Shown here: piece after piece, positions 1-50,194 of the stretch
Numbering within the stretch: position 1 is the stretch's first letter
Layout of the letters: each line of letters begins with the position of its first letter
Origin: a virus
IMG/VR virus record: IMGVR_UViG_3300014645_000001
DNA: 50,194 bases
Direction: 5' to 3' (one strand)
The notes under the pieces: model-generated
What the model saw: only the letters and a program-made list of their open reading frames with translations
What the model was told of the DNA's origin: nothing
Database searches by the model: none
Made by a program: the position numbers and the translations under genes

Positions 1-121
1 CCAAACATGCGACCGGCGATCAGTAATGACCTGTACTCCGGCCTCACAGCGTCGGGTGATCGCACGGGTCGGCGTCTGACCCGGGCCGATGTGGAAGCGT
101 TCATCGAGTCCGTAGCTACAC
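1..121. repeat. 121-bp exact direct repeat of the window end (1-121 = 50074-50194); circular closure or terminal redundancy
   Basis: Base-by-base comparison of both ends gives identical strings from CCAAACATGCGACC to GTAGCTACAC. Confidence 0.95.
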
Positions 122-438
122 GCGTGTCTGCCCGGTTGTGGCGCCTGGATAGTACCCCTGAGCGGTTCCGCGAGAACCTGCGGGTCATGGCCCGTGACCT
201 GGTTGCGAACGGTGCCGCCCACTATGTGCAGGCCGCATTGTTCCCGGCGTCTGCAGGCCCGAACGACGGCAACGCGTACGCGGACCGCCTGTGGCAGAGG
301 TTCAAAACCGACCTGGATGACATGGTCACCCAGGTGGATGATGTGATCGACGAGGGTGACCCGGACACCCCGGGTGGTGTGGGGCGGTCTGCATGGTCGG
401 CCCCGGCCCCGTTCTTCCCCGACGAGATGAGGTTCTGA
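1..438 (+). CDS. head-tail adaptor/connector protein, 3' part (gene starts near 49987 and runs through the circular junction)
   Basis: The frame is open from position 1 and continuous with the open frame at 49987-50194. It lies between the capsid genes and the head-tail joining gene. Its stop overlaps the next start (ATGA). Confidence 0.6.
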   Translation, partial: PNMRPAISNDLYSGLTASGDRTGRRLTRADVEAFIESVATRVSARLWRLDSTPERFRENLRVMARDLVANGAAHYVQAALFPASAGPNDGNAYADRLWQRFKTDLDDMVTQVDDVIDEGDPDTPGGVGRSAWSAPAPFFPDEMRF

Positions 439-926
439 TGGGCGCTGTACTGCGGATGACGGTGGGCGGGAAGACCGTCACCCACGACCTGGAACGGTTG
501 CGGGCCAACGGCCTGAACATGCGACCCGCCCTGGAACGGGTGCTGCAGGTCCAGACGGATGCTGTGCGGGACCAGTTCGACACGGAGGGCCAGCACTACG
601 GGCAGAGGTGGGCTGGGCTGTCCCGCAAGTACAAGGTTCGGAAGGACCGGGAACGCCCGGGCCGGAAGATCCTCGTGTACTCGGGGAAGCTCAAGCGCAC
701 CGCCGCCCCGCACCTGGCAGCGCAGGCTGGGGTGTACCGGGTCACGGGTAAACGTGGTGAGGTGGGTTTGACGGACGCGCAGGTGCCGTACGCGAAGTAC
801 CACCAGGCGGGCACGAACAAGATGCCGGCCCGCCCGTTCATGGGTGACCCGACGACGAAGGACCAGAAGGCCATGGTGAAGGAAGTGCACAGGTGGCTGG
901 TGAACGGCCTGGAGGTGTTGCGCTGA
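438..926 (+). CDS. head-tail joining / virion morphogenesis protein (HK97 gp10 / Mu gpG-like)
   Basis: ATGA-coupled start. The C-terminal motif AKYHQAGTNKMPARPFMG is typical of this family. Position in the connector module fits. Confidence 0.6.
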   Translation: MGAVLRMTVGGKTVTHDLERLRANGLNMRPALERVLQVQTDAVRDQFDTEGQHYGQRWAGLSRKYKVRKDRERPGRKILVYSGKLKRTAAPHLAAQAGVYRVTGKRGEVGLTDAQVPYAKYHQAGTNKMPARPFMGDPTTKDQKAMVKEVHRWLVNGLEVLR

Positions 927-1627
927 TGCTCGGAGCTGAGGGCGTGAAAACCCTGGTGATCCGCCGACTCATGGAGGTGCTCCCGAAGTCGTTGCAGATT
1001 CGCCGGGAGATCCTGGGTTGTGACCCGGCTGAGCTCCCGGACCCGGTCAGGTATGTGCCGTCCCCCGAGTTGGACCTTGCGGTGGGCGAGTACCCCGCGA
1101 TTACCGTGGCGGTGGATGACACCCCGGGTGAGATCTCGAACGTGGGCCCGATTGACGCGGACGATCAGGGGATCGTGCAGCAGTATCAACTGGAGTACAA
1201 CGTGCTCGTCGGCGTGTACGCCATGTCCGCGGATTCGTCGGAGACGGGTGCGTTGATCGCCCGCCTGCAGGCTGAACGCCTCGCCCTGGGGTGCCGTGAA
1301 GCACTGCTGCAACGGCCCATGCTGGTGGACGCTAAGAAAGAGCACACGGACCAGGCCGAGGTCACCTACAAGAGGTGGATCGAGGACTACGGGGCGCTCC
1401 AGCCAGGCGGGAATAAGGGTGCGTGGTTTGGCGCCGCCCAACTCCGTGTCCCGATCCTCGCAACCGAGTTCTTGGACCGGTCCCCGTACATGGATCACAA
1501 CTGGTACGTGCTCACCGACGTGGACTTGTACCGGCAGGACCCGGTCACCCGCGAATATATCCCGGGAACGTTCCACCACGTGGCTGGGGATAGTGACACG
1601 CGACCCCATCCCCCCACGGGTCTCTGA
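926..1627 (+). CDS. neck / tail-completion (sheath-terminator-like) protein
   Basis: ATGA coupling and a position immediately upstream of the sheath gene. No specific motif was recognised. Confidence 0.4.
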   Translation: MLGAEGVKTLVIRRLMEVLPKSLQIRREILGCDPAELPDPVRYVPSPELDLAVGEYPAITVAVDDTPGEISNVGPIDADDQGIVQQYQLEYNVLVGVYAMSADSSETGALIARLQAERLALGCREALLQRPMLVDAKKEHTDQAEVTYKRWIEDYGALQPGGNKGAWFGAAQLRVPILATEFLDRSPYMDHNWYVLTDVDLYRQDPVTREYIPGTFHHVAGDSDTRPHPPTGL

Positions 1628-1646
1628 TAGCAGGGATGGTAGGGGT

Positions 1647-1829
1647 ATGGCCAGAAAAAACCGAGGCGCCCAGTACGTGAACGCCTACAACTCTCGCCCG
1701 TACCCGGTGATGGTGGACTCCGTGGGTCACCTCATGGACGGGTCGTCCTGGCGGGTCGTCAACACTGAGGACCCGATCACAGCCCGCCTGATCGAGCGGG
1801 GAACACTCATCATCAAGGAGGGCCAGTAG
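1647..1829 (+). CDS. small hypothetical structural-module protein (60 aa)
   Basis: ATG preceded by GGTAGGGG. Its stop overlaps the GTG start of the sheath gene. Confidence 0.4.
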   Translation: MARKNRGAQYVNAYNSRPYPVMVDSVGHLMDGSSWRVVNTEDPITARLIERGTLIIKEGQ

Positions 1830-3289
1830 TGGCTACCTACACTCGTATTGGTGTGGACACGAACGTTAGTGTCCAGGCCGCCCCGTCCGCGCAGTCCGTT
1901 CCCTCGGGCCGCGCACAGTTCGTTGGGGTCACGCAGAAGGGCCCCATGGGGCACCCGTACGCGCTGACCTCGATCCGGGACTTTGAGCGCCTGTTCGGTG
2001 GTCGGGTACCGTTCTCGTCCCTGTACGACGAGGTGCGCGCCTACTTCAACCTGGGTGGCGCGGAAGCGTTCATCACCCGCGTGGTCGGCCCCGCCGCCAC
2101 TAACGGGTCTGTGACGCTCACGGATGGTGCCCCGGAGTCCCCGAAGGACGTGCTCACCGTCGAGGTTATCGACCCGGGCCAGCACTCCAAGGACTACACG
2201 GCCACGGTTACTGCCCGCCCTGACGTGGGTTTCGACCTGAACGTTGTGGACACCTCCACCGGGCGTGCTATCGCCAGCTTCCTCGCCAACGAGTCCCCCG
2301 CTGACCTCGCTAACCGGGCTATCGGCAACCCCGTGATCCGCATCAAGGATCTTGGGGCCAAGGTGAACCCTGGTGCCGGTGTGAAGCAGATCAGTGCCGG
2401 GTCTGATGACCGTGCGTCGATCACCATTGCCGACTATGTGAAGGCCCTTGACGCCCACAAGGACGTGCCCTCCGGTGTCGCCGTCGTCACCCCCGGCCTG
2501 TTCGCGTCGGTGACCGCGGAGAAGATCGGGCAGCACGCCTCTGAGCACCGCAAGATCTACCTCACGGACCTCGAACCGGACACCACCGTGGACGAGGCAG
2601 CCGCCGTGGGTGACCAGCTCATGGGCAAACCGAACTCGCATGTGGTGGGCCTGGTGTACCCGGCGATCCGCATCCCGGACCTGAACCAGCGCACCCGCAC
2701 TGTGGGGGGTGCCGCGTATGCTGCGGCGGCCCGTTCGGTGACGCACACTCGTACGTCCCCCGCCCAGCCCCCGGCTGGTCAGGCGCGTGCGATGGTCGCC
2801 CCCACGTCCCCGGTGCACAAGCTGGACCTGGACGACATCAACGAGCTGAACCAGCATGGTGTGAACGGTATCCAGACCACTGGCGGCCAGTCGTACCTGA
2901 ACAACTGGTCCTCCCTGTCCACGGACCCGACGCTGCGGGAGCTCGCGCACACGGACGCGCTGCACCAGATCGAGATCAGCCTCCGTGCCGCCGCTGAGCC
3001 CCTGCTGTGGCGCCCCAACGAGGGCATGGAACGTATCCGTGGTGAGGCTGCGGGGATCGTGGATACGGTCCTGCAACCCTACTACGCGGCCGGTTACCTG
3101 TTCCCGGCGCTGGACGCGGAGGGCAACAGCCTGGACCCGGGGTACACGGCGACGGTGGAGCAGATCCGGGAGTCGAGGCAGAACGCCCCGTACTCGGAGC
3201 TGAACCTGACCGTTTCGGTCCGGTTGTCCCCGATCATCCGTCACATCGTCATCGGCCTGAACTCCGAAGACCCCTCGACTGCCTTCTAA
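1829..3289 (+). CDS. tail sheath protein
   Basis: A 486-aa protein followed by a 145-aa tube-size protein, a chaperone and a tape measure. Baseplate W/J/V genes are present, so the tail is contractile. The N-terminus is sheath-like. Confidence 0.7.
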   Translation: MATYTRIGVDTNVSVQAAPSAQSVPSGRAQFVGVTQKGPMGHPYALTSIRDFERLFGGRVPFSSLYDEVRAYFNLGGAEAFITRVVGPAATNGSVTLTDGAPESPKDVLTVEVIDPGQHSKDYTATVTARPDVGFDLNVVDTSTGRAIASFLANESPADLANRAIGNPVIRIKDLGAKVNPGAGVKQISAGSDDRASITIADYVKALDAHKDVPSGVAVVTPGLFASVTAEKIGQHASEHRKIYLTDLEPDTTVDEAAAVGDQLMGKPNSHVVGLVYPAIRIPDLNQRTRTVGGAAYAAAARSVTHTRTSPAQPPAGQARAMVAPTSPVHKLDLDDINELNQHGVNGIQTTGGQSYLNNWSSLSTDPTLRELAHTDALHQIEISLRAAAEPLLWRPNEGMERIRGEAAGIVDTVLQPYYAAGYLFPALDAEGNSLDPGYTATVEQIRESRQNAPYSELNLTVSVRLSPIIRHIVIGLNSEDPSTAF

Positions 3290-3301
3290 GGAGACTGACT
3301 C

Positions 3302-3739
3302 ATGGCAACGATTGGCGCCGCTCAGGCGAACGTGCAGATCACGGGCGGGAAGATCCGTGTGCCGGGCATGTGGGACACCCGTGAGGGTGGCGAACGGACC
3401 CGCGAGATCACCGCGTATTTCGGTGGTGGGCAGAAGGTCAACGACTTCGTGTACGGCAAGACCACGGGCGGGGACATGACCCTCACCCGGGGTTACGACC
3501 CGAAGCGTGACGACACCTGGTTCTCACAGTTGAACCGTGCCCTGGAGAACGGGGAGGAGTGCCTGTACACGGTCACCCAGACCCCGGTGACGACCACGGG
3601 CACCACGTATGGGAAGACGACCACGTGGCCGAACATCCCCGTGAAGTCCCTGAAGCACATGGACTCGAAGGCCGGCAGCGAGGCTGACGCGGGCATGGTG
3701 GAGATCGTGTTCGCGACCCGAGGCCCTGGGGCTTCCTGA
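3302..3739 (+). CDS. tail tube protein
   Basis: 145 aa, directly after the sheath gene, with an AAGGAG RBS and a strong hairpin downstream. Confidence 0.6.
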   Translation: MATIGAAQANVQITGGKIRVPGMWDTREGGERTREITAYFGGGQKVNDFVYGKTTGGDMTLTRGYDPKRDDTWFSQLNRALENGEECLYTVTQTPVTTTGTTYGKTTTWPNIPVKSLKHMDSKAGSEADAGMVEIVFATRGPGAS

Positions 3740-3749
3740 TTGACTCGGC

Positions 3750-3784
3750 GCGGCTGGTGGTGCCCCCTGTCCCCCACCGGCCGC
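3750..3784 (+). terminator. GC-rich hairpin after the sheath-tube pair (attenuator/terminator)
   Basis: GCGGCTGGTGG pairs with CCACCGGCCGC (11 bp with one G-U), 13-nt loop, no clear U-tract. Confidence 0.4.
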
Positions 3785-3839
3785 GTCGTCAACCTTCTAC
3801 TGGGACGGGGACCGCACGATTTAGGACAGGACCCTAATC

Positions 3840-4415
3840 ATGGCTGACTTCAGTAGCATCGACCGCACCGCCGAGGACAAGGACATTGAGCGGGAGGGCA
3901 TGGCCGCGACCGGCAACCCAACCCGTGGTGGTTCCCCCCTCGACATTCTCAAGGCAAAGTTCCGGGGCCTGGACCAGCAGCGCACGAAGGTGCTGCCGGT
4001 GGTAGCCCGTAACGGGGAACAGTTCTGGCTGGAGCTGGACCTGGATGTCACCGAGGATGACATGAACACGTACACGGAGCGGGCGGACCGTGCAAACCGT
4101 GCGCAGCGTCGCGCCGGCCAGTCCGACATTTCCCAGGCGGTGCTGGCGGGCAACGTGATCTCGGAGAAGAACACCCGCATGTGGGCGGTGAACCCGCTGG
4201 ACAAGGACGACAAGGTCCTGCCCAGTGTGGACCCGGTGGTGGACACGGAGGGCGAACCGATCACGGTGCACTCCGAGGAGTGGTGCGAGGCCCTGGGGTT
4301 CCCGGGTGACCCGGTGGGTGGTCTGCGGCACCTGCTGGGTGATTTCAGCCTGGTGGCCCTGTTCAACCTGTACTCCCAGTCGGTGGGCACTGACGTGGAC
4401 CCTACACGCGCCTAG
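3840..4415 (+). CDS. tail assembly chaperone (gpE/gpG-like)
   Basis: Lies between the tube and tape measure genes. The protein is acidic. A downstream -1-frame ORF has coding character. Confidence 0.6.
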   Translation: MADFSSIDRTAEDKDIEREGMAATGNPTRGGSPLDILKAKFRGLDQQRTKVLPVVARNGEQFWLELDLDVTEDDMNTYTERADRANRAQRRAGQSDISQAVLAGNVISEKNTRMWAVNPLDKDDKVLPSVDPVVDTEGEPITVHSEEWCEALGFPGDPVGGLRHLLGDFSLVALFNLYSQSVGTDVDPTRA

Positions 4416-4600
4416 TCTGGCGGCTCTCCGGGGACCCCCAGTTCAAGGACGGGGTGTGGGTGTGCGAGCAGCTGCACCTCGACCCGGGGATCTACTTCAC
4501 GGAGACGGACCCTGACAGGCAGGCCGCACGGGACGCGGCGGCGACGGTGATCTACGACCGGAAACGCACTGAGCTAGTGGAGAAGCACAACACGATCTAA
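4394..4600 (+). CDS. -1-frame extension of the tail assembly chaperone (putative frameshift product), or an independent 48-aa ORF from GTG 4454
   Basis: The -1 frame is open from 4394 (after TGA 4391-4393) to TAA 4598-4600. It reads LVWRLSGDPQFKDGVWVCEQLHLDPGIYFTETD... with high GC3. It ends just before the tape measure RBS. Confidence 0.45.
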   Translation, partial: RGPYTRLVWRLSGDPQFKDGVWVCEQLHLDPGIYFTETDPDRQAARDAAATVIYDRKRTELVEKHNTI

Positions 4601-4609
4601 GGAGACCTG

Positions 4610-7165
4610 GTGGCCGGTTCGAGGATGACGTTCGTCGCCGAGTTCGTGGACCGGCTCACCGGGCCCTCCACGAAAGCCAAGAAGGCTGTGGAGGACCTTG
4701 GGAAAGCCACCGCTGAGGCCGCGAAGAAGTCGGAGCAGGCGAACCGTCGGGCCGAGTCCGCAGACCAGAAGCGTGCGTCGTCGTCAAGGCGGGCCGCTGA
4801 GGATGTGCGCCGGTCGGAGGGCAGGAAGGCCACCGCTACGGCTGGGGCTGCGACTGCGGCGGAGCGTGCTTCCCGTACGGTGGAGGGCGCTGAACGCCGT
4901 CAGCAGCGGGCGTCCAGGGACACTGCGACTGCTGTGGGGCGTTCCACTGGTCAGCAGCGGCGTGCGTCGCAGACCACCGCGCAGGCGATCCAGAATCATG
5001 GGAGGCGCATCAACACCACGCTCGGGGGCACCCGGTCGGCGTCGGCGCGCACGGCGGACGCGATTCAGCAGATGGCGGGCCGCTCGAACCGTGCCGTGTC
5101 GGGGATGCAGCGGGGCATGGACCGGGTGAACCCGGGGCGCATGGCTTCCCGGTACAACTCTGCGCTGGGGCGGATGCTGTCCCGCACGGAGCAGGTGTCG
5201 GGGAAGATCCAGGGGCACCTGGACAAGATCAGCAACTCTGGTGCTGTGCGCGGCGCCCAGGTCGGCGCGACCGTCGTTGGTGGCATGGCCCTGGCTGGTG
5301 GCGCGAAGCGTATCGCGGACGTGCAGCAGGCCGACGTGGTCATGCAAACCATGGGCCTCAGCGACGCTGACCGTGGGAAGCTGATCGGCCAGTACAAGGG
5401 CCTCGCGCAGAACACCCCCTACTCCACCGGCGCTATCTCCATGCTCGGCTCCGGTCTACTCTCCGCCGGCATGTCACAGGACGACCTGCAAGGCGCGTTG
5501 AAGGGCGCGATCAACACCGGTGCCCTGTACGGCATGTCCCTGGAGGACATTGCCCTGCCGCTGAAGCAGATCCAGGCTAAGGGCAAACTGCAGGGCGACG
5601 ACGTGAACCAGCTCGTGGACCGGGGTATCCCGATCTACAAGTGGATCGCGGAGCAGAAGGGCGTGGACCAGTCCAAGATCCCGGACCTGGTGTCGAAGGG
5701 CCAGGTGTCCTCGGATGACGTGTTCAAGGCGCTGGCGAAGAACTCGGAGGGCGGCGCGGAGAAGGCCGCGGGCACACTGAAGGGTTCGTGGACTAACTTC
5801 TTGTCCTCCATCTCGCAGGGCGGTGAGGCGTTCCTGACCCCGCTGGTGGGCCCGCTCACGGACCTGTTGAAGGGCGCGAAGGACACGATCTCGGCTATGA
5901 AACCGGCCTTGTCGATCCTGGGGCAGGTTACCGGGGTGATCGTGAAGGGTCTCACCCCTGCCCTGCCGGTGCTGATCCCCTTGGTGGTGGGGCTCGGTGG
6001 TGGCCTGCTGGCTCTGGCGGTGGCGGCGAAGGCTGCCCTAGTGGTCAAATCGTTGGCTACCGGGCTTGGGCTGCTCCGTAGCTTCCTGGGTGGGCGCGGT
6101 CGTGGTCGGGGTGCGACGGGCGCTGTCGGCCTGTTCACGGAGTTCCTCGGTGGTATGCGTGACGGCGCCCGGGAAGCCTACGGGCAGCGTGGCCTCGGTG
6201 GGCTCAATGCGGGCCTCGATACAGCCACGAAGAAGATGGGCAAAGCCCAGGGATCGGCGAAAGGTCTGATGGGGTCACTCCGTGGCATGGGCGGACTGGC
6301 CGCTACCGCCGGGGGTCTCCTCGGCGGCATGGCATTGGGGGGCACTTCGAGTATCAACGCCGACCTGAACCCGGAGGGTGCGGCGAACAACATTAAGACC
6401 GGCGGGGACGTAAACGCCGAGTTCAAGGACAAGGAATGGGCTAACAAGAACGGGTCCATCCTGGGCGGCACAATGTCCGGGGTCAACGGTATCGGCGACG
6501 TGGTGAACAAGAAACAGCACATGGGTGCTGGGGACAAGTTCGCCGGCTGGTTCGGTGACGGGAAGTTCTTCGGCTACAAGGACGGGTGGCAGAAGGGTTT
6601 CGACTCCCTCTCCGAGCAGGACTCTGCGCTGGCCGGCCTGGTTGGCACCCCTGAAGCTGGAACCAGGTGGAATTCGATCCTCGCGGACGTGCAACGTACC
6701 GGTTCCTCTCCGCAGGACGCGTTGGCGTCGTTCCCGGAGTACAAGGCCGCGGTCACGGACCGGTTGTCGAACCTCACCCCACCGGTGAAGGCCGACGACA
6801 ACACTCTGTTGCAGTACATGGGCAACACTGCCGGGTACCGCAATGGCGGTTTCACCGGGATGGGCGCGGCGTCCGCGCCGGCTGGTGTGGTGCATGGCCG
6901 TGAGTACGTGATGCCGGAGTCGGTGACTTCCCGGCCGGGGATGCTCCCGGCGTTGCGTCAGATCCACCGGACCGGGGAGGTGCCGCGCACCTATCACGGT
7001 GACACCACCAGCGTGCAGGTCAATGTGAACGCTGCTGGTGCGACTGTGGAGGCCGCACAGGCTGTGGGGCAGAGCGTGGAGGAAGCCGTGAACCGGGTGC
7101 TGGCACGCCGTGAGCGCCGGGCGTCTAACCGGCATGGTACGAGGGAATTGAGGGGTGCGAACTGA
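4610..7165 (+). CDS. tape measure protein
   Basis: 851 aa with an Ala/Arg-rich coiled N-terminal region and central Gly-rich TM-like segments. Canonical position after the chaperone pair. RBS AAGGAG plus GTG start. Confidence 0.85.
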   Translation: MAGSRMTFVAEFVDRLTGPSTKAKKAVEDLGKATAEAAKKSEQANRRAESADQKRASSSRRAAEDVRRSEGRKATATAGAATAAERASRTVEGAERRQQRASRDTATAVGRSTGQQRRASQTTAQAIQNHGRRINTTLGGTRSASARTADAIQQMAGRSNRAVSGMQRGMDRVNPGRMASRYNSALGRMLSRTEQVSGKIQGHLDKISNSGAVRGAQVGATVVGGMALAGGAKRIADVQQADVVMQTMGLSDADRGKLIGQYKGLAQNTPYSTGAISMLGSGLLSAGMSQDDLQGALKGAINTGALYGMSLEDIALPLKQIQAKGKLQGDDVNQLVDRGIPIYKWIAEQKGVDQSKIPDLVSKGQVSSDDVFKALAKNSEGGAEKAAGTLKGSWTNFLSSISQGGEAFLTPLVGPLTDLLKGAKDTISAMKPALSILGQVTGVIVKGLTPALPVLIPLVVGLGGGLLALAVAAKAALVVKSLATGLGLLRSFLGGRGRGRGATGAVGLFTEFLGGMRDGAREAYGQRGLGGLNAGLDTATKKMGKAQGSAKGLMGSLRGMGGLAATAGGLLGGMALGGTSSINADLNPEGAANNIKTGGDVNAEFKDKEWANKNGSILGGTMSGVNGIGDVVNKKQHMGAGDKFAGWFGDGKFFGYKDGWQKGFDSLSEQDSALAGLVGTPEAGTRWNSILADVQRTGSSPQDALASFPEYKAAVTDRLSNLTPPVKADDNTLLQYMGNTAGYRNGGFTGMGAASAPAGVVHGREYVMPESVTSRPGMLPALRQIHRTGEVPRTYHGDTTSVQVNVNAAGATVEAAQAVGQSVEEAVNRVLARRERRASNRHGTRELRGAN

Positions 7166-7818
7166 TGCCGAGCGTGAGTGTGGCGTACCGGACTGGTAAT
7201 GGTGGCCCGGTGATGTCGGTGCAGATCGACGGGGATAAGGGCATGTACTCGATGGTGTCCACCCCACCCGAGTTGTCGGTGGAGTGGGGCGCGCCGCGCC
7301 TGGATTCCTCGGACCGGCCCGCGCTGAAACCCGTGACCTTCCCCAGCGGTAAGGGCCTGCGGAAGTTCTCGTTCGAGCACACCGTGTGGGCCACTAACAC
7401 CCAGGCGTCGGTGGATGACCTGCTGGTGGGGTTGCGGAAGATCGCTGAGACCGGTAAGAAGGTCCGGTTCTTCAACGCCGGGTGGATCGCCTCGGACACC
7501 TGGTGGTGGGTGGAGTCCTGCAAACCTACGGTGGAGCAGATGGGCGACGGAAACCGTGCGAACCGGGTGAAAGTCGCATGGTCGTTGACGGAGGCTGTCA
7601 CCTCGAACCAGGTGGACTGGGCGAAAACCCCAGCCCAGGAGCAACCCCCGATCAAGATCGAGGCGAAAGGCCCCGAGAAGGCCGAGACTGACGAGTCCGG
7701 CGGGGCACCTACCCCGAACACGAAGGACGGTGTGACCCCAGGGAAGGTAACCACCAGCATCGCGGACCCGTCAACACCCCAACCCGCGCCGGGCGCCGGC
7801 ACGTTGAAGATGTTCTAG
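7165..7818 (+). CDS. tail protein, P2 gpU-like / DNA-circulation-like
   Basis: ATGA-coupled to the tape measure gene and followed by a LysM (gpX-like) gene and a gpD-like gene, as in P2-type tails. Confidence 0.4.
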   Translation: MPSVSVAYRTGNGGPVMSVQIDGDKGMYSMVSTPPELSVEWGAPRLDSSDRPALKPVTFPSGKGLRKFSFEHTVWATNTQASVDDLLVGLRKIAETGKKVRFFNAGWIASDTWWWVESCKPTVEQMGDGNRANRVKVAWSLTEAVTSNQVDWAKTPAQEQPPIKIEAKGPEKAETDESGGAPTPNTKDGVTPGKVTTSIADPSTPQPAPGAGTLKMF

Positions 7819-7828
7819 GAGGCACCAG

Positions 7829-8023
7829 GTGGCGCAACGCAGTAGGCAGCAGGTCGTTTGGACTGTGGGGATGACGTGGTGGCGTCTCGCGGAGGACGTT
7901 TACGGGGATGGGTCCGCGTGGATCAGGATCGCTGAGGCGAACCCTGGGCACAACCCTGCGCGCATGGTGCCGGGCACGGTCCTGGATGTTCCCATGTTGG
8001 AGCAGGCGGTGGTGGCGCTGTGA
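7829..8023 (+). CDS. LysM-domain tail protein (P2 gpX-like)
   Basis: 64 aa. WWRLAEDVYGDGSAWIRIAEANPG...GTVLDVP is a LysM-type motif. RBS AGGAGG. Confidence 0.6.
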   Translation: MAQRSRQQVVWTVGMTWWRLAEDVYGDGSAWIRIAEANPGHNPARMVPGTVLDVPMLEQAVVAL

Positions 8024-9885
8024 CGTTCATTATCAGCACCCTGGTGGTCCGCACCGCCACCCAAACGTGGACGGTGCCCGCCGCAGCTGTGGTGGACTTT
8101 GAGCACACCATCAGTGTGGACGGGTCGGTGCGGCTCACCGTGGAATTGGTGGACACGAAGAAGGGGTCCATCGAGTTCCAGAAGGAGATCCGGCAGGACG
8201 GGGTGGAGGTCCGGTGGAACGGCCGCCCGTACACCATGCTGTCGTTCACATCGGGTGGGTCCGCTGACCGTCCCTCGATCACCCTGTCCTGCATCTCCCA
8301 GGCGCAGGCGGAGCTCGATGGTGGGGGCATGGACCCTGGCCTGACCGCCCAAACGAACGTGCCGGCCTGGTTGGACACCACCCTCGCCGAACTGCGCGAC
8401 AAGCCCTTGGGGCGGGTGCTGGACACCAACCTGGGGGATAAGCAGATCGAGGCCGAGTCGGACACGGACACGAAGGACAAGGAGACCACCTGGGACGTGA
8501 TCCACGAGACCGCGAAACGGTGCGGCGCGTGGTGCTGGGTCGGTGATGACGCGTTCTACTTCGGGAAACCCGCATGGTTGGTGGACCGGGGTTCACAGAA
8601 CGAATGGAAGTTCGTGTGGGACTACTGGGCATCCCACTCGGAGCAGTTGACTGCGAAGCCGAAGTACACGTTCGACCTGTCCAAGAAACTCTGGGAAGGC
8701 CGCGAGGAGCTTGTGCTGCAGCTGCGCGACCCCGAGTCCGTGGTGTCAGGGCAACGCCTGGCACGTAACATCCGCCCCGGCGACCGCGTGTCCTACAAGG
8801 GCCAGCTAGCGCCGATCAGCGACAAGCACAAGGACACGTGGATTGTGACCGAGGTTACCCTCCCGTACTCGAACATTGACCCGGTGGAGGTCACCTGCTG
8901 GCGGGCCGAGAACCCACCCGAAATCGTGGACGAGAACGGGTCTAGCGGCGGGGACTCCGCGGGTGTCCCGGACGGCCCGCTTGGGTCGATGGGCTGGAAG
9001 GGTGAGCAGCTGGTCATGGCCGCTGAGATCGTGAAGGAGGGGCAGCGGGAGAAACTGCCGATGCTCGCGATCCAGATGGGTGTTTGCTGCGCGATGGGCG
9101 AGACCAGCCTGCGGAACCTGGATTACGGGGACGCGGCTGGCCCCGACTCGTGTGGCCTGTTCCAGCAGCGCGACCATTACGGGCCCAGGTCGGTGCGACG
9201 CACCCCGTCGAAGGCCGCAGCGATGTTCTACCGGGACTTGAAGGGCACCCCGTACGAGGACACGTACAACAACGGTGGCGCGTCCGTGGTGTACGGCGGG
9301 AGCTACGGTCCGGGGAAGTCGGCGCAGTCGGCGTCGTTGGCGATCCACAACGAGCAGCGTAACGACAACCCGTTGTACTACGTGCCGTTCTGGGAGGACG
9401 CGAAGATCGTGGTGGACGCGTGTATCGCGGCCGGCGAGTCTTCGGGTGGCGGCGGTGACGGGAAGGTTCCGTCTGGCCCGTTGGGTGCCCGGATGAAGCG
9501 GTCCATTGAGGGTATGAATGGGCGGTCCGTGGATGTGGATGGTGCGTTCGGGGCGCAGTGCGCGGACGTGGGTATGCAGTACGCGAAGGACCTGTGGGGC
9601 ATCGGCATGGTCACCGGCAACGGGGTGGACTACTGGCGGCAGAGTCAGATCGCCCCGTACTGTAAGGCGGTCCCCGCGAATCAGCCACCCAGGTATGGGG
9701 ATATCGCGTCGTGGTCCGGGTCGTATGGGGCGTACACGAATGGTGGGTACGGGCACATCGCGATCTACATCTCCGGGGACCCTGGTTCGGGGACGTGCAC
9801 GTTCCTCACCCAGAACCCGGGTCCGGCGCGGATGATGCCGTTGTCGACGGCTGGTATTCAGGGGTGGATGCGCCCGATCCGGTGA
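8020..9885 (+). CDS. baseplate hub (gpD-like) fused to two peptidoglycan hydrolase domains (lysozyme/transglycosylase-like + CHAP)
   Basis: The N-terminal ~300 aa are in the gpD position. The central segment CAMGETSLRNLDYGDAAGPDSCGLFQQR is lytic-domain-like. The C-terminal CHAP motifs are GAQCADVGMQYAKDLWG and GHIAIY. Confidence 0.7.
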   Translation: MTFIISTLVVRTATQTWTVPAAAVVDFEHTISVDGSVRLTVELVDTKKGSIEFQKEIRQDGVEVRWNGRPYTMLSFTSGGSADRPSITLSCISQAQAELDGGGMDPGLTAQTNVPAWLDTTLAELRDKPLGRVLDTNLGDKQIEAESDTDTKDKETTWDVIHETAKRCGAWCWVGDDAFYFGKPAWLVDRGSQNEWKFVWDYWASHSEQLTAKPKYTFDLSKKLWEGREELVLQLRDPESVVSGQRLARNIRPGDRVSYKGQLAPISDKHKDTWIVTEVTLPYSNIDPVEVTCWRAENPPEIVDENGSSGGDSAGVPDGPLGSMGWKGEQLVMAAEIVKEGQREKLPMLAIQMGVCCAMGETSLRNLDYGDAAGPDSCGLFQQRDHYGPRSVRRTPSKAAAMFYRDLKGTPYEDTYNNGGASVVYGGSYGPGKSAQSASLAIHNEQRNDNPLYYVPFWEDAKIVVDACIAAGESSGGGGDGKVPSGPLGARMKRSIEGMNGRSVDVDGAFGAQCADVGMQYAKDLWGIGMVTGNGVDYWRQSQIAPYCKAVPANQPPRYGDIASWSGSYGAYTNGGYGHIAIYISGDPGSGTCTFLTQNPGPARMMPLSTAGIQGWMRPIR

Positions 9886-9905
9886 CACCACCGGCTGCGC
9901 CCACC

Positions 9906-10649
9906 ATGCCGCGTTTAGGTGGCATGGTGGGCGGCATGATGTTGCGTGCGACCGTGGCGGACACGGACCCGAGAGACCCCACGCGGGTGTGGGTGACGAT
10001 CCCACAGAAGTACGGGACGAAGCCTGTGCGTGTGTTCACCCGGGTGCAGGTCACGAAGGGTGACCACGTGTACGTCGCGAATACGAGCGTGACCCGTGTC
10101 CCCCAGTGGGTGGTGTTCGACCAGCAAACCGAGATCGGCCGGTGGGGCAACCCCTACCCCCACACCCACCCCATCGGGCAGGTGGACGGGCTCGTGGACG
10201 CGCTCGGGAAGAAGGCCGACAAGACCAGCCTGGACTCGAAAGCAGACAAGGCCACCACCCCCACCACGGCGGACGTGACCGGGCAATGGGTGTCTCTCCG
10301 GTCATCCCTCGGCACCGGGTGGGTACCATCCACCTACGACACGGCCCTCACCCAGCAGGGCGTGGAGGTGAAACGCACCCTGTCCACGATCATCGTGAAC
10401 TTCAACATCGCCCCCGTGAACGCCTCCACCTCACCATCCGGGACCCTGTTCACCCTCCCACCCGCATACCAGCCGGGGAAGAACACGTGGACGTTCGTGA
10501 ACGCCCAGTTCACGAACACGTACGGGGTGCTCACCACCGTGGTGAACGGGTCAGCATCCAGGAACGCCGGGGACGTTTCCGTCGTGGCCGGTCCGCCACC
10601 TGCGGGCCAGGTCGTGCGTATCGTGGGAACCCTGGTGGTGGGAACGTGA
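9906..10649 (+). CDS. baseplate central spike (gpV-like OB-fold) with a C-terminal beta-rich knob
   Basis: Lies after the hub gene. The N-terminus reads TRVWVTIPQKYGTKPVRVFTRVQVTKGDHVYV (spike OB-like). The C-terminal ~130 aa are beta-rich. Confidence 0.5.
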   Translation: MPRLGGMVGGMMLRATVADTDPRDPTRVWVTIPQKYGTKPVRVFTRVQVTKGDHVYVANTSVTRVPQWVVFDQQTEIGRWGNPYPHTHPIGQVDGLVDALGKKADKTSLDSKADKATTPTTADVTGQWVSLRSSLGTGWVPSTYDTALTQQGVEVKRTLSTIIVNFNIAPVNASTSPSGTLFTLPPAYQPGKNTWTFVNAQFTNTYGVLTTVVNGSASRNAGDVSVVAGPPPAGQVVRIVGTLVVGT

Positions 10650-10813
10650 GCTACTGGGACGACGTGCAGGCCGTGTACGAACCGTACCCGGGGGCGATCA
10701 TCACCCCCTGGTTGACGGTGGGGATGCTGCAGCCCGAACCTGCGGGGCCAGTGGAGGTTGAGGGTGCAGACCTGATTCGCTGGGCTGGTGACGGGGGTGC
10801 TGACAGTGAGTGA
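10646..10813 (+). CDS. small hypothetical protein (55 aa)
   Basis: GTGA overlap with the spike gene stop; high GC3. Confidence 0.35.
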   Translation: MSYWDDVQAVYEPYPGAIITPWLTVGMLQPEPAGPVEVEGADLIRWAGDGGADSE

Positions 10814-10863
10814 CACACACATTCCTGCCCGCCTTGTAACCCGTGGCATGGGACGGTAGGAAC

Positions 10864-11970
10864 ATGACTGAGACAAAAACGGTGCGGGTGCAACTCCCGC
10901 AGTGGTCGGAGGGCTCCGACCCCCGCCCGGACAGGGCGAAAACAAACGCTATCCACCAGGCAATCGAAAACCAGATGGTCATCGACGTGCCCGCCGGCCT
11001 GTTGAAGAACCGGCCCGTGCAGGGGGTGCGCGGCCGACTGTTCTGTGCTACGGACCAGGGTTCGGACGGGCGCGTCTACTATGACAATGGCACCACCTGG
11101 GTGGCTCTGAACACGACTGGTGGTGGCGGGCCGGGGTTGCCCATCGTCATCAACGGTACGGGCGCCGAGGGGTCCTCCCTGCAGTCGGCCCGTGCGGACC
11201 ACACCCACGCGATCCCCCTGGCAACTAAGGACAACGCCGGGGCCATGCCCTCCCAGTGGGCGCAACTCTGCGGGGACGCCACCTCGGCCGCCACCCCCAA
11301 CAGCGTGGCGGTCCGTGACTCCGGCGGGCGGCTGATCGCCAGCAACCCCACGTCCGCCCAGCACGTCGCCACCCTCGACTGGGTGGAGAACACAGCCGGG
11401 TCCACCCGGGTGGACCCGTTCACCCTCGCACGCCGCGACTCCGCAGGCCGCATCAACACCGCCAACCCCACATCCCCCACCCACGCGACCACCAAAGACT
11501 ACGTGGACAACCGCATCTACCCCGTGTCCCAGTATGTCGAAGGCGACACCGTCATTCGGCGCTGGAGCGACGGTAGCGGTGGGTTCGTCGCCCTCCCCAA
11601 ACACCCTGATTCCATCGCCCCCAAACGCTACGTGGACTCCACAGCATCCCGCCGCGAATGGAAAACCAACATCCAGGAACTCCCCTACGGGTTGGAAGAA
11701 CTCCTGCAAGTTGACCTCTACATGTGGGACTACAAGGACAGCGCCCCCGCAGTAGGGGAAAACGAGTTGGGCCCCATGGTGGACGAGCTCGCACGGGTCA
11801 TGCCGCTGCTCACCACCGACGGTGACGACGGCGCACCCGAGCGTATCCGTGACCGGGCGTTCATCCCCGTGCTCATCCAAGCAGTCCAGGAACTCGCCCA
11901 ACGTGTTGATGAGCTCTCCGCGGAGCTGGAGGACTGCTACGAGCGGGTCAGCAGTGACGACGATGCCTGA
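10864..11970 (+). CDS. tail fibre with C-terminal intramolecular chaperone (peptidase S74-like) domain
   Basis: The N-terminus VRVQLPQWSEGSDP is typical of actinophage fibres. SRREWKTNIQELPYGLEELL...GPMVDELARVMP matches the S74 autoproteolytic chaperone pattern. Confidence 0.7.
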   Translation: MTETKTVRVQLPQWSEGSDPRPDRAKTNAIHQAIENQMVIDVPAGLLKNRPVQGVRGRLFCATDQGSDGRVYYDNGTTWVALNTTGGGGPGLPIVINGTGAEGSSLQSARADHTHAIPLATKDNAGAMPSQWAQLCGDATSAATPNSVAVRDSGGRLIASNPTSAQHVATLDWVENTAGSTRVDPFTLARRDSAGRINTANPTSPTHATTKDYVDNRIYPVSQYVEGDTVIRRWSDGSGGFVALPKHPDSIAPKRYVDSTASRREWKTNIQELPYGLEELLQVDLYMWDYKDSAPAVGENELGPMVDELARVMPLLTTDGDDGAPERIRDRAFIPVLIQAVQELAQRVDELSAELEDCYERVSSDDDA

Positions 11971-12394
11971 ACGGGTCATCAAAAGCCTGGACGGGAAACG
12001 CGGCGCGTTCCTGCTTGTCGGCGGGCTCGCCTACCTTTTCATCGGCCTGTCGTATCTGGTCGCCCCCACTGCGGGTAGACAAGCGGCGTTCTCATGGCTC
12101 CCCGAAATGCTCACCCCCCAGCTTTTGGGGTGGGTGTGGGTGATCGGCGGTGCCGGTGTCGCCGTGGTGTCGCTGATCTCGCGTGCACACCGGGTCACCG
12201 AACCCCCCGCGTTCGGGGTGCTCATGCTCTGCCCCGCACTATGGGTGGTGATTTTCGCGGTCTCATCCATTGTCGGCGTCCACCCATCCGGGTGGGTGTC
12301 ATCCATCGCATACGGTCTCATGTCCATGTGGGTGTGGATCGCCGCCGGTTGGGACAACCCCGCACCCCAGGGGAGGGCGGTGCGTGGTGAGTGA
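11963..12394 (+). CDS. membrane protein with 4 predicted TM segments (holin-like candidate)
   Basis: Four hydrophobic ~20-aa stretches. It overlaps the fibre gene stop and lies upstream of the endolysin. Confidence 0.5.
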   Translation: MPERVIKSLDGKRGAFLLVGGLAYLFIGLSYLVAPTAGRQAAFSWLPEMLTPQLLGWVWVIGGAGVAVVSLISRAHRVTEPPAFGVLMLCPALWVVIFAVSSIVGVHPSGWVSSIAYGLMSMWVWIAAGWDNPAPQGRAVRGE

Positions 12395-12836
12395 GGGAGT
12401 GATCCTTGGGCTGCTCACTCTCGCATCTGGTGCTATCGGTGCGGGCCTGGCATGGCTGACAGGGCGGCGGGCGGATAAGACGAACCGCCGCAAGAACGAA
12501 TCGGAGCACCTGCAGGGACGCGAACAGCTCCTGTGGGAGAACGTGGAACAGCGTCTCGCGGACCTCAAAGCTCAGGTCGAGGCGCAGGCTAAGCAGATCA
12601 CGGAGCTGCGGGACGGGCGTAAAGCCGACCAGAAAGAACTTGAATCCGTGCGCATGGACCTGCGGGCAACCCGGGACGCTATGCGCGACTACGAAGAACT
12701 GCTCGCGGACTACCGGGAGCACACGTATGCGTACCAGATGTGGACAGATGACGGTGGGGTACCGCCGTCACCCACATGGTCGTGGCGGATCGCCGCTGAC
12801 CAACGCGACTACGCGAAACAGAAGGGGGTGGGGTGA
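12387..12836 (+). CDS. N-terminally anchored coiled-coil membrane protein (lysis-associated candidate)
   Basis: The TM segment GVILGLLTLASGAIGAGLAWL is followed by a charged heptad-like region. It is ATGA-coupled to the endolysin. The start (GTG 12384 or 12387) is uncertain. Confidence 0.45.
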   Translation: MSEGVILGLLTLASGAIGAGLAWLTGRRADKTNRRKNESEHLQGREQLLWENVEQRLADLKAQVEAQAKQITELRDGRKADQKELESVRMDLRATRDAMRDYEELLADYREHTYAYQMWTDDGGVPPSPTWSWRIAADQRDYAKQKGVG

Positions 12837-14197
12837 TGCGGATAGATGAGTCCCGCACGGCATGTAATTACACGCCGGGACGACAGGGCCGGAAGATCCA
12901 GGACATCGTGATTCATTGGTGGGGTGCTGATGGGCAGACCCATGACGGGGTTGTGGACTGGTTCTGCAACCCAGCAAAGGGCGCGCAGACGTCAGCACAT
13001 TTCGTGGTATCAGGTGGGCGGGTGCATTGCATCGTCTCCCCAACGGATACTGCGTGGCACGCCGGTGACTGGGATGAGAACCTGCAGTCCATTGGCATCG
13101 AGTGCCGGCCCGAGGCTACCGCTGCGGACTATGCCACGGTCGCTGAGCTTGTGCGGTGGCTGCGCACCAAGTACGGGGACCTGCCGCTGCGCCCACACAA
13201 GGCGTTCTTCAGCACCTCATGCCCCGGACGGTGGGACCTCACCCGCCTAGACAAGCTCGCACGAGGAACAACGACAGGAGGTGGTGATGTGAGCGGAGCT
13301 ATGCGCCCAGCACCGGGAATGTACCCGATCACCCAGCGGTACCGAGAGAACGCGACCGCATACAACTCGGCAGGGATGCACGGCGCCCTGGACTACGGGG
13401 TCCCCGTGGGCACCCCACTCGTCGCCCCCGAGGACGGCGTCGTCGTATTCGACGGGTGGGCTTGGGACCTCCCCGGCGGACCCAACGACTGGGCCTCGCG
13501 CTGGTACCTGATCAAACCCGCCCGTGGGGATACAAAGGGCGGCGGGGGCATCATCACAATCTTCCGCAACTCCGCTGGCTCCCACTGGGCGCTGTGCCAC
13601 GCCTCCCAGTCGTTCTACCAGGTCGGTGACCGGGTCCGGGCGGGGCAGGTCCTGCAGCGCTCCGGAGCTACCGGCATCGCCACCGGCCCACACACCCACG
13701 TGAACCTCTGGCCCGCGTCCCCGAACTGGGGCAACGGGGCCTATGGGGCGATCGACCCCGAACCCTGGATCACCCGCCCCTACGCCCCCATCACCGCCAC
13801 ATCATGGCAGGGCTCGGCCACCACTGGCAAGGGCACCGCCACCAATACCCGTTTCGACTTCCTGGAGTGGATCACCATGGCCAAACAGACCGACATCAAC
13901 AAGGCGCTCACCGCGTGGGCTTCCAGCCCCGAAGGCCAGGCCGTCATCGGCCGCGCCGTCCTCGACCGACAGTTCAAGGATTCCCAGGGCCGCAAGATCA
14001 GCCTCGCCTACGTCCTGAAGTACGACAAGGCCAATTGGGACACCGTTCGGGCGATCGCCCAGGCCGTGCGGCCCTCGTCCATCGCCCTGGCCGTGTGGGC
14101 GTACAAGTCCAAGATCAACGGCAACAAGGACGCCTACCAGCTGCTCACCAACGCCCAGCCCACCACGGCTGGCTCCACTACCACGAAGGAGGCCTGA
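12833..14197 (+). CDS. endolysin: N-acetylmuramoyl-L-alanine amidase + M23 peptidase + C-terminal wall-binding-like domain
   Basis: Amidase_2/PGRP-like motifs are IVIHWWG, AHFVVS, AWHAGDW and SCPG. M23 motifs are HGALDYG, GTPLVAPEDGVV and TGPHTHVNL. Confidence 0.85.
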   Translation: MMRIDESRTACNYTPGRQGRKIQDIVIHWWGADGQTHDGVVDWFCNPAKGAQTSAHFVVSGGRVHCIVSPTDTAWHAGDWDENLQSIGIECRPEATAADYATVAELVRWLRTKYGDLPLRPHKAFFSTSCPGRWDLTRLDKLARGTTTGGGDVSGAMRPAPGMYPITQRYRENATAYNSAGMHGALDYGVPVGTPLVAPEDGVVVFDGWAWDLPGGPNDWASRWYLIKPARGDTKGGGGIITIFRNSAGSHWALCHASQSFYQVGDRVRAGQVLQRSGATGIATGPHTHVNLWPASPNWGNGAYGAIDPEPWITRPYAPITATSWQGSATTGKGTATNTRFDFLEWITMAKQTDINKALTAWASSPEGQAVIGRAVLDRQFKDSQGRKISLAYVLKYDKANWDTVRAIAQAVRPSSIALAVWAYKSKINGNKDAYQLLTNAQPTTAGSTTTKEA

Positions 14198-14199
14198 TC

Positions 14200-14583
14200 A
14201 TGGCCGCGAACTCCACCACCGTCACCGCCCCCGGCACGATCTCCCCGAAGGTGTTCTGGCCCGTTATCGTCGGCCTGGTCCTCACGTTCGTCGGGACGTT
14301 CCTCGCCGCCGTCACCCCAGAGATGCTGTCCGGGTTCGGCGCGTTCGCCGTGCCCATGGCAATGGCCCTGACCGCGGTCGCGCAGGGCATCACCGCTTAC
14401 CTGAAGAAGGATCAGCTGCGCGAGATTGGCGTGGAAGCCACCGCCGCCGTCCTGCCTGCCGCACCGGTGGTTCTGCCCCCGGTGGACGGGACCGCAGCAG
14501 ATGTCCCCGTCGAGGACGCACCCGATACCGCCGGGGACCTGCAGGCCGAGCTCGATACCCTGCACCGGGACGCCCAGTCCTGA
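14200..14583 (+). CDS. holin-like protein (2 TM segments, charged C-terminus)
   Basis: Two hydrophobic segments followed by an acidic tail. It lies immediately after the endolysin and is followed by a strong hairpin. Confidence 0.55.
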   Translation: MAANSTTVTAPGTISPKVFWPVIVGLVLTFVGTFLAAVTPEMLSGFGAFAVPMAMALTAVAQGITAYLKKDQLREIGVEATAAVLPAAPVVLPPVDGTAADVPVEDAPDTAGDLQAELDTLHRDAQS

Positions 14584-14601
14584 CCAGACGGTGACACCCG
14601 G

Positions 14602-14630
14602 CCCCGTCCACCCGAACAGGGTGGGCGGGG
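14602..14630 (+). terminator. hairpin closing the lysis cassette
   Basis: CCCCGTCCACCC / GGGTGGGCGGGG form a 12-bp stem (one G-U) with a 5-nt loop, followed by TCCATTCTTATCTC. Confidence 0.5.
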
Positions 14631-14644
14631 TCCATTCTTATCTC

Positions 14645-14950
14645 ATGGCCATTAGTTTCCCGTTCCGCGTGGACCCACATTCCGGGGGTGTCGTCACCGT
14701 GCCCGAGTCCTCCACGCAGCACATCAACGAGATCATCGCAACCCATGCGCTGGTTCACCCTGGTGAGAAGCACCTGAACCCGAACTTTGGCACCCCCACG
14801 TTGCCGTTCTCCGACGCGCTCGAAGCGGGTGCCCTGCAACTGAACCTCACCGACAACGGGTGGGGGCACGTCAGGGTCGCCAACGTGACCACCACGTACC
14901 TCGGGGACAACACCGCCGAATCTGACATCACCTGGGAGGTCGGCAACTAG
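14645..14950 (+). CDS. baseplate wedge protein (gpW / gp25-like)
   Basis: 101 aa. MAISFPFRVDPHSGGV is a typical GPW_gp25 N-terminus. It is directly upstream of baseplate J. Confidence 0.65.
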   Translation: MAISFPFRVDPHSGGVVTVPESSTQHINEIIATHALVHPGEKHLNPNFGTPTLPFSDALEAGALQLNLTDNGWGHVRVANVTTTYLGDNTAESDITWEVGN

Positions 14951-16083
14951 TGGCCGCAACATACGACTACGACCAATGGATCATGGGCCAAGAGGTCAAC
15001 ATCGCCCAGAACGCGGTCGCGCACCTCAAAACGATGCTCCCCGAAGCGTCCGTGTCCCCCGCGTCCACCGAGGCGACGCTCATCGAAACCTTGTCGATCA
15101 TGGTCGGCCCGCTCATGGCCGCCCACCAGGTCCTCCCCTCCCGGGTCGTGGACCACCTCATGACCCTCTACGGCCTCGAACGATACCCCGGCTACCGGGC
15201 GGAGGGGAAAGTGCGGGTGACCGTGAACCCCACCGCCACCGAAGTGAAACTCCCTGCCGGGACGGTGCTGCGCCACTACCTGGCGTCCTCGAACGAGCTG
15301 CGCGAGTACCGCACCGTGGAGGACCTGCTGATCCTGCCCGCCGAGTCCATCACCGGCGAAGTCCGGGTCGAGGCCACCAGTGTGGGCACCGAGCACAACG
15401 GTCTCCCTGTGGGCGCCAGCCTGGACGCGGTGGACTCCTACTTCATTGACGTGGACCGGTTCGAGATCTCCGAATCCCCCCGTGGCGGGGAGGGCCCCGA
15501 AGCCAACGAGTCCTGGTGGGAACGCTCCCGCGCCCAGCTCGAACGCCAGGTATCCACCCTCGTGGTCCCCGACCAGTTCCGCTCCGCAGCCCTCACCCGC
15601 GGGGAAGTGAACCGCGCCTACGTCCTGGACCTGTACAACCCCGCCGCCCCCACCGTGGAAGCACCCGGGCACGTGACCCTTGCCGTCACAGACTCCGAGG
15701 GCCTGCCCCTCACCCCAAGGGAACGCCCCGCCCTGGAGAAGTGGTTGCAGGACCAGGCCATGGCGTCCCTCCAGGTCCACGTGATCGACGCGACCTACAC
15801 CACCATCAACCCCACCGTGATCGTGGAAGCGACCCCCGGCGCCACCCTGTCCGTGGTGGAAACCGCAGTACGCGACCAGCTCGCCCGGTGGCTGTCCCCC
15901 ACCACCTGGGAATGGTGGCCGGAGATCACCCCATACGACTACGTGTCCGCCCTGGACGACGTGGCCGGGGTCGCCCGTGTCATCACCGTCCCCCAGACCA
16001 CCGCTCTCGGTGGCGTGGCACCCCTCCCGAAACTGGGCACCGTGACGGTGACCGTCAAACCCTCCACCCGTGGTGGTGCCTGA
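14950..16083 (+). CDS. baseplate J-like protein
   Basis: 377 aa with a GTG start overlapping the upstream stop. The sequence and its position between the gpW-like and gpI-like genes fit baseplate J. Confidence 0.8.
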   Translation: MAATYDYDQWIMGQEVNIAQNAVAHLKTMLPEASVSPASTEATLIETLSIMVGPLMAAHQVLPSRVVDHLMTLYGLERYPGYRAEGKVRVTVNPTATEVKLPAGTVLRHYLASSNELREYRTVEDLLILPAESITGEVRVEATSVGTEHNGLPVGASLDAVDSYFIDVDRFEISESPRGGEGPEANESWWERSRAQLERQVSTLVVPDQFRSAALTRGEVNRAYVLDLYNPAAPTVEAPGHVTLAVTDSEGLPLTPRERPALEKWLQDQAMASLQVHVIDATYTTINPTVIVEATPGATLSVVETAVRDQLARWLSPTTWEWWPEITPYDYVSALDDVAGVARVITVPQTTALGGVAPLPKLGTVTVTVKPSTRGGA

Positions 16084-18023
16084 TGCCCCGCGTCGATGAA
16101 ACCTCCTACGGCGCTCACGGGTTCACGGTGGACTGGTGGCGGGAACTCCCCGAGGCGTTCCGGGTCGCCGACCGTGCCCAGGGTGAGACCCTCGCCCCGG
16201 CCTGGGACGGCCTGAACCGTGACCCGCGTTTCGTGACTGGGTTCGACGGGTGGGACCGGGCAAACACCTCCACCCTGCCGTGGGTGGTGTCATTCACCAT
16301 GACCCGCACATTCAAGGTCACCCCCAACGTGCCCGTGCTCGTGCGCTCCTGGCACACCCCCTACCTGGCAGGCACCACCACAGTCGGCACCGTTGATGTA
16401 CGACACACCATCCGGGACTACACGGACGCGACCGTGGCCACCACCACAGGGAAGATCACCACTGAGCTCGGCACCCACGAAACGTGGGTGACCCCCGACC
16501 GGTTCGGGCAGCTCACCGTCGAAGTCAACGTCACCCTGAACATGGGCCAAACCAGTGTGACCCCCACCGCACGGGACACGATGGATGTGCTCGCCGCGAT
16601 CCACGTCGGCACCCGTGACGTGGCCTTCGGCGAACTCCCCGACCTGGCCTCGTTCACCATCAACAAACCCTACCCCCTGCTCAGGTTCATGGACGGTGTC
16701 GGGCACCAGGCCGGTTTCCTCGACGACCAGCTATCCCACATGTGGGACGGGGACACGTTCAACCCTGTTACCGCACCCGAGCAGTGGCTGCGTTTCCTGG
16801 GCACCATCATGGGCCTTCCCCGCACGTACATGGGACGGCTCACCCTCGCCCAGTTGCGCTCCCATCTGGTCGCGTTCGTCGAGAACGGGCGACCGCCGAT
16901 TGGGTCACGCCGTAACATCGCGGAGGTCGCGAAGCAGTGGCTTACCGGCGACAAGCAGGTCTCGGTAATCCCCGCCACCCAACTCCCCACCTGGAACGGC
17001 GGGGAGGACAAGGCACTGCTCACTGCGGTCAAGGGCGCGTCCAGCTCCGGCAAGGTCATCGTCTCCCCCACCGCACCTGTCCCGGACGTGGAGTACCGGT
17101 GGGCTGGTGCCCGTGGAGTGTCCCCCTCGATCATGCTCACCAACGGGTCGAAGACCGGTGAGAACCTGGAGCCAAACCCGAGGTTCGAGAAGGACACTGC
17201 AGGGTGGGCGATGACCGATGGCTCCATCCGGCGAGACACCAGCCGCTACCAGACCGGCGGCGGGTCCGCCATGATCCTCCCGAGCACCGGGAATGAGATC
17301 GGCACCGGGTGGAAGTTGTTCACAGACAGCCGCACCTACCCGGGTGCCACCACCGTGACCACCACCATGTGGGTGTACTCCCAGACACGCCGCTCCGTCG
17401 CCGTGCGTGCGTGGGGGTACGGTGGAGCACCCAACACCCAGGGCGACACCACCACCCTCACCCCCAACACGTGGACGCCAGTCACCGTCACCTACCCGGT
17501 GGACCCCCGGTACGTGTACCGGCACGGACTCGTCCCCGCAGCCGGGGATACCACAGCCGGGACAGTGTGGGTGGACCGGGTGTACACCGCCCGCGCCGAG
17601 TACAACACTGGCGGGTATTTCGACGGCGACAACCAGGACTCCACAGCGAATGACCTGTGGGTGAAACCGGGGTCACCGAACGTCGTGTGCGTGTGGGACC
17701 AACAGGCACGGTGGGTGCAGAAAACCGAGTTCCCCCAGGCGCTGATCGACGCCGTGGTGGACGCGAAACGCGGGGTGCGTTCCGTGTACACGCTGCTCAT
17801 GTTCGTGCGCGCTGATGAGCTCCCAGGCCGGGACCTGAAAGCGTTCCAAAAGTTCATGCAGGACTCCGGTGTGATCCCCGCCGGGCACCGGTTGGTGTGC
17901 CTCGAATCCCGGCCTACCTGGGACCAGTGGGAGAACGCGGTCGGACCCACCTGGGCTGATCTGGAATCCCGCACTAAGACCTGGACCGACAGTGAGTCGG
18001 CCGGCGTGAACCTCGACTTCTAA
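16083..18023 (+). CDS. baseplate/tail protein (gpI-like N-terminus) with central carbohydrate-binding-like jelly-roll
   Basis: ATGA-coupled to the J gene. The N-terminus reads WWRELPEAFRVADR. The central GENLEPNPRFEKDTAGW resembles the start of a CBM_4_9 module. Confidence 0.55.
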   Translation: MPRVDETSYGAHGFTVDWWRELPEAFRVADRAQGETLAPAWDGLNRDPRFVTGFDGWDRANTSTLPWVVSFTMTRTFKVTPNVPVLVRSWHTPYLAGTTTVGTVDVRHTIRDYTDATVATTTGKITTELGTHETWVTPDRFGQLTVEVNVTLNMGQTSVTPTARDTMDVLAAIHVGTRDVAFGELPDLASFTINKPYPLLRFMDGVGHQAGFLDDQLSHMWDGDTFNPVTAPEQWLRFLGTIMGLPRTYMGRLTLAQLRSHLVAFVENGRPPIGSRRNIAEVAKQWLTGDKQVSVIPATQLPTWNGGEDKALLTAVKGASSSGKVIVSPTAPVPDVEYRWAGARGVSPSIMLTNGSKTGENLEPNPRFEKDTAGWAMTDGSIRRDTSRYQTGGGSAMILPSTGNEIGTGWKLFTDSRTYPGATTVTTTMWVYSQTRRSVAVRAWGYGGAPNTQGDTTTLTPNTWTPVTVTYPVDPRYVYRHGLVPAAGDTTAGTVWVDRVYTARAEYNTGGYFDGDNQDSTANDLWVKPGSPNVVCVWDQQARWVQKTEFPQALIDAVVDAKRGVRSVYTLLMFVRADELPGRDLKAFQKFMQDSGVIPAGHRLVCLESRPTWDQWENAVGPTWADLESRTKTWTDSESAGVNLDF

Positions 18024-18031
18024 GGAGCATC

Positions 18032-19081
18032 ATGGCTGAACTGAACACTGACGGCAACATTGAGGTGTACCCGGGGCCCCGCGGTTTCTCCGTGGTGGAC
18101 GCGAAAGGCGACGGCACCAACGTCCGATTCGTCACCGACGAACCCCGCACCCTGAACCCCGTGCCTCTCCCCCCCGGTCCTCCGGGTAAGCGGGGTGCGG
18201 CTGGCGCACCGGGTGAAGCGTCCATCCGGGTGGACGACACCATCGGGTACCGGGTGTTCCTATGGCACCCCGCCACCGCCGCCGAGCAGATGGTGTACGG
18301 CGACACCGGGGTGCGTCGCCTCACGGACGGTTCCCTCGTGCGTCGCGTTGGCGCCCAGGTAGAGACCACCGTCACTGACACCACCACTCTCCCCGCCGGA
18401 TTCCGTCCGGCTATTGACGGCAACCGTGCCATGTTCAGCACCGCCGACCCCTGGCCCGCCGAACTCCCCGGCACCAAGATCACCGACCCGACCAAAATGC
18501 TCGGCCTGGAGGACTACGCTGCAGCCGTCACCAACGGTTACCCCGGCACCGCCGAGCAGTGGATGTCCGATCGCTATCGGGTGCTTCAGGACCCAGCAAG
18601 GGCTGCATTGGGCCAGGTCTACACCAGAACTGCTACGGGCGCCGCGTGGGCTGACCTTCCCCAAATCGGGGCAGGACCTTGGAAGAACATCACCTTGGAC
18701 GCGAACAACTGGAAGGTAGTCTCGCACCTCGGCTCCAGGGCGCAGACCCGCATCAACGGGGGCACCGTCGAATTCTACGGGTTCCTCACCCGCACCGGCC
18801 CCACCGCCGAGGCCGGCATGTGGGCCGCCGAAGGTGTCCGCATCGGGGTGCTCGCACCCGACTGCGCCCCCGCATTCAACATCGAGCTAACAGTGGTCAC
18901 CTACTCGGGTCGCGACGGTGACGCTGCCCGCCCCGTACCAGGGCGCCTCCACGTCTCCGACAAGGGTGTGGTGCAGTTGCTCGCGTTCTCCGATAACGGC
19001 AAGGAGAACAGCCTGATCGTGAAGCCCGGGGTGACCCAGGTGGGTATCACGGGGCTGTCTTTCCCCGCTCGGAACCAGTAA
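18032..19081 (+). CDS. minor tail / fibre protein with a short collagen-like stretch
   Basis: RBS AAGGAG. PLPPGPPGKRGAAGAPGEA is a Gly-X-Y run. It is the last gene of the + strand tail block. Confidence 0.5.
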   Translation: MAELNTDGNIEVYPGPRGFSVVDAKGDGTNVRFVTDEPRTLNPVPLPPGPPGKRGAAGAPGEASIRVDDTIGYRVFLWHPATAAEQMVYGDTGVRRLTDGSLVRRVGAQVETTVTDTTTLPAGFRPAIDGNRAMFSTADPWPAELPGTKITDPTKMLGLEDYAAAVTNGYPGTAEQWMSDRYRVLQDPARAALGQVYTRTATGAAWADLPQIGAGPWKNITLDANNWKVVSHLGSRAQTRINGGTVEFYGFLTRTGPTAEAGMWAAEGVRIGVLAPDCAPAFNIELTVVTYSGRDGDAARPVPGRLHVSDKGVVQLLAFSDNGKENSLIVKPGVTQVGITGLSFPARNQ

Positions 19082-19087
19082 GCTCAG

Positions 19088-19113
19088 GCGGCCCCGGATA
19101 ATTCCGGGGCCGC
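19088..19113. terminator. perfect 10-bp hairpin between convergent genes
   Basis: GCGGCCCCGG-ATAATT-CCGGGGCCGC lies between the fibre stop (19081) and the minus-strand HNH stop (19117). Confidence 0.6.
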
Positions 19114-19116
19114 AAG

Positions 19117-19854
19117 TCATGCAACACGATCTAGGTCGTTATGGGTATGAAGTTCCAACCGCTTCAGCCTTGCAGCTTCTCCTGCTTCTTCTGCTGTGTC
19201 ATAGGGCCCGCCATTCCAGGAAGTGTTGTTGTGTCCGACCTTCGCATACCAGACGCCTCTAGCCTTAGAGTAGTAAGCCCCCCGAAATCCACTGGTGTTC
19301 GCCGCATTGAGACCAGACACATTCTCGGAGTTCTGCTTGCTAGTGATCTCTCTAAGGTGAGATGGGCGGACACATGAACGGTTATGACAGCGGTGGTCTA
19401 ATACCATTCCTTTTGAAAGCTTCCCAACCTGATTTGAGTAGAGCCATCGATGAGCAAGACTACTGGTTCCGCGCTCACTGCTAGTGAAACGCCCATAACC
19501 TTTCTTGTCTCGGGCGCCCTCCCACACCCAGCACTGTCCAAGCTCAGGCGCATGGGGCGGAACGGTTCCTGTCTTGTTAACTTGGCACATAAAACGGTGC
19601 ATCCTAGATTCAGGCGCAGGTAAATCGGTTGTACCTGTTTTCCTGAGTCTGGCGAGGTGCATTCCGCAGAGGCCCCGTGCGTGGTGAGGTTTTCCGCAGT
19701 CCTCGAGGGTGCAAAGTTTACGGCGCTCCGGGAGCATGCTGATGCCTGGGTCCCCGTGGAGTCGCCACCGCCGATAATGTGTGGTGCACCAGCCGCGAGA
19801 CTTGTGTGGCCGGTCGCACCCGTCGAAGTTGCAGATCCTGGTACGCTTGTCCAT
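19117..19854 (-). CDS. HNH homing endonuclease (zinc-ribbon repeats + HNH + AP2-like C-terminus); the only minus-strand gene
   Basis: Starts at MDKRTRIC with RBS AGGAGGG. It has two C..GC......G.C..H repeats and the motif VLDHRCHNRSCVRPSHL. The region looks AT-richer than its surroundings. Confidence 0.8.
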   Translation of the reverse strand: MDKRTRICNFDGCDRPHKSRGWCTTHYRRWRLHGDPGISMLPERRKLCTLEDCGKPHHARGLCGMHLARLRKTGTTDLPAPESRMHRFMCQVNKTGTVPPHAPELGQCWVWEGARDKKGYGRFTSSERGTSSLAHRWLYSNQVGKLSKGMVLDHRCHNRSCVRPSHLREITSKQNSENVSGLNAANTSGFRGAYYSKARGVWYAKVGHNNTSWNGGPYDTAEEAGEAARLKRLELHTHNDLDRVA

Positions 19855-19880
19855 GTCGAACCCTCCTACGGTTCGTCCGT

Positions 19881-19914
19881 GCCCCGGCCTGCTGGAACAG
19901 GTGCGGGGCTTTCT
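19881..19914 (+). terminator. hairpin + TTTCT upstream of the inverted HNH gene
   Basis: GCCCCGGCCTG...CAGGTGCGGGGC forms an imperfect stem followed by TTTCT. It brackets the HNH cassette together with 19088-19113. Confidence 0.35.
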
Positions 19915-20107
19915 ATGTGTAGCACTAGTATAGCTCGCCAACCCGCTGGGTTGGGTGACATGGGCGCGGGGCCGGAGTGGTTCGTTGGCGGGGGATATGG
20001 TGGGGTTATGCCTGCTGTATCGTTTCCGCCTCGTGTAGCCCGGGGTCGTACTGGTCGGTCTGGCCGGCCTCAGCTTTCCGGCCCACCCCCAGTAAGGAGC
20101 AAGAACC

Positions 20108-21805
20108 ATGGCTGACAAGATTGTTGGGTTGCGCCCGGACGGCACCCTTAACCCTGAGACCATCGCCGCTGTCAAAGAGGTAGCCGGCACCGGCGGCGGG
20201 ACCGGGTCAGTGGTCGTCACTGATGACGGGGCGGGCACCTACACGGTGGGCGGCACAACCATTAGGGGACTCACCACCCAGGGGCAGCTCCCTGTCGTGG
20301 CGAAAAAGTACGTGGACGACGCGCTCGCAGGGAAAGCGAACACCACGCATACCCACACGTGGGCTGAGGTCACCGGCAAACCCACCACGTTCACCCCAGC
20401 GAAGCACACCCACACCACCGCGGATGTGACAGGGCTTGACACCGCGCTCGCCGGGAAAGCAGCTTTATCGCACACCCATTCATGGAATGACATCCAGGGA
20501 AAGCCAAATGACAACTCTGCGAGCAAACTGTGGGCGCGGAAACAGGCCCTAGGTGCGATGCTCGCCGTCCCGAAAGGCGCTGGCACTGAACGACCCACGG
20601 TCGTAGAGATTCGGGACACCGACGTAATGCCCTCTGGCGTGAATGTCCCCTACCTGGACGCAACCAACGTCCTTGGTACCACGAACATGACCATGTGGCG
20701 GCGTGACAGTGGCATGGAACCGATGGAATTTTTTTACGACGGAACCGAACTTGAGATCAAGTACGCCCTCACGGATGACAACGGCAAGTCCGGGCTTATC
20801 ACCGTGGACGGTGTACCCGCCCACGACGGCGTGCTCACCAACGGTTCGCTTACTGTGGGCGGCGACGGCTACCTGCATCTGAAGTGGGCTACGGCCCGCC
20901 GGCGCAGGGTGTGGATCATGATGCGTGGTGCGGCTGTACTTGAGCTGAAAACCACGTCGATCGGTAACCCTGTCCAGCCCGCACCGGCCTCATTGAACAC
21001 GGGTGTGGTGATTGATTCGTACGGCACAGGGACCCTGTACAGCGGCAATTACGATTCGTTGGTGTACAGGGTGTCCAGGAACTTGAACACCAGTGTGCTC
21101 ACCTCATATGGGCCCGGTTCGGGGTACACGTCCCCAGGTGCTTTCCAACAGAGGTTCGACGCGGACGCACGCCGTAACTATTTCAAGGCCGCAGCACCGC
21201 TTGACCTGCTCATGTTTTGGGGGTCCGTGAATGACAGCTCGGACCAGAGCGACACGGTGCTGACGCAAGCGTACCGGGACACGTGGACGGCGTACGCCGG
21301 CGACCACCAGGGCACCCCTATCGTAGTGTTCGGGGTGCAACCCACGGCGGCTACAACAACCGTCAGCGCCGGTATTTACAAGCTCAATAAGCTCATGTAC
21401 CAGGAGGCCGCGAAGCATCCTAATGTGGTGGGTTTCGTGGACATGCTCGGGGTGGCGAACACCACCGCTCAGCCTGCTGCTTGGTCTAGCGCATCAAAGT
21501 ATGGTCGCGGCGACCTCGTGTCGTTTGAGGGTTCATATTACAGGTGTGTGGTCCCGGCTGGGGCTAGTGTCACGGGTGCTTCGCAGGGGCCGTCATCGGG
21601 TGTGCACTGGCGACGTGTCACATGGTCCTTGTCTGGCACTGGGAACGCTGGGGCGGTGGCTAAGAATGGCACTCGTGACGTGTTCTTGTCGGCGGACAAT
21701 GTGCATCCGACGGTGCGCGGGCATGAGGTGTTGGGGAATTTGGCTTCGCAGGCGATCTTGCGGGTGCTTAACGCACCCACTGATTTCACTTACTTCAACG
21801 TGTAG
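20108..21805 (+). CDS. tail fibre with SGNH/GDSL-type esterase domain and CBM5/12-like motif
   Basis: Fibre repeats are HTHTWAEVTGKP, KHTHTTADVTG and SHTHSWNDIQGKP. SGNH blocks are IDSYGTG, GSVNDS and DNVHPT. The CBM-like motif is AAWSSASKYGRGDLVSFEGSYYRC. Confidence 0.65.
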   Translation: MADKIVGLRPDGTLNPETIAAVKEVAGTGGGTGSVVVTDDGAGTYTVGGTTIRGLTTQGQLPVVAKKYVDDALAGKANTTHTHTWAEVTGKPTTFTPAKHTHTTADVTGLDTALAGKAALSHTHSWNDIQGKPNDNSASKLWARKQALGAMLAVPKGAGTERPTVVEIRDTDVMPSGVNVPYLDATNVLGTTNMTMWRRDSGMEPMEFFYDGTELEIKYALTDDNGKSGLITVDGVPAHDGVLTNGSLTVGGDGYLHLKWATARRRRVWIMMRGAAVLELKTTSIGNPVQPAPASLNTGVVIDSYGTGTLYSGNYDSLVYRVSRNLNTSVLTSYGPGSGYTSPGAFQQRFDADARRNYFKAAAPLDLLMFWGSVNDSSDQSDTVLTQAYRDTWTAYAGDHQGTPIVVFGVQPTAATTTVSAGIYKLNKLMYQEAAKHPNVVGFVDMLGVANTTAQPAAWSSASKYGRGDLVSFEGSYYRCVVPAGASVTGASQGPSSGVHWRRVTWSLSGTGNAGAVAKNGTRDVFLSADNVHPTVRGHEVLGNLASQAILRVLNAPTDFTYFNV

Positions 21806-21818
21806 CGGGTGCTGGTGG

Positions 21819-21853
21819 GGCCCGGTCACCGCGCATGGTGGCCGGGCCTTTCC
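21819..21853 (+). terminator. intrinsic terminator ending the late/structural block
   Basis: GGCCCGGTCACC-GCGCAT-GGTGGCCGGGCC followed by TTTCC, 14 nt after the fibre stop. Confidence 0.6.
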
Positions 21854-22279
21854 GCATCTCCGTGCATGGTCACCTGCCCGTGTGCGCGCCTGGGAGGTGA
21901 CGGTGCTCCGGTTGCTCACCCTGGTGCGTGGAGACGCTTACGTGGGAACCTGTGGCCTGCTGGTGCGGTCCTACGGGTGGTGCGGCTCGTGGTGGTCCGG
22001 TCACTTCGTGTCGTCACACCCTGCCTGGTCAGGTAGGCGACATAGCAGCAGACAAAATTGGATTCATGATGCTGCTGCTGACGTTCCGTCAGGTGCGTGG
22101 GCAGGGAGCGACGATGTACGGGGGCGGCCCAGGATGCCGGCCTGGGATGGGGGTGGTCCGGTAGGCTGGTCCTGGCCCTGTCATGGCCCCTCCTGGACGG
22201 CTCCGCCTAGTTGGTTCCTTATGTAGATAGTAGGGAAGTCGATTCTGCCCCGGAATCACGGGGAAGTAGCCGACCTGGT

Positions 22280-22318
22280 TGTAGTCTCCACGCTACATAG
22301 TGTAGTGTGGAGACTACA
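22280..22318. promoter_or_regulatory. 39-nt near-perfect palindrome (putative operator) 15 nt upstream of the RepL-like gene
   Basis: TGTAGTCTCCAC-G-CTACA-TAG-TGTAG-T-GTGGAGACTACA. Further TGTAG/CTACATAG copies occur at 22221-22226, 22293-22300 and 22314-22321. Confidence 0.6.
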
Positions 22319-22332
22319 TAGGACGGAGGGGT

Positions 22333-22791
22333 ATGGAAGACGAATCGCAGCCAGTCTTCGACGACAACGGCGAGATAGTCGGGTACACCCCGCAGCAGGA
22401 CAGTAAGCCCCGCAAGAGCTACGGGCGGTCCTACTACATGGGGATGATTGATCGGCTGAATGACATCATGTTCGCCGAAGACATGACCAACGGTGACCGC
22501 GCCGTACTCGGAGCACTGCTACTGCAACTCGACTTCGACACCCCCCGGTTGAACCTAAACGCATCCGAGCTGGCACGACGGCTAGGAATGAACCGGGTCA
22601 CCGTATCCAGGTCCATCACCAAGCTCGTATCCCACGGAGCACTCATCCGGGTTCACGAAAGCGGCAACAACTACGCTTACTACATGGACCCTCACGTAGG
22701 GTTCCGAGGGAAGCAAGAAAGCTTCGAGCACGCGCAACGGCTTATCAACAACATCCTGTGGGACAGGCTGAACAGCAAGGGGACGAAATGA
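22333..22791 (+). CDS. RepL-like / MarR-like winged-helix DNA-binding protein
   Basis: The layout resembles the firmicute RepL family: YYMGMIDRLNDIM...RAVLGALLLQLDFDTPRLNLNASELARRLGMNRVTVSRSITKLVSHGALIRV...MDPHVGFRGK. RBS GGAGGGG. Confidence 0.5.
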   Translation: MEDESQPVFDDNGEIVGYTPQQDSKPRKSYGRSYYMGMIDRLNDIMFAEDMTNGDRAVLGALLLQLDFDTPRLNLNASELARRLGMNRVTVSRSITKLVSHGALIRVHESGNNYAYYMDPHVGFRGKQESFEHAQRLINNILWDRLNSKGTK

Positions 22792-23045
22792 GCAAGCAGG
22801 ACATCAGCCCGGAGGACGCCCGCCACCTCGTGGAGCTCGGCCGTCACCACCTATTCGAAGACAACTGGCGGCCCATGACGGTTGACAACGTCGCGTTCTG
22901 GTTGCGCATCCCTCGTCCCGACGCTTCCGCCCTTATGGATCGCCTCGTAGCGGCCGGCCTCGTGGAGCACCGCAAGGTGGATCTACGCGATCACCCCAAG
23001 GCCGATGTGATCGACACCGGGTTCGACATCTACCGGCTCGCCTGA
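22788..23045 (+). CDS. small winged-helix-like protein (85 aa)
   Basis: ATGA-coupled. ASALMDRLVAAGLVEHRK is a wHTH-like wing. Confidence 0.4.
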   Translation: MSKQDISPEDARHLVELGRHHLFEDNWRPMTVDNVAFWLRIPRPDASALMDRLVAAGLVEHRKVDLRDHPKADVIDTGFDIYRLA

Positions 23046-23072
23046 GCCCCCACTACTTAGGAGCACCACATC

Positions 23073-23636
23073 ATGAGCACTCCCCTGTACCCTCCCGCCA
23101 CCCCGACGCCAGCCCAGGAGCGGCCCGCCGGCCGGTTCCGGCGTGGCCTGGATCGTGTGATGAAACGGTCACTGATCGCGGGCCTGATCGGCCTCGTGCT
23201 GCTGGTGGCGCTGTTCTCGATTGGTCGGGCCGTGGATGGGCACCGTGAGCGCACCATCGAGAAGCAGGCAACCGCGCACTACGGTATCCCCGTGGACATC
23301 CCTGACGACATCGACCCGGCGTGGACGGGCGGTGACTACGTCTCACCCCGCGGTGTGGTCCTGAACTACCTGAACGACGACAAGGTCCAGTGGTTCAGCA
23401 TCCTCGGGTTCTCGGGCAATGTCGCGGACGTGACTGTAGAGGGTGACGATGTGATCATCTCGCTCAACGAGACGGCGTGGCAGATGACCACGGGCAGCCA
23501 GGTCGCGGCGATGTCGCATCAGAACGATGTGCTGCGTGTACTGCGCGGCCACTTGGGGAACAAGACCGTCGCAGCTATTGACCTGGTGGCGGTGCGCTCG
23601 GCGGACGGCGTGCTCCTGGGGTACGAGAAGTTGTGA
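23073..23636 (+). CDS. N-terminally anchored membrane protein (superinfection-exclusion-type candidate)
   Basis: RBS AGGAG. It has one TM segment (SLIAGLIGLVLLVALFSIG) and then a ~130-aa extracytoplasmic domain. Confidence 0.45.
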   Translation: MSTPLYPPATPTPAQERPAGRFRRGLDRVMKRSLIAGLIGLVLLVALFSIGRAVDGHRERTIEKQATAHYGIPVDIPDDIDPAWTGGDYVSPRGVVLNYLNDDKVQWFSILGFSGNVADVTVEGDDVIISLNETAWQMTTGSQVAAMSHQNDVLRVLRGHLGNKTVAAIDLVAVRSADGVLLGYEKL

Positions 23637-23676
23637 CCTGTGGTGGGTGACGATGTGATGAGTTAAAATAAGGGCA

Positions 23677-23711
23677 GCCCCCGAGAGTGTTGGAAGCACT
23701 CAATCGGGGGC
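23677..23711. terminator. hairpin with an A-tract on its 5' side (U-tract if read on the minus strand)
   Basis: GCCCCCGAGAGTG...CACTCAATCGGGGGC. Upstream on the + strand is TTAAAATAAGGG, so the element looks like a minus-strand or bidirectional terminator. Confidence 0.4.
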
Positions 23712-23748
23712 CTACCGAACTCCTAGGCAAGTAGGAAGGACGGCTGCG

Positions 23749-24357
23749 ATGCAGTCTACACGAACCTGTTCGTTCCCCGGATGTGACAAGCCATGCAAGG
23801 GGCATGGTCTCTGTGCCGGGCATTATTCCCAACGGCGAAGGGGGCAGGACCTCAGGCCGCTGTGGGCTGAACGGTTGCCGCCGCGTAAGCGTCCCCTAGC
23901 AGAGCGATTCTGGGCAAAGGTTCAGAAAACTGACGAGTGCTGGTTGTGGACTGCATCGGGTGACACCTCCGGGTATGGGCGAGTTGTAGTTGACGGGCGG
24001 TTGTGCGGCGCGCATCGTGTGTCCTGGGAGCTCGCCAACGGACCCATCCCAGAAGGAATGTTCATCGACCACATGTGCCACAACCGGCGCTGCGTGAACC
24101 CCGAGCATCTACGACTCGTAACCAACGCGCAGAACATGCAGCACCGTAAAGGCGCGCCACGCAACAGTAAATCCGGCGTACGCGGTGTTTCTTGGGACAA
24201 ACAGATGAAGGCCTGGTGCGCCTATGCCAGCCTGAATGGCCGCCAGTACTGGGGTGGCTATCACTTGACTCTCGAAGAGGCTGACGCTGCCGCCAGGACT
24301 CTTCGCGCCCAGCTACACACTCACGACGACTATGAACAATGGGTGGCACAAAAATAG
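23749..24357 (+). CDS. HNH homing endonuclease (+ AP2-like domain)
   Basis: Motifs CSFPGCDKPCKGHGLCAGHY, FIDHMCHNRRCVNPEHL and the C-terminal GVRGVSWDKQMKAWCAY. RBS GGAAGGA. The region looks AT-richer. Confidence 0.8.
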   Translation: MQSTRTCSFPGCDKPCKGHGLCAGHYSQRRRGQDLRPLWAERLPPRKRPLAERFWAKVQKTDECWLWTASGDTSGYGRVVVDGRLCGAHRVSWELANGPIPEGMFIDHMCHNRRCVNPEHLRLVTNAQNMQHRKGAPRNSKSGVRGVSWDKQMKAWCAYASLNGRQYWGGYHLTLEEADAAARTLRAQLHTHDDYEQWVAQK

Positions 24358-24370
24358 TCGTGTCAAAAAC

Positions 24371-24399
24371 TTGTAATCAAAAAATATTGCGTGTAGGCT
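24371..24399 (+). promoter_or_regulatory. sigma-70-like promoter TTGTAA-N17-TAGGCT
   Basis: An AT-rich patch between the HNH stop and the HTH gene. The -35 is at 24371-24376, the -10 at 24394-24399, with a 17-nt spacer. Confidence 0.45.
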
Positions 24400-24430
24400 C
24401 GTGGGTACGAGGACAGGGAAGGAGGAAGAT

Positions 24431-24637
24431 GTGGACTACACGGCAACAGTCGCGAAGAACATCCGGGAAGCACTAGCCCGGACGCGCTATCGGGTGACCG
24501 ACATGGCCGCAGTTATCGGCAAGTCTCGGAACAGTGCAAGGGCGAAGTACAAGGGGACCACCCGGATCACCGTAGATGAACTCGGGGCCATTTCAGAATG
24601 GCTCAACACCCCCGTCGCAGACTTCTTCACCAGCTGA
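24431..24637 (+). CDS. Cro/CI-type (XRE-like) helix-turn-helix protein
   Basis: GTG start 5 nt after GGAAGGAGGA. RVTDMAAVIGKSRNSARAKYKG is HTH-like. 68 aa. Confidence 0.6.
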   Translation: MDYTATVAKNIREALARTRYRVTDMAAVIGKSRNSARAKYKGTTRITVDELGAISEWLNTPVADFFTS

Positions 24638-24877
24638 CAACAAGCTCGACCCATCCGGCCACACCAGCCGGGACCAGTGACCTTATGAGCCCTCCGGGGC
24701 GAAGGACACCGGGAACGAATAGACCGACTGACCGAACAGTACGGGCACCACGAGACACCGCGTGCGTGCCTACACAGCAGGGAGCACCCGACAGAGCGCG
24801 GGTTGGTACAGCCAATAGGGCCTTGCTTGGAGGGATAGGCAGTCGGAGTCACGCGGGTAGGTCCCCGCGTGCAATCA

Positions 24878-24920
24878 GCCGGGACAGGACGCACGGAGGG
24901 TTCGAGCCCCTCCCCCGGCA
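24878..24920 (+). ncRNA. tRNA-like acceptor/T-arm minihelix (no D or anticodon arm), copy A
   Basis: GCCGGG / 11-nt bulge ACAGGACGCAC / GGAGGG-TTCGAGC-CCCTCC / CCCGGC + A. The T-loop is canonical and no CCA is encoded. The architecture recurs at 45436-45478. Confidence 0.4.
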
Positions 24921-24949
24921 CTCACAACCCATCAACGAACGGAAACATC

Positions 24950-25267
24950 ATGCAACTGTTCATAGAGCACGAGGAAACAGTCGCCCGTGAGAAGTGGAAG
25001 AGGGACGCACTGGAGCTGATCGTTCAGCTCGCCAAAACGGGCCGGGAGTTCACCTCCGACGACCTGTACCAGGCCGGCCTCAAACCGGCACCGCACCCCA
25101 ACATGGTGGGCCCGGTGTTCTACCGGGCCATGAACCTCGGGTACATCATCCCCACTCACCGGGTGCGCCGTTCCGAACGGAAAGCCCGCCGCCACGGCTG
25201 GGTCGCCGAATACCGTGGCGCCCACCACATGACCACCAGCACCAACCAGAACACCAACACCCCATAG
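24950..25267 (+). CDS. hypothetical protein (105 aa)
   Basis: ATG start, high GC3, and the first ORF after the 312-nt spacer. Confidence 0.55.
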   Translation: MQLFIEHEETVAREKWKRDALELIVQLAKTGREFTSDDLYQAGLKPAPHPNMVGPVFYRAMNLGYIIPTHRVRRSERKARRHGWVAEYRGAHHMTTSTNQNTNTP

Positions 25268-25275
25268 GAGGGGAC

Positions 25276-25377
25276 ATGACCTACATTCACTGGATGGACC
25301 TCACCGTCCTGCTCGTCTGCTCCGGCGCCCTCATCGGGGTGCTCGCGTTGGCCGACCTGATCGGGGGCCGCAAATGA
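25276..25377 (+). CDS. small membrane protein (33 aa)
   Basis: RBS AGGAGGGG. One hydrophobic helix (LTVLLVCSGALIGVLALADLI). ATGA-coupled downstream. Confidence 0.4.
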   Translation: MTYIHWMDLTVLLVCSGALIGVLALADLIGGRK

Positions 25378-25559
25378 GCCTCCCGTACCTGATCGACAAC
25401 ACCCTCCCCGGTGAAGCGGACATCGAGGTCACCCGGTACGAGGACGGCATCACGATCAGCCTCATCGACCAGTACACCGAACACGTGAACCTCACACCCG
25501 ACCAGGCCGTCGAACTAGCCTACGTACTGCTCACCATCTCAGGAAGGAAAGAACAATGA
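25374..25559 (+). CDS. hypothetical protein (61 aa)
   Basis: ATGA coupling at both ends. Confidence 0.5.
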   Translation: MSLPYLIDNTLPGEADIEVTRYEDGITISLIDQYTEHVNLTPDQAVELAYVLLTISGRKEQ

Positions 25560-25747
25560 GCAATCGCCGGAAACGACCCACCAAGAAAACCCGTGCGCAT
25601 CACTCCGCAAGCTATGTGCGAGGCGAATTCGAAGACTTTGCGGGACGAAAGACAGGTCTTGTGAACGGTCTGCGAATTCTCTCCCCAGGCGAGGAGCAAC
25701 CGAGACCTAACAGGGCTGGTCGTCGAGCACTCAGGAGGAAGTCATGA
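25556..25747 (+). CDS. small basic protein (63 aa)
   Basis: ATGA coupling; Arg/Lys-rich; AT-richer than its neighbours. Confidence 0.45.
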   Translation: MSNRRKRPTKKTRAHHSASYVRGEFEDFAGRKTGLVNGLRILSPGEEQPRPNRAGRRALRRKS

Positions 25748-26106
25748 ATTTTTACACCCCAGAGCACGTCGATATGCGCCAGTGTGACCCGACCTACCAG
25801 CCGTACGAGGCGTACCTGCCGAGCATCCCGGACCCCCTGGACGTGGAGGGCCCGGCGACCGAGACTGACGCCGCGGAGCAGGTCGGTACGTACCTGTACC
25901 GGGCGTCCGGTGACCCCGGCACCAAAGAGTTGCAGTGGCACGCCTGCCAAATCCAGATCCACCCCTGGTCGATCAAGCAGGGCACGTTCGAGCGGCTCGT
26001 CGACGAACTCCCCGAATGGTTCCCCCACTTCGACCACGAACTCGCCGCTGAGGTGTGGTTGTCCGACGTGGCATTCAGCCTCGACAAGAAGGAGGATCAA
26101 CCGTGA
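25744..26106 (+). CDS. hypothetical protein (120 aa)
   Basis: ATGA coupling and coding-like composition. Confidence 0.55.
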   Translation: MNFYTPEHVDMRQCDPTYQPYEAYLPSIPDPLDVEGPATETDAAEQVGTYLYRASGDPGTKELQWHACQIQIHPWSIKQGTFERLVDELPEWFPHFDHELAAEVWLSDVAFSLDKKEDQP

Positions 26107-26927
26107 GCCACGAACTGCAGTTCATGGAGAAGGCCCACCGGTACAAGATGCGCACCCCGCAAGGAGTGCTCGCCCAGGTGCCTGGTGTGACCACACTGAT
26201 CGGCGGCGGGATCCCCAAGCCAGCTTTGAACCCGTGGTACGCCCGGATGGTCGCCGAGTTCGTGGACCAGAACCCGCTGGAGGTGGAGCGCCTGCGGTCC
26301 CTACCCCCCGTACAACACCAGGGGCGGGAACGTTCCGCGTTGGTGGACGCCTTGTGCAAGGTGCCCACCGCGAAACGTGACAGTGCAGCCGAACGCGGCA
26401 CCCAAATCCACGCACTCGCCGAGAAAGTTGTGGCCGGCGATGAGGTTGCCGTGCCCGTGGAGCACGATGGGGAGGTCACCGGGTACGCTGAGTTCCTGGA
26501 CACCTGGGACATCACCCCGCTGGTCGTGGAAGGCCGGGGCGCGAACGCCACTGAATTCTATGCTGGGACGTTCGACCTAATCGCTACTTCACCGCATTGG
26601 GATGGTGTGGCTCTCCTGGATATCAAGACTTCAAACGGTGTCTATGGGGAGACAGCGATCCAGACAGCGGCATATGCCAAGTTTGAGTTCTACTTGGACA
26701 AGAATGGTAAGGAACAACCGATGCCGAAGATCGAGCGTACGTTCGTTGCTCACATCATGCCGTTCGGGACGGACCTCCACCCGCTCTGTACTTCGCCTGC
26801 TGAGATCGAGGAAGCATACCGCCAGTTCCTGTGTGCGGCGTACATCACGAAGACCGCGAAGCGCCGCAAAGATTTCCTGCGCGACCCGCTCCCCGCCCCC
26901 AATACCGGACAGAAGGAGGCCGCATGA
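26103..26927 (+). CDS. PD-(D/E)XK (RecB/Cas4-like) exonuclease
   Basis: GTGA-coupled start. Motifs GTQIHALAE, FDLIA...LLDIKTS and TAIQTAAYA (QxxxY). Confidence 0.7.
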   Translation: MSHELQFMEKAHRYKMRTPQGVLAQVPGVTTLIGGGIPKPALNPWYARMVAEFVDQNPLEVERLRSLPPVQHQGRERSALVDALCKVPTAKRDSAAERGTQIHALAEKVVAGDEVAVPVEHDGEVTGYAEFLDTWDITPLVVEGRGANATEFYAGTFDLIATSPHWDGVALLDIKTSNGVYGETAIQTAAYAKFEFYLDKNGKEQPMPKIERTFVAHIMPFGTDLHPLCTSPAEIEEAYRQFLCAAYITKTAKRRKDFLRDPLPAPNTGQKEAA

Positions 26928-27502
26928 GTCAATGGCGCCCTGTCCCCGGCTGGGAAGGTTTCTACGAGGTATCCGATGACGGACAGGTCAAGTCGCTGGA
27001 ACGTGTGGTCCCCCACCCGCGGTGGGGTACCATGCGCATGAAAGAGCGGATGCTTAAACCAGGAATCGGCGGCGATGGGTATCCGTCCGTAGTGCTTCAC
27101 GACAACGGCAGACGGTCCTCGTCAAAGGTGCACCGTCTTGTTCTCCTCGCCTTTGTCGGGCCTTGCCCAGCAGGTATGGAGGGATGCCACTGGGACGACA
27201 ACAAGACCAACAACACCCTGGGTAATCTCCGGTGGGCGCCACGCTCCGAGAACCTCAGAGACCAGGTCCGGAACGGCCGCCACATCATGGGGGCGAGAAC
27301 CCACTGCCCGCGTGGCCATGCATTAGTCGAGCCCAACTTGACGGCAAGTGGTATCCGGCACGGTCGCCGCAGGTGCCTATCTTGTGCCCGCACACGGAAT
27401 TACATCCGCAATCACGAGCAACGGAACGGCGAGACGTTCACAGTCCTGGAAGCGCAAACAATTTCCGACCAGTACCACCAAAAGATCACGAAGGAGAATT
27501 AA
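26924..27502 (+). CDS. HNH endonuclease (NUMOD4 + HNH_3 type) inserted between the exonuclease and RecT genes
   Basis: WRPVPGWEGFYEVSDDGQVKS is NUMOD4. VHRLVLLAF...CHWDDNKTNNTLGNLRW is HNH. ATGA-coupled upstream. Confidence 0.8.
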   Translation: MSQWRPVPGWEGFYEVSDDGQVKSLERVVPHPRWGTMRMKERMLKPGIGGDGYPSVVLHDNGRRSSSKVHRLVLLAFVGPCPAGMEGCHWDDNKTNNTLGNLRWAPRSENLRDQVRNGRHIMGARTHCPRGHALVEPNLTASGIRHGRRRCLSCARTRNYIRNHEQRNGETFTVLEAQTISDQYHQKITKEN

Positions 27503-27503
27503 C

Positions 27504-28493
27504 ATGTCTGAAATCGCGAACATCAGTCACGCAGACGGAGGCGTCCCCATCCAGCCGCAGGCGACTACCACCGCGGACACGGTGTCACTGGTCGCGTGGG
27601 CCAATGAGATGGCAGCTGCCGGGCAGCTGGCCGGGGCCCTGTGCCAGACACAGTTCGTGCCTGAGAACTTCCGCAACAAGGAGGGCGACACGGCGGCGGC
27701 GATCATGATGGGCAAGTCCCTCGGAATGGACCCGCTCAACGCACTGCAGAATCTGTTCGTCGTGCGAGGACGCCCGGGCATGTACGCCCGCGTCATGCAC
27801 TCGCTGGTGTTGCGCGCCGGTCACGAAGTGTACCGGTCAACGGCCACCGAACAGTCGGTGACGGTGAAGGCGCGTCGTCGCGGCAGCGGCCAATGGTCCG
27901 AGTTCACCTGGACGATGGAGCGTGCTAAGCGCGCCGGGTACGACAACAACGCGAAGTACCGGACCGACCCGCAGGCGATGCTCACTGCAAAGGCTTTGGC
28001 GGAGGCGTGCCGCACCATCGCCCCGGATGTGCTCACCGGTGTCGCCGCCACCACGGTGGAGGAGATCCAGCTCGGTGACTACGAGGATGCGGAGGTCGTG
28101 GAGGACACGCCCGCCCCTGCCCCCACCGAGCCCAAGCGCACGGTGAAGCGGAAGCCGCGGGGGAAGGCCCCGGAGCCGTCGGTGCCGGACCTGCCGGCGA
28201 CCCCGGAGCCCGAACCGGAGCCGGAGCAGGAGGACGAGGCGGGATCGGGTGAGGATGCCGCGGTGATGTCGGATCGGGCCCAGTGGACGCAGGCTGGGCA
28301 GCTGATGACCGACCTGGGTATCGAGGACAAGGCCGACAAGGCGGACGAGATGCGCCGGTGGGCGTCGGAGCAGGGCATCACCCGTGACTTGCCGTCGATG
28401 GCTGCGTTGTCCCGTGACGAGTGCGCGGCGTTCATCGACTACCTGCAGTCCCTGGCGACTGGCGGCGCGCCCTCGGCGGGGGACGCGGCGTGA
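27504..28493 (+). CDS. recT: RecT-family single-strand annealing protein
   Basis: Motifs ALCQTQFVPENFRNK, AAAIMMGKSLGMDPLNALQNLFVVRGRPGMYA and a Pro/Glu-rich C-terminal tail. Confidence 0.8.
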   Translation: MSEIANISHADGGVPIQPQATTTADTVSLVAWANEMAAAGQLAGALCQTQFVPENFRNKEGDTAAAIMMGKSLGMDPLNALQNLFVVRGRPGMYARVMHSLVLRAGHEVYRSTATEQSVTVKARRRGSGQWSEFTWTMERAKRAGYDNNAKYRTDPQAMLTAKALAEACRTIAPDVLTGVAATTVEEIQLGDYEDAEVVEDTPAPAPTEPKRTVKRKPRGKAPEPSVPDLPATPEPEPEPEQEDEAGSGEDAAVMSDRAQWTQAGQLMTDLGIEDKADKADEMRRWASEQGITRDLPSMAALSRDECAAFIDYLQSLATGGAPSAGDAA

Positions 28494-28669
28494 GTACGTG
28501 GCGTGTGACGGTGCGTGGTCGCCGTTGGTGGGTGTTCGGTGAGCGGTTCACCGCGACCCGGGTGGTGGATCACCCGGCGGACGCCGCGGCCGCAGCCGTG
28601 ATCCTCAGCAAACGGCTCCGACGGCAGGGTGCGCGGGGTGTGACCGCGTACTGGGAAGAGCAGAAGTAG
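28490..28669 (+). CDS. hypothetical protein (59 aa)
   Basis: GTGA overlap with the recT stop. Confidence 0.4.
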   Translation: MSTWRVTVRGRRWWVFGERFTATRVVDHPADAAAAAVILSKRLRRQGARGVTAYWEEQK

Positions 28670-28675
28670 AATCAC

Positions 28676-28703
28676 GTGGCCCCGGCAATCCCGCCGGGGC
28701 CAC
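28676..28703 (+). terminator. perfect 11-bp GC hairpin
   Basis: GTGGCCCCGGC-AATCCC-GCCGGGGCCAC, with no U-tract. Confidence 0.45.
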
Positions 28704-28725
28704 AGTCGTTGGAAGGACAGGGAAC

Positions 28726-29097
28726 ATGAACGTCAAAGACTTTCCGCTCCGGAACAAGATCGTAGAATCCGGCGTGGAGGACGGCATCACTTGGGTGACC
28801 GCTGAAGCCCCGATATATGGGGCTGTGAACGGATACGTGCGGATCGAGGGCCGACACCCGTGGAAGGATGCCGAGGAAACGTGGGACATCCGCAACACAG
28901 TGCCGTTCGGTGAGATTACCTTCAGGGAAGGCAACTGGTTCGGCTTCGACACTCTGCACGCTGGCCAGGCATGGCCCGACAGCACGTGGAAATACCCGGG
29001 CGACGTGCAGATGACCACGAAACTGGTCACCGAGTGGGCAAAACAGTTGGCGCATGACGCGGCATCCGCCGCCCGCACTGGCAACGACAACATCTAG
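28726..29097 (+). CDS. hypothetical protein (123 aa)
   Basis: RBS GGAAGGA, ATG start, coding-like composition. Confidence 0.6.
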   Translation: MNVKDFPLRNKIVESGVEDGITWVTAEAPIYGAVNGYVRIEGRHPWKDAEETWDIRNTVPFGEITFREGNWFGFDTLHAGQAWPDSTWKYPGDVQMTTKLVTEWAKQLAHDAASAARTGNDNI

Positions 29098-29114
29098 ACG
29101 AAGGAGACAAAGAC

Positions 29115-29615
29115 ATGGGTAAGTATACTGCGGTCGGGAACACGACGGCACCAGGTGAGCTTCGTTTCACGCCGAACGGTAAGGCGGTTTGCAACCTCAC
29201 GGTGGCGGAGACGACACGTCGGTTCGACAAGCAGGCGAACGAGTGGGTGGACGATTCGACGACTTTCTGGCGGTGCACCGTGTGGGGCAAACCGGCGGAA
29301 CCTGCGGCGGAGTCCCTGACGGACAAGGGTGTGCGGGTCGTGGTCGTGGGTGACGTCAAGACGCGCACGTGGGATGACAAAGACGGCAACAAGCGGTCCT
29401 CGACGGAGCTGGACAACTGTGAGGTGGCGCTGTCCACCCTGTACAACCCGGTGATCTCGAACCGTGGCGGCGGTGGCGCCCAGCCCCGCGGCAACCAGGG
29501 CGGCGGGTTCGGCCGCTCGGGCTTCCAGGGTGACTCGGGTGGCTTCTCTCAGCAGTCGGGTGGCTGGGAGACCCAGCAGCCGGGTGCCGGGCAGGACGAT
29601 GACTGCCCGTTCTGA
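29115..29615 (+). CDS. ssb: single-stranded DNA-binding protein
   Basis: An OB-fold N-terminus, a Gly-rich linker and an acidic tail ending DDDCPF. RBS GAAGGAG. Confidence 0.9.
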   Translation: MGKYTAVGNTTAPGELRFTPNGKAVCNLTVAETTRRFDKQANEWVDDSTTFWRCTVWGKPAEPAAESLTDKGVRVVVVGDVKTRTWDDKDGNKRSSTELDNCEVALSTLYNPVISNRGGGGAQPRGNQGGGFGRSGFQGDSGGFSQQSGGWETQQPGAGQDDDCPF

Positions 29616-29633
29616 CCTGCACCACCACCACAT

Positions 29634-29671
29634 GTTCGGGCCCTCGTGACCACGGTCGCGGGGGCCCGAAC
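29634..29671 (+). terminator. hairpin after ssb
   Basis: GTTCGGGCCC...GGGCCCGAAC form a 10-bp stem. Confidence 0.4.
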
Positions 29672-29696
29672 CGTACCCCAAGGGAGGGGAAAGCAC

Positions 29697-29984
29697 ATGA
29701 GTTTGAACGGCTTTGAACGAGAGACGGTCGTGACCGCGAGTGACGGTGACGACCTCGTGAGGGTGTGGACGGCCCAACGGACCGTGATCACCCGGATCAG
29801 TCGGGATTCACGCTTCACCATTGTGGATTCCGGGGAGCACGACGGCAGTCGGTGGGTGTCCGCCACGATCCCGGCGGAGAAGTGGAACCCGGTGACGGGG
29901 GCGAAGCGCACCCGGACGATGACCGACGAGCAGAAGGCAGCTGCGGCTGAGCGTCTGCGGGCCGCTCGTGAGGTGTCCCGGTGA
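29697..29984 (+). CDS. hypothetical protein (95 aa)
   Basis: RBS GGGAGGGG; GTGA-coupled downstream. Confidence 0.55.
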   Translation: MSLNGFERETVVTASDGDDLVRVWTAQRTVITRISRDSRFTIVDSGEHDGSRWVSATIPAEKWNPVTGAKRTRTMTDEQKAAAAERLRAAREVSR

Positions 29985-30445
29985 GCGTCGCAGATGACCT
30001 GGCGCAGCGCCTGGAGGCGGCGAGGGAGAAGTTCCACGCGGTGCGGGACTTCGTGGGCCCGGGTGATTCCCGGTTCAAGCCGGAGGTGATCCGGATGTAT
30101 GAGGCGGCGGTGGAGGTGTTGGAGGAAGCACACGAGCTCGCCGTGTCCTCCACCCCACCCCCGGCGCCGGAGCCACGGGCCCCGAAGGAGTCCTCGGCGG
30201 AGCGTGCCCGTCGTATCCGTGCGTCGCGTGAGCGTCGTCTGCGTGAGGCGCGGGATCGGGTTGACGCGTACGAGCGCACCCACCCGATTAACGAGCACGG
30301 GGTCCGCACCGGGCCGTCCGTGGCCGCGAACAACTACGTGCACCGCAACGCCGCCGTGGACCGCGAGCTGGACTCGTGGGCCACGTACCAGAAGGACATT
30401 CAGAGCATCCGGCACCTGACCGGACTACTCAAGAAGGAGAACTGA
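29981..30445 (+). CDS. hypothetical protein (154 aa)
   Basis: Coupled start and coding-like composition. Confidence 0.55.
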   Translation: MSVADDLAQRLEAAREKFHAVRDFVGPGDSRFKPEVIRMYEAAVEVLEEAHELAVSSTPPPAPEPRAPKESSAERARRIRASRERRLREARDRVDAYERTHPINEHGVRTGPSVAANNYVHRNAAVDRELDSWATYQKDIQSIRHLTGLLKKEN

Positions 30446-30446
30446 C

Positions 30447-31031
30447 ATGCGACAGATCAAGGCCAGTGAGGTCAAGCCCGGCATGGAGGTCCAGTTCGAC
30501 CTGTCCGGGTGGGTCATTAAGGGCGCCGTGGGGACCGTGAGTGTGCTCCCGCATTCGGTGTGGATTTACACGGAAAAGTGCTGCGCGATGTCCCTGGAGC
30601 TGGACTCCCCGGTCACGGTCCTGTCGGAACCGCAACCCGAGGAACCCACCTGGGCTGTCGCGAAAGTGGTTGCGGGTGCCTGTCGCTTCGTGAGAGGCAG
30701 CGATAAATCGTGGCTACGCGTGCACCCCGACGGTGCCGTGGGCAGCCTGCCGTTCTCATGGTCTGAGGTGTGCAGCTTTGGCCAGGTGACGGTTATCCCC
30801 GACAACGGGTGGGCGGTCCCCGAGGACGCCCCAGTGGAGTCCCCGGTGGTCCCGGAGCGTATCGAGGAATGGCCCGAGGACGATACGGCGCTGCGTCCGT
30901 ACAAGTGGCGGGACACGGACGGCGATGCATGGTGCTGGCACTGGGCAGAGGATGGGTGGGGGTACAACCATGCAACCTTCCCCAAGCCGTTTCCCGAGTG
31001 TTTTCCGATGACCCGCGTCACCTATGCGTGA
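30447..31031 (+). CDS. hypothetical Trp/Cys-rich protein (194 aa)
   Basis: ATG 2 nt after the upstream stop; coding-like composition. Confidence 0.55.
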   Translation: MRQIKASEVKPGMEVQFDLSGWVIKGAVGTVSVLPHSVWIYTEKCCAMSLELDSPVTVLSEPQPEEPTWAVAKVVAGACRFVRGSDKSWLRVHPDGAVGSLPFSWSEVCSFGQVTVIPDNGWAVPEDAPVESPVVPERIEEWPEDDTALRPYKWRDTDGDAWCWHWAEDGWGYNHATFPKPFPECFPMTRVTYA

Positions 31032-31125
31032 GCACCAGCGTCAATCCCTGGTGAGGGCAGTGGCGGCCCTACCTATCCGCGACACCTGGCCCCGGAACCA
31101 CTGGGGCATTCACCTAAGGAGACAC

Positions 31126-31773
31126 ATGGAACCCTATTACCAGGACGCAAATGTCACACTGTTCCACGGGGACTGCCTAGAGCTCGCGGACGTGTGGACC
31201 GGCGCGGACGTGCTCGTCACCGACCCGCCCTACGGCATCCGATACAACTCTGGGCAACGTCGGGAGAAGCTGGCGCGCTCCATCCTCGGGGATGAAGACA
31301 CATCCGCCCGTGACACCGTGCTCGCACTTTGGGCCGAGCGCCCGGCGCTAGTGTTCGGCACCTGGCGGGTCCCCCGCCCCGTAGACACCCGGGCGCTCCT
31401 GGTATGGGACACGAAGGGGGCCCTGGGCATGGGTGATCTCCGTATCCCGTGGAAGCCGTCCCATCAGGAGGTTTACGTCCTGGGGCACGGCTTCATGGGG
31501 AAGCGGTCCACGGACGTTCTCAGACACGCTCCCGTCCAGTCCATGACCAGGGGCGGCCGGACCCACCCTCACGAGAAGCCGCTACCGCTGATGCGGGACC
31601 TAATCACCAAGTGCCCCGAAGGGACCATCGTAGACCCGTTCGCTGGGTCAGGGTCCACCCTCGTGGCGGCCGCCGAACTAGGCCGGTGCGCCGTCGGTGT
31701 GGAGCTCGAAGAACGCTACTGTGAGATCATCGCGCAGCGCCTATCCCAGGGCGCGCTAGACCTCAACATCTAG
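31126..31773 (+). CDS. DNA methyltransferase (N6-adenine/N4-cytosine, beta class)
   Basis: RBS TAAGGAGA. Catalytic motif VTDPPYG and AdoMet motif VDPFAGSGST near the C-terminus. Confidence 0.85.
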   Translation: MEPYYQDANVTLFHGDCLELADVWTGADVLVTDPPYGIRYNSGQRREKLARSILGDEDTSARDTVLALWAERPALVFGTWRVPRPVDTRALLVWDTKGALGMGDLRIPWKPSHQEVYVLGHGFMGKRSTDVLRHAPVQSMTRGGRTHPHEKPLPLMRDLITKCPEGTIVDPFAGSGSTLVAAAELGRCAVGVELEERYCEIIAQRLSQGALDLNI

Positions 31774-31787
31774 GAAGGACCAGCACC

Positions 31788-31880
31788 ATGGAAGAGAAGA
31801 ACCGAGTCACTGTGGGGGTGGCCCAACTGGAGGCCGCAGTCGAAGACGCAACCAACGCACAACCGATGAGCGGGGAGTGA
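31788..31880 (+). CDS. micro-ORF (30 aa), not in the ORF track
   Basis: RBS AGGAAGGA. Its stop overlaps the next GTG start (GTGA). Confidence 0.3.
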   Translation: MEEKNRVTVGVAQLEAAVEDATNAQPMSGE

Positions 31881-32110
31881 ACACCATGCTCGAAACACAG
31901 CGTCAGGCCCTGGTGAAAGCGGTGGCCGTCCTACTCGATGAGGGGGCGGCCACCTACTGGGAGTTGGAGCACCAACGGGTGCTCTACGGTGCCACCCGGG
32001 ACGAGCTCACCGAGCTACTGCACGACCTGGACACCCGGGTCGCCAACGAATACGAAACCGGACCCCGCCCCGTGCGGGGTTCTTCCACACATGAGGAGGA
32101 AGCAGCGTGA
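31877..32110 (+). CDS. hypothetical protein (77 aa)
   Basis: Coupled at both ends. The start could instead be ATG 31886. Confidence 0.5.
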   Translation: MNTMLETQRQALVKAVAVLLDEGAATYWELEHQRVLYGATRDELTELLHDLDTRVANEYETGPRPVRGSSTHEEEAA

Positions 32111-32634
32111 AGCTTAATGAGTGCCGGCACTGCGGGTGGTTCATCCGCCCTCGTGGTGGGCTGTCTGCGGACTACCCGGGCACACACGTGTTCGGCACAA
32201 AGACGGAGTGTCAGAACTGTGTGCGCCGGATCGCTGCGGATATCCCGTTGCCAGGTAATGACTACGAGTGCGCCCGGTGCCACCGGCAGGTGGATACCGG
32301 GTACGAAGGCCCCAAGTCGATCCAACCGTCATCGGGTGGGTTGTGTCGGACATGTAAGAGCGCGATGGGGCAGCAGTCTTACCGGCGTGAGTGCGAGGCG
32401 TGTGGGGTGGTGATGGTTTCGCGCTCTATACGCCCTGCGCCTGGTGAGAGGCGTCATGCTGCGCATGGTCTGTGCAACTCGTGCTACCAGAAGGAGCACG
32501 AGAAACGTCCGCAACGTGTGGTGGATGAGTTCACTAAGCAACGCAGAGCTCGGGCTGAACGTCGTGCCCGTGCGGAGCGCGCCCAGATGCTCGACTACGC
32601 CCGCCGGCTCGCGGTGAAGAGGCGTGCGTCGTGA
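32107..32634 (+). CDS. Cys-rich protein with repeated zinc-ribbon motifs
   Basis: Six CxxC pairs (CRHC, CQNC, CARC, CRTC, CEAC, CNSC). HGLCNSCY resembles the N-terminal repeat of the HNH proteins. Confidence 0.55.
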   Translation: MKLNECRHCGWFIRPRGGLSADYPGTHVFGTKTECQNCVRRIAADIPLPGNDYECARCHRQVDTGYEGPKSIQPSSGGLCRTCKSAMGQQSYRRECEACGVVMVSRSIRPAPGERRHAAHGLCNSCYQKEHEKRPQRVVDEFTKQRRARAERRARAERAQMLDYARRLAVKRRAS

Positions 32635-32918
32635 GCGGGGTGCTCCGGTGGGGTGCCCCACCCCCACCCAGACGGTCCACGTCGCACACGGACCTGATTT
32701 TGGAGCAGCTGCAGTCCCGTCCGGGTGAGTGGGCTGTCGTCGCCGTGGTGAAGAACAACGGGCATCACGTGCAGAAATGGAAGCAGCTCGGGTGCGAGTC
32801 CCAGTCCCGCAAAACGGTGGACGGGGACGTGGAGATCTACGCACGGTGGCCCGAACCACCACTACCCAAACTCGGCGGGTACATGGCTGCACGCCGAGCA
32901 CGAGGCATCGACCGGTGA
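32631..32918 (+). CDS. hypothetical protein (95 aa)
   Basis: GTGA coupling and coding-like composition. Confidence 0.5.
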   Translation: MSGVLRWGAPPPPRRSTSHTDLILEQLQSRPGEWAVVAVVKNNGHHVQKWKQLGCESQSRKTVDGDVEIYARWPEPPLPKLGGYMAARRARGIDR

Positions 32919-32966
32919 CCTGTGACCTGTGCCCGTTCGTCGGGTGCCCCACCTGCCCACTACACC

Positions 32967-32990
32967 AGCCCCCGGAAACCCCGGGGGCTT
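32967..32990 (+). terminator. hairpin AGCCCCCGG-AAACC-CCGGGGGCT + T
   Basis: A 9-bp perfect stem in a 97-nt intergenic gap. GTGACCTGTGACCTGTG is a tandem repeat just upstream. Confidence 0.45.
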
Positions 32991-33015
32991 CGTCATACCC
33001 AGTAAAGGACACCCC

Positions 33016-33438
33016 ATGAGCCCGATCATCTACACCCCCCACGACTGCGAGAAGCCCGAGGGCAATCTACCCGCCGGGACGCTGTACCAGTGCCCCGAAT
33101 GTGACCGGGTGTGGGAGCGAGGCACTGATGTTTTCGAGGATGACACCAATCTGCACTGGTGGGTCGAGGAGGACCCGAGGCGGGGCGCGGCCCTGCAGAA
33201 GGCGTGCTCCCAGCGCACCCAGCCCGAAGCCACCTCCCCCACGGTCACCCCGGACATGGTGCTGCTCGTGCTCGACACGTACGCCGAGCACGAGGACTTC
33301 GTAACCCGAGATGGCCGCGAGTTCTGCGCTGAGTGCGATGCCCCGCTGACCACCGGCCCGCTCGTCCTGGTGGCACACGCCAGCCAAATGGCCGCCAACG
33401 TCCTGCAGGACGCGTTGCGGGGTGAAACCCATGAGTGA
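33016..33438 (+). CDS. hypothetical zinc-ribbon-containing protein (140 aa)
   Basis: Contains CPECDRVW and CAECD pairs. The start is chosen at the ATG after AAAGGA. Confidence 0.5.
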   Translation: MSPIIYTPHDCEKPEGNLPAGTLYQCPECDRVWERGTDVFEDDTNLHWWVEEDPRRGAALQKACSQRTQPEATSPTVTPDMVLLVLDTYAEHEDFVTRDGREFCAECDAPLTTGPLVLVAHASQMAANVLQDALRGETHE

Positions 33439-33814
33439 GTACACGATCTCAATAAACTGCCCTCCGACGATCCGTAAGGTGCGGTGGGGGTTGCTGTCCC
33501 AGAACGTACGGTGCCACTGGACAGTGCGCCGTGAAGTCACTCGGTGGTGGCGGCAAGCTACCGCGACCACCGCAACGCAAGCCCAGCTCCCGCAGCTCGG
33601 GAAAGTGCACGTGACTGTGACGTTCCATAAGAACACCAACCGCCGGTACGACGTAGCGAACCTTTACCCAGTCGCTAAAAGTTGTGTTGACGGTCTCACC
33701 GACGTGTGCCTGATTGATGATTCCAACGCCTACGTCGTCGGCCCAGACATGCGTGCCGGGGAAAAAACCACCACACCCCATGTGGTGATCAGCATCCGCG
33801 AACTGGAGGGCTAG
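33431..33814 (+). CDS. rusA: RusA-like Holliday junction resolvase
   Basis: 127 aa. YDVANLYPVAKSCVDGLTDVCLIDDSNAYV fits the RusA D..N...K...D.L......DD pattern. Confidence 0.6.
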   Translation: MSEYTISINCPPTIRKVRWGLLSQNVRCHWTVRREVTRWWRQATATTATQAQLPQLGKVHVTVTFHKNTNRRYDVANLYPVAKSCVDGLTDVCLIDDSNAYVVGPDMRAGEKTTTPHVVISIRELEG

Positions 33815-33816
33815 CC

Positions 33817-33969
33817 ATGACCGAGCACAAGGTACCGATGACCCGCGCCATTGAGGCGGCACGCCGGGTTGCTAAAGACATGGGCCTGAGCAGGGACGAC
33901 AGGGACCTGGCCGTTCTCGCGGGACTACTCGCGTATCACGCAGGAATCGAGATCGAGGAGGAGGCATGA
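33817..33969 (+). CDS. micro-ORF (50 aa), not in the ORF track
   Basis: RBS GGAGGG; ATGA coupling to the next gene. Confidence 0.4.
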   Translation: MTEHKVPMTRAIEAARRVAKDMGLSRDDRDLAVLAGLLAYHAGIEIEEEA

Positions 33970-34331
33970 CCGACTACCAACCCCAGCCCGGGGAGCGTGC
34001 CGTGTTCCACGGGCCCGCCGTGGGCACCATCGATGTGCTCGTGGCCGACTACCGCGGGCACTTCCAGCAGGTGGGGGATTACCGGCCGGGCATCCCGGCC
34101 CTGGTGTGGCGTCCGTATGCGGACCACAAGGCCGGCGAGTGCCGCCCGCTTGACGCGGACACGCAGGCGTGGGTGTGGGAAACCCTGGTGGAGGCGAAGC
34201 GCCGCCACGAGGCCGGGGAGCCCCTGGCGTCCCTCGCCACGCACCGGCTCGTGAAGAACTCGACCAGCTACGGGATGCACCTGGAACCCATCGAGACCGA
34301 GGAGGATGAGCCATGCTCGGCGTTGTTCTGA
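33966..34331 (+). CDS. hypothetical protein (121 aa)
   Basis: Coupled start and coding-like composition. Confidence 0.55.
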   Translation: MTDYQPQPGERAVFHGPAVGTIDVLVADYRGHFQQVGDYRPGIPALVWRPYADHKAGECRPLDADTQAWVWETLVEAKRRHEAGEPLASLATHRLVKNSTSYGMHLEPIETEEDEPCSALF

Positions 34332-34438
34332 TCTACGCCGCCCTGGGCGTGGCCGTGTGCCTGACCATGACGGGCATGGTGGCCCTGCTCCTCGGGGTAG
34401 CCCTGTACACGGACTGGCGAGGCGGGGTGAGGGCATGA
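34313..34438 (+). CDS. small membrane protein (41 aa), not in the ORF track
   Basis: RBS GAGGAGGA. MLGVVLIYAALGVAVCLTMTGMVALLLGVALY is hydrophobic. ATGA-coupled downstream. Confidence 0.4.
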   Translation: MLGVVLIYAALGVAVCLTMTGMVALLLGVALYTDWRGGVRA

Positions 34439-34767
34439 CGATCCTCCCGCCGCCGAGGCCGAGGCCCCGTCACGAGTGCGCGCCGCCGGACAACCCGTAC
34501 GAGATCACGCGTCCCCTCTCCGCGCTCGGCACCCTGTGGGAATGCCCCGCGTGCGGCCGGTGGTGGAAGTACCGCGAGCAATACCAGGACGCCGCGGACA
34601 AGTGGGCACCCCACTACGGGTGGTTCCCCGTGTCCGCCTGGGACATCCCCGCCCGCCGCCGGATCGCCGCCCACGAGACCGAGAAGATACACGCCCGTGT
34701 GCCGAACATCGTGGGCGACCTGCACTGGTGGAACTGCCACCCCAACCCGAAACGAGGACAACCATGA
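34435..34767 (+). CDS. hypothetical protein (110 aa)
   Basis: Coupled start; contains a CPACGRWW zinc-ribbon-like motif. Confidence 0.5.
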   Translation: MTILPPPRPRPRHECAPPDNPYEITRPLSALGTLWECPACGRWWKYREQYQDAADKWAPHYGWFPVSAWDIPARRRIAAHETEKIHARVPNIVGDLHWWNCHPNPKRGQP

Positions 34768-34961
34768 GCGAGTCACGCGACCACGACCGCCACGAATGGG
34801 TGAACGCCGACGGACGACGCATGGCGACCATCACTTGCCCATTCTGCGGCACCCGCACCGATGCACACCTGTGGTCTCTCGCTGGCTCCGGGAAGCGATG
34901 CCCCGAATGCCGGGCCCTGCACACCTTCCACCCAGCCACCACACACAAGACCGCCCCGTGA
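34764..34961 (+). CDS. small zinc-ribbon protein (65 aa)
   Basis: CPFCG...CPEC; coupled at both ends. Confidence 0.5.
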   Translation: MSESRDHDRHEWVNADGRRMATITCPFCGTRTDAHLWSLAGSGKRCPECRALHTFHPATTHKTAP

Positions 34962-35362
34962 TCCTCCTAGCCCATGTGGCGGCCCGGTGGGCTGCCACCC
35001 GAACACCCACCCACGGGTGGGTACCAGACGAAAGCGAGACCGAGATGACCGAGCACCTGCACTACATCACCCACACCCACCACGGCGGAGACGGCATCCA
35101 CACCCAGTTCACCTGCACCGGGGACCGCACCTCACCCTGCCACCAATACCCGCCCGACGACGCGGAGATGGAGACGTGGGGGGAGGACGACCGTGACCTG
35201 TTCGTGCCGCACGACGAGTGCTGGCTGACGCCCTGGATGGAGGACGCCGACTGCGCCGAACTGTGCTGCCCCGACGGCGAGCCCGTCCGTTCCGGCCCCA
35301 TCAACGCCACCTGGGGCGGCGACTGCGTGGAATGGGAATACGCCGAGGAGGCCAAGGCATGA
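34958..35362 (+). CDS. hypothetical acidic Cys/His-rich protein
   Basis: GTGA-coupled start. The alternative start is ATG 35046. Confidence 0.45.
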   Translation: MILLAHVAARWAATRTPTHGWVPDESETEMTEHLHYITHTHHGGDGIHTQFTCTGDRTSPCHQYPPDDAEMETWGEDDRDLFVPHDECWLTPWMEDADCAELCCPDGEPVRSGPINATWGGDCVEWEYAEEAKA

Positions 35363-35511
35363 CCGGCCACAAGATCCATGTAGTTACATACAGGGGCGAA
35401 CAGCACGCCTGCTGCACCTGCGGGTGGATCGATATTTGGCGGCCTAATGACGGGTCCGCATACAGCATGGCAACCGCACACAAGCAACGGCACGAGCAGG
35501 AGGAAGCATGA
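35359..35511 (+). CDS. small protein (50 aa)
   Basis: RBS GAGGAGG. It ends ...HEQEEA inside a 20-bp repeat. Confidence 0.45.
   Translation: MTGHKIHVVTYRGEQHACCTCGWIDIWRPNDGSAYSMATAHKQRHEQEEA
35492..35511 (+). repeat. 20-bp direct repeat, copy 1 (ACGAGCAGGAGGAAGCATGA)
   Basis: Identical to 35632-35651. It contains an RBS, an ATG and a TGA junction. Confidence 0.9.
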
Positions 35512-35651
35512 GCCGGTACATCTACACCCGCGATGACATGGCCCGCGCCTGGGATGCCGGTTGTGAATCTGGGATTATCGCCACCATGCTCAACCTGTCA
35601 TACGGGGTTATACATCAGCCCGCTAACCCTTACGAGCAGGAGGAAGCATGA
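35508..35651 (+). CDS. micro-ORF (47 aa), flanked by 20-bp direct repeats
   Basis: RBS AGGAGGAA. It ends ...YEQEEA inside the second repeat copy. Confidence 0.4.
   Translation: MSRYIYTRDDMARAWDAGCESGIIATMLNLSYGVIHQPANPYEQEEA
35632..35651 (+). repeat. 20-bp direct repeat, copy 2
   Basis: Identical to 35492-35511. Here the ATG opens only a 3-codon ORF (ATG ACC CGC TGA). Confidence 0.9.
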
Positions 35652-35686
35652 CCCGCTGACCCACCCCGAACACCCCTAGGCCACCC

Positions 35687-35736
35687 CCACGGGTGGGCTT
35701 ACCCGTGGCCCCCGTGCGACACCGTGCGGGGGCCAC
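35687..35736 (+). promoter_or_regulatory. two overlapping (mutually exclusive) GC hairpins upstream of the replisome-organizer-like gene
   Basis: CCACGGGT/ACCCGTGG (35687-35708) and GTGGCCCCCG/CGGGGGCCAC (35705-35736) share GTGG at 35705-35708. Confidence 0.35.
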
Positions 35737-35761
35737 ACCCCAACCCCAGGAGGACCACCCC

Positions 35762-36187
35762 ATGCCCAGCAGTGACCGCCGACCATGGGTGAGACTTTCC
35801 GTGGACTACTTTGAGAACTTCAAAGTCAGGGACCTCTCCGACCTCGGGAAGCTCCTACACCTGTACCTCATCGTCCAAGCCGCGAAGAACCAATCAGACG
35901 GCATCGTCCCCGAAAGCGTCTGCAAAGAGTACGGGCCCCGACCCTTCAAAGAACTCTGCGACCACGGCTTCCTCGAATACCACTCCCCCAAACGGTGGGA
36001 GATCCACGACTTCACCAAACACCAAACCCCCAGGGCCAAAGCCCGCGGGAACCCCACCAAAGGCGCCCACGTCACCCACCACGTCAACACCGGCCTATAC
36101 GTAGACACCTGCGAATACTGTGTGGCCGAACGCGGCGGCGGAAACACCGGGGACCACCTCAAAGCCGACGGACCAGCCCCATTCTGA
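35762..36187 (+). CDS. replisome organizer N-terminal-like / replication initiation protein
   Basis: RBS AGGAGGA. WVRLSVDYFENFKVRDLSDLGKLLHLYLIVQAAKNQSDGIV resembles Phage_rep_org_N. An iteron-like region follows. Confidence 0.5.
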   Translation: MPSSDRRPWVRLSVDYFENFKVRDLSDLGKLLHLYLIVQAAKNQSDGIVPESVCKEYGPRPFKELCDHGFLEYHSPKRWEIHDFTKHQTPRAKARGNPTKGAHVTHHVNTGLYVDTCEYCVAERGGGNTGDHLKADGPAPF

Positions 36188-36188
36188 G

Positions 36189-36241
36189 TGCCTAACCGGG
36201 TGGCTAATAGCCACCCGTCCGCCTGCCTAACTGGCTGGTTA
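36189..36241. promoter_or_regulatory. iteron-like 18-mers and a hairpin (candidate origin)
   Basis: TGCCTAACCGGGTGGCTA (36189) and TGCCTAACTGGCTGGTTA (36224) match at 15/18 positions. The hairpin GGGTGGC-TAATA-GCCACCC and the AT-rich TTAGAATATAGAAGTAACC lie beside them. Confidence 0.4.
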
Positions 36242-36449
36242 GAATATAGAAGTAACCAACCCTCACCTTCCAGCCTCATCTCACCACCCCGCCGGGACCC
36301 ACACAGTGTCCCGAAAACACCTGTCCTTCCCCCTCCTCCATCATGCTCAATCCGTCTGCTGCTCATCGTCACCCAGGTACCCGCGCACGCGAGGCGACGC
36401 CAGCAACAACAACACCACCACCATCAACCCCTCGTTAGGAGCCGCGCAC

Positions 36450-36866
36450 GTGCCCATCAGTAACCGTTTGCAGGCAGACGCCCTAGTGCAAATCCTCCAC
36501 GTCATCCGCCAAACCCGCGGCAACGGTGTAGCCGACTGGCACCCCAAAGCCATTGAGAAGACCCTGTTCGAGAACCACACCCACCCCGCCCCCTACCCAG
36601 ACATCGTCGTAGCCCTCACCAAGTACGCCCGCGACTCCGACAAACGGGTACCCTCATTCCTCTGGGACGCGTTAGCTGACTGGGCACCCAAAGGACAAAC
36701 AGCACCACGCAGCCCATGCGGGTCGCACCCGGAAGAGCCAGCCCACAACTGCCGCTGTTGCCGCGCTGACTACCTCGCCGGCATCCGCACCCAAGACCAA
36801 ATCGGGCAAGCACTCAACATCCCCGACACGCTGGAAACAGCCATGAGCCGAAAGGACACCCAATGA
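36450..36866 (+). CDS. hypothetical protein (138 aa)
   Basis: GTG start 8 nt after AGGAG. Has a C-terminal CRCC motif. Confidence 0.45.
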   Translation: MPISNRLQADALVQILHVIRQTRGNGVADWHPKAIEKTLFENHTHPAPYPDIVVALTKYARDSDKRVPSFLWDALADWAPKGQTAPRSPCGSHPEEPAHNCRCCRADYLAGIRTQDQIGQALNIPDTLETAMSRKDTQ

Positions 36867-37117
36867 CCACCGCAGCCGACATCATCAAGCAATACGGGCG
36901 CGTACTAGAGCACGACACCACCCCCGGCGAAATCGAATACTCCGACCTTGGATCCGACCTGCACACCCTCGCCATCATCGTCTCCGACTACGGGAACAAC
37001 ACGCTCCCCGACGACCAAGCCGACACCACCCGGAAGAACCTCGAAATATGCCTGGCAGGTCAAGACCACTGGTGGTGGAACTGCGACGACCAAAACTGCA
37101 ACGAGGCCACGGAATGA
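36863..37117 (+). CDS. hypothetical acidic protein (84 aa)
   Basis: ATGA coupling. Confidence 0.5.
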   Translation: MTTAADIIKQYGRVLEHDTTPGEIEYSDLGSDLHTLAIIVSDYGNNTLPDDQADTTRKNLEICLAGQDHWWWNCDDQNCNEATE

Positions 37118-37323
37118 GTAACCCACACGGCCGTAACCAAGACCTCCACCACGCCCACCACAACGGTGCCAGCATCCCCGAACTCAGCCGACGAACCCTC
37201 ATCCCCGAATACACGCTACGGTGTATCATGGACCACGAAACGTGTGTCAACTGCGGGGAGCCTGATGCCGAGATACGTGATCTGCCCGGCCTGCTGCATG
37301 TCCTGGGCGGGGTCCGTGAGTGA
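37114..37323 (+). CDS. small HTH-like protein (69 aa)
   Basis: ATGA coupling. ASIPELSRRTLIPEYTLRCIM is HTH-like. Confidence 0.45.
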   Translation: MSNPHGRNQDLHHAHHNGASIPELSRRTLIPEYTLRCIMDHETCVNCGEPDAEIRDLPGLLHVLGGVRE

Positions 37324-37960
37324 GGCCGACTGCCCTGTGTGCGAGGGTGAAGCCCGCCTACAACTCTCGGACTCGGCGGTGCGTGCGTATGGTGCGCGTA
37401 CCGTGTCCGCGGCGGTCTGGTTGGGGTTGGCTAGGGCGGCGCGTAAGGCGTTGGTGGATTACCCGGATGATGTGACCGGGGTTCACCGTAAGGCCGCGTT
37501 GGGGGCGTGTGTGGCGCGTGCCGTGGCGGCGAACCTGGTGGGCGAAGCGAAAGCCTGGGGTGGTCCGGGTCGGGCCTGGTCGTTCAAGAACGATTCGTGG
37601 ACGAGGCGGGAACCGGACCCTGTGCGCCTGTCTAAGCTCCTGTGTGACGCTCCCTTGCACGAGTCGGACGTAGTGACCCTCATGGCCCCGCACGAGCCTC
37701 CTGGGCCCGCCTGCCGGCCCGTAGCACGTGGTGGGCGGCCCGCCCTCTCCGAGCATGGTCACCCGTCCCTACTGGCTGTGGTCGCGGACCCGTACGACAT
37801 GGATCTGGACAACCAGAAACGAGTCGCGGACTGGGCCAGGAAGTGGCGGGAAGCTGACGTGCTCGACCGGGCTGTTACTGAGATGACCCGCAACGCCACC
37901 ACACGGGCACGGGGCGGGCAACAGCAAGAACTGTTTGACATCGTAGGAGACGCCGCATGA
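37265..37960 (+). CDS. hypothetical protein with N-terminal zinc ribbon
   Basis: The start is chosen to keep CPACC-N12-CPVC. Alternative starts are 37298 and 37316. Confidence 0.45.
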   Translation: MPRYVICPACCMSWAGSVSEADCPVCEGEARLQLSDSAVRAYGARTVSAAVWLGLARAARKALVDYPDDVTGVHRKAALGACVARAVAANLVGEAKAWGGPGRAWSFKNDSWTRREPDPVRLSKLLCDAPLHESDVVTLMAPHEPPGPACRPVARGGRPALSEHGHPSLLAVVADPYDMDLDNQKRVADWARKWREADVLDRAVTEMTRNATTRARGGQQQELFDIVGDAA

Positions 37961-38235
37961 ACCCCACACCAGCACCATGGGACCACGCAGCCAACTGTGC
38001 CGCGGTATCCGCCTCTTACGCAGAAGCCATGGGGTTCAAGCCGCGCCAGTGGGCGAGCATCGAGGAAGTCCCCACAGTGAACGGCACCGCCGTCCAGGAC
38101 CGCTACGGCTGGGCCTGGGTGCACACAAGTGAAGGGTGGGTTCGGCTTATCTCCGTGGATACCCCCACAGGAGCCCCTAAAGCCCCCATCGAAGAGTCGG
38201 GACCTTTCACTCAGCCGTTCATGGCCTATTGGTGA
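37957..38235 (+). CDS. hypothetical protein (92 aa)
   Basis: ATGA coupling. Confidence 0.5.
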   Translation: MNPTPAPWDHAANCAAVSASYAEAMGFKPRQWASIEEVPTVNGTAVQDRYGWAWVHTSEGWVRLISVDTPTGAPKAPIEESGPFTQPFMAYW

Positions 38236-38241
38236 CGCAGC

Positions 38242-38418
38242 GTGAAGAAGCATCCGATCAACAAGCATGTCCGTTCCCCGCGCCCAACCCGGCACGAGTT
38301 GGAGAGCCCGAAGACCCGTCACCGGGCGCTGGTGAGGATGGGCCGTCACCGGAACATCATCAGCCGCCGCAAGGTAGGCCATCGCCCCGCACTCACCCTG
38401 ACAGGAGACGCAGCATGA
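38242..38418 (+). CDS. possible small highly basic protein (58 aa), not in the ORF track
   Basis: GTG start with a weak RBS. It fills the gap, and its stop overlaps the next ATG. Confidence 0.3.
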   Translation: MKKHPINKHVRSPRPTRHELESPKTRHRALVRMGRHRNIISRRKVGHRPALTLTGDAA

Positions 38419-38612
38419 GTGACTGGATCACGATCCCGCTTTACAAAGGCGTGCACCTCAGTCGATTGGCAACACCCGAGGACTACGCGCTATTCGCCAA
38501 ACTGTTCCCCGAACCCCCTGTCAAGAGGCCCATGGCCTGCCTGGTGCCCGTGGACACCACGGCACGGGTCCAGGCACGCACCGTCACCGGGGGCATGAAC
38601 CCCACCCGGTGA
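38415..38612 (+). CDS. hypothetical protein (65 aa)
   Basis: RBS CAGGAGA, ATG start. Confidence 0.5.
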   Translation: MSDWITIPLYKGVHLSRLATPEDYALFAKLFPEPPVKRPMACLVPVDTTARVQARTVTGGMNPTR

Positions 38613-38678
38613 CACCGCACCCCGTACCCGTCCGCCCACTGGTACCGGGTTACGGTACGACTATTTGAGGAGGAAACC

Positions 38679-39116
38679 ATGACCCGACCGAGCAACCAAG
38701 GTGTGCACCGTCAAGGCCGCCACGACGAAAACGCCGTGCACGCATACGACCTATGGTTGGGTGGGATGACGTATGCGGAGATCGGGCGGGAAACGAACTG
38801 TGACCGGAAGGTCGCCCGTGACCGGGTGCTTCGTGCTGTCGCCCTACTCCGTGGTGAAGTCGAGGACAAACGGGACCGGATCGGCAACGAACACCTCAAA
38901 GACATGACCGCCCTGGAGGTTATCGCCACCTCCGACGAGGTCGAGATCAAAGACCGGATCGCCGCATACAACGCCCGCCGAGGCCACGCCGAACGCATCG
39001 CCAAACTCTTCGGCCTCGACGCGCCAGTGAAGACCGACGTGACCAGCGACGGGGAGAAGGTCACGATCATCATGAACCCGGACCGCCTGCCCGTGCAGGA
39101 GACCCCCGGGCGGTGA
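38679..39116 (+). CDS. terS: terminase small subunit (HTH-containing)
   Basis: RBS GAGGAGGAA. The HTH is MTYAEIGRETNCDRKVARDRV. It is GTGA-coupled to the large terminase gene. Confidence 0.6.
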   Translation: MTRPSNQGVHRQGRHDENAVHAYDLWLGGMTYAEIGRETNCDRKVARDRVLRAVALLRGEVEDKRDRIGNEHLKDMTALEVIATSDEVEIKDRIAAYNARRGHAERIAKLFGLDAPVKTDVTSDGEKVTIIMNPDRLPVQETPGR

Positions 39117-40555
39117 CAACCTGGTCCTACCCGTTCACCCCGCACGCGAAGCAGAAGCGGGCACTGCAAGCCGGGGCCCGTGAAGTGCTCTATGGCGGCG
39201 CAGTTGCAGGCGGTAAGTCGGAGGTGCTGCTCGCCGCGTGCGTGGACCTGTGCACGCTCGTGCCGAACGCTAAAGCACTCATCGTGCGCCGGTCCCGCCC
39301 CGAGCTCCTAGAGCTCCACGAGCGCCTCCGTAGCCGGCTCCCCGAGTTCATTGCCACGTTCAGCAAGCAGGACGGGATCTACACGTTCTTCAACGGCGCG
39401 AAGCTCATCACCCGGTACCTCGACTCACAAGAGGACGCCACGAAGGTGCAGGGCTTCGAGGTGCAGATCGCGGCCTTTGATGAGCTTACGCATTACGAAA
39501 AGTCGTGGTACTCCGAGGTTGTATCCCGTCTGCGCGCCACCGGTCAAGTGAAGGCCGACATGGACCGGTACGGGTTGCAGCTGCGGGCCCTATCCGCGTC
39601 AAACCCCGGCGGCCGCGGGCACGCATGGGTGAAAGACCGGTTCGTGGACCCCGCACCGATGGGCACCGAGTTCGTGGGCGATGACGGCACGGACCGGCTG
39701 TTCATCCAGGCGACCCTCTACGACAACCCATACATCGACCACGAGGACTACATACGCAACTCCCTGGGCCCGCTGGACCCAGAGCGCCGGCGTGCGCTCC
39801 TGGAGGGCGACTGGACGATCCCAGCGGGCGTACGGTTCCCGCAGTTCCGTGAGAGCATCCACGTGATAAAACCCGAGGATCTGCCTATCGCCCCGGTGGG
39901 GCACGCGAGAGTGTGCGGTGTGGACTTCGGGTTCAACGACCCGTACGCGGCTGTGTGGATGGCTAAGGTCCACGGGGTGATCGTCGTGTACCGGGAGGAC
40001 CAGGCCACCGAGTTGACCGATGAGCAGCAGGCACAGCGGGTGCTCGCGTTGTCCGACGACGGTGACCTTATACATGGTGATGACCTGATCGTGCCACTGG
40101 ATGAGGCGGCGTGGCGCCGGTCCCCGAAGCACGTGGGGTCCTTACCTGATAACCAGGCCCCGTTGGGGTCCATGGCACGCGCCTACATGGACGTGCTGGA
40201 AGGCAAGGGCGCGCAGGTGGTGAAGGCCACGCATGGGCCGGGGTCCCGTGCTCACCGGTGGGCGACGTTGGACCGGATGCTCGCGGTGGACGAGACGACT
40301 GGGTTGCCGGGGATCTTGATCTACGACAATTGTCGGCAGTTGATTAGGGCGATCCAGTCTGCTCCCCGGGATAAGCGGAAACCTGACGATGTGGACACGC
40401 ACTGGAAGGACGACCACATCCTGGATGCCCTGTCTTACGGGTACATGGAGCTGCTGGGCCGCGACTACCACCGCCCCCTGAACGGTCATGAGCGTCTGCG
40501 TTTGGAGGGCACGAACCGCAGTGTGACGGCTGGTGCGCAAACGGTGTCGTTCTAG
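39113..40555 (+). CDS. terL: terminase large subunit
   Basis: Walker A GGAVAGGKS, with downstream ATPase and nuclease-like acidic motifs. 480 aa. Confidence 0.85.
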   Translation: MTTWSYPFTPHAKQKRALQAGAREVLYGGAVAGGKSEVLLAACVDLCTLVPNAKALIVRRSRPELLELHERLRSRLPEFIATFSKQDGIYTFFNGAKLITRYLDSQEDATKVQGFEVQIAAFDELTHYEKSWYSEVVSRLRATGQVKADMDRYGLQLRALSASNPGGRGHAWVKDRFVDPAPMGTEFVGDDGTDRLFIQATLYDNPYIDHEDYIRNSLGPLDPERRRALLEGDWTIPAGVRFPQFRESIHVIKPEDLPIAPVGHARVCGVDFGFNDPYAAVWMAKVHGVIVVYREDQATELTDEQQAQRVLALSDDGDLIHGDDLIVPLDEAAWRRSPKHVGSLPDNQAPLGSMARAYMDVLEGKGAQVVKATHGPGSRAHRWATLDRMLAVDETTGLPGILIYDNCRQLIRAIQSAPRDKRKPDDVDTHWKDDHILDALSYGYMELLGRDYHRPLNGHERLRLEGTNRSVTAGAQTVSF

Positions 40556-40678
40556 CCCCGGGGCGTGTGGTGGTGTACACTTTGGGTATTGGCCGGTGAG
40601 GGTCCCAACACACCTAACAAGGGTGTGGGCGGGGTGTCTGCTCTCACCGGCCACACGACTACCCGGAGGACAGTGGGC

Positions 40679-41104
40679 ATGGATCGCATGGAGAAGCTGG
40701 CGTTGAAGCGGCTGGGCTGGTCGGTTGCCGGCCTGGGTGTGCTCGGGGTGACCCGTGGGGTGCGGCGCCGTTACGGGGTACGTTCCGTGGGCCGTGTGCC
40801 CCTCCCCGTGGCCCTGGGCGTGTTGGGCGTGTCCGCACTGGTGCGGCACCAGCAGGAGGCCGCAGACAGGGACTACTGGTACGAGAAGGGCCGTCAGGAT
40901 GAGGCCGCTGACTTTGAGGCCGACAACGAGGCGCTGCGTGAGGTCGTGGGCCAGGAACAGCCCCCCACCCGCATTATCGACGCGGCTGGTAAGACCCAGG
41001 AGCAGGTTATCGCGGAGGCTAAGGAAGCCCTGAAGGGCAGCGACTGGCGTCTCGTCAGCGTTACCCCCTCACGGCACCAGCACCCGTCCAACGGGGGTAA
41101 GTGA
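40679..41104 (+). CDS. membrane-associated hypothetical protein
   Basis: RBS GGAGGA. Two hydrophobic segments followed by a charged C-terminus. Confidence 0.45.
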   Translation: MDRMEKLALKRLGWSVAGLGVLGVTRGVRRRYGVRSVGRVPLPVALGVLGVSALVRHQQEAADRDYWYEKGRQDEAADFEADNEALREVVGQEQPPTRIIDAAGKTQEQVIAEAKEALKGSDWRLVSVTPSRHQHPSNGGK

Positions 41105-41325
41105 TGGTTGGGCTGTTCTCTGCTGTTGTTGGTGCGTGGCTGGCTGGTTCCCTGCTGTGTTTTGTGTGGGGATTCATGCTCTGGAATTTCCCGGTCACAG
41201 ATGGGGATAAGCGGTTGGGTAGCCGGATGTTCCTGGTAACCCCCGTGTGGCCTGTAGCTTTCCTGGTGTGGCTCGTGATGAACTTCCGCAGGTTGCTCGC
41301 TGATGCTGGCCGGGGGTCGCGCTGA
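41101..41325 (+). CDS. small membrane protein (74 aa, 2 TM segments)
   Basis: GTGATG coupling and two hydrophobic helices. Confidence 0.5.
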   Translation: MMVGLFSAVVGAWLAGSLLCFVWGFMLWNFPVTDGDKRLGSRMFLVTPVWPVAFLVWLVMNFRRLLADAGRGSR

Positions 41326-41424
41326 TGCCTCGTCATCCGGAGTTGCAGGGTGTGACGCGCCGCCCGGTGGGTGACACTGGGTCCCGTCCGTCTGCCCGTG
41401 CTGGTGACACGTCAGAGTGTGTGT

Positions 41425-42975
41425 ATGACGACGACGAGTGAGCGTAAGGCCCTGGAACGTGAGGCCGGTTACCAGTCTGGTGTGGGCCGTGTGTGGGGGT
41501 TCGGGCGTGAGGGCGACAGGTTTGTGGCCGAATCCTTGGAACCGAACCCGGACCTGCGTGGGCTGCCGGCTGTGCGGGTGTGGGATGAGATGTCCCGCAC
41601 CGACGACCAGGTAGGCAGTGCCCTGCGTGCCCTGCGCACCCCGGTGACCTCCGCCGGGTGGGCGCTGACCAACACGGACGATGTGGACGACAACGTGGTC
41701 GAGTTCGTGCGCTCCAACATTGGTCTCCCGAAGGCGGGGGAATCACGGGGCCGGCGGGAGCATGAGGGCATCGTGTTCTCCGAGCACCTGGCGCAGGCGT
41801 TCAAAGCCGCGATCTACGGTCACGCCGCGTTTGAGCAGGTGTACGCGTACAACCCGGATGACGGGTTGCTGCACCTGCGGAAGCTCGCCCCCCGCGACCA
41901 GACCACCATCGAGGAGATCGAGGTCGGGGAGGACGGTGGGCTGAAGGCTGTGCGCCAGGCCGCCCCCGCCCTGGACGCGATGCGTGGTGGCATCCCCAAG
42001 GCCCGCCGTATCCCGGTGGAGTCGTTGGTGTTCTACTGTGTGGGCCGTGACGGAGCCGACTGGTACGGCACGTCGGTGCTCAGGCAGGCGTACCGGCCGT
42101 GGTTCTTCAAGGACCGGCTGGAGCGTATCGGTGTGCAGATCGTGGAACGTAACGGCATGGGCGTACCCGTCGCCACGGTGGCCCGGGACGCGGATCAGGG
42201 CATGGTGGATGAGGCGTTGGCGAACTTCCGTGCCGGGGCTACCGCGTTCGCGAAGTTCCCCGAGGGTGTGGACTTCAAACTGGTCGGTGTGTCGGGCTCG
42301 ACGGTGGACCCGCTGCCCCAGATCAAGCACTACTCCCAGCAAATCAGTAAGGCGTTGGCTCAGGGCTTCCAGGACCTTGGGCACGACTCCGGGGCGCGGT
42401 CCCTGGGTGAGACGTTCCTGAAGGTGGCGTTGCGTGCGTCCCAGGAGATCGCTGACCTTATCGCGGACACGTTCACCGAGCACGTCATCCGTGACCTCGT
42501 GGAGCTGAACTTCGGGGAGGGCACCCCGTACCCGGTGTTGTCCCCCGGGGACATTGTCGCCAACGGGGACACGGACTCCGCGGTGCTTGTGGACCTTGCC
42601 GGTGCAGGGCTCCTCACCCCCGACCAGGGCCTGGAAAAGCACCTGCGCGCCCAACACGGGCTCCCCGAACTCTCCGAGGACGACACCCCGCTGGAGGGCG
42701 ACAAGGCCGACGACCTCGCGAAGAAGGCCACCGCTGCTGGTGTGCTCATCCGCGCAGGGTTCGACCCTGAGGCTGCGATGACCACAGCCGGGTTGGACCC
42801 CATCAAACACTCGGGTCTGCTGCCGGTGACCCTGCAACGCCCCGAGGACACGAGGTCCGTGGACAAGACCCTGTCGAACACGGTTGGGCTATCGGACGGG
42901 TCGAACCTGGACCGGTTGGAGGCGCTCACCGAACGCCTCGCCGGCATGAGAGAAGCGAGGTGCCATGAGCAGTGA
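41425..42975 (+). CDS. portal protein (Mu gp29 / DUF935-like)
   Basis: ~517 aa. VRVWDEMSRTDDQVGSALRAL is typical of DUF935 portals. The start (41371 GTG or 41425 ATG) is uncertain. Confidence 0.8.
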   Translation: MTTTSERKALEREAGYQSGVGRVWGFGREGDRFVAESLEPNPDLRGLPAVRVWDEMSRTDDQVGSALRALRTPVTSAGWALTNTDDVDDNVVEFVRSNIGLPKAGESRGRREHEGIVFSEHLAQAFKAAIYGHAAFEQVYAYNPDDGLLHLRKLAPRDQTTIEEIEVGEDGGLKAVRQAAPALDAMRGGIPKARRIPVESLVFYCVGRDGADWYGTSVLRQAYRPWFFKDRLERIGVQIVERNGMGVPVATVARDADQGMVDEALANFRAGATAFAKFPEGVDFKLVGVSGSTVDPLPQIKHYSQQISKALAQGFQDLGHDSGARSLGETFLKVALRASQEIADLIADTFTEHVIRDLVELNFGEGTPYPVLSPGDIVANGDTDSAVLVDLAGAGLLTPDQGLEKHLRAQHGLPELSEDDTPLEGDKADDLAKKATAAGVLIRAGFDPEAAMTTAGLDPIKHSGLLPVTLQRPEDTRSVDKTLSNTVGLSDGSNLDRLEALTERLAGMREARCHEQ

Positions 42976-43162
42976 GTGGGAGTGCGTCCCGGGTGATGAG
43001 GTGCATGTGGTGCCCGTGGATGACCTGGTTAGGCACACGGTCGAGGATGATTGCGTGTGCGGCCCGGTGACTGAGCCTGTGCCCCGTGAGGATGGGTCTA
43101 TGGGGTGGGTTGTGTCGCACCAGTCGTTGGACAGGCGAGAACTGCGAGAGGTGAACGCATGA
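42965..43162 (+). CDS. small conserved-looking Cys protein (65 aa)
   Basis: HTVEDDCVCGPVTEPVPREDGSMGWVVSHQSLDRRE. It overlaps the portal gene end. Confidence 0.5.
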   Translation: MSSEWECVPGDEVHVVPVDDLVRHTVEDDCVCGPVTEPVPREDGSMGWVVSHQSLDRRELREVNA

Positions 43163-43515
43163 TTCCTGACCCTATTGGGGACGCGTGGTTGTACCACTGG
43201 TCTCCGAATACCCGACACAAGGGGATCAGCAGGTACGGTCTCGTACCCGGCAAGCAGTCGGTGTGTGGGGTTTGGCGTCCCCCATATGTGGCGTTCGGGT
43301 TGAACCCCATGAATGCGTGGGAAATGTCCGGCGCCATCCACCCCGAGGTGACCGAATGGGACCTATGGTCCGTGCACACGGATTCACTAACGGGGTGGGA
43401 GGTGATTCCCTTTGACAATGGGGAACCGCGTGAGGTCCGGGTGTATGATCCGGTGCCAGGGCGGGAACTATTCTACGTGGGCGTTCGTGCCCAGGAGGTG
43501 TCTGACCGGGGATGA
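43159..43515 (+). CDS. small putative ADP-ribosyltransferase-fold (H-Y-E type) protein
   Basis: LYHWS, PPYVAFG and EVRVYDPVP...LFYV are arranged like the PARP/Tpt1/DarT H-Y-E triad. ATGA-coupled on both sides and immediately upstream of MuF. Confidence 0.35.
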   Translation: MIPDPIGDAWLYHWSPNTRHKGISRYGLVPGKQSVCGVWRPPYVAFGLNPMNAWEMSGAIHPEVTEWDLWSVHTDSLTGWEVIPFDNGEPREVRVYDPVPGRELFYVGVRAQEVSDRG

Positions 43516-44387
43516 CTATTGACCTGCAGGATGAGCTGACGGCCCGGATCTCGGAGTTGTTGGCGGATGAGTTGGTGATCCTCGCGGAAGCAGGGGACGG
43601 GGCCAGTGTTCCGTGGGCTACCCGCCCGTTGTCGGAACAGGAGCAGGCGTCCGGGGTGAGGTTCGGGGAGATCCACGGGCTGCAGGAGACCCTACTCGAA
43701 GCCGTGGAGCCGGTGCTGGCTGGGTTGTCGGCGGTGACGGTGGCTGCGGTGGTGGGTGCTGCGGGTCGGTCCGCGAAGGACATGCTCGCGACCCTGGCGG
43801 CGTGGCGTGTGGAGTTGCCGGCGTCGGTGGCGGATGAGGTGGCTCGTGCGCTACCCGTCGTGGAGGACGCATTGGCATCCTCGTTCCGTGAGTCCTCCAG
43901 GCTCGTAGTCAAGGAAGCTGCACGGCAGGGCGTGAAACTCGCCCCCGTGGTGGAGCAGCCCGCCTGGGTGCGTGACCTCGCGGAGACTGTCACCGGGAAA
44001 CCTGTGGCACGTGTCCTGGACGTTGCGAGGGACCTGCACACCGCGCCCTCGGCGGTGGTCACCCCACCTGCACCCGAGGCCGTACAAGAGGCGTTGGAGG
44101 GTATCTCCCCCAAGGGTCCCGTGGACGTGGCACGGCAAGCGAATCACGCTGTCGTCAACGCGGGCCGGGTCGAGACATGGGAAGCGAACGATACTAAGCC
44201 GTCCATGTGGTATGCAAGCGAACTTGCTGATTCCAGGTCATGTTCCCGCTGCCTTGAGATTGATGGCGTCGAGTGGACGACCCTGGAAGAAGTGCGTGCC
44301 AACTATGGGCAAGGCGGGGGCTATGTGCTCTGCGAGGGCGGGCCGGGGCGGTGCAGGGGAACTGCGGTGGCGGTGTACGTGGACTGA
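43512..44387 (+). CDS. MuF-like minor capsid protein
   Basis: The C-terminal WYASELADSRSCSRCLEIDGVEW motif is typical of Phage_Mu_F / SPP1 gp7. It lies after the portal gene. Confidence 0.75.
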   Translation: MTIDLQDELTARISELLADELVILAEAGDGASVPWATRPLSEQEQASGVRFGEIHGLQETLLEAVEPVLAGLSAVTVAAVVGAAGRSAKDMLATLAAWRVELPASVADEVARALPVVEDALASSFRESSRLVVKEAARQGVKLAPVVEQPAWVRDLAETVTGKPVARVLDVARDLHTAPSAVVTPPAPEAVQEALEGISPKGPVDVARQANHAVVNAGRVETWEANDTKPSMWYASELADSRSCSRCLEIDGVEWTTLEEVRANYGQGGGYVLCEGGPGRCRGTAVAVYVD

Positions 44388-44420
44388 ACTAGCAGGTAGA
44401 ATTGGGGCACAACTAAAAAC

Positions 44421-44456
44421 GCCCCGGGCGGTGGTGGAACACCGTAACCCCGGGGC
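44421..44456 (+). terminator. compound GC hairpin after the MuF gene
   Basis: GCCCCGGG-CGGTG...CACCG-TAA-CCCGGGGC. Confidence 0.45.
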
Positions 44457-44478
44457 TGACCACTAGCAAGGAGTGGCT

Positions 44479-45216
44479 ATGGAAGAGACTACCAGACTGT
44501 GCAGCGTAGAGGGATGCAACCGTAAGTACCGTTGCATGGGGTACTGCGGAATGCACTACGGACGCCTCCGATCTGGCGGACAGGTGGGCCCAGCTCACTC
44601 GATGCAACGCAAACCCCAGGAATGCGAAGCTGACGGGTGCGGAGAGAGTGCAAAATACTCCGGCCTGTGCCGTTACCACTGGTACCACCGTAAGCGGGTC
44701 GAAGAGGTGGAAGCCGGAGACTACTACCGGATCTATAGCTGGGCCACGAACGAAGAGCGTCTCCAGGCTAAAGGGTGGACGGAATCCGTGGTCGTGCCCG
44801 AGCTTGGGCCGTGCTGGGAATGGAATGGCCTGCGGGACAAACGTGGGTATGGGCGCATCTGCGTGGCGGGCCGAAAGATGCGGTTCGCACACCGGATCTC
44901 TTACATGACTTGGGTTGGTGACCTTGAGCCCTCAGAGTACATCTGTCACATGTGCGATAACCCACCCTGCATCAACCCCGCGCATCTCTTCCCGGGCGAT
45001 CAGACGAAGAACATGTCTGATGCGGCCCGCAAAGACCGTACCGCCTACGGCGTGCTCCAGGGCCAATCTAAATTGACCGACGAAATGGTTCGAGAGATCA
45101 GAGAGCGGTACGTGCCCCGAAAGGTGTCTCAAGCGTATCTAGCGGCGGAGTACGGGGTGAGCCAGGCGACTATCAACAAGGTGGTACGAGGCAAGACTTG
45201 GCAGCGTGTCGCATAG
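44479..45216 (+). CDS. HNH homing endonuclease (zinc-ribbon repeats + HNH + C-terminal HTH)
   Basis: RBS AAGGAG. Motifs CSVEGCNRKYRCMGYCGMHY, CEADGCGESAKYSGLCRYHW, ICHMCDNPPCINPAHL and YGVSQATINKVVRG. The region looks AT-richer. Confidence 0.8.
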   Translation: MEETTRLCSVEGCNRKYRCMGYCGMHYGRLRSGGQVGPAHSMQRKPQECEADGCGESAKYSGLCRYHWYHRKRVEEVEAGDYYRIYSWATNEERLQAKGWTESVVVPELGPCWEWNGLRDKRGYGRICVAGRKMRFAHRISYMTWVGDLEPSEYICHMCDNPPCINPAHLFPGDQTKNMSDAARKDRTAYGVLQGQSKLTDEMVREIRERYVPRKVSQAYLAAEYGVSQATINKVVRGKTWQRVA

Positions 45217-45253
45217 CCCTCTTTGTCGCCCTGTCGTGTGGTACGCTTGATGT

Positions 45254-45324
45254 GCGGCAGTGGTGCAGTGGTAGCACGGCGGTCTCCAAAACCGCAGGCC
45301 GAGGTTCGATTCCTCGCTGCTGTG
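45254..45324 (+). tRNA. tRNA-Trp (anticodon CCA), no encoded 3' CCA
   Basis: Manual cloverleaf: acceptor GCGGCAG/CTGCTGT (two G-U pairs), D arm GTGC-AGTGGTA-GCAC, anticodon arm GCGGT-CTCCAAA-ACCGC, 4-nt variable loop, T arm CGAGG-TTCGATT-CCTCG, discriminator G. Confidence 0.8.
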
Positions 45325-45435
45325 CGTAGGTCCGACGGTCTCCTGCGACAAGCGGGGGCTGTTCACTGACGCCAGGATGGCCTCTGGCGAAAACGTGAGC
45401 CCTTTCCCTGTGGGGCCGGATATCTGGTACAGGGA

Positions 45436-45478
45436 GCGGTGACTGGCAGGCACCAGGGTTCGAGCCCCTGGCACCGCA
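45436..45478 (+). ncRNA. tRNA-like acceptor/T-arm minihelix, copy B
   Basis: GCGGTG / 11-nt bulge ACTGGCAGGCA / CCAGGG-TTCGAGC-CCCTGG / CACCGC + A. The geometry matches 24878-24920 with compensatory stem changes. Confidence 0.4.
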
Positions 45479-45483
45479 CATTG

Positions 45484-45526
45484 ACCGGGGCGTACGCGTC
45501 GCAGGACGTTACGCGCCCCGGTTTTC
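45484..45526 (+). terminator. intrinsic terminator after the tRNA / minihelix region
   Basis: ACCGGGGCG...CGCCCCGGT followed by TTTT. Confidence 0.55.
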
Positions 45527-45610
45527 CTTACCCCAGGGTACAGAGGCGCCCCTACCCCTCACAGGGTGGGGGCCTACCCATACAGCCGGTTCTTCTAGTA
45601 GGATGGTCCC

Positions 45611-45937
45611 ATGGGAATCCCGGAGATTCAGGCAGAATCGCTTCGACTGGTCAAGCAGTGGACAGCGGAGCGTAAAGCGATCCTTGACCGGAATGAAGAG
45701 TGGCGGCGGCGCTGGGAAGATCTGGGGGAGGACACGCCGGCTGACGAGATGCCCTCTGAGCTGTTCAAGATCCACGAGCCGGTAGAATGCTCCTACGACC
45801 CGAAGGTCATGCTGTGTAGAGAGTGCTATGAGACGTCCCCCGCGTGGATGGAGGAAGAGCCTGAGCAACGCGAATGGCCCTGCCCGACAGCCCGGGCTAT
45901 TGTTGGCTTCCTTGTCCCTGCCTGGGTGTTCGAGTAA
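45611..45937 (+). CDS. hypothetical protein (108 aa); possibly a leaderless transcript
   Basis: A TAGGAT -10-like hexamer at 45599-45604 lies 6 nt before the ATG, and there is no RBS. The region looks AT-richer. Confidence 0.5.
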   Translation: MGIPEIQAESLRLVKQWTAERKAILDRNEEWRRRWEDLGEDTPADEMPSELFKIHEPVECSYDPKVMLCRECYETSPAWMEEEPEQREWPCPTARAIVGFLVPAWVFE

Positions 45938-45959
45938 GACACGGTTCGTCAGGCCCCCG

Positions 45960-45987
45960 CCCCCACCTTTCAGGTGGGGGTCTTTTG
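45960..45987 (+). terminator. classical rho-independent terminator
   Basis: CCCCCACC-TTTCA-GGTGGGGG followed by TCTTTTG. Confidence 0.75.
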
Positions 45988-46007
45988 TATTGTCATACGG
46001 TAGAGTC

Positions 46008-47096
46008 GTGTTTGCATCATCATCTTTAGGGCGGGACGGTCACGTGGGAGTAGCGCATCTGGATAAAGCTCGTGCGGTGAAGAACGACGAGTTCTACACG
46101 CAGCGGGTGGACGTGGACCGGGGTATGGCACAGTTCACGGACCGTGACCCGGGCGTGTTCCGGGGTAAGACGGTTCTGTTGCCGTGTGATGACCCGGAGT
46201 GGAGCGCGTTCACCGCCCACTTCCTGGACAACTTCCACGCCTACGGGCTGGCGCGTCTAATCTCTACGTGCTACGCGAAACCCACCGAGATCATGGGCGA
46301 GCAACCCCGTGGTAGGGTGCTGGACACCACCACGGGCGACGAGTCCTGGTCGTATCTGGACGGGGATGGTGACTTCCGCAGCACGGAGGTCACAGCGTAC
46401 CGGGACCAGGCGGATGTGGTTATCACGAACCCGCCGTTCTCTCAGCTCAACGAATTCATGGGGTGGGTTACCGGGGCGGACGCCAGTGTGGCTGTTGTTG
46501 CCCCGGTGGCTGCTCTCGGGTACCGGGGGGTGTTTCCGCATATCCAGTCTGGGCGGGTGTGGGTAGGGGACGCGGCGTATCGTGCGCCGTCCCGGTTCCT
46601 CGTCCCTGATAACCAGGGCGTCAAGGATGTGTCCTCGGTATGGTTGACCAGTGTTGCGTCGAACCCGAGGTGCCATAGTCCTCTCCCATTGAGGGCCATG
46701 GCGGAGAACCGGGCACTGGCTGATGGGAAGCGGTCTGCACGTTTCTTGTACCGGGGCTACGTCAACTGCCCTGCGATGGAGGTTCCGCGTGTTGAGTGGG
46801 TACCAGATGACTATGAGGGGCTGATGGGTGTGCCTCTGAGTTTCTTGCAGAAGCACCCGCCGCACCAGTTCGAGTTGGTTGGCATCGCGTCCCAATATGA
46901 CCCATGGTTCAAAGCGCATGGCAAAAAGTACGGGCAACAGCGGTGTTGCCGGGACGGTGAGCTGGTGCGAGTCGCCAATAATCTTGACAAGGGCGGCGTT
47001 TTCATCCACGACCCTGAGCCCGGTGACTACTACGCCGAAGTCCAAGGTGTGCCTCATGTGGGCACGTTTACCCGGGTGATTATCCGCAGGCGGTGA
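46008..47096 (+). CDS. adenine-specific DNA methyltransferase, EcoRI-methylase-like family
   Basis: Motifs NDEFYTQ, GKTVLLPCDDPEWSAF and catalytic VVITNPPFS. The start (GTG 46008 or 46044) is uncertain. Confidence 0.65.
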   Translation: MFASSSLGRDGHVGVAHLDKARAVKNDEFYTQRVDVDRGMAQFTDRDPGVFRGKTVLLPCDDPEWSAFTAHFLDNFHAYGLARLISTCYAKPTEIMGEQPRGRVLDTTTGDESWSYLDGDGDFRSTEVTAYRDQADVVITNPPFSQLNEFMGWVTGADASVAVVAPVAALGYRGVFPHIQSGRVWVGDAAYRAPSRFLVPDNQGVKDVSSVWLTSVASNPRCHSPLPLRAMAENRALADGKRSARFLYRGYVNCPAMEVPRVEWVPDDYEGLMGVPLSFLQKHPPHQFELVGIASQYDPWFKAHGKKYGQQRCCRDGELVRVANNLDKGGVFIHDPEPGDYYAEVQGVPHVGTFTRVIIRRR

Positions 47097-47146
47097 CACG
47101 CGGGCTGTGCCTGACGTGGGGGTGTGGTTGGTGTCATGGTGGGGTC

Positions 47147-48298
47147 ATGACGACCGTAGATTTTAGGGGAGTTCCCCTGTGTCGTGCCGGCGAATGGCAT
47201 GGGCTCACTGGCAAGGCCACCGTGACCCCGGAGGACCTGGCCGCCGTGGTGGACGCGTACCAGGACCGTGAGGTGGATCGTGCGCGGGTGAAGCTGGGGC
47301 ACGTGTCTTCTCTGAATGACCAGGCCCTTGGGGATGGGGCGCCGGCGTTCGGGTGGGTTGACAACCCCCGTGTCTCCGAGGATGGCAAGACCCTGCTGGG
47401 TGACCTGGTGGATGTGCCCCGCCGTCTCGGGGAGGTCGTGGGCCGCGCCTACAAGAACGTGTCCGTGGAGCTCCGGAAGAACGTGCGCACGCCCTCGGGG
47501 AAGACTCACCCGACGGTGCTGTCCGGGCTGGCGCTGCTCGGTGCCGCCGCGCCCGCCGTGAAGGGCCTGGACGACCTGGTAGCCCTGTACGCCTCCGAAC
47601 CGATCCCCGATGCTCCCACTGACGGGTGCGAGGACGGTGCCGTGGTCACCATCAGCCTTGGTGACGCCCTTGATCCGGTGACACATGCCGACATCCCCGT
47701 GCCGTCCCCTGTGGCGTGCGACGGTGTTCAAGACAGCCCGGATCGCCCGGGCCGAGAAAAGGAAGGAGAGCCGTCCATGGCTTTTCTTGACCAGGCCCGC
47801 GAGAAGTTCGGGCTGCCCGCTGACGCATCTGAGGATCAGATCCTCGAACGCATGACCGCACTGTCCGAGGCACCCGCGGCTGAAGGTGACAACACCGACG
47901 ACACCGAGGGCACCGACGAGAACGTTGCTGAGACCTCCACGGAGGGTAAGGCCAGCCCGGAGACCGTTACCGTGTCCAAGGCTGTCCTCGACGAGATGAA
48001 CGCTCGCATTGCTGAGCTTGACGCCGAGGCGAAGGCCCGCCGTGAAGCCGAGGCTGTGAAGCACCGTGACGAGGTGATCGCTGCGGCACTGTCCGAGGGG
48101 CGTATCGCGCCTTCCGAGCGTGAGCACTGGGTTACCGCACTGTCTGCCGCCCCGGAGGCTAATGAGAAGCTCATTACTTCTCTCGCGCCCCGGGTGAACG
48201 TCACCGAACGTGGCTCCGACGTGGCCCTGTCCGCAGGCTTCACCGACCAGGCCGCGGACGAGCTCGACTCGTTCCTCGACAGCCTCAACCTCAGCTAA
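47147..48298 (+). CDS. capsid maturation protease (Mu gpI-like) with in-frame C-terminal scaffold domain
   Basis: The N-terminus CRAGEWHGLTGKATVTPEDLAAVVDAY...PAFGWVDNPRVSEDGKTLLGDL is Mu-like_Pro-like. The C-terminus is Ala/Glu-rich and coiled-coil. Confidence 0.7.
   Translation: MTTVDFRGVPLCRAGEWHGLTGKATVTPEDLAAVVDAYQDREVDRARVKLGHVSSLNDQALGDGAPAFGWVDNPRVSEDGKTLLGDLVDVPRRLGEVVGRAYKNVSVELRKNVRTPSGKTHPTVLSGLALLGAAAPAVKGLDDLVALYASEPIPDAPTDGCEDGAVVTISLGDALDPVTHADIPVPSPVACDGVQDSPDRPGREKEGEPSMAFLDQAREKFGLPADASEDQILERMTALSEAPAAEGDNTDDTEGTDENVAETSTEGKASPETVTVSKAVLDEMNARIAELDAEAKARREAEAVKHRDEVIAAALSEGRIAPSEREHWVTALSAAPEANEKLITSLAPRVNVTERGSDVALSAGFTDQAADELDSFLDSLNLS
47777..48298 (+). CDS. nested in-frame scaffold protein (Mu gpZ / lambda Nu3-style)
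   Basis: An internal ATG is preceded by GGAAGGAGAG with 6-nt spacing. It shares frame and stop with the protease. Confidence 0.5.
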   Translation: MAFLDQAREKFGLPADASEDQILERMTALSEAPAAEGDNTDDTEGTDENVAETSTEGKASPETVTVSKAVLDEMNARIAELDAEAKARREAEAVKHRDEVIAAALSEGRIAPSEREHWVTALSAAPEANEKLITSLAPRVNVTERGSDVALSAGFTDQAADELDSFLDSLNLS

Positions 48299-48307
48299 GG
48301 AGACCCA

Positions 48308-48688
48308 ATGTCTTACCAGTCCAACCCGATCTTCGAGTACTTCACTGACTCGGACAAGATCACTTGCAAGGCCTCCGGTGCTGTCACGGGCAAGACCCTC
48401 GTGAAGCTCGCCCCCGGTGGCGCCGACCAGTGCCCCGTGGTGACGACCGCCGCCGCTGGTGACCTCGCCTACGGTGTCGCCGGCTGGGACGTGAAGAACG
48501 GCGAGAAGCTCACCGTGTACCGCCGTGGCGTGCTGTCCATCACCGCAGGTGCCGCGCTCAAGGCCGGCGACCAGGTTGAGGTCGGTGCTTCCGGCAAGGC
48601 CGTGAAGGCCACCGCCGGGAAGCCTGTCGGCCAGGTCCACGCGGATGCCACCAACGGTGCCGACGCCGCTGTCGCGGTCAACTTCTAA
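48308..48688 (+). CDS. head decoration / DUF2190-like protein
   Basis: 126 aa, Gly/Ala/Val-rich beta protein immediately upstream of the major capsid gene. RBS AAGGAGA. Confidence 0.55.
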   Translation: MSYQSNPIFEYFTDSDKITCKASGAVTGKTLVKLAPGGADQCPVVTTAAAGDLAYGVAGWDVKNGEKLTVYRRGVLSITAGAALKAGDQVEVGASGKAVKATAGKPVGQVHADATNGADAAVAVNF

Positions 48689-48699
48689 GGAGCCCAGTA

Positions 48700-49599
48700 A
48701 TGCCCAACACCATCACGTTCCCCGCGGACTTCAAGACCCCGGTCGCGAATGCCCTCAAGGAGCCCGCTAAGATCCAGCAGCGGATCTTCCCGAAGGATCA
48801 GTTCTTCCTTTCCGAGTACCTGCTGCGCGGCCCCATTGCGGTGCCGTCTGGCACGGTTGAGTACCAGGTCGCGAAGCTCGACGACGGTGGGTACTTCAGC
48901 CGCGGCGACATTCAGGATGTCGAGCCGGACGGCGTGTACCCGCGTCTCAACGGTTACGCTGAGGACACCTCCTACGGTGGTACCAACCAGTACGGTGGCG
49001 AGATCGTGGTCACCGACCAGGCTGTGCGCCGGAACCGGGTCAACGACCTGATCGCGGGTGGTCCGCGCCTGCGGAACCACATGGTCCGTGACGACGCCCG
49101 CCGACTGCAGGCCGCGTTCTTGAAGGCCGCTTCGGATCACTCCCGGACCACGGTCACCGAGTCCCTGGCAACGTGGGACAAGGAGAACGCGTTCTACGAG
49201 GCGCTGACCGCTGCGCTCGGTGAGGCCGGGGAGGGTGTGGACTACGACACCCTGATCCTGAACAAGCGTGACGCGTTCCGTCTCGCTGCGGTGAAGGACA
49301 TCCGTGACGCCACCCGCTACACGGACACGCAGGGCACCTCCCCGCTGTACAACACACCCATGTCCCGCCTGGACGGGCTGATGGGCATGAACGTGGTTGT
49401 GCACCCGAACTGGACCCAGGGTCAGGCTCTGGCTGTGGCTAAGGGCCAGGCCGGGTTCGTGGGCGAGGAGCTCCCCCTGGAGCTCGTCCCGATCCGTGAC
49501 GAGACGCACGAGGCGACGATCCTGCGCGCACGTAAGGCGGCTGCGCCGTTCATTGACGTGCCGCAGGCGTTCACCCTGTTCACCGGGATCTTCGGCTGA
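48700..49599 (+). CDS. major capsid protein
   Basis: 299 aa with RBS AAGGAG. It lies after the protease/scaffold and decoration genes. Confidence 0.75.
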   Translation: MPNTITFPADFKTPVANALKEPAKIQQRIFPKDQFFLSEYLLRGPIAVPSGTVEYQVAKLDDGGYFSRGDIQDVEPDGVYPRLNGYAEDTSYGGTNQYGGEIVVTDQAVRRNRVNDLIAGGPRLRNHMVRDDARRLQAAFLKAASDHSRTTVTESLATWDKENAFYEALTAALGEAGEGVDYDTLILNKRDAFRLAAVKDIRDATRYTDTQGTSPLYNTPMSRLDGLMGMNVVVHPNWTQGQALAVAKGQAGFVGEELPLELVPIRDETHEATILRARKAAAPFIDVPQAFTLFTGIFG

Positions 49600-49913
49600 T
49601 GGCGGCCCGGTCGAAGCGTGCGGAGGGCGATGCCCGGGAGCCGGATTCGGTCGGGCCCGCTACTGCCCGTAACGCCGCGCTGGCTGCCCTGGCCGCGAAG
49701 GGCGCGGTTGTGGATACCCCTGACCCTGTGGTGCCTTCGCCCCGTTTGACGGGTGTGGAGCATGACCTGGGTGGGGATGTTCGGGCCGTGGTTGTCGCCC
49801 CGTCGCTGGTGCTGCGTCGGGATGACCGGTCGCTGTTCCTGTACCGGGGTGAGGTCGTGAACGCCACGGCAGGGTTCGTGGATGAGCGGCCTGGGTCTCT
49901 GGTCCGCCTGTAG
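49599..49913 (+). CDS. hypothetical head-module protein (104 aa)
   Basis: ATGA-coupled to the capsid gene. Confidence 0.5.
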   Translation: MAARSKRAEGDAREPDSVGPATARNAALAALAAKGAVVDTPDPVVPSPRLTGVEHDLGGDVRAVVVAPSLVLRRDDRSLFLYRGEVVNATAGFVDERPGSLVRL

Positions 49914-49986
49914 TCAGGGAAGGGGGTGGCGGGGTCACCACCGTGGGCACCATGTGTCGGCTCACGGTAGGTGGCCCCGTTCTCGT

Positions 49987-50194
49987 ATGGATGATCTTGT
50001 GGAGCCGGTGACGTTTGGGTGCACCGTCGAGGATGTGATGCGGTTCTTGCCGCACGAGTCCATCGATGAGGCACCAAACATGCGACCGGCGATCAGTAAT
50101 GACCTGTACTCCGGCCTCACAGCGTCGGGTGATCGCACGGGTCGGCGTCTGACCCGGGCCGATGTGGAAGCGTTCATCGAGTCCGTAGCTACAC
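49987..50194 (+). CDS. head-tail adaptor, 5' part (continues through the junction to position 438)
   Basis: ATG 49987 is in frame with the ATG at position 7 of the repeat copy (87 nt upstream of 50074). The full gene is about 174 aa. The start is uncertain (GTG 49954 is also in frame). Confidence 0.5.
   Translation, partial: MDDLVEPVTFGCTVEDVMRFLPHESIDEAPNMRPAISNDLYSGLTASGDRTGRRLTRADVEAFIESVAT
50074..50194. repeat. second copy of the 121-bp end repeat
   Basis: Identical to 1-121. Confidence 0.95.

Follow-up and report, generated by a model that had tools for sequence, protein, structure and literature searches.

A widespread phage RNA element resembling the top half of a tRNA and its possible role in transcript processing

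What is a structure that resembles the acceptor stem and T-arm of a tRNA, and has neither a D-arm nor an anticodon arm, doing between the genes of a phage? This question is raised by a 312-nt gap (positions 24638 to 24949) between a Cro-like gene and the next coding sequence in a viral DNA stretch of 50,194 nucleotides (IMG/VR record IMGVR_UViG_3300014645_000001), the whole of which is called the window below. An earlier note on this DNA had described one such minihelix at the end of the gap and a second at a distant locus, and had offered several possible roles for them.

Two tRNA-like minihelices in the window

The two copies, A and B, are composed as follows (all parts from the sequence; both minihelices also from the R1 covariance model).

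24878..24921, + strand: copy A minihelix, a divergent family member
24878-83 / 24914-19, + strand: copy A stem P1, GCCGGG / CCCGGC
24884-94, + strand: copy A J strand, ACAGGACGCAC
24895-900 / 24908-13, + strand: copy A stem P2, GGAGGG / CCCTCC
24901-07, + strand: copy A T-loop, TTCGAGC; the minihelix ends with A24920 and C24921
45436..45479, + strand: copy B minihelix, a canonical family member
45436-41 / 45472-77, + strand: copy B stem P1, GCGGTG / CACCGC
45442-52, + strand: copy B J strand, ACTGGCAGGCA
45453-58 / 45466-71, + strand: copy B stem P2, CCAGGG / CCCTGG
45459-65, + strand: copy B T-loop, TTCGAGC; the minihelix ends with A45478 and C45479

At both loci the sequence agrees with the positions given earlier and with the structural reading proposed there, namely an acceptor-like stem stacked coaxially on a T-arm, with a T-loop, a 5' bulge and an unpaired A. 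Both copies contain GGGTTCGAGCCCC and 6 + 6 stacked pairs followed by an unpaired A, as in the T-arm and acceptor of a tRNA, and both have A at position -1 and A-C after P1. As had been noted for copy A, no CCA is encoded; this holds for both copies, the corresponding letters being ACT in copy A and ACA in copy B. The motif GGTTCRANYCC occurs three times in the window (in copies A and B and in a real tRNA-Trp gene) versus 0.53 expected. When the window was searched on both strands and with filters off, using the R1 model, which was built only from the copies of other phages and without A and B, exactly two sites were recovered, copy B with 56.6 bits (E=1.4e-12) and copy A with 29.8 bits (E=1.5e-5); no further copy scored above 13 bits, the score of the next best match.

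The second and eighth bases of the J strand form a C2:G8 pair in both copies, closing the loop TGGCA in copy B and AGGAC, with G4G5 kept, in copy A. In copy B, the ninth and tenth J bases also pair with T-loop positions 7 and 6 (J9:L7 is G:C and J10:L6 is C:G), whereas these pseudoknot pairs are absent from copy A (C.C and A.G), which is therefore regarded as a divergent or degenerate member. In relatives of copy A, J10:L6 (A:T) forms and J9:L7 does not. Its P2 is kept in relative L163 through compensatory changes (GGAGGG/CCCTCC to TAGGGG/CCCCTG), and the homologue in L002 has an A.C mismatch within P2. Relative L165 carries a copy with the same stems as copy B at the same genomic position (6224-6266 of L165). 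Copies A and B are both intergenic and co-oriented with the genes.

A multi-copy RNA family of phages

The same element was found at 893 places in 157 GenBank phage records, mostly Streptomyces R4-like phages and Mycobacterium cluster H/R phages, with Gordonia phages also represented, and many IMG/VR contigs carry it as well. Prophage-like regions containing the family occur in Actinomycetota, Bacteroidota, Gemmatimonadota and Planctomycetota. Among 185,579 species genomes, the conserved core of the family was present in only 23 stretches, which are prophage-like and belong to four phyla; any cellular partner of the core would therefore need to be conserved across four phyla.

The family layout consists of P1 (5-6 bp), an 11-nt J strand, a 6-bp P2 ending in GGG/CCC, the T-loop TTCGAGN and then R-C. 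P1 has 5 bp in 180 of 199 copies, and the J strand follows the consensus A-N-N-G-G-C-A-N-N-C-A with an invariant GG. The earlier proposal that selection acts on structure held at the level of the family: in an alignment of 74 copies, all of them from other phages, 99.5% of the cells are paired, double changes occur in 10 of the 13 pairs, and not one of 500 shuffles reached the observed covariation value. J2:J8 is a Watson-Crick pair in 190/199 copies, uses four pair types and has the highest mutual information, while J9:L7 pairs in 180/199. Covariation in the aligned copies thus supports both stems, J2:J8 and the pairing of J9 with T-loop position 7. Within the stems, G.T was counted 80 times versus 8 for A.C, which indicates that the structure is read on the sense strand. 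We infer that J2:J8 and the pseudoknot together build a "mini D-arm" of one base pair, with the GG docked on the T-loop in a mimic of the tRNA elbow. The 11 nucleotides first described as a bulge are the most informative part of the element, since they hold the covarying J2:J8 pair, the invariant GG and the 2-bp pseudoknot to the T-loop. The flanks are also like those of tRNA genes: A is favoured at -1 (66%), P1 begins with G, and the bases that follow P1 are R (94%) and then C (92%). At position +3, by comparison, C is depleted.

Genomes carry 5-12 copies, concentrated in early operons. All copies are co-oriented with their flanking genes in phiJoe (8/8) and Papyrus (12/12). P1 most often begins 6-8 nt past the stop codon, seldom fewer than 6, and the following start codon mostly lies 30-54 nt beyond P1; these spacings leave the fold clear of the footprints of ribosomes that terminate or initiate. 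Copy A, where the start codon comes 30 nt after P1, is typical in the latter respect, while its P1 lies 240 nt past the stop codon, against the usual 6-8 nt, and copy B follows a tRNA. In addition, there are ORF-free tandem arrays of 4-7 units with a period of ~115 nt, whose spacers repeat J-strand-like YGGCARGC motifs; the gene adjoining the arrays, phrog_4652, has no assigned function and no Pfam match, and is confined to the array group. The GC-rich fold is retained in genomes of 34-46% GC. No promoter motif was found 5' of the element family-wide, sigma-70 scans were empty, and no neighbouring gene is conserved, the low-GC copies inspected having different neighbours at each locus. Association with tRNA genes is mostly absent across the family.

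At some loci the annotated start codon and the element overlap, and at times ARAGORN predicts a spurious 94-nt tRNA there. Programmed readthrough or in-frame fusion across the element was considered and rejected, as the coordinates of gp76 and gp75 are out of frame across it. The element is annotated in none of the records inspected and has no Rfam family, and no description was found in the literature searched; an earlier mention in other work on R4-like phages is possible. Taken together, these data define a widespread, multi-copy and apparently undescribed phage RNA family that corresponds to the top half of a tRNA only.

Surroundings of copy A

24431..24637, + strand: Cro/C1-type HTH gene upstream of copy A (Pfam HTH_26, E=7.9e-6)
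24638..24847, + strand: structured noncoding RNA between the Cro-like stop codon and the hairpin, lineage-specific (covariation)
24655-24671 and 24674-24712, + strand: predicted hairpins in the spacer
24724-24733/24838-24846, + strand: predicted long-range helix enclosing a branched domain
24743-24752/24761-24771 and 24776-24782/24821-24827, + strand: predicted helices of the branched domain
24848..24872, + strand: conserved hairpin with the loop TAGGTC, 5-6 nt 5' of copy A (inverted repeat, 8/8 complementary)
24950..25267, + strand: 105-aa gene downstream of copy A (ORF)

The Cro-like ORF opens at 24401, and its alignment with L001 and L002 points to the GTG at 24431, after GGAGG, as the likely start. 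Homologues of the 105-aa gene occur in Arthrobacter and Streptomyces phages, and some are annotated as HTH DNA-binding proteins. Across L001, L002, L162 and L164 the spacer between the two genes is ~98% identical; divergence is seen in the 5' half of the Cro-like gene and 3' of the minihelix. That the spacer is noncoding, with Arg/Pro-rich shadow ORFs only, had been proposed before and is reinforced by the L163 sequence, in which indels that are not multiples of three break all reading frames; a coding role was rejected on these grounds. That the spacer is structured is supported by covariation in relatives: RNAalifold predicts 76 pairs, and compensatory changes, mostly contributed by the divergent L163, are seen in 17. 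Folding energy adds no support, the minimum free energy over the 312 nt being unexceptional (z = -1.24). The hairpin CACGCGGG-TAGGTC-CCCGCGTG at 24850-24871 is present as described, shows compensatory double changes in 6 of its 9 pairs (L163/L164), and has a single base change in its loop, in L164. On the evidence of covariation, copy A is the predicted 3' end of a ~240-nt lineage-specific structured RNA.

This RNA is narrowly distributed. Homologues of the invariant 5' part of the spacer were found in two contigs only, both of the same lineage; no DNA match to the locus, near or distant, was found in GenBank phages, and A-type variants elsewhere in IMG/VR were restricted to the same lineage, other matches being chance or tRNAs.

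Surroundings of copy B

44473..45216, + strand: HNH endonuclease gene, 5' of the tRNA-Trp and copy B (Pfam HNH_3, zf-His_Me_endon, HTH_3)
45254..45325, + strand: genuine tRNA-Trp(CCA), 110 nt 5' of copy B (ARAGORN; Rfam tRNA, 67 bits)
45406..45434, + strand: stem-loop CCCTGT...ACAGGG, 1 nt 5' of copy B (sequence, MFE fold)
45484..45529, + strand: terminator-like hairpin, arms 45484-92/45514-22, then TTTTCCTT (inverted repeat I4, 9/9 complementary; fold)

The HNH gene lies in an island between a MuF-like gene (43512-44387) and a Mu-like protease gene (47093-48298). The terminator-like hairpin starts 5 nt past copy B and was missed by a simple terminator scan because its loop exceeds 8 nt. No homologues were found for the gene downstream of copy B. 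B-type copies of this lineage stand among real tRNA genes, and L165 has a hairpin, CCCAG-GACG-CTGGG, directly 5' of its own copy. Two contextual features in the earlier note proved local: a stem-loop does precede both copies but is no general feature of the family, and both do lie downstream of an HNH gene, but the Cro-like gene separates copy A from it and the arrangement is not a family feature.

Comparison with known RNA classes

The checks for tRNA, tmRNA and Rfam identity proposed earlier were run and gave no match at either copy. ARAGORN reported only the tRNA-Trp (45254-45325) in the window and neither a tRNA nor a tmRNA at copies A and B, and at gathering score Rfam likewise returned the tRNA-Trp only, its tRNA model missing both copies even at E<=10. 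A canonical tRNA was rejected, as only 11 nt lie between P1 and P2 with no D or anticodon arm; a tmRNA was rejected on the ARAGORN result and the 11-nt distance of the acceptor strands from the T-arm. The tRNA-like domain of tmRNA shares with the element an acceptor stem and T-arm, a short D-loop analogue and the lack of an anticodon arm. However, its two acceptor strands are separated by hundreds of nucleotides that include a tag ORF and pseudoknots, and its alanylation depends on G3:U70. In the phage element the third P1 pair is C:G in copy A and G:C in copy B; across the family G:U seldom occupies this position, and G3:U70 shows no conservation.

Among Rfam families, only mascRNA-menRNA (RF01684) shows a resemblance, with 13.8 bits for copy A and 22.1 bits for copy B, far below the gathering score of 42.5. 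The mascRNA and menRNA of MALAT1 and NEAT1 are also small tRNA-like modules inside longer transcripts, in which RNase P makes the 3' end of the upstream RNA, the module is trimmed and CCA-tailed, and an upstream structure shields the new 3' end; the hairpin and structured RNA before copy A have the same layout. They differ in being eukaryotic, nuclear, single-copy and full small cloverleaves of ~56-61 nt, while D and anticodon stems are lacking in the phage element, which instead has a putative one-pair mini D-arm with a pseudoknot to T-loop positions 6 and 7.

Plant mitochondrial t-elements and mitochondrial tRNA punctuation provide acceptor/T-arm-like signals for RNase P and RNase Z between coding regions, a placement and a structure shared by the phage element. 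They are organellar, and their processing has been demonstrated, whereas that of the phage element is a proposal; to our knowledge, t-elements have no conserved strand that mimics the D-loop. The RNase III sites of T7 early mRNA, where a host RNase is recruited to cut polycistronic phage mRNA, and the REP elements of E. coli, which stabilise or modulate flanking cistrons, are likewise repeated, oriented and structured elements between cistrons, but they are long irregular hairpins or palindromes, involve another enzyme and show no T-loop or tRNA mimicry.

The Y-RNA-like YrlA is a bacterial or phage-associated noncoding RNA with a domain that mimics the acceptor/T/D region of tRNA (PMC4201824). 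The phage element shares this mimicry, but YrlA is fused to a Ro-binding stem, is encoded beside rsr, and is not known to be multi-copy or intercistronic; permissive Rfam scans (E up to 10) found no Y-RNA-type family at copies A and B.

A possible role in transcript punctuation

RNase P, RNase Z and the CCA-adding enzyme read the acceptor/T-arm helix and the elbow of tRNA, and the anticodon and D arms are dispensable to them. Our preferred, tentative reading, to which we assign a probability of roughly 0.4, is that the element is a substrate of RNase P or other tRNA-end-processing enzymes and punctuates phage transcripts. P1 would stack on P2 through the continuous 3' strand, giving an acceptor/T-arm-like helix of 11-12 bp capped by the T-loop. 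The 11-nt 5' strand would fold into the mini D-arm, with J2:J8 closing the loop N-G-G-C-A, the GG presumably docking on the T-loop as G18/G19 do in tRNA, and the next two bases pairing with T-loop positions 6 and 7. The product would comprise the elbow and acceptor end of a tRNA without anticodon or D arms. If transcribed inside phage mRNAs, it could be recognised by host enzymes that measure the elbow-to-acceptor distance, with RNase P acting 5' of P1 and, after the conserved R-C, possibly also 3'-end trimming activities and the CCA-adding enzyme; cuts would then fall at gene boundaries of polycistronic phage transcripts and release a ~45-nt mini-tRNA. Copy A may set the 3' end of the Cro mRNA and its ~240-nt structured tail, with the conserved hairpin near the new end, and copy B may act as a gene of a small tRNA operon that runs from tRNA-Trp through copy B to the terminator.

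Punctuation is favoured by the covarying P1, P2, J2:J8 and J9:L7, by co-orientation with genes at stop and start spacings outside ribosome footprints, and by the tRNA-gene-like flanks (A at -1, G first in P1, R-C tail). The sole Rfam resemblance, sub-threshold as it is, is to mascRNA, a known substrate of RNase P and CCA addition; moreover, the core is phage-specific across four phyla, and B-type copies stand among real tRNA genes. Several observations do not fit well. Typical members stack 11 pairs, whereas tRNA stacks 12, and the depletion of C at +3 implies an incomplete 3' RCCA contact for bacterial RNase P. A cut by RNase P just past the stop codon would strip most upstream cistrons of a protective 3' hairpin. 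Copy A lacks its pseudoknot pairs, and its L002 homologue has the mismatch in P2. Finally, the ORF-free tandem arrays are unneeded for mRNA punctuation and thus suggest a role for the released RNA itself.

Alternative explanations

The main rival, possible and on balance unlikely, is a decoy or sponge: the element, freed or within a transcript, would titrate a host factor that reads the acceptor end or elbow of tRNA, candidates being MenT/AbiEii nucleotidyltransferases, toxSAS (CapRel/FaRel2), HEPN RNases or a tRNA-binding enzyme. The presence of 5-12 copies per genome in early operons, the arrays of 4-7 units, the phage-specific distribution and the position of copy B within a tRNA-like operon all suit such a role. 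We know of no defence system that is countered by such an RNA, the CCA is not encoded, and the tight intercistronic placement would not be needed. tRNA-directed immunity and phage tRNA counter-measures to it are established; the known acceptor-directed toxins, however, read specific acceptor stems (as described for FaRel2), whereas the P1 sequence varies freely among copies. A related idea, which we consider no likelier, is that host tRNA enzymes free a ~45-nt mini-tRNA that acts in trans as a multi-copy decoy, the arrays being sponge genes. The earlier note had put forward both an RNase P/RNase Z/CCA-adding-enzyme module and a decoy; both are viable on the sequence evidence, which does not separate them.

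A purely structural mRNA element, similar to REP or to exonuclease-resistant RNAs, that stops exonucleases, whether 3'-5' or 5'-3' (RNase J), or insulates cistrons is rather unlikely. Its placement between cistrons just outside ribosome footprints, its multiple copies in a single orientation and its very stable GC-rich fold, kept even at 34-46% genome GC, would be accounted for, but a plain hairpin would suffice for this purpose. Covariation of J2:J8 and of J9:L7, together with the GG and the invariant T-loop GTTCGA, indicates that a specific three-dimensional shape is selected across phyla, and the R-C tail and the A at -1 would be left unexplained.

It is quite improbable that the element is the binding site of a phage-encoded RNA-binding protein such as an antiterminator, translational regulator or nuclease. 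Although it resembles other phage regulatory repeats in recurring between genes in a fixed orientation, and YGGCARGC repeats occur in the array spacers, the neighbours of the inspected low-GC copies vary by locus, phrog_4652 is confined to the array group, and conservation across phyla favours a universal host partner. Less probable still is a new small self-cleaving ribozyme with the J strand and T-loop pseudoknot as its core; a length of ~45 nt, a pseudoknot, conserved junction nucleotides and multiple copies in phages are indeed reminiscent of known small ribozymes, but the conserved nucleotides are exactly those expected of a T-loop/D-loop mimic, and Rfam shows no known ribozyme core.

Finally, a degenerate tRNA remnant, an attP core from the 3' end of a host tRNA or a DNA-level repeat can hardly be the explanation: the T-arm and 3' acceptor strand do resemble the 3' end of a tRNA, and the conserved block of copy A stops directly after CCCGGCAC, but the complementary 5' strand is present, hundreds of copies show covariation in their stems and tertiary pairs, G.T exceeds A.C by 80 to 8, and none of the 23 core matches in the 185,579 species genomes is a normal tRNA gene. 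The internally deleted tRNA genes proposed earlier are accordingly not supported, nor is attP-type homology at the family level, where the core is limited to prophage-like stretches; no integrase was found among the proteins scanned.

Implications

The element is present in several copies per genome in more than 100 sequenced Streptomyces, Mycobacterium and Gordonia phages and, via prophage-like regions, in at least four bacterial phyla. Its recognition would correct gene calls where start codons overlap it or ARAGORN places false tRNAs on it. As a natural tRNA-elbow mimic of very small size, in which one base pair appears to replace the D stem, it may serve as a compact test object for elbow recognition by RNase P, RNase Z, CCA-adding enzymes and other readers. 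If it acts as a decoy, it would represent a new kind of RNA-based counter-defence. If RNase P is recruited, as in the punctuation reading, the element would be the actinophage counterpart of the use of RNase III by T7 and would account for the processing of long early operons of tiny genes.

Identification of the minihelix family

The earlier note described two tRNA acceptor/T-arm-like minihelices in the window, here copies A and B, and both were read from the sequence exactly as described, with CCA encoded at neither (parts in the order P1 / J / P2 / loop / P2' / P1' / following base):

24878-24920, copy A: GCCGGG / ACAGGACGCAC / GGAGGG / TTCGAGC / CCCTCC / CCCGGC / A
45436-45478, copy B: GCGGTG / ACTGGCAGGCA / CCAGGG / TTCGAGC / CCCTGG / CACCGC / A

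ARAGORN reported a single gene in the window, a tRNA-Trp(CCA) at 45254-45325, which was also the sole Rfam match at gathering thresholds; neither of these searches, both suggested in the earlier note, called either copy. At permissive Rfam thresholds, mascRNA-menRNA alone matched the minihelices, and its scores of 13.8 and 22.1 bits fell short of the 42.5-bit gathering cutoff; the two copies were accordingly rejected as tRNA, tmRNA or mascRNA. Three occurrences of the T-loop motif GGTTCRANYCC were counted over the 50 kb (0.53 expected), namely in the tRNA-Trp and in copies A and B.

A scan of IMG/VR with the bases common to A and B (ACNGG-N8-AGGGTTCGAGCCCCT) retrieved 15 loci, of which 13 share the architecture but have stems of other, still complementary, sequence, the other two being genuine tRNA-Ala genes. 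A looser pattern retrieved at least 120 loci, many of them multi-copy. In a 74-sequence family alignment built without the window or its relatives, 99.5% of cells pair and double (compensatory) changes occur at 10 of 13 pairs; all 500 shuffles, and every slid register, fell well short of this. The selection on structure proposed from the two copies is therefore borne out family-wide, and the structural inference was both right and understated. A covariance model built from this alignment, with filters off, found exactly two sites in the window, copy B at 56.6 bits (E=1.4e-12) and copy A at 29.8 bits (E=1.5e-5); the third-best match reached only 13 bits.

From 5' to 3', the family comprises an A, an acceptor-like stem (P1), an 11-nt strand (J), a T-arm-like stem (P2), the loop TTCGAGN (L1-L7), P2', P1' and R-C. 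P1 is 5 bp in 180 of 199 distinct copies and 6-7 bp in the others; P2 is 6 bp and ends GGG/CCC. The GG at J4-J5 is present in every copy, but it was required by the searches and thus belongs to the family definition, whereas J2, J8, J9, J10 and the paired loop positions were not used in selection. J2:J8, the position pair with the highest mutual information, is Watson-Crick in 190 of 199 copies (C-G 133, A-T 27, G-C 25, T-A 5). J9 pairs with L7 in 180 of 199 (A-T 94, G-C 55, C-G 15, G-T 11, T-A 5), and J10:L6 is chiefly C-G but occasionally G-C or A-T. The flanks are also biased, with A at -1 in 66% of copies and, after P1, R at +1 (94%), C at +2 (92%) and few C at +3 (11%). Stems contain 80 G.T against 8 A.C, indicating that the fold is read on the sense strand, i.e., as RNA.

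By analogy with tRNA structure, P1 would stack on P2 via the continuous 3' strand, and J2:J8 would close a pentaloop N-G-G-C-A as a one-pair D-arm. The J-strand GG would dock on the T-loop as G18/G19 do, and J9-J10 would pair with T-loop positions 6 and 7, the counterparts of tRNA nucleotides 59 and 60. The folded minihelix would thus amount to a tRNA elbow and acceptor end alone.

Genomic setting of copies A and B

The window is a siphophage genome of the Arthrobacter type, rich in GC (64%), with essentially all genes on the + strand, no close DNA relative among GenBank phages and no integrase among the proteins scanned. It harbors three separate HNH endonuclease genes:

23749-24357, HNH_3 + AP2, early region, upstream of the Cro-like gene and copy A
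26831-27502, NUMOD4 + HNH_3
44473-45216, HNH_3 + HTH_3

The reported position of both copies downstream of an HNH gene holds for two of these three genes, but no such link exists family-wide.

Copy A is separated from its HNH gene by a Cro/C1-type HTH gene (Pfam HTH_26), and a 105-aa gene begins 30 nt downstream of it. The likely start of the Cro-like gene is GTG 24431, preceded by GGAGG; immediately upstream of this gene, an AT-rich patch (24371-24399) carries a promoter-like TTGTAA-17 nt-TAGGCT, which a simple sigma-70 scan did not call.

Copy B is a canonical family member (J2:J8 C:G, J9:L7 G:C, J10:L6 C:G). It sits in an island inserted between a MuF-like gene and a Mu-like protease, in the order HNH gene, tRNA-Trp, 110-nt spacer, copy B, a terminator-like hairpin with TTTT, small gene and EcoRI-like methyltransferase. 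A second, strong intrinsic-terminator-like site (45959-45991; 10-bp stem GCCCCCACC/GGTGGGGGT, then CTTTTGTATT) lies just past the small gene (45611-45937), inside the long ORF 45828-47096, toward its 5' end. As the methylase domain of this ORF begins only at residue 78, its true start is probably downstream. After the acceptor stem of the genuine tRNA-Trp, 45325-45328 reads G-C-G-T, matching the R-C-(T/G) pattern that follows P1 in the family; this common pattern may be a shared 3'-processing signal.

A relative of the window (L165; MuF 82% identical) carries, at the same place, a B-type copy whose stems are identical and whose J strand has gained one base, along with two neighbors:

L165 5976-6027, second minihelix, GCGAC...GCCGGG-TTCGAGT-CCCGGC-GTCGC-ACG, with a longer J strand (~20 nt), between the MuF gene and the B-type copy
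L165 6386-6460, tRNA-Leu(CAA), downstream of the B-type copy

These neighbors indicate that the island is a variable tRNA/tRNA-like cluster and that, in the copy B lineage, the element behaves as a small-tRNA-island gene.

A conserved structured RNA ending in copy A

In copy A, both stems (P1 and P2), the T-loop, the GG, J2:J8 and the A...A-C flanks are intact, and the J9:L7 and J10:L6 pairs are missing; A-type minihelices were found solely in the window's own lineage. Five relatives were recovered (L001, L002, L162-L164). From mid-Cro to the minihelix end, four of them are ~98% identical, whereas the sequence on either side, comprising the 5' half of the Cro-like gene and the region beyond the minihelix, has diverged. 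In the more divergent L163, P2 changes from GGAGGG/CCCTCC to TAGGGG/CCCCTG.

The 312-nt gap containing copy A (24638-24949) had been proposed to be noncoding and structured. Indels in L163 exclude coding, and of the 76 predicted pairs, 17 show compensatory changes, with L163 supplying the covariation. The hairpin at 24848-24872 has compensatory changes at six of nine pairs, its TAGGTC loop being altered at one base only, in L164; a predicted long-range helix (24724-24733/24838-24846) and inner helices changed likewise. The folding energy, on the other hand, is unexceptional on its own (z = -1.24). On this evidence, the spacer is a conserved structured RNA of ~240 nt ending in a hairpin and a tRNA-like module, which the searches made found only in the window's lineage.

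The 10-mer CAGCCGGGAC, holding the P1 5' strand of copy A (24876-24885), is repeated 211 nt upstream (24665-24674), and GAGCCCTCCG (24687-24696) is complementary to the P2 5' strand (24894-24903). Alternative pairings masking the minihelix are thus possible, though such repeats may arise by chance in GC-rich sequence.

Distribution and placement

Among GenBank phages, a 45-nt consensus matched 157 records at 893 places, including 113 Streptomyces phages, 25 Mycobacterium phages and a few Gordonia phages. The Streptomyces carriers are R4-like/Camvirus (Joe, phiCAM, phiHau3, Lika, Izzy and others), mostly with 4-9 places each; the Mycobacterium carriers include Papyrus, Nilo, Konstantine, Oaker and Thumb. 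Every element match among those listed lacks annotation, the few rows under annotated features being low-coverage tRNA or coding matches. In phiJoe, all eight copies occupy the minus strand, in gaps among the leftward genes gp65-gp79; the 12 Papyrus copies are all plus-strand, 11 of them in gaps among genes 44-62 and the remaining one separating genes 77 and 78. The annotated starts of Papyrus genes 46 and 78 overlap minihelices (L161 2606-2653 and 23969-24016) and are thus probably mis-called.

In bacteria, the conserved core was found in only 23 stretches among 185,579 species genomes, in prophage-like contexts of Actinomycetota, Bacteroidota, Gemmatimonadota and Planctomycetota; there, the GC-rich element persists where genome GC is 34-46%, next to varying genes.

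Across 254 non-redundant copies, P1 most often begins 6-8 nt past the preceding stop codon (92/191) and seldom closer than 6 nt, and the following start codon usually lies 30-54 nt beyond P1 (155/223). At such distances, the fold would lie just clear of both a ribosome terminating upstream and a 30S subunit initiating downstream.

ORF-free tandem arrays, in which 4-7 units repeat every ~115 nt, are present at some loci:

L149 6787-7450, minus strand
L021 6611-7005
L095 1603-2984
L078 10008-11363

Array spacers contain G-rich heptad-like repeats, (T/C)GGCA(A/G)GGC, resembling the J strand (YGGCAGNC). The L095 array is adjoined by a conserved ~190-aa gene (phrog_4652; no Pfam match), and similar ORFs adjoin those of L149 and L078. 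In L021 and L149, ARAGORN builds false 94-nt "tRNA-Ala(ggc)" genes on the T-arms of minihelices.

Possible function

The functional options raised in the earlier note have been narrowed, with none singled out. The best-supported reading is that the minihelix is a putative substrate of host enzymes that measure from elbow to acceptor end. RNase P would cut where P1 begins on its 5' side, the 3' end would possibly be trimmed and CCA-tailed after R-C, and the cuts would punctuate polycistronic phage transcripts, releasing a mini-tRNA. Consistent with this are the elbow kept despite some structural cost, the 11-12 stacked pairs, the G at +1, A at -1 and R-C tail, the avoidance of ribosome footprints, the B-type copies among tRNA genes, and conservation across four phyla, which suggests a universal partner. 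In addition, copy A shares the MALAT1/mascRNA layout of structured RNA, hairpin and tRNA-like module. However, the stacked helix is 11 rather than 12 pairs long in most members, mimicry of RCCA is incomplete, and most upstream cistrons would end without a 3' hairpin.

The tandem arrays also count against this reading, as they suggest that the released RNA itself matters; they may represent a sponge RNA made for that purpose or one holding multiple precursors. Among the alternatives, a decoy for factors targeting the tRNA end or elbow is unlikely, and a purely structural stabilizer or insulator slightly less likely still. A site for a phage protein is improbable and a new ribozyme somewhat more so; least likely, given the covarying, sense-strand fold, is that the minihelix is the remnant of a tRNA, an attP core or a repeat at the DNA level.

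The minihelix resembles T7 RNase III sites and REP elements in position, shares the absence of an anticodon arm with the tRNA-like domain of tmRNA and with YrlA, and would work most like mascRNA or plant mitochondrial t-elements, both tRNA-like processing modules. No description of the family was found in the literature searched, whose coverage was incomplete. Taken as a whole, the minihelix is a tRNA-like mimic element with a distinct miniature architecture, and its phage-wide, multi-copy, intercistronic deployment is distinct among such mimics.

Follow-up and report, generated by a model that had tools for sequence, protein, structure and literature searches.

A predicted tRNA top-half mimic beside a phage tRNA-Trp gene is a member of a widespread multi-copy intercistronic element family

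Introduction

The stretch of viral DNA analysed here (IMG/VR record IMGVR_UViG_3300014645_000001, 50,194 nucleotides, referred to below as the window) contains a tRNA-Trp gene that is followed by a tRNA-like minihelix, and a second, related minihelix is found elsewhere in the window. The question raised by this locus is what such a fragment of a tRNA might do in a phage genome, and whether it acts together with the tRNA gene beside it. An earlier note, made from the sequence alone, had proposed that the tRNA, a structured spacer RNA and the minihelix are carried on one transcript that ends at an intrinsic terminator. We revisited each part of this proposed unit, searched for relatives of the minihelix, and weighed the explanations that could account for it.

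Results

The tRNA-Trp gene lies on the plus strand at 45254–45324 according to Rfam (RF00005, 67 bits against a gathering threshold of 29), while ARAGORN calls tRNA-Trp(CCA) at 45254–45325; with its anticodon CCA and discriminator G73, it has the hallmarks of a canonical tRNA. The discriminator is followed by CGTAGG, such that CCA is absent from the DNA, and the original reading of a tRNA-Trp(CCA) without an encoded CCA is thereby upheld. The acceptor stem contains G1-U72 and G3-U70 pairs, and the D and anticodon arms are identical to those of the tRNA-Trp of the Arthrobacter phages Isolde and Richie. The ORF upstream of the tRNA (44473–45216) carries HNH and His-Me finger signatures; an HNH gene is therefore present where it had been placed, although the gap that separates it from the tRNA is 37 nt and not 38.

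A 19-nt promoter-like motif, TGTCGTGTGGTACGCTTGA, is located at 45232–45250 on the plus strand. It includes an extended −10-like sequence, TGGTACGCT (TGG-TACGCT, with the hexamer at 45242–45247), and its 3′ end is 3 nt upstream of tRNA-Trp; a scan with the sigma-70 consensus returned nothing at 45232–45250. Transcription from this motif would be predicted to start at approximately the first base of the tRNA, and we infer that the motif functions as a promoter. The same 19-mer is kept in a related phage, L120, where its counterpart (TGTCGCATGGTACGCTTGA) directly follows a MuF-like head gene and where the HNH gene is absent. Because L120 has the promoter-like motif directly after the MuF-like gene and lacks the HNH gene, the latter lies outside the tRNA-Trp unit.

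The spacer between the tRNA and the minihelix (45325–45435, plus strand) had been described as a structured segment of about 110 nt. Taken as a whole, it folds no better than shuffled sequences (z = −1.17) and cannot be aligned with L120, and a structured spacer RNA was rejected on these grounds; the local hairpin within it at 45406–45434 does fold as had been drawn (−14 kcal/mol, z = −1.9). The description of the stretch after the tRNA as free of ORFs holds only in part: mechanical ORFs overlap it, including a 21-codon ATG ORF at 45377–45442, but none of them looks coding.

Beyond the minihelix, a compound hairpin with its stem at 45485–45522 on the plus strand (−28 kcal/mol, z = −4.45, with 0 of 200 shuffles folding as well) is followed by TTTTCCTT. 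A G+C-rich hairpin followed by the U-tract UUUUCCUU makes 45485–45530 a predicted intrinsic terminator, and the terminator first proposed after the minihelix thus stands as a predicted feature. A simple terminator scan of the window did not list the hairpin at 45485–45522, because its stem is compound and contains an internal loop. It is plausible that the promoter-like motif, tRNA-Trp, spacer, minihelix and terminator form a single short transcription unit. The conserved promoter-like motif just before the tRNA and the terminator-like hairpin are in keeping with the one short transcript that had been envisaged, from which the discrete spacer RNA has to be removed.

The minihelix after the tRNA (copy B) was recovered at 45436–45479 on the plus strand, one base longer than first delimited (45436–45478), and reads GCGGTG / ACTGGCAGGCA / CCAGGG / TTCGAGC / CCCTGG / CACCGC / AC. 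Its acceptor-like stem (45436–41/45472–77) is joined by the 11-nt connector (45442–52) to a T stem (45453–58/45466–71) that is capped by a T-loop (45459–65), and an unpaired AC (45478–79) follows the 3′ strand. Both copies in the window have a T arm of the form GGG-TTCGAGC-CCC, in agreement with the G53-C61 pair and TTCRANY loop of a canonical tRNA, a stack of 6 + 6 bp, and a purine A followed by C; in both, the D and anticodon arms are absent, and a linker of just 11 nt leads from the acceptor-like strand into the T stem. Neither ARAGORN nor Rfam makes a call at either minihelix. The connector of copy B allows two predicted tertiary pairs with the T-loop, G9-C7 (G45450-C45465) and C10-G6 (C45451-G45464), as well as a predicted C2-G8 pair within the connector (C45443-G45449), and G45445-G45446 occupy positions equivalent to G18-G19.

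Several comparisons indicate that copy B is a selected tRNA-like module, beyond what would be expected by chance. A covariance model built solely from sequences outside the window (R2) scores copy B at 57.0 bits (E = 2e-12), compared with just 11.7 bits for the T arm of tRNA-Trp itself and 12.8 bits for the best match in the window besides the two minihelices. Copy B is identical at 40 of 42 positions to an intergenic element of phiHau3, and the two genomes otherwise share nothing. Its orthologue in L120 has identical stems, no substitutions and one inserted base; the neighbouring protein is 82% identical, the flanks of copy B are unalignable, and the minihelix once more adjoins a tRNA gene within an island that is free of ORFs. 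A search of viral and metagenome collections for further relatives of this locus returned one distinct phage, L120 (L122 is the same). The identical stems in L120, together with the covariation of the stems across the family described below, bear out the earlier expectation of conserved pairing as opposed to pseudogene decay.

The other minihelix (copy A; 24878–24921, plus strand) reads GCCGGG / ACAGGACGCAC / GGAGGG / TTCGAGC / CCCTCC / CCCGGC / AC and is a divergent variant, which scores 27.2 bits (E = 9e-5) with the same model. The sequence GGGTTCGAGCCCC is present exactly twice in the window, once in each copy, and the stems differ by compensatory changes, which agrees with the original observation of a common T-loop core within co-varying stems. 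Orthologues of copy A in two relatives (L128 and L129) keep the stems and vary in T-loop bases 6–7 and in the connector, and the L129 orthologue contains one A-C mismatch. The connector of copy A falls outside the pattern found in copy B, because ACAGGACGCAC and its orthologues do not fit the register; this lineage shows no evident sign of the main family's tertiary pairs, and copy A belongs to the family more loosely than copy B. A scan for more connectors of the copy A type gave nothing but a further variant class, in which the connector measures 18 nt. Upstream of copy A is an ORF-free block (24640–24877, plus strand) that is ~98% identical in L128 and L129, compared with 78–89% DNA identity in neighbouring stretches; the block folds with a z of −1.3, the hairpin that it includes at 24850–24871 with a z of −3.8, and Rfam has no match for the block.

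From its fold and sequence, copy B can be assigned to a phage RNA family of ~45 nt that is predicted to keep just the "top half" of a tRNA. In the family core, an acceptor-like stem of 5–6 bp, with G-C first, stacks onto a T stem of 6 bp that carries a canonical T-loop (GTTCGAGC), and an unpaired purine-C follows the 3′ strand at the equivalent of R73-C74; the stack of the main family comprises 5 + 6 bp (11 bp), and that of the window copies 12 bp. Hardly any variation is seen in the T-loop or in the 11-nt connector (ACNGGCAGGCA), while both stems covary freely. Across 80 distinct cores, 99.7% of cells are paired and compensatory changes are seen in 10 of 13 pairs, with a covariation score of 0.614 that compares with 0.142 for shuffles and at most 0.143 for slid partners. 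The acceptor-like stem is closed by G-C in 66 of these cores and is followed by purine-C.

The connector also shows covariation. Two of its bases covary with T-loop bases 6–7 as Watson-Crick partners, in a register that places connector bases 9–10 opposite T-loop bases 7–6 and connector base 2 opposite connector base 8. The connector/T-loop pair, which was left out of the sequence selection criteria, is GC in 45 cores, AU in 23, GU in 5, CG in 3 and UA in 3; the pair neighbouring it shows one G/C swap, and the C:G pair within the connector is swapped to G:C in 6 sequences. These comparative data show that the connector folds back on the T-loop and rebuilds the D-loop/T-loop elbow. The base 5′ of the stem and the base after the purine-C are pairable in 81% of cases against 56% expected, although a pair bracketing the purine-C is suggestive only, as it rests on about three clades and has 16 exceptions.

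Copy B is no peculiarity of this phage: elements of its kind are widespread, occur in multiple copies and lie between cistrons. Covariance-model searches gave 202 matches in 57 fetched loci, BLAST gave matches in 134 GenBank phages (111 of Streptomyces and 23 of Mycobacterium), and nearly all members are unannotated. In Streptomyces cluster BD-type (R4-like) phages and in Mycobacterium phage Cborch11 (Konstantinevirus), one gene after another in a small-gene operon is followed by the element. In a scan of 185,579 species genomes, 12 loci had the element's own fold and the remainder were chance matches; the one of these loci that was checked is a BD-type prophage, and true matches in bacterial genomes fall in Actinomycetota, Bacteroidota and Gemmatimonadota. 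Rfam 15 contains no family that matches the minihelix, and Rfam searches at the gathering threshold and at E up to 10 returned the tRNA plus sub-threshold mascRNA/tRNA-Sec noise only. A full-text literature search found no description of the element, which may be among the 10,006 unnamed candidate viral RNAs catalogued in PMC10690425. Among the public runs searched, no RNA run contained the window, phiHau3, Lannister or a freshwater/marine member; the window was found solely in DNA runs, all from a single terrestrial metagenome study of 2015, and a single metatranscriptome yielded two contigs, neither of which covers the element.

The genomic position of the element is regular. Among the 150 best-scoring of the 202 matches, no locus has matches on both strands, and in the annotated genomes of Endor1 and Cborch11 all matches lie in intergenic gaps on the gene strand. 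In these two genomes, 11 of 14 elements start 6–15 nt past a stop codon, typically 6–8 nt, and when IMG/VR members are included the distance from the stop codon to the first paired base peaks sharply at 6–8 nt, with almost nothing below 6. Streptomyces phage Endor1 has 8–9 copies within ~5 kb of its right-end small-gene operon and none in the other 39.6 kb, and the next start codon there is 31–50 nt beyond the element. Several family members are found 40–47 nt past a stop codon, behind promoter-like sequences; in the window, copy B begins 111 nt after tRNA-Trp and copy A 240 nt past the last ORF, both on the gene strand and both outside the 6–15-nt range. Orthologous copies hold their position across related phages, and an Ocr-like anti-restriction gene is annotated in the homologous region of a related phage. 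Across the family, the 30 nt directly after the element form a peak in folding energy (−9.0 kcal/mol, where the background runs from −4 to −7 kcal/mol). A protective hairpin upstream of the element, suggested by individual examples, was also considered as part of the module and was dropped, given that its frequency is no higher than in neighbouring coding sequence.

Discussion

The best explanation for these observations is that the element works in cis as a tRNA-like signal that directs processing by RNase P, RNase Z and the CCA-adding enzyme, and we give this roughly an even chance of being correct. We propose this role because the acceptor/T-arm stack and the elbow are, we infer, what these three enzymes recognise. 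Host RNase P would cut at the 5′ side of the element and RNase Z after its purine; the cuts would separate the flanking RNAs and free a small tRNA-like RNA able to receive CCA. In the window, such cutting would liberate tRNA-Trp and trim the 3′ part of the transcript, and in the operons of BD-type phages and Cborch11 it would divide a polycistronic transcript into mRNAs of one gene each, for which the hairpin commonly found after the element may provide a protective 5′ end once cut. The sense-strand intergenic position, the covarying fold and the enrichment of a hairpin directly after the element are consistent with this role, as are the pairing of element and tRNA gene in an ORF-free island in both the window and L120, the tRNA-Trp without an encoded CCA, the lack of substitutions in copy B between phages whose flanks are unalignable, and the occurrence of true matches in three bacterial phyla. 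Other observations sit less easily with it. The main family stacks 11 bp compared with 12 in tRNA, the pair that may bracket the purine-C could hinder access to both cut sites, and a protective hairpin is not enriched upstream; furthermore, the near-invariance of the connector across phyla is not obviously needed by a bare signal, and this model gives no reason to expect the sharp 6–8 nt spacing from stop codons.

These last two points are where other explanations gain ground. The excised mini-tRNA could itself be the product, made in many copies from the element-rich operon and acting in trans as a decoy or competitive inhibitor of host factors that bind the acceptor end or the elbow, candidates for which include RNase P, the CCA-adding enzyme and defence toxins directed at tRNA; the same processing steps would be required, and we consider this reading possible yet unlikely. 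The connector and T-loop, near-invariant in hosts of different phyla even as the stems diverge, fit a conserved partner better than a bare cut site, and the concentration of 8–9 copies in the right-end operon of Endor1, the absence of an ORF adjoining copy B, and the Ocr-like gene of a related phage point the same way. A trans-acting RNA has no need, however, to start 6–8 nt after stop codons, and the window has just two copies. It is with similar doubt that we entertain the broader picture in which phages of Actinomycetota, and probably those of Bacteroidota and Gemmatimonadota, mass-produce a host-cut, CCA-tailed 45-nt acceptor-end/elbow decoy or inhibitor from arrays in small-gene operons, with tRNA-directed defence toxins or the tRNA maturation machinery as examples of what it might act on. 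The stop-codon spacing would be explained directly if the element were coupled to translation, lying at the mRNA entrance of the ribosome as the stop codon is reached and modulating termination, release or re-initiation at the following gene, one route being that the ribosome would be held via its tRNA-elbow binding sites; the next ribosome-binding site and start codon are also within 31–50 nt. We regard this as improbable, as neither window copy follows an ORF at such a distance, several members lie 40–47 nt past a stop codon behind promoter-like sequences, and genome compaction combined with a minimum leader length would yield the same peak.

Explanations that dispense with both tRNA-processing enzymes and ribosomes fare worse. 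A multi-copy, intergenic repeat in one orientation, placed after small accessory genes like a cassette boundary, might be a selfish or DNA-level element, such as a REP- or MITE-like mobile hairpin or a folded single-stranded DNA site that is bound or recombined as in cassette arrays, and have no RNA function. This is very unlikely in our view: copies in the same genome carry different, compensated stems, orthologous copies hold position across related phages, terminal repeats and target duplications are not seen, and the strand of the element is always that of the genes, while a T-loop of tRNA type and the covariation between connector and T-loop point to an RNA that folds. Invariant unpaired bases framed by variable stems, a pseudoknot, and multiple intergenic copies in phage operons would also suit a new small self-cleaving ribozyme that needs no host enzymes, to which we assign even less probability; the conservation of the loop is already explained by its being the tRNA T-loop consensus, and no Rfam ribozyme model matches around either copy at E up to 10. 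The least credible reading, a decaying tRNA pseudogene or a tRNA 3′ half from an attP site, is already contradicted. It accounts for the tRNA-like T arm and 3′ acceptor strand, and relaxation (T-loop changes and one mismatch) is seen in the copy A lineage only. Yet the 5′ acceptor strand is present and covaries, copy B is unchanged between diverged relatives, the element has many copies per genome, none of which adjoins the Endor1 integrase, and the bacterial genome scan gave a dozen element-fold loci and otherwise chance matches; an attP core was rejected, as the genome-wide matches are free-standing and do not lie in host tRNA genes.

The processing-signal reading has parallels in systems where host enzymes cut a polycistronic transcript at intergenic structured signals, namely mitochondrial tRNA punctuation and the RNase III sites of T7, whose early operon is cut in this way and whose leftover hairpins stabilise the mRNAs. 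The phage element differs in being a tRNA mimic and neither a full tRNA nor an RNase III duplex, and its enzymes are presumed. Minihelices of acceptor stem and T arm are model substrates in which the coaxial stack and T-loop are enough for RNase P, RNase Z and the CCA-adding enzyme in vitro; unlike these laboratory constructs, the phage element is natural, embedded in mRNA and equipped with an elbow-forming connector. Plant mitochondrial t-elements were found via the motif GGTTCRANYCC, which is present as GGTTCGAGCCC in copies A and B, and their ends match mRNA termini and bear C and A residues that are not encoded (PMC1920247); they guide RNase P and RNase Z to the cuts by which mRNA ends arise (Forner et al. 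2007, PMC1920247). Like the phage element, they are non-canonical tRNA-like folds around a T-arm motif, inside longer transcripts by protein genes. They have another origin and host, occur a few per genome and are variable in shape, whereas the phage element is compact (45 nt), has a fixed connector and tertiary pairs of its own, recurs 8–9 times in one Endor1 operon, and is cleaved only by prediction.

Among other partial tRNA mimics, mascRNA/MEN-beta (RF01684) is a tRNA-like 3′ module which RNase P and RNase Z excise from a longer transcript and which is tailed with CCA, but it is eukaryotic, nuclear and cloverleaf-like, with an anticodon-arm analogue. RF01684 is the sole Rfam model with even a weak match to copy B (22.1 bits; copy A, 13.8 bits), and as this is far below the gathering threshold of 42.5, copy B is not a mascRNA member. 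The tRNA-like domain of tmRNA and the bacterial Y RNA YrlA (PMC4201824) combine an acceptor stem and T arm with a D-loop substitute, and some are phage-encoded; they are single-copy genes of 100–350 nt with extra modules (a tag reading frame and a Ro-binding stem, respectively). Both were rejected as identities for the element, since ARAGORN found no tmRNA, Rfam gave no match, and family stems have no conserved G3-U70.

If the processing-signal reading is true, phages would borrow the host tRNA-processing enzymes for their own mRNAs, much as T7 does with RNase III, and bacterial viruses would have in the element their own equivalent of the tRNA punctuation seen in mitochondria. If the family is what it seems, many well-studied phage genomes carry 8–9 or more copies of an unannotated structured RNA, among them R4-like (BD-type) Streptomyces phages, which serve as genetic tools, and two mycobacteriophage groups. 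The element accounts for the regular 80–105-nt gaps that separate small genes on one strand in Endor1 and Cborch11, and annotation stands to gain from a covariance model that can be used for genome-wide searches. In this family a connector of 11 nt replaces the D arm, anticodon arm and variable loop, and the elbow, to judge from covariation, is still built; the element may therefore serve structural studies as a minimal natural mimic of the tRNA elbow, and could be used in synthetic actinomycete operons as a compact processing tag.

A conserved minihelix beside tRNA-Trp

The layout that the earlier note described at 45254-45526 is correct: a tRNA-Trp gene, a minihelix (copy B, 45436-45479) and a hairpin are all found there, and a divergent minihelix elsewhere in the window (copy A, 24878-24921) repeats the arrangement of B with stems that differ but are compensated. 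ARAGORN and Rfam agree on one tRNA in the entire window, tRNA-Trp(CCA) at 45254-45324/5 (67 bits), which lacks an encoded CCA; 37 nt separate it from a preceding ORF (44473-45216) in which HNH, His-Me-finger and HTH signatures are found. Minihelix B, which reads GCGGTG / ACTGGCAGGCA / CCAGGG / TTCGAGC / CCCTGG / CACCGC / AC, adopts the minihelix structure when folded alone, and the window contains the 13-mer GGGTTCGAGCCCC at just two places. A compound hairpin begins five bases after it (45485-45522; -28 kcal/mol) and is followed by TTTTCCTT; none of 200 shuffles folds equally well (z -4.45), and a simple terminator scan did not pick it up because of its internal loop. The interpretation placed on the unit is partly supported, in that the tRNA-like fold is under selection; the ~110-nt spacer, which had been taken to be structured, is not conserved relative to a related phage (L120), and its folding is on a par with that of shuffles (z -1.17). 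A 21-codon ATG ORF (45377-45442), whose TGA stop falls within the 5′ strand of minihelix B, is probably meaningless.

The window is a phage genome of 64% G+C from a terrestrial metagenome, with no close relative among 50,697 GenBank phage records. Copy B lies in a head-gene module that runs, in this order, through terminase, Mu-type portal, MuF-like protein, HNH, tRNA-Trp, minihelix, terminator, a 108-aa ORF, an EcoRI-like methyltransferase and a Mu-like protease. The adenine methyltransferase gene (46143-47096; Pfam E 6e-56) sits inside this head-morphogenesis module, directly after the tRNA/minihelix unit and the 108-aa ORF, which has no family match. The acceptor stem of the tRNA-Trp (45254-45324) carries G1-U72 and also G3-U70, the main identity pair for alanine; the near-identical tRNA-Trp genes of two Arthrobacter phages have other bases there, G3-C70 in Isolde and U3-A70 in Richie, and both show an A5/G68 mismatch instead. 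In Isolde the gene (4859-4930 of locus L123) has the capsid maturation protease gene on one side and the scaffolding gene on the other; a tRNA-Trp in the head module is common to Isolde and the window, whose genomes are otherwise unrelated.

In L120 (L122 is the same phage), the MuF-like protein is 82% identical to that of the window, the HNH gene is absent, and a promoter-like 19-nt motif of the window (45232-45250, containing TGGTACGCT) directly follows the MuF-like gene. Beyond it is an island of 700 nt without ORFs, which holds three features: another type of minihelix (5971-6027), whose acceptor stem has 7 bp (TGCGACG/CGTCGCA), whose connector is 21 nt long and whose T arm, CCGGG-TTCGAGT-CCCGG, is followed by C; the copy B orthologue, with identical stems and one T inserted in the connector (49.6 bits); and a tRNA-Leu(CAA). 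Copy B is thus matched in L120 while its flanks are unalignable, and it is therefore a conserved island and not the decaying tRNA gene that the earlier note had considered.

Copy A follows an HNH-AP2 gene and a Cro/C1-type HTH gene and lies 30 nt before the next gene. Its orthologues in two relatives (L128 and L129) keep the stems and vary in T-loop and connector, and it is a looser variant. The ORF-free block upstream (24640-24877) is ~98% identical in L128 and L129, with 78-89% identity in the DNA beside it; the block has no Rfam match, a fold z of -1.3 and too little variation among these relatives for a structure test, and it may have a regulatory role or encode an RNA. The HNH genes by both minihelices (44473-45216 and 23749-24357) are missing in relatives, L128 lacking the stretch 23649-24544; both genes have the look of mobile insertions with no connection to the RNA elements.

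A widespread family in phage genomes

The only non-tRNA similarity of the window to a known phage is a 42-nt match between minihelix B and an unannotated, intergenic site of Streptomyces phage phiHau3, where connector and T arm are the same and the acceptor-like stem is GGGTG/CACCC versus GCGGTG/CACCGC. Two pattern scans of IMG/VR, in which only parts of the connector and T arm were fixed, found 12 and 47 loci; the second pattern had 55 matches, of which 52 have unconstrained flanks that form a 5-6 bp stem and three are true tRNAs. The second pattern was also run on 185,579 bacterial and archaeal species, one genome each. It found 67 loci, only 12 of which (13 matches) have the element fold; these are in Kribbella, Streptomyces pyxinicus, Kribbellaceae, Kineosporiaceae, one Gemmatimonadota genome and six Bacteroidota, and the one in S. 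pyxinicus is a prophage with 80% identity to phiHau3-like phages.

A covariance model built from 80 distinct element sequences (cores) gave 202 matches at 57 loci, with 5-8 per locus where densest; among the 150 best-scoring of these, no locus had matches on both strands. When the model was built from non-window sequences only, copy B scored 57 bits and copy A 27 bits. BLAST of the consensus against GenBank phages found 434 places in 134 records, from 111 Streptomyces phages (R4-like, cluster BD; phiHau3, Endor1/2, Joe, Lannister, Izzy and phiScoe phages) and 23 Mycobacterium phages, including Konstantinevirus (such as Cborch11 and Damien), Papyrus and Send513. Annotation is missing at nearly all of these places. 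Rfam 15 has no family for the element (top score 22 bits, mascRNA), and no description of it was found in full-text searches of openly accessible papers; it may be present, unnamed, in a bulk catalogue of candidate viral RNAs.

A variant class occurs in L125 (minus strand, about 3773-3815) and L126 (1371-1413), with stem GCTCC/GGAGC, an 18-nt connector and T arm GCGGG-TTCGAGC-CCCGC, starting 8 nt past a TGA stop and ~25 nt before the next gene. This class hints that acceptor/T-arm elements form a wider superfamily in which the connectors differ.

Structure and covariation

Over the 80 cores, 99.7% of paired cells are complementary, and compensatory changes affect every one of the five acceptor-like pairs and three of the T-stem pairs; the covariation score of 0.614 compares with 0.142 in shuffles and no more than 0.143 with slid partners. 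Because the cores were selected for stem pairing, stem covariation alone is partly circular; tertiary contacts, however, played no part in the choice. Connector base 9 and T-loop base 7 are G-C in 45 cores, A-U in 23, G-U in five, C-G in three and U-A in three, and unpaired only in copy A. Connector base 10 and T-loop base 6 are C-G in 77, with one swap to G-C, and in a larger alignment connector bases 2 and 8 change jointly from C:G to G:C in six sequences. These contacts resolve the connector into A, a one-pair stem closing the loop N-G-G-C-A, two bases, and A, with the two bases before the final A predicted to pair with T-loop positions 60 and 59. The GG is invariant and sits where G18-G19 of a D-loop would meet the T-loop; this contact is inferred, since bases that never vary leave no covariation to read.

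The stem opens with G-C in 66 of the 80 cores and is followed by purine-C (AC 64, GC 13). The base before the stem and the base after the purine-C can pair in 81% of cases against 56% expected; this statistic, which rests on about three clades, is suggestive of a clamp pair. Taken together, the element is a tRNA acceptor/T-arm stack with the elbow rebuilt and the anticodon arm absent.

Genomic position and proposed function

In the annotated genome of Endor1, eight strong matches all fall between genes and on the gene strand, 13, 115, 7, 7, 6, 8, 12 and 15 nt after a stop codon and 31-50 nt before the next start codon. All are within ~5 kb of the right-end small-gene operon, which is transcribed leftward; a ninth, weak match (18.4 bits) is just upstream of its first gene, and bases 1-39,600 (structural, lysis, immunity, replication and integrase genes) have none. 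In Cborch11 the distances from the stop codon are 30, 7, 12, 7, 52 and 8 nt. Across 135 distinct contexts, measured with our own ORF calls, 43 distances fall in a peak at 6-8 nt and just one is below 6; examples of this spacing from stop to first paired base are L118 2313-2321 and L119 1734-1742. The 30 nt right after the element fold at -9.0 versus -4 to -7 kcal/mol nearby, and upstream hairpins are not enriched before family elements.

These observations establish a selected, sense-strand, tRNA-like fold together with its positions and copy numbers. We predict that the element is a processing signal in phage transcripts, at which host RNase P would cleave on the 5′ side and RNase Z past the purine. 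It would retain just those tRNA parts on which the two nucleases and the CCA-adding enzyme rely, and a substrate of theirs could be expected to show the first G-C pair and the purine-C and to adjoin a CCA-less gene such as that of tRNA-Trp. Among tested precedents, the t-element of plant mitochondria, which was found via the same T-arm motif (PMC1920247), comes nearest. Several points nevertheless sit poorly with a processing signal: the main family stacks 11 bp and not 12, the possible clamp pair could hinder cuts, the connector is invariant across phyla, and the 6-8 nt spacing from the stop codon is left unexplained, as it is by every explanation tested. Because of these points, the element may instead act in trans as a decoy or have a role coupled to translation. 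The main finding is larger than the one first flagged: a widespread, unannotated phage family of tRNA top-half mimics, with a predicted function.
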